From the NCBI GenBank assembly GCA_049903315.1, contig JBNGBT010000020.1:1-15710 (forward strand): DNA of 15,710 nt. The letters are read 5' to 3'. The translations under genes and the position numbers were made by a program. Below the pieces are notes generated by a model that was not told the origin of the DNA, did no database searches, and was given only the letters and a program-made list of their open reading frames with translations. The stretch is from Candidatus Cloacimonadota bacterium. GTDB lineage: Bacteria > Cloacimonadota > Cloacimonadia > JGIOTU-2. Below are positions 1 through 15,710 of this stretch, in pieces (the first letter of the stretch is position 1; every line of letters starts with the position of its first letter).

Positions 1-474
1 ATAGCCGCAAGATTTTAAGTTACCACCTGTCAAACAGTATGGATACAGCTTTTTGTATCGAAGCACTTGCCGAGGCAATCGATCTGTATGGCTGTCCAGA
101 GATTGTCAATACCGATCAGGGGGCTCAGTTCACCAGTGAAGATTTCACTGATTTTCTCAGCTCGAAAGGTATCCAAATCAGTATGGACGGGAAAGGTCGC
201 TGGATCGACAATGTTTTCATCGAACGGTTCTGGCGCAGCTTGAAGTACGAGGATGTTTACATCCATTGCTACGAGACAATCCCGGAAGCAAGAGCAGGCA
301 TCCCTGTCTGGATTGACTACTACAACTCATCAAGGCGACATGATTCTCTTGGAAGAAAAACGCCGGATGAATGCTATTTCAAAGAACCTGACTCTCAAAG
401 AGTTGCTTAACTCTACCTGGTGGTTTTACACCTTAACTTGATGGTTTATTGTCCAACCCACGGGGTCCATCTCT
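1..474 (+). mobile_element. IS3-family insertion sequence, 3' end (left part outside window)
   Basis: Integrase-core ORF followed by TGTCCAACCCACGGGGTCCATCTCT (450-474), which resembles IS3-type right ends. GC content falls sharply after ~474. The end point is approximate because the partner IR is not in the window. Confidence 0.8.
3..410 (+). CDS. IS3-family transposase OrfB (DDE/rve integrase core), 5'-partial
   Basis: The frame is open from the window edge (SRKILSYHLSNSMDTAFC...). Motifs NTDQGAQFTS, MDGKGRWIDNVFIERFWRSLKYE and YNSSRRHDSLG are typical of IS3-family transposases. Confidence 0.93.
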   Translation, partial: SRKILSYHLSNSMDTAFCIEALAEAIDLYGCPEIVNTDQGAQFTSEDFTDFLSSKGIQISMDGKGRWIDNVFIERFWRSLKYEDVYIHCYETIPEARAGIPVWIDYYNSSRRHDSLGRKTPDECYFKEPDSQRVA

Positions 475-521
475 ATACTATGCCACCCTTTACTTTTTTG
501 CTAGTGAATCATTCTGGCTAG

Positions 522-1823
522 CTATCTCTCATGATTATTTTTATATTTATAAATTCCACTTATCCCCATTAACATTGTAAGTATTATCCAACCATCAATT
601 GAATACGCGTTTGCGAACATACCCCATATAAAGAATGAGATTAATGGACAAACCATTCCAAATGTTATAAACATAAACTCGTCGCTTCTATTGTTAATTG
701 TTATTCTGATTTTTGTGAAAAAATATTGCTTAAAAAATACAAACAAAAAAACCATTCCTATAAAACCAAAGTTACCTAACCATACAATAAAGAAATTGTG
801 TGGAGATCTTTCATAAATTCTCCTACCAGCACTCATATAATAAATGTTGGCATTTTCAACAATATTATCCCAACTTGAATTGCCAAAACCAATTAGCGGG
901 GAAGTTTTAACAATATATTCAAATGCCAAAATCCATATGCCCCCAATTCTGGATGCAAGATTTCCCCTCAACTGATTTATACCTAAGGATTGTAAATCTC
1001 GCATATTCTTAATGGTATGAATATCTTCTGGAGTTAAAATCTTTACAGACAAGTAATAAACTAGAAATGGTAACACAAATAGTAGAAACATCCTTAGTAT
1101 ATTAATTCTAACAAAAATTAAGATTAATACTATTATTGTTAACATAATAGAAAAAATGGATGCTCGTGTTCCGTTCAGAAATACAACAATTGGTAGTATT
1201 ATGATTGTGAAAAAAAATATTATGTTGCGCTGTTTTCGGAAATGATAGATAAAAAGAGGAAATACAACTGAAAGCACACCTCCGTCCTCATTTGCATTAC
1301 CAAATAAAACTTGCGGACGGGTGATTCGAAAACCTAAAGGTAAACCGGTTCTTATGAATTGTAGCAAATATAGGATTATCATTAAAACAAATAGTATAGA
1401 TGCAAGTCGAAATATAAGAATTACATTATTTTGGTTACCGTATATCACTATTAATAATAAAAATGAGAAATACAACAAATATCTATTAACACCAATCAAT
1501 CCCTGATAATCACCGAGAATAACGGATTGAAGTACCATGTAGACAAAAAATAAAAATATTATAGTTACTAATTCTCTATATGGTTTATATTTATAAATAT
1601 ACATTCTTTTCAATGCAAGACATAAATAAGTAATCATAAGTAGAAACTGTGGAATAAAAATATCATATCGAAAACCTCTAAAAGATTCTATATAAATACT
1701 TATACCTGTAATAGAGTCAAATAGATAAATATAATTATTATATAACAAGTATATAAAATAAGATATTGTTACAAAACTAAATGTTCTGTCACTCTTATAA
1801 CTATTTTTGACAATTTGTTTCAT
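522..1823 (-). CDS. wzy: O-antigen polymerase / O-antigen ligase family membrane protein (Wzy/WaaL-like)
   Basis: 433 aa with many hydrophobic segments and very AT-rich DNA. Motifs FGNANE, GTRAS, PLIGFG and SPHN are typical of the Wzy_C family. Lies in a locus with wzx. Polymerase versus ligase cannot be settled from sequence. Confidence 0.75.
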   Translation of the reverse strand: MKQIVKNSYKSDRTFSFVTISYFIYLLYNNYIYLFDSITGISIYIESFRGFRYDIFIPQFLLMITYLCLALKRMYIYKYKPYRELVTIIFLFFVYMVLQSVILGDYQGLIGVNRYLLYFSFLLLIVIYGNQNNVILIFRLASILFVLMIILYLLQFIRTGLPLGFRITRPQVLFGNANEDGGVLSVVFPLFIYHFRKQRNIIFFFTIIILPIVVFLNGTRASIFSIMLTIIVLILIFVRINILRMFLLFVLPFLVYYLSVKILTPEDIHTIKNMRDLQSLGINQLRGNLASRIGGIWILAFEYIVKTSPLIGFGNSSWDNIVENANIYYMSAGRRIYERSPHNFFIVWLGNFGFIGMVFLFVFFKQYFFTKIRITINNRSDEFMFITFGMVCPLISFFIWGMFANAYSIDGWIILTMLMGISGIYKYKNNHER

Positions 1824-3041
1824 ATATTACAAAATATTATTATGTAATTTGTCAAGTCACTACTGTCCGGGTAAAATAATGTCATTTGTTTAATTGGCTC
1901 TCTGGCTTTTCGAATAGTCATAGGAGATAACGACAAGATATCTATCAAATTGACTCTTTCCATCATCACTTCCCGGATCATAATGCTCAACTCGGTAATC
2001 GTTTTTGACAGCTTCGTCTGGAAACTGATGTAACTCAATAGCAGATAATAGCACATCGCCACCCAGATCTGGCTCAATACTGCATTGCAACTGGATCCCA
2101 GGAAGGATTTGATCTTCAGGTTTTGCTTGACCCATTTGAAAAACAGTTCTATCTGCCAGCGATCTTTATAGATACCTGCAATGGTAATAGCGGCCAGATT
2201 CAGGTTATTGGTAATGTGCTCGTAATACTCACCCGTATCCGGTGATAAATAACCCACCAGACATATTTCCTGGGGATATTTATCTTTGTTCAAAAGTCCA
2301 GTTAACCGGATAACATCATCTTGAACGATATGTTTGTTCTTCAACGGTTTGTGCTGTCCGGTAACTTCATATGCCATGTTGCTCTTGGCACATGTTACAA
2401 AAAACACATCTCTTTGATCGAGGGAATACAACCACTTATAATCAATGTAGGCCATATCAACAGCCAGGATGCTGTCCGGTAAGAGGGCAAAATCCAGCTT
2501 CTCCTGGCTTTTAGCAACTGTGATATCATGGCGCTTGCCATTGGTCACGATCATAAAACTTGGCATCATTCCCAAATGATTCAGCAGATAATGCAGTTTG
2601 ATGGCTCCTTTTCGTTTCCTGAACTTTGCCCGGGAAAAACGGACAGACACATCTCAATGGTGGTAGAGTCCATACTGATCAGTGGATTCTTGAAACGAAA
2701 TCGATGCTTTGGTGTCATGGAGCAACAGCGGTCCAGTAGTTTGTAAAACAGCCCTTCATAGATCTGCCATGGACGCTGATTTATAGCATCAGACAGGGTA
2801 CTGCGTTTGACGCCTGTAAATCCCAGATGATACCATTTGCTATGGTGAACTTGAAGAGATGTCTCGATCTCTCTCAAACTGTCCTTACATTGATCTGGAC
2901 AACCAACAAAACGATGAACTGCTGCCAGCCAGTGAAATACTTCGTATAACGGTTCGCATTGTATTGTTTTTCAAGTTTCTCAAATTCATATCTCTGAAAA
3001 AGATTCAGAAGTTCTTCCAGTACCGGTGTAATTTTCCGCAT
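1820..3041 (-). pseudogene. IS4-family transposase, frameshifted twice (near 2888 and 2633), with stop read-through
   Basis: ATG at 3041 after GAGGAG gives MRKITPVLEELL...WQQF. A second frame carries SLREIE...RSTLSDA...DSTTI. A third carries AKFRKRKGAIKLH...D-AY...YKDRWQIELFFKWVKQNL (IS4 Y-(2)-R-(3)-E-(6)-K signature). Two single-base losses join the pieces. Confidence 0.88.
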
Positions 3042-3140
3042 GGTCTGATTCTCCTCTATTAATTACTTTTTGACCGGGATATTTTATCCCATTTTTGAGA
3101 AATTTCAGACCTAACTTTTTATTTTAACCGGACACTACAG
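1858..3140 (-). mobile_element. IS4-family insertion sequence (1283 bp), decayed
   Basis: Terminal IRs CACTACTGTCCGGGTAAAAT (1858-1877) and rc of 3121-3140 CTGTAGTGTCCGGTTAAAAT match at 16/20. Flanked by an exact 9-bp duplication TTGTCAAGT (1849-1857 and 3141-3149). Confidence 0.92.
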
Positions 3141-3320
3141 TTGTCAAGTCTTAAATGTTGGAGTAAAAAAATCTGGAAATATCTTCAAAAAGCAGTTCTA
3201 TATCAATTTATGTGTCTAACTTTTCACGTGGTTGAGTCATAATACCATCCTAATTTTTATGTAAAGGTTTTTACAGTTGGCTCAACCATCTTTTATATAG
3301 GGCTTCCTGAATAAGTCAAG

Positions 3321-4904
3321 TTAATCACTATTGGGAGAAACGCTAAAACGCCCAAATTCAGGCGATAAAACAGCTTTTTGAATTATTCGACGCAGAGCAT
3401 TGCTGATTGAAGATAATTTTGCGATGACCTGCTCCAAAAAATGAGATAAAAATGAACCTGACCAATGTTTCGCCAGATTCATGACAAAGATTACCATCGC
3501 GATCCCCGCCTGCTCTGAATGCCATATGCATGCAGCGGACAGGCAACTCTCACTTGTCGCCCTTGTCTTAGCCATTACCAGTCCCAGGCTGAATCGTCGT
3601 TTTCCGTTTCCGAACTTCCCCTCCACTTGATTCCGCTTTGCTGATTCTATTTTATTTCGTTTTCGTTCATCCGACGAGATATTTTTCTTCTGCTTTGGAC
3701 GCCCCAGCGGAGCTCCTCCATACATCTCAATATTATGTTTCTTCACCCATTTGCGGTTCTCACGATTCCAGTAAATTTTATCACCATTCACCGATGCCGG
3801 ATAACACCCAAATTTGGTCCGGTACTCTTCACAGGCACGGATCAGATCGCTGCCTTCGTTGTAGGCATTCCAACTCAGGTTATCAAGATAGACATTCCCG
3901 TCGATCACTACTGCAGATATCTTCGCTCCAAATTCTGTTCTTTTCCCAGCCTTTCCCCGGATGATTGGCCGGATATGTGGTTGTGAAATGCTCACGATCC
4001 GATCATCAATGCGATTTTCCCGGCGGTCATACATCTCCTGCTGCAGACGATAAACTTCCCGGATTATCCACAGATGACGCCAGGATTTCTTGTCAAACGG
4101 AATGGGCATGTTCTCCGACTGGTAGATGTCCAGCAGTGTGTCAATATGGGCAAGATCACGACGGACATATCCCAGCTGGTGACGAACCGCCTTACGGGTT
4201 TTGGTATAACCGGCATTCCGCTGGCGGGTGAAGGCCAGGTAACGCTTGCGGGCCTGACGACGATATGTTCTCGGTTTTTTCGGCAGAAGTCCCGGATACC
4301 AAAGCTGATCTATCAGATCTTCAGCAATCTCCCGGGCCTGGTTCAACAAGCCGACATCGGTGGGATAACGTATGTCACCGGGAGCTACTGTGGCATCGAT
4401 TATCAGCATCCCCTTGTTCTCCGGTTCAGGAGATGATGGGTTTTCTGTATTTTGATCTTTATCGGAAGAAGCTGAAGGGGGGTCTTGATCATCATGATCT
4501 GGTTGATTGATATTGGACAAAATCAGATCGTTGATTTCTTTTTTTCTTTCCATGACAAGCCGATTGCGTATCTCGACAAACAAGGATGGATCAAATACGG
4601 TCCGGGGTTCGAAGTTTTTAAAACCAAGGAAGAATTGATAATAGGGGTTTTCCCGGATATCTTCGATGACTTCCTCATCAGGCAGTTTTTTCAGATGCTT
4701 GATGATCAGTACACCAACTACCACGCGTGATGGAAGTGCTGGGGGACCCATTTTGGACTTCATGCTGCGGTTGTAAACCAGTCCGATTTCTTCCCAGGGT
4801 ATTGTTTCGGAAAGCTTGACCCAGCGGTTTTCCGGATCAAGTTTACCATCAAAGGGAAGAAAGAAGTCCAGCACGGTCTGTTTACTGTAATTGTCACGAA
4901 TCAT
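3321..4904 (-). CDS. IS5-family DDE transposase
   Basis: 527 aa. Motifs LDPENRWVKL, ENPYYQFFLG, IDATVAPGDIRYPTD, DRIVSISQPHIRPIIRGK...EFGAK, DKIY and RNQVEGKFG. Confidence 0.92.
   Translation of the reverse strand: MIRDNYSKQTVLDFFLPFDGKLDPENRWVKLSETIPWEEIGLVYNRSMKSKMGPPALPSRVVVGVLIIKHLKKLPDEEVIEDIRENPYYQFFLGFKNFEPRTVFDPSLFVEIRNRLVMERKKEINDLILSNINQPDHDDQDPPSASSDKDQNTENPSSPEPENKGMLIIDATVAPGDIRYPTDVGLLNQAREIAEDLIDQLWYPGLLPKKPRTYRRQARKRYLAFTRQRNAGYTKTRKAVRHQLGYVRRDLAHIDTLLDIYQSENMPIPFDKKSWRHLWIIREVYRLQQEMYDRRENRIDDRIVSISQPHIRPIIRGKAGKRTEFGAKISAVVIDGNVYLDNLSWNAYNEGSDLIRACEEYRTKFGCYPASVNGDKIYWNRENRKWVKKHNIEMYGGAPLGRPKQKKNISSDERKRNKIESAKRNQVEGKFGNGKRRFSLGLVMAKTRATSESCLSAACIWHSEQAGIAMVIFVMNLAKHWSGSFLSHFLEQVIAKLSSISNALRRIIQKAVLSPEFGRFSVSPNSD
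3505..3543 (-). repeat. 39-bp GC-rich hairpin insert (CCTG...CAGGCGGG on minus strand), in frame in IS5 transposase
   Basis: Deleting 3505-3543 changes ES-CLSAACIWHSEQAG-IAM to ES-W-IAM. The insert is imperfectly self-complementary. Confidence 0.75.
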
Positions 4905-5056
4905 GATAATGCTGACCTATATGTATTTCTGCAAGGGAATTGAACAGAATATGCTATATATCTTGCACATAATCTACAATAATATGCACATATATCATTG
5001 TTAATAAATATGTTGTGAATTATTCAGGAAGCCTATATATTTTTCTTTACTTTCTT

Positions 5057-6508
5057 TCACCCCAACTTACGAGACGTGACCATATAATATTTTTTTAATG
5101 CTACAATATCAATGAGTTGGAATCTATTGACTAAAAATAGATAAAGTGAAACATGGATAATCATAAATAAAACCAATCCAAGAATAGTACTACTTAAAAT
5201 GATATTATTAAAATACTTAAAAATGTAAAATAGTCCAAAGTTTATCCCTAAAATCTCAAAAATCCCAATTAAGAGCATTTTTCTTTCTAATTCCAATACT
5301 TTTGAAATAACAATTAGTTTGATACAAAAACCAACAACCACTGAAAAAAGATAACTCCATAACATAGCCTTGATGGAATATCTACAAAAGACAATTAAGA
5401 GAGTTAGCAATATAATTTTTTCAGCTACATCAAGCAAAAGAGCAATACCTGGCAATCCTTTTGAATTAATGCTATTTAGAAAAATAGCATTAATTGGTAT
5501 AAATATTCCAATTAAACAAAGAATTCGGAAATATGGCACTGCAGGAAGCCACTTCTCAGTTAAAACAACTTCAAACAGGATATCTGCATGGAGATTTAAA
5601 AACAATAAAACAGGGGTAATTAATATCGCTGAGATATTTAAAATACTAACAAACGTAGAAGCCAATTTCATACTATCACTCTGGATTTTAGAAAAATATG
5701 GAAATGTGGTTTTATTTAGAATATTTGTCATTATATCAGAGGGAAATCGTTGTATTTGGCGAGATTTGGTAAAATAACCTAATTGAGTTGTAGAATAATA
5801 CCTTCCAATCAAAATACTTAGAATATTATCGGAAACTGCTTTTAATAAAGACATTAGAAAAACCTTATAGCCAAACTGGAAAATTTTATTAAAAGATCTT
5901 ACAGAGAATATGATATTGGGTATCCAACCACAATGAATCCACAACAACAATGATCTTATCAGTGCAGTCATAAGTATCTGTAATACAAGTGCATACACAC
6001 CCGCTCCATTATATGCTGCAAATATGCAAACACAACCGGTAATTATGGTAGAAGAAATATTAATCATTGATAATTTCTTAAAACAAAGTTCTCTAGACAA
6101 GATTGCTGTCGGAACAACAACCATTCCATTTATAATTATAGAGATTCCTATAATTCTAATGACACGTGTTAATTTTTCTTCTTCAAAGTAAGTAGAAAGA
6201 TGAGGAGCAATTAAAAATATGATTATATATATAATAATACTAACTGATATATTGAATAAAAACGCTGTAGATTTATCTAAAATTGTGAGATTTGAGGCCT
6301 GAATTAAAGCAGTAGCAAATCCTCCGACTACAAATATCTGTGATAAAGATATAATAATATTTGAAATTCCTAGTAACCCAAAATCAGATGGATCTATAAT
6401 TCGTGCAAGAATTATTGAAATGAAGAAACCTAATCCTCGCCCGGCGAAAGCTTCAATACCATTCCACACAAATCCTTTGACTGCTTTTTCTTCAAGCGAA
6501 ACAGCCAA
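5057..6508 (-). CDS. wzx: Polysaccharide flippase (Wzx/WzxC-like, MOP superfamily)
   Basis: 483 aa, TTG start. N-terminus SLEEKAVKGFVW...ILARIIDPSDFGL...ALIQ, plus FGYKVF and LGYF motifs; many TM segments. Confidence 0.9.
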   Translation of the reverse strand: MAVSLEEKAVKGFVWNGIEAFAGRGLGFFISIILARIIDPSDFGLLGISNIIISLSQIFVVGGFATALIQASNLTILDKSTAFLFNISVSIIIYIIIFLIAPHLSTYFEEEKLTRVIRIIGISIIINGMVVVPTAILSRELCFKKLSMINISSTIITGCVCIFAAYNGAGVYALVLQILMTALIRSLLLWIHCGWIPNIIFSVRSFNKIFQFGYKVFLMSLLKAVSDNILSILIGRYYSTTQLGYFTKSRQIQRFPSDIMTNILNKTTFPYFSKIQSDSMKLASTFVSILNISAILITPVLLFLNLHADILFEVVLTEKWLPAVPYFRILCLIGIFIPINAIFLNSINSKGLPGIALLLDVAEKIILLTLLIVFCRYSIKAMLWSYLFSVVVGFCIKLIVISKVLELERKMLLIGIFEILGINFGLFYIFKYFNNIILSSTILGLVLFMIIHVSLYLFLVNRFQLIDIVALKKYYMVTSRKLG

Positions 6509-6514
6509 AAGTAA

Positions 6515-7330
6515 TTAATCCTTAGTTATATATGATAACAATTCACTTCCACATTTCTTCTCAATTGTGCTTTTTATCTTATCCTTTAAATACTGAGTAC
6601 CATCTTTCTTTTGAGTTCTTACAAAATTCAAATCTAGTGCTTTCTTTCTATGAACGAGGTGCAGTTTCTCTGTTTCAGACATACGCTCCCTTGAAGATAA
6701 TGTCAAGATATTTGTTATCTCACTATCATTTAAGTATAATCCAAAAGTGCACATTAAATTATAGAGTGATAACCTTGGATTCAAAATAAAGTCCTCATAC
6801 CTAACGTGGATCATTCTTTCGTCACCAAATAGTCTTTTTGGATCTTTAATATATGACTCAGTATGCGATATCCAATTATCAATCCCATATTTTCTGCTCT
6901 CTATAAACTCCTCTATAGTTAAATCTGAGTTAATTCTATTATACTTTTTTATATATCGATAATAAGATATCATTACATCATTCGGATTTCTTGAAATATA
7001 GATAATTCGCTTCATGAAAGGATTTCTTCTTGAATGAGTTGTAAATATTCTAGGAATTTCTCGAATACCAAATGGGCCATTTAAAGAATCATTGTATTTT
7101 GTAATCGGTGGAATAATATCTTGTATTGTGAAAAAATTAACTTCCTTAATTATATTATATTTTTCTCTTATAGAATTAGCTATTAAAAACCTAATCCAAG
7201 TGTTGCCAGATTTTGGAAACGAAGAGATAAATATATCTGATGACTGGGGATTATTTGGTAAAAAATTACAATACTTTAGCTTATTGAAATTTATCTGAAC
7301 ATTTTTTATACAGTTTTTTACTATTCTCAT
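6515..7330 (-). CDS. PAPS-dependent sulfotransferase
   Basis: 5'-PSB loop SFPKSGNTW, catalytic-type TH, 3'-PB motif RNPNDVMISYY, and VRYED. Confidence 0.88.
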   Translation of the reverse strand: MRIVKNCIKNVQINFNKLKYCNFLPNNPQSSDIFISSFPKSGNTWIRFLIANSIREKYNIIKEVNFFTIQDIIPPITKYNDSLNGPFGIREIPRIFTTHSRRNPFMKRIIYISRNPNDVMISYYRYIKKYNRINSDLTIEEFIESRKYGIDNWISHTESYIKDPKRLFGDERMIHVRYEDFILNPRLSLYNLMCTFGLYLNDSEITNILTLSSRERMSETEKLHLVHRKKALDLNFVRTQKKDGTQYLKDKIKSTIEKKCGSELLSYITKD

Positions 7331-7335
7331 ACTAA

Positions 7336-8466
7336 CTACTTACTTGTGATTCCCCACCATTTATTACTTAATTTAGTATTACCACTAACTAGACATAAAA
7401 CTCGGTTTGAAAAATCGTCTATAAAATATTCTTTCGGATAGCAAACAGTATTTTCACAGCTGGAAGTAATCATTATATAAACTGAAGTAAGAAGATTTTC
7501 GCCTTGAAGACCAGCAAGTATAATTTTTCCGGCATCCTGACACTCAGGTCTTTCCATGGAATTTCTTAAGGAAACTGCCGGAAAACCAAGTATAGCTGAC
7601 TCTTCACTAATTGTACCAGAATCAGAAATAGTACATCGGGCGTATTTTTGCAAGCAAATATAGTCAGAAAACCTAAATGGTTTCATAAAACGTATTTTAC
7701 TTGAAGAGGAAACATATCCAATTTCATCCATTTTCTTATGTGTACGTGGGTGAGTAGATACTACTATTGGGAGTTGCCATTCTTTTTCAAGAAGTTTAAG
7801 TGTTTCAAGAATTTGCTTAAGATGTTTTGGATTATCCACATTTTCTTCGCGATGCATAGATACAACGAAATAATTCCTGGGGTTAAGATTTAGTTCTTCA
7901 AGAATGTTTGACAAAGAGATTTTGTCCTTTTGCTCATTAAGAACTTCCATCATTGGAGAACCAGTTAAGTATATCCTGCGATGTGGTAAACCTTCAGAAA
8001 TCAAATGTCTTCTTGCGTGCTCAGTATATACCAAATTAAAATCTGCTATATGATCTAAGATTTTCCTATTTATCTCTTCTGGCACATTCATGTCAAAACT
8101 TCTATTTCCAGCTTCCATATGAAAAATGGGGATTTTCATCCGTTTAGCAATAATTGCCGCAATACTGCTATTAGTGTCCCCAAGGATTAACAATGCTTCA
8201 GGCTTAACATCGTTAAAAGCTTCCTCAGATTTGATTAATATATCCCCATATACGCGACCTATACTAGTTGTATCACAATTAAGAAAAATGTCAGGTTTTC
8301 TAAGATTGAGGTCTTCAAAAAACACCTCATTTAACTCATAATCATAATTTTGGCCTGTGTGTATTAGCGTGTGATCAAGAAATTGATCTAGTTTTTTTAT
8401 TGTTGCGGATAGTCTTATAATCTCAGGACGAGTTCCGATGACTGTACAAACTTTGAGCTTTTTCAT
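7336..8466 (-). CDS. fnlC: UDP-2-acetamido-2,6-dideoxy-L-talose 2-epimerase (FnlC/WbjD/Cap5G; WecB-type fold)
   Basis: Motifs GTRPEIIRL, HTGQNYDYELN, GDTNS, HMEAGNR, PEEINR, HREENVD and DSGTISEE. Directly follows fnlA-fnlB. Confidence 0.9.
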   Translation of the reverse strand: MKKLKVCTVIGTRPEIIRLSATIKKLDQFLDHTLIHTGQNYDYELNEVFFEDLNLRKPDIFLNCDTTSIGRVYGDILIKSEEAFNDVKPEALLILGDTNSSIAAIIAKRMKIPIFHMEAGNRSFDMNVPEEINRKILDHIADFNLVYTEHARRHLISEGLPHRRIYLTGSPMMEVLNEQKDKISLSNILEELNLNPRNYFVVSMHREENVDNPKHLKQILETLKLLEKEWQLPIVVSTHPRTHKKMDEIGYVSSSSKIRFMKPFRFSDYICLQKYARCTISDSGTISEESAILGFPAVSLRNSMERPECQDAGKIILAGLQGENLLTSVYIMITSSCENTVCYPKEYFIDDFSNRVLCLVSGNTKLSNKWWGITSK

Positions 8467-8478
8467 AGTATTTGATTA

Positions 8479-9591
8479 TTAAACTTCTTGCCAATAAGTA
8501 TCTGGATTATTTACGTTATACTGTTCATTTATCCAAAATGCTGTGATCAATTCATTTCTTCCAACATTTGTTATATTATGGGTATACCAAATCGGCATAT
8601 CAACAAATGCTGGACACTCACTCGATAATTTATATGTATATACAATATCGCTATTTACTTTTCTGAGTTTAATTTCGGCTTCACCTGAGAGCACCATAAA
8701 TCGTTCAACTTTTCGAGTATGATAGTGATTACCTCTGGTAATTCCCGGCATAGTTGTAGAAAATGAGAACTGTCCACCACTACCTGTTTTGATTAGCTGA
8801 GTAAATTGACCACGCTCATCAGCATTGATTTTCAATTCCACTGGGAAAAATGTCTTTAAATCAACGTATCCTCGAAATGTATTGAATAGGTCCAGACTAA
8901 ACTGGTTAGATATATCGGGAACTGAGTTTTTTTGGATATAACTTTTATAGAATCTATTAAGCTTAGAAAGAAGATCACTTACAGAAACAGTATACTGTTT
9001 ATCTATTAATAGCTCATGAGTGTTATCATGATTTAAAATCAATAGATTTATTCGTTCAACTAATTTATTAACATAAATCAAATCAATTTGAGAGTCTACA
9101 ATAATTTCAGGAACCTCACCATGAAGAATTTGGTGTGAAAATGTGGCAACAACAGAGTTATAAAATGGATTTCCGTACGGACCAAAAACGTTAGGGATTA
9201 CCATTCCAGTAAATTTCTTGTTTGTTCGTTTTGACCAATTTATCCATTTATCACGACATTCCTTTTTTGCACTCCCATAAACACTATCATTTGACTCTTG
9301 AGTTGAACTAGAAAATAAGATATGCTCCGTTTTACCAGTTCTTTCACACGCATTAATCAGTTTGTCGGTTAACTCTATGTTTTTGGAAAAAATATAATCG
9401 TCACTGAAATGGCGATTTACTCCTGCAAGATGGACGATGACATCACATTCTCCACAAAACTGATCAAGCTTTAAATCATCGTCAAAATAACTGTCTTTAA
9501 ACGGTATAAGGTTATAATTGCATAAAGACAAGTAGTTAAATAAATGTGTACCTATAAAACCTGCTTGCCCGGTGATACCAATAGATTTCAT
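8479..9591 (-). CDS. fnlB: FnlB/WbjC/CapF reductase-epimerase (SDR plus cupin domains)
   Basis: GQAGFIG, HLAGVNR, YGSAK and PNVFG...YNSVVATF; C-terminal cupin DERG...PGITRGNHYH...YTHNITN. Confidence 0.9.
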   Translation of the reverse strand: MKSIGITGQAGFIGTHLFNYLSLCNYNLIPFKDSYFDDDLKLDQFCGECDVIVHLAGVNRHFSDDYIFSKNIELTDKLINACERTGKTEHILFSSSTQESNDSVYGSAKKECRDKWINWSKRTNKKFTGMVIPNVFGPYGNPFYNSVVATFSHQILHGEVPEIIVDSQIDLIYVNKLVERINLLILNHDNTHELLIDKQYTVSVSDLLSKLNRFYKSYIQKNSVPDISNQFSLDLFNTFRGYVDLKTFFPVELKINADERGQFTQLIKTGSGGQFSFSTTMPGITRGNHYHTRKVERFMVLSGEAEIKLRKVNSDIVYTYKLSSECPAFVDMPIWYTHNITNVGRNELITAFWINEQYNVNNPDTYWQEV

Positions 9592-10604
9592 GAGAAATTT
9601 TCCATATCCTTTCTAATAAAATCCAGTTTAAGTAAAAGCTTTTTTGTACTTTCTACATCAAGTCTTTCTGTATTATGTGATGTATAATCATTAACTTGGG
9701 TTATCTCTGATTCTCCATTTGTGAAATATAAATTGTAATTTAAATCTCTGGTATCTACCCGAATCCGGAAATACGCTCCCAAATCTTCCGCTTTAACCAT
9801 TTCTTCACGATTCACCAATGTCTCAAATAGTTTTTCTCCATGGCGAGTACCAATAATTTTAATTTTAGTATCTGTCTGATAAAGCTCTTTTAAAGCCAAT
9901 GCAAGTGTGTGAATTGTAGAAGCTGGAGATTTCTGCACAAATATATCACCTTGGTTTCCATGAGTAAAAGCGTATAGCACAAGATCTACTGCGTCATCTA
10001 AAGTCATCATAAAGCGTGTCATTTCAGGATCTGTAATAGTAACATCAGTTCCGCTTTTAATTTGATCAACAAACAAAGGAATAACCGAGCCACGTGATGC
10101 CATTACATTTCCATAACGAGTACCACTTAAAATAGTAACGTTATCAGAAATATTTCTAGATCGTGCAACCATTACTTTTTCCATCATGGCCTTTGACATG
10201 CCCATCGCATTAATTGGGTATACCGCTTTATCAGTACTTAGAATTATAACTCTCTTCACACCATTTAGTGTTGCTGCTTCAAGAACATTTTCCGCACCAA
10301 GAATATTGGTTTTAACAGCCTCTAATGGAAAAAACTCACAGGTAGGAACCTGTTTTAATGCTGCAGCATGAAAAACATAGTCTACTCCCTGCATAACTGA
10401 CAGAACTTTTCGATAATCTCTAACATCTCCAATATAAAATTTTACTTTGGAATTATTAATCTTTTTTCGTAGATCGTCTTGTTTTTTCTCATCTCTGCTT
10501 AGTATCCGAATCTCTCCAAATTCGTTACAAACAATTCTCTTTAAAACTGCCTTACCAAAAGATCCAGTGCCTCCAGTTATTAAGAGCGTTTTTCCTTTAA
10601 ACAT
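9588..10604 (-). CDS. fnlA: UDP-GlcNAc 4,6-dehydratase/5-epimerase (FnlA/WbjB/CapE)
   Basis: Probable ATG at 10604 (MFKGKTLLITGGTGSFG). Motifs SRDEKKQ, HAAALKQVP, STDKAVYPINAMG, RYGNVMASRGSV and GTRHGEKL. ATGA overlap with fnlB. Confidence 0.93.
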   Translation of the reverse strand: MFKGKTLLITGGTGSFGKAVLKRIVCNEFGEIRILSRDEKKQDDLRKKINNSKVKFYIGDVRDYRKVLSVMQGVDYVFHAAALKQVPTCEFFPLEAVKTNILGAENVLEAATLNGVKRVIILSTDKAVYPINAMGMSKAMMEKVMVARSRNISDNVTILSGTRYGNVMASRGSVIPLFVDQIKSGTDVTITDPEMTRFMMTLDDAVDLVLYAFTHGNQGDIFVQKSPASTIHTLALALKELYQTDTKIKIIGTRHGEKLFETLVNREEMVKAEDLGAYFRIRVDTRDLNYNLYFTNGESEITQVNDYTSHNTERLDVESTKKLLLKLDFIRKDMENFS

Positions 10605-10640
10605 TTTTATTCCCAAAATTCGCAATGAAATTGTTATAGA

Positions 10641-11156
10641 TCAAAATACACGTTTCCCTTTCTTATCTACTTTCCCAATAATCTTCCCTGGATTTCCAAC
10701 TACCAATGCATACGCAGGAACATCCTTTGTTACAACTGCCCCTGATCCAATCATTGCATATTCACCTATTGTCACTCCACAAACAATTGTGGCATTCGCG
10801 CCTATTGAGGCAGATTTCTTTACAAGTGTTTTAAGATAATACTCACTCCCACGCTGAGGGAACTCAGATCTAGGTAGTTTGATATTTGTAAACACCATCG
10901 AAGGTCCGCAAAAAACAAAATCCTCCAGCTCTACACCTTCATAGACAGAAACATTATTTTGTATTTTGCACCCATTACCAACGATAACATTATTGGCTAT
11001 ATTTACATTTTGACCAAGACTGCAGTTATTACCAATTTTTGCACCTGATTGTACATGCGAAAAGTGCCAAATCTTTGTTCCATCACCAATTTCTGTCCCT
11101 TCATCCACATAAGACGACTCATGTACAAAATAGTTTTTATTTTTAGTGTCTGACAT
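10641..11156 (-). CDS. wbpD: Hexapeptide-repeat N-acetyltransferase (WbpD/WlbB-like)
   Basis: [45 protein letters not shown] and VGNP. Start taken as ATG 11156 (TTG 11168 is an alternative). Confidence 0.88.
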
Positions 11157-11173
11157 AATGCTTACCAAATCAA

Positions 11174-12130
11174 TTAGCTAAACAAACTTTTTGTAGCTTC
11201 TTCCAGTACTCGAACGACATTATAACCATTCACGCCGTCCGATAAATCTGGACGCTCTTCAAGATGCTCTACAAAATATTGGTCTTCATTTGTCAAAGGC
11301 ATGGAGCGATCATAATGAATGATTTCAGTAGGTCCATCTTTCTTAACAGGTTTTCCGTCAATCCAATCAATAGTCTTTTCGTAAAATAGAATATCTTTTT
11401 CTTTTGATGAGTCTTCGAAAGAGAGCATACCTTCTGACCCGATCACAACCATCCTATGTTCCTTGAAAGGATGAAGCCAACTAACAAATATGTGTGCTTT
11501 TACATTTCCATCATACTTAAGTGTGGTTAGGGTTGTATCATGTATGTTGTCTTGGAGGAATGCTCCGCCTGCTGAGTGAATTTTCTTTGGAGTAGATCCT
11601 ATTAAATATTCAAAAATAGAAATATCATGGGGCGCAAATGACCAAAAAACATTTTCTTCAGTCCGTACTGTACCTAGGTTAAGCCGATTGGAATAAATAT
11701 ATTGTAGTTTCCCTATTTTCCCTTTGTCGATGAGGAGTTTCAATTTTTGAATTGCTGGATGAAATAGAAGAACATGTCCAACCATCAAACTAACGTCGTA
11801 TAATTTCGCCAAACGAACCAACTCATCTGCATTTCCAGAATTCAACGTCAGTGGCTTTTCAATTAGTACGTGCTGCTTATTCTCTATTAACAATTTCCCC
11901 TTTTCAAAATGTGTCTCAGCTGGGGTTGCCAGAATCCAACCATCGTATCCTTTTTTTAATGCCATCGGAATGTTTGGAAAAACTTCCACCTCCGGATATT
12001 GTTCTTTAAAATAAGCTCTTACCTTCGGATCGTTTTCAACAATTCCACCTAAAGATTTGATAGATGCCAAGGTTTTAATATGGTTTTTACCCCATTTCCC
12101 TGCACCCACAACACAAATAGACTTATTCAT
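11174..12130 (-). CDS. wbpB: Gfo/Idh/MocA oxidoreductase (WbpB/WlbA-like C3 dehydrogenase)
   Basis: [24 protein letters not shown] and APHD motifs. Sits between the aminotransferase and the acetyltransferase. Confidence 0.8.
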
Positions 12131-12138
12131 ATAATCTC

Positions 12139-13257
12139 CTACTTCCGATTAAAAAAAGAACTAATTAAATTGATATCTTTGTCCTCTAGATATGGATGCA
12201 TTGGTAAACTGAATATCCTTTTTGACATCTCTTCTGATACCGGGAAGTCTCCAATACGGTAATCTAATGATTTAAATGCGGTCTGGAGATGTAATGGTTT
12301 AATATAATAGATTGCTGTTGGTATACCATTTTCTTTGAGCATAGCCTGAACCCTACTTCTTTTCTCATCATTCTCAGCTAAAACCGAATACTGAGCCCAG
12401 GCACTCCTGTAACCATTTGGTACCGTTGGTGTAACAACCTTTCCATCTAATTTATTGGAGTAGTTTTTGGCGACTTGATTTCTTTTTAGTATTTCATTTT
12501 CAAAAAATTCCATTTTTGCCAATAGGATTGCTGCCTGAATCGTATCCAAGCGTCCATTCAGGCCTATCCTGACATTATCATATTTATCCATTCCTTTGCC
12601 GTGTACTCTGATTGAGATTAATTTTGTAAACAGATCTTCATCATCCGTAAAAACTGCACCCCCATCTCCATAACAGCCTAGCGGTTTTGCAGGAAAAAAT
12701 GAAGTTGCAGTTGCGTCTCCAAAACTGCCTAAAAATTTTTCTCCAATCTTACCGCCAAATCCTTGAGCAGCGTCACCTAAAACCAGAAGTTTATAATTTT
12801 TAGCAATTTCACAAATCTTTGGTAGATTTGCAGGCAATCCGAAAAGATCTACAGGTATAACACATTTAGGATTTAGATCAGTTGTTGAAACAGTATTTTC
12901 AATTGCTTCCTCGAGTTTGTAAGGGCAAATATTATAGGTCTTAGGATCAATATCAACAAAAACGGGTGTTGCACCCAATAACTGAATTACTTCTGCTGTT
13001 GACACAAATGTAAATGGAGTAGTAAACACAGCATCACCAGGTCCAACATTCCATGCCATTAATGGCATTAACAAAGCATCTGTACCAGATGAACATGTTG
13101 CACAATACTTTGAACCGGTATATTCAGCAAGTTTCTGCTCCAAAACTTTTACTTCTGGTCCCATAATAAACTTGCCATGTTTAAGTACATTTTGAATGTT
13201 TTGATCAATTGTAGGCTTTAAAATCGAATATTGTTTTTTCAAATCTATAAACTGCAT
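12139..13257 (-). CDS. wbpE: DegT/DnrJ/EryC1/StrS aminotransferase (WbpE/WlbC-like)
   Basis: ATG 13257 (MQFIDL) preceded by AAGGA. Motifs SSGTDAL, DAAQ, SFFPAKPLGCYGDGG (PLP lysine), NGRLDTIQAA and SLPMHPY. Confidence 0.88.
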   Translation of the reverse strand: MQFIDLKKQYSILKPTIDQNIQNVLKHGKFIMGPEVKVLEQKLAEYTGSKYCATCSSGTDALLMPLMAWNVGPGDAVFTTPFTFVSTAEVIQLLGATPVFVDIDPKTYNICPYKLEEAIENTVSTTDLNPKCVIPVDLFGLPANLPKICEIAKNYKLLVLGDAAQGFGGKIGEKFLGSFGDATATSFFPAKPLGCYGDGGAVFTDDEDLFTKLISIRVHGKGMDKYDNVRIGLNGRLDTIQAAILLAKMEFFENEILKRNQVAKNYSNKLDGKVVTPTVPNGYRSAWAQYSVLAENDEKRSRVQAMLKENGIPTAIYYIKPLHLQTAFKSLDYRIGDFPVSEEMSKRIFSLPMHPYLEDKDINLISSFFNRK

Positions 13258-13270
13258 AAGCCGTCCTTTT

Positions 13271-14611
13271 TTAAATACTTTGATACTGCTGATACCACAA
13301 AAGAAACTGTTTGTATCCGTCACTGAATGTATTGTAATCAGCAGTATTAGTTTGTTTTTCTAATTTTCTGATATCAGATATTGTGCTATATACATCTCCG
13401 GATTGCATAGGCAAATACTTTTTCTTGGATTGTCTAGCTAAATTGTCTTCAATAACATTAATAAATTTAGTCAACGCAACCTTATTTCCACCGCCGATAT
13501 TATAAATTTCACTCACCGTATTCGCATGATCCTTTGGCTCAGTTTCTATTAATTCATTGATAGAAGTTACACCATCATCAATGAAGGTCATATCTCGAGA
13601 TAACTCACCATTATTGAAGACTTCAATTTCTTCACAATTTAGAATCTTTTCCGTAAACTTCCAATACGCCATATCCGGCCTTCCCCAAGGTCCATAAACC
13701 GTAAAAAACCTCAGACCAATTGTATTTATACCAAACAGATGAGAATAAGTATACGCCATTTCCTCATTGTTCTTCTTTGTAGCCGCATAGAGCGAAATTG
13801 GCTTGTCACAGCGGTCCTCTTCGGAAAATGGTAGTTTTGTATTGGCACCATAGACTGAGCTGGATGATGCATAATACAACCAGTTAATATCATTATGCCG
13901 ACAGCCCTCTAACACATTCAAAAAGCCTGTTACATTGCTTTCGATATAAGCGTGGGGATTTTCAAGACTGTAACGAACGCCTGCTTGGGCGGCAAGATGA
14001 ATGACGATGTCGAAGTGGTTATCCGAAAAGACTTGAGCCATGCCGTCTTTGTCGGCGAGGTCCATCTTTATAAAATTATAAGTGGGAAGTTCAAAGTTAA
14101 AGGTTAAAGGTGAAAGGTTGGGATCAGGATCTGAGCTTGCACTAGAACTTGAAGACTGGGCATCCGGTGTAAGGTTAAAAGTTAAAGGTGAAAGGTTGGA
14201 ATCAGTTTTATTTTCTTCTAAAGTATGAACATCTGCAGACCTGCTTTCAGCACTTTTAACTTTTCCTGGCTGCCCTCCCTGCTGGTCAGGGCCAGGCGGG
14301 AACTTTCCACTTTTAACTTTTTCCAAATCTTCGTTGAATGAATCAGTTCTAAGTTCTTCGGGTATTGTTTCAAGTGTATACTCACCGTTAAAGATAATGC
14401 TTGTAGTGTACTTACCGTATTCAATATCATCGCGCTGAATGCCGGTTTCTGCTAGACGGGCATACTTTAAGTTAACGTCGTAGTAGCCGTTGATGTTGTC
14501 CAGACCGACGACGTTGTAGCCTTCCATGAGCATACGACGAGCCAGGTGAAAGCCGATGAAGCCAGCAGTACCGGTAATCAGCACGGTTTTACGTTTGGGT
14601 GTATCAGTCAA
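13271..14611 (-). CDS. NAD-dependent epimerase (UDP-glucuronate 4-epimerase / CapI-like) with ~101-aa internal insertion
   Basis: TTG start. Motifs TGTAGFIGFH, DNINGYYDVNLK, HLAAQAGVRYS, ASSSSVYG, YAATK and LRFFTVYGPWGRPDMA. Residues ~75-175 are low-complexity and extra to the fold. Confidence 0.88.
   Translation of the reverse strand: MTDTPKRKTVLITGTAGFIGFHLARRMLMEGYNVVGLDNINGYYDVNLKYARLAETGIQRDDIEYGKYTTSIIFNGEYTLETIPEELRTDSFNEDLEKVKSGKFPPGPDQQGGQPGKVKSAESRSADVHTLEENKTDSNLSPLTFNLTPDAQSSSSSASSDPDPNLSPLTFNFELPTYNFIKMDLADKDGMAQVFSDNHFDIVIHLAAQAGVRYSLENPHAYIESNVTGFLNVLEGCRHNDINWLYYASSSSVYGANTKLPFSEEDRCDKPISLYAATKKNNEEMAYTYSHLFGINTIGLRFFTVYGPWGRPDMAYWKFTEKILNCEEIEVFNNGELSRDMTFIDDGVTSINELIETEPKDHANTVSEIYNIGGGNKVALTKFINVIEDNLARQSKKKYLPMQSGDVYSTISDIRKLEKQTNTADYNTFSDGYKQFLLWYQQYQSI
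14083..14195 (+). repeat. Two purine-rich heptamer arrays
   Basis: 14083-14117: tgggaag ttcaaag ttaaagg ttaaagg tgaaagg. 14168-14195: tgtaagg ttaaaag ttaaagg tgaaagg. Both are followed by TTGG[G/A]ATCAG and encode the repeated peptide NLSPLTFN. Confidence 0.9.
14253..14323 (-). repeat. Reverse-orientation heptamer array interrupted by a 36-bp insert
   Basis: cttttaa ctttt[14265-14300]aa ctttcca cttttaa ctttttc. Confidence 0.85.
14265..14300 (+). repeat. 36-bp GC-rich hairpin insert (CCTG...CAGGCGGG)
   Basis: CCTGGCTGCCCTCCCTGCTGGTCAGGGCCAGGCGGG, with CCTGGC/GCCAGG and CCCTG/CAGGG stems. Removal restores an unbroken 5-unit heptamer array. Confidence 0.8.
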
Positions 14612-14631
14612 AATAAAACTTCAAAGTATAG

Positions 14632-14673
14632 TTAAAAGTGAATAGTGAAAGGTGAAAATTTAAAGGTTAAAAG
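14632..14673 (+). repeat. Six-unit purine-rich heptamer array upstream of the four-helix-bundle gene
   Basis: ttaaaag tgaatag tgaaagg tgaaaat ttaaagg ttaaaag. Confidence 0.9.
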
Positions 14674-14688
14674 TTATTCAATTTTGAA

Positions 14689-14708
14689 ATCATTTTTATA
14701 AAAAGGAT
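14689..14708. promoter_or_regulatory. Operator-like palindrome in the divergent intergenic region
   Basis: ATCATTTTTATAAAAAGGAT matches its reverse complement at 18/20. A TATAAT lies at 14744-14749 with no clear -35. Confidence 0.3.
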
Positions 14709-14781
14709 GTGTCCGGAATGAGTGAGTAATTGCATAGTATATTTATAATGGTTAAAAAATAGTGAATGGATAATAGTCTAA

Positions 14782-15126
14782 GTGAAGATACAAAAGAGAA
14801 CTTACTGTTTTGCATTAGAACTACTGAAAATGGTGGATTTCCTTAAAGAGAATCGAGAGTTTGAAATTGCCAACCAATTATTGCGCTCTGGAACCAGCAT
14901 TGGGGCAAATGTACAGGAAGCTCAAGCTGCATCTTCAAGAAAGGATTTTGCACAAAAGATCAACATTGCCTTGAAAGAGAGTCGTGAAACTGTTTTCTGG
15001 TTAAATCTCTTGATTGATTCTGACAAATTGGAAAATTACCCAAATGCCAAAAGTCTTTTATCAGAATGCATATCTATTACAAATATTCTCGGTAAGATTC
15101 TTAAAACAACCAGAAGCAGAAACTAA
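14782..15126 (+). CDS. Four-helix-bundle protein (23S rRNA intervening-sequence protein / bAvd-like family)
   Basis: 114 aa, GTG start. Family signature QLLRSGTSIGANVQEAQ...SRKDF..K..IALKE.RET.FWL.LL. Confidence 0.92.
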   Translation: MKIQKRTYCFALELLKMVDFLKENREFEIANQLLRSGTSIGANVQEAQAASSRKDFAQKINIALKESRETVFWLNLLIDSDKLENYPNAKSLLSECISITNILGKILKTTRSRN

Positions 15127-15158
15127 TGCGACAGTAAATAATCAGCTTCCCTTCTCAA

Positions 15159-15186
15159 CCTTTCATCTTTAACTTTTAATTTTTAA
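15159..15186 (-). repeat. Reverse-orientation heptamer array after the four-helix-bundle gene
   Basis: cctttca tctttaa cttttaa tttttaa. Confidence 0.88.
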
Positions 15187-15193
15187 CCTGTTT

Positions 15194-15403
15194 GAGGCTC
15201 AAGCTGCATCATCAAGAAAGGATTTTGCGCAAAAGATCAACATTGCCTTGAAAGAGAGTCGTGAAACTGTTTTCTGGTTAAATCTCTTGATTGATTCTGA
15301 AAAACTAAAAAATTACCCAAAAGCAAAATGTCTTCTATCAGAATGCATCTCTGTTACAAATATTCTCGGTAAGATTCTTACAACAATCAGAAGTTCTATT
15401 TAA
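15194..15403 (+). pseudogene. 5'-truncated tandem copy of the four-helix-bundle gene (codons 46-114 plus stop)
   Basis: 15197-15393 vs 14920-15116: 14 mismatches in 197 nt, no indels, stop at the equivalent codon. No ATG/GTG/TTG between the upstream in-frame TAA (15170-15172) and the start of the homology. Confidence 0.9.
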
Positions 15404-15441
15404 ACATCTATTCATCAATGCGACTGTCTTCAAAACACTAA

Positions 15442-15462
15442 TCTTTAATTTTTCATCTTTAA
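15442..15462 (-). repeat. Reverse-orientation heptamer array after the truncated copy
   Basis: tctttaa tttttca tctttaa. Confidence 0.8.
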
Positions 15463-15494
15463 CTGAAACATAGTTTCCCCTTTGTCATCATCTT

Positions 15495-15710
15495 TTAGTC
15501 CTCGACAGAAACAAGGTCCTTGGCTGAAACAAGTTGAACTCCTTTATAAATTTCGGGCAGTTCTGGGATTCCATGTTTAGTCCAGAGAACAAGCTGCCGG
15601 TTTGTATTCGGGAATGGCAGTGATTCAGCCTTTTCCTGCAGTTTTTTAATCTCACGTTGAACATCAACTTGTTCTTCCCACTTCACCTCTCCAACCAGAA
15701 GTGAATTTCC
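15495..15710 (-). CDS. C-terminus of a probable ATPase with a DUF234-like PD-(D/E)xK domain (5' part outside window)
   Basis: The frame is open to the window edge: GNSLLVGEVKWEEQ...LQEKAESLPF...LVLW. The GExKW motif resembles DUF234-type C-termini. Confidence 0.55.
   Translation of the reverse strand, partial: GNSLLVGEVKWEEQVDVQREIKKLQEKAESLPFPNTNRQLVLWTKHGIPELPEIYKGVQLVSAKDLVSVED

Follow-up and report, generated by a model that had tools for sequence, protein, structure and literature searches.

The 15,710-nt stretch of Candidatus Cloacimonadota DNA analysed here (the window) raises the question of how 39 palindromic bases came to split a conserved codon of a transposase gene, and of whether they belong to a mobile element in its own right. 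The features that bear directly on this question are the following.

3321..4904, minus strand: IS5-family transposase, 527 aa (NF033578, 347.9 bits against a cut-off of 275)
3300..5033, no strand assigned: host insertion sequence (IS), about 1.73 kb, with 14-bp terminal inverted repeats at 3301-3314 and 5020-5033
3505..3543, minus strand: 39-bp palindromic mini-element within a Trp codon, residues 454-466 of the transposase
3535..3543, minus strand: left arm of the conserved shell, CCYGYCYGC type, from arm comparison
3514..3534, minus strand: 21-bp variable core with an imperfect inner hairpin, from folding and core searches
3505..3513, minus strand: right arm of the conserved shell, GCRGRCRGG type, from arm comparison
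3504..3545, minus strand: split target codon, with TG at 3545-3544 and G at 3504, junction TG|GA

A palindrome within a conserved tryptophan codon

A 39-base, gene-less palindrome is inserted in the conserved Trp codon of an IS5 transposase. Against the best 120 homologues the insert corresponds to an exact gap: its 13 residues occur in none of them and W stands at the site in 109 (with T in 4, M in 2, V in 2, C in 2 and one unparsed), which is the outcome that the original prediction had proposed as confirmation. Both homologues with C at the split position are the two other insert carriers described below, and among 300 stored proteins the 13-residue segment was found only in the window's protein and in one member of its own 90% cluster. 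The minus-strand sequence, the coordinates and the split of TGG after its second base are all as originally described, as is the addition of 13 codons to the window transposase with its frame kept; the boundary ambiguity, put at no more than 1 nt, is one base (G|G), and target duplication is absent. With T and C at its positions 3 and 7, the left arm is of the "crossed" subtype of the host family. The 21-base core was not found inside family arms elsewhere, and a single core match among 231 other genomes of the phylum, with 2 mismatches and no arms, was taken as chance.

The palindromic nature of the mini-element, proposed from its imperfect hairpin, was borne out, but the fold of the single copy at 3505-3543 was not above chance, with 26 of 200 shuffles equalling it (z -1.24); its minimum-energy fold also leaves a 5′ tail. 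The second window element, at 14265-14300, was similarly unexceptional against shuffles (z -0.57). The case for insertion rests on empty sites and on enrichment of the family.

The host insertion sequence

The host IS has TATATA on both flanks and is a single copy in the assembly, and a search of 40 relatives found no close copies, only three short weak matches; no relatives of the IS appeared in the viral scan. Within the transposase, the insert lies 26 residues after the invariant E428, which the family motif suggests is catalytic, and it removes a nearly invariant W where, in a structure model, a long C-terminal helix starts. Confidence in the model is low over residues 433-443 and 449-459, a weakness that need not stem from the insert, and Foldseek gave no matches at E<=0.001.

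In contigs from seawater runs, the insert was present wherever its site was covered (three runs, one possibly the source of the assembly), carrying a private substitution in one run, and it also occurs in a second assembly (P0213). No contigs without either window element were seen in 6 of 19 seawater runs, where contigs show presence and not absence. One haplotype, found in two of the runs, lacks the whole IS (3293-5034) at this place, and other IS copies in the seawater assemblies are damaged by a stop (4081) and by the insertion of one base (4476). Taken together, the empty-site haplotype, the stop and the frameshift indicate an IS that is recent at this place and decaying in the population; since sister copies carry such lesions, the open frame of the window copy need not reflect selection, and the insert's 13 residues are probably a passenger that is neutral for, or harms, an already decaying IS. 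We also observed a sibling IS in the seawater contigs that has the 5′ part in common with the host IS and diverges near 4026-4075. A frameshifted IS4-family transposase and an IS3-family transposase tail (1820-3100 and 3-410, respectively) adjoin the IS5 element within a polysaccharide gene cluster.

A second element in the window

The window holds a further copy, about 11 kb away, within an unrelated gene.

14265..14300, plus strand: second member of the family (36 bp), in frame within a tract of 7-base repeats; junction TT|AA
13271..14611, minus strand: NAD-dependent epimerase ORF, 446 aa, some 110 aa more than in its best matches, which have 332-345 aa

This second element proved real: of 25 boundary pairs, the one originally given for it leaves the host repeat with the best 7-base periodicity. 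The extra length of the epimerase ORF is explained by the in-frame insertion, rich in 7-base repeats, that hosts the element. Similar 7-base tracts lie upstream of the ORF at 14620-14680, adjoining a four-helix-bundle gene at 14782-15126.

Family pattern and distribution

Family members follow the pattern CCYGYCYG, variable core, CRGRCRGG and span 18-47 bases, with fixed arms of 8-9 bases around a core of 0-29 bases; both window copies match it, in keeping with the original view that they belong to one family. A strict search of this genome gave 5 matches and a loose one 7, against 0, 0 and 0 in three Markov controls, whereas still looser patterns yielded chance matches (48 versus 30, 45 and 43). 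Among the 7 loose matches one is likely chance and two are copies of one repeat, leaving about 5 sites per 2.96 Mb, two of them in the window, a number at odds with the original description of the element as abundant; nor is the family visible among over-represented 9-mers of this genome. One candidate, C11:43842-43882, was rejected as chance, lying in an ORF with a native-looking peptide that we take to resemble a peroxiredoxin motif.

Counting this genome and its relatives, the family occurs in 19 of 41 genomes with up to 22 copies per genome, a few of the matches, in GC-rich genomes, being equalled by a reversed-pattern control. Scanning one sixty-fourth of the genome collection returned 121 loci, from which about 78,000 stretches are estimated, chance matches included. 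The commonest cross-phylum form is 20 bases long (35 of 123 scan matches, about 26 of which are one perfect palindrome by hand count) and was found in records titled Patescibacteria, Bacteroidota, Omnitrophota, Bdellovibrionales, delta- and gammaproteobacteria, and others. Forms of 20-30 bases dominate the family, and an identical 20-mer lies in unrelated flanks across phyla and in viral contigs. At three loci (L104, L114 and L140) the copies are self-nested, a second one lying inside the first.

Two loci (L344 and L334) have one extra CCTG unit in the left arm only, which suggests that the terminal 4-base unit may slip. At three others (L054, L097 and L106) the flanks are long perfect inverted repeats starting with GTGG, like REP doublets, and the inner ends of these repeats resemble the family arms, a hint of a possible family origin. 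No Rfam match reached the gathering score in the window.

Insertion anatomy and choice of target

Within this genome, a repeat on contig C48 is without exactly the 37-bp member that is present in the same repeat on C18 and C59, with junction TG|GA and nothing duplicated. This comparison provides DNA-level proof of precise insertion. The repeat itself (C18:1-200, C48:431-601 and C59:401-526) is a multi-copy, strongly folding repeat end at contig breaks with no Rfam match, presumably resembling the non-coding end of an IS110-family element. More generally, the longest flanking direct repeat was 0-1 base at 77 of 86 sites.

Junction counts were confined to 18-21-base near-canonical forms plus the family loci. 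GC-rich genomes and viral contigs also gave long matches, which were not counted because many of them are chance. Among the resulting 163 sites, pyrimidine|purine (Y|R) junctions were found at 4 where 38.5 were expected, and G|GA junctions at 19 where 5.0 were expected. The same tendencies held for the 116 sites outside the host family and IS loci (Y|R 4 versus 28.0 expected; G|GA 10 versus 3.7), at which TG|GA itself was not enriched (1 versus 0.9 expected). An exclusion of Y|R alone is what a purine-before-cut rule acting on either single strand would give. Exceptions in this genome are the second window element (14265, TT|AA) and a copy on contig C3 (C|G).

Copies were seen, among other places, in short tandem repeats, in further small palindromes, in tRNA-like loops and within transposase genes. 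Host hairpins are at most weakly preferred (fold z-scores, p 0.12; stems of at least 6 across the junction at 7 of 86 sites versus 4 of 257), and periodic flanks were not enriched overall (5 of 86 versus 20 of 257). Copies of 20 bases at L092, L309 and L301 lie in flanks that by eye resemble tRNA D-loops or variable loops.

Reuse of one bond in related transposases

Two transposase homologues, which belong to other branches than the window transposase, carry family members at the identical TG|GA bond: a 21-base member in frame (L001:10076-10096) and a 20-base member that causes a frameshift (L002:1504-1523). The second locus has a further member, of 27 bases, at another TG|GA Trp codon. On a quick tree (45 of 121 rows, the first 370 residues, with the insert region excluded and P0013 left out), the distribution of inserts needs 3 changes, and the L002 protein stands 0.08 changes per column from insert-free sisters. 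The homologues were searched for by protein, by which frameshifting inserts early in the gene would be missed.

How many independent events these copies represent bears on the strength of the coincidence. Only one base separates the inserts of L001 and L002, which may stem from a single event, and 41 aligned columns around them are 93% identical, against 34-72% in other 60-column windows; this high local identity spans a conserved coding motif. A near-identical 21-base variant of the same type is found in four unrelated flanks on two viral contigs, and the arms of the window copy are of the subtype resident in its own bacterial family, to which the L001 and L002 arms do not belong. Given 66 G|GA-type sites in the gene, the chance that three of four events would fall on one bond is about 0.001, and about 0.045 for two of three; for the narrower TG|GA target (16 sites) the corresponding values are 0.016 and 0.19. 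A metagenome scan for more filled Trp sites yielded 9 stretches, one of which was L002 again and the rest without transposase context.

Fold register

In the RNAalifold consensus of 17 hand-picked members, the last six bases pair with left positions 5-10, and CCYG stays behind as an unpaired tail. In a covariation test, none of 500 shuffles reached the score of this 4-base-offset register, whereas 304 of 500 reached that of end-to-end pairing. Likewise, among the 12 distinct copies of one relative, collected with an unbiased pattern, 22 of 24 pairs were Watson-Crick in the offset register versus 6 of 24 end to end. The offset covariation comes from one subtype, 24 sequences that are all of the host family and that the pattern of the cross-phylum scan was unable to return, and 11 other sequences compensate end to end. 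A hairpin in offset register with a CCYG tail is a lead, not a result, drawn from covariation among sequences.

Comparison with known small elements

The closest known system is SDR1-8 of Nostoc, and the family behaves like these cyanobacterial SDRs, beside which it is set by description and not by sequence. Elhai et al. (2008) reportedly described SDRs of 21-27 nt that are nested in themselves, in heptamer tandem repeats and in minitransposons or other mobile DNA; we know of no enzyme for them. In common with SDRs, the family has small size, precise insertion, no encoded enzyme, and nesting in itself, in heptamer repeats and in mobile DNA. Extracts of the literature describe SDRs as about 20 bases long and possibly mobile (PMC2884548), show SDR5 inside HIP1 as a precise insertion at a defined bond (PMC4390886) and mention SDRs in a further source (PMC3116915). 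The two differ in that SDRs are reported from cyanobacteria, whereas this family spans many other phyla and has fixed arms around a core of 0-29 bases.

Other candidate classes share fewer traits. Rickettsia palindromic elements (RPEs), in the extracts consulted, are about 150 bp long, encode a conserved peptide and lie in ORFs in nearly half of cases (PMC10969869, PMC3733652). Like them, the family is palindromic and gene-less and can sit in frame in unrelated genes; unlike them, its members are 18-47 bp long, with differing peptides and lengths often not a multiple of three, and few lie in long ORFs (1 of 39 in relatives and 6 of 24 cross-phylum low-GC sites). REP/REPIN-RAYT systems are described, again in extract, as 20-40-bp hairpins, mostly extragenic, with a tag of 4 unpaired bases next to the stem and a proposed HUH enzyme acting in trans (PMC3733652, PMC3116915). 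The family resembles these as a mainly extragenic palindrome of 20-40 bp, but the GTAG or CGTC tag is absent, its ends being CCYG/CRGG on both sides within variable flanks and its copy number low, and no Y1 gene was found among 93 neighbouring ORFs, in contrast to REPs flanking a RAYT gene. In the part of PMC11893778 available to us, Ssn/SRM hairpin repeats are handled as single-stranded DNA across many phyla, SRMs flank a nuclease gene, and SRM mobility is a hypothesis. The family likewise consists of short hairpin repeats across many phyla, but none of the 93 ORFs at 52 sites was a cd10448 GIY-YIG gene.

For MITEs, target duplication is typical. Extracts of PMC3733652 give them 70-300 bp and terminal repeats of 15-30 bp. 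The family shares their non-coding, non-autonomous nature and inverted ends, but is too short, shows no likeness to the ends of the host IS, and lacks target-site duplication, as seen in the 0-1-base repeats at 77 of 86 sites and the exact C48 empty site. The family lacks the defining features that were tested for RPEs, tagged REPs, MITEs and SRMs. We found no description of it in the literature, in a search whose scope did not extend to most subscription journals. Four points are new here: one bond used repeatedly, an empty site within the same genome, the rule for junctions and the pairing in offset register.

How copies may move

Our best guess, tentatively held, is that precise, duplication-free insertion is made in trans by an HUH transposase (Y1, TnpA/RAYT-like) acting on a single-stranded DNA hairpin. 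This enzyme class was chosen because insertion without duplication, a one-sided rule for junctions and a hairpin with a tail all characterise IS200/IS605 and REPIN chemistry (PMC3116915 and PMC11893778, in extract); excised REPINs carry a 5′ tail, and IS200/IS605 enzymes recognise single-strand hairpins (PMC3116915, in extract). The element would be cut out or copied as a single-stranded hairpin, in which the terminal CCYG unit would serve as tail or guide, and joining would take place on one strand after a purine, with G|GA preferred. Cores would then probably lengthen as other small hairpins become nested in the loop, and copies would be expected to accumulate at tolerant sites such as IS elements, short tandem repeats and other hairpins.

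Searches for the enzyme linked none to the copies. Among 93 ORFs of at least 70 aa within 400 bases of copies at 52 sites, neither Y1 nor GIY-YIG families were present, only unrelated ones, and none of this genome's 4 Y1 matches has the arm motif within 500 bp. When 25 related genomes were compared, the number of elements correlated with Y1 count at rho 0.40 (0.26 and non-significant within the family), and one genome has 14 Y1 matches and no element. The corresponding values were rho 0.39 for GxxExxY genes and rho 0.63 for four-helix-bundle genes (TIGR02436), in a set whose members are kin and not independent.

A possible but doubtful alternative is that filled sites are copied to similar empty sites by homology, through gene conversion or homing via DNA or RNA, with no dedicated transposase, the Trp site having been reached by transfer between IS lineages followed by a change of core. 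Such copying would fit the short repeat flanks that many relatives' copies have in common (A at -1 in 20 of 37 and C at -4 in 25 of 37), as well as the one-base difference and near-identical surroundings of the L001 and L002 inserts. A recombination model is also said to have been put forward for SDRs by Elhai et al. in 2008. Yet the identical 20-mer crosses phyla and viral contigs in unrelated flanks; the near-identical 21-base variant of the L001/L002 type has four unrelated flanks on its two viral contigs; the L001/L002 identity spans a motif conserved for coding; the window copy differs in both arm subtype and core; and homology alone does not predict the depletion of Y|R junctions.

Less probable still, and in our judgement unlikely, is a different hairpin-directed small nuclease, either GIY-YIG and Ssn-like or the product of one of the four-helix-bundle or GxxExxY modules in whose repeats the element is often found, that nicks single-stranded DNA and leaves repair to patch the hairpin in. 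Ssn enzymes do cut single-stranded DNA beside their own hairpin repeats (PMC11893778, in extract), element count tracks TIGR02436, and the 7-base tract that holds the second window element is near a four-helix-bundle gene, which lies 480 bases from it. That correlation may merely count target repeats among genomes that are kin, however, and one genome with 21 four-helix-bundle matches has no element; moreover, none of the 93 neighbouring ORFs belongs to the GIY-YIG, GxxExxY or four-helix-bundle families.

In-frame copies and protein function

The original prediction went further, proposing an abundant element that adds peptides to proteins as RPEs do. Both window copies are in frame, five of six reading frames are open in each, and lengths are divisible by 3 for 30 of 39 copies in relatives, though nearly all of these lie outside genes; in-frame copies occur within IleRS, TruB and SecF genes. 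Among cross-phylum low-GC sites, 6 of 24 fall in long ORFs, comprising 3 of 4 with lengths that are multiples of three and 3 of 20 others. The proposal was nevertheless not supported, as 38 of the relatives' 39 sites are outside long ORFs and the peptides are not conserved, and selection to stay in frame so as to add peptides to working proteins appears very improbable in view of the handful of sites in 2.96 Mb, the 20-base member that frameshifts its transposase at the same Trp codon, the loss of a W kept in 109 of 120 homologues, and the stop and frameshift in sister IS copies. As for an assembly artefact or chance resemblance, the shuffle-like fold of a single copy and the chance matches to loose patterns might favour it, but the exact homologue gap, the contigs of three seawater runs together with assembly P0213, and the C48 empty site refute it, leaving it a negligible probability.

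Several further copies touch coding sequence. Those at L080:1501-1520 and L089:1501-1520 are 20 bases long and lie inside long open frames (one an FtsK gene), which implies a compensating base gain or loss near the junction. An IS630-type transposase locus (L095) has two identical 19-base members, at 1501-1519 and 1975-1993; its ORF stays open across the first of these, which we take to sit in the catalytic aspartate motif. The C3 copy in this genome (87037-87066; L375, L378-L391) is a 30-base member in a conserved leader before small, secreted-looking genes. At 14 similar places in 6 relatives the hairpin is kept in all and none is empty, and this leader copy may be old or domesticated.

Significance

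Sub-40-base mobile elements with no known enzyme have been an open question since the work on SDRs and REPs, and this locus supplies what such studies usually miss: base-exact filled and empty sites, a reused bond, a rule for junctions that can be measured, and a structure open to test, in the form of an offset hairpin ending in a 4-base tail. A more ambitious reading, which we regard as speculative and rather doubtful, is of a cross-phylum transposition system with cargo as short as 18-20 bases, in which a hairpin with a slipping 4-base CCYG tail would be pasted without duplication at a site preference that hits one IS5 bond repeatedly, making it a hyperparasite that knocks out insertion sequences and carries arbitrary small cores. 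A scarless inserter accepting variable cores would interest genome engineers. For the family itself, the evidence makes it likely that we are dealing with a very small mobile element moved by an enzyme in trans rather than with a source of useful new peptides, and such an element would account for odd loops of 6-13 residues and for frameshifts in the proteins of many uncultured phyla.
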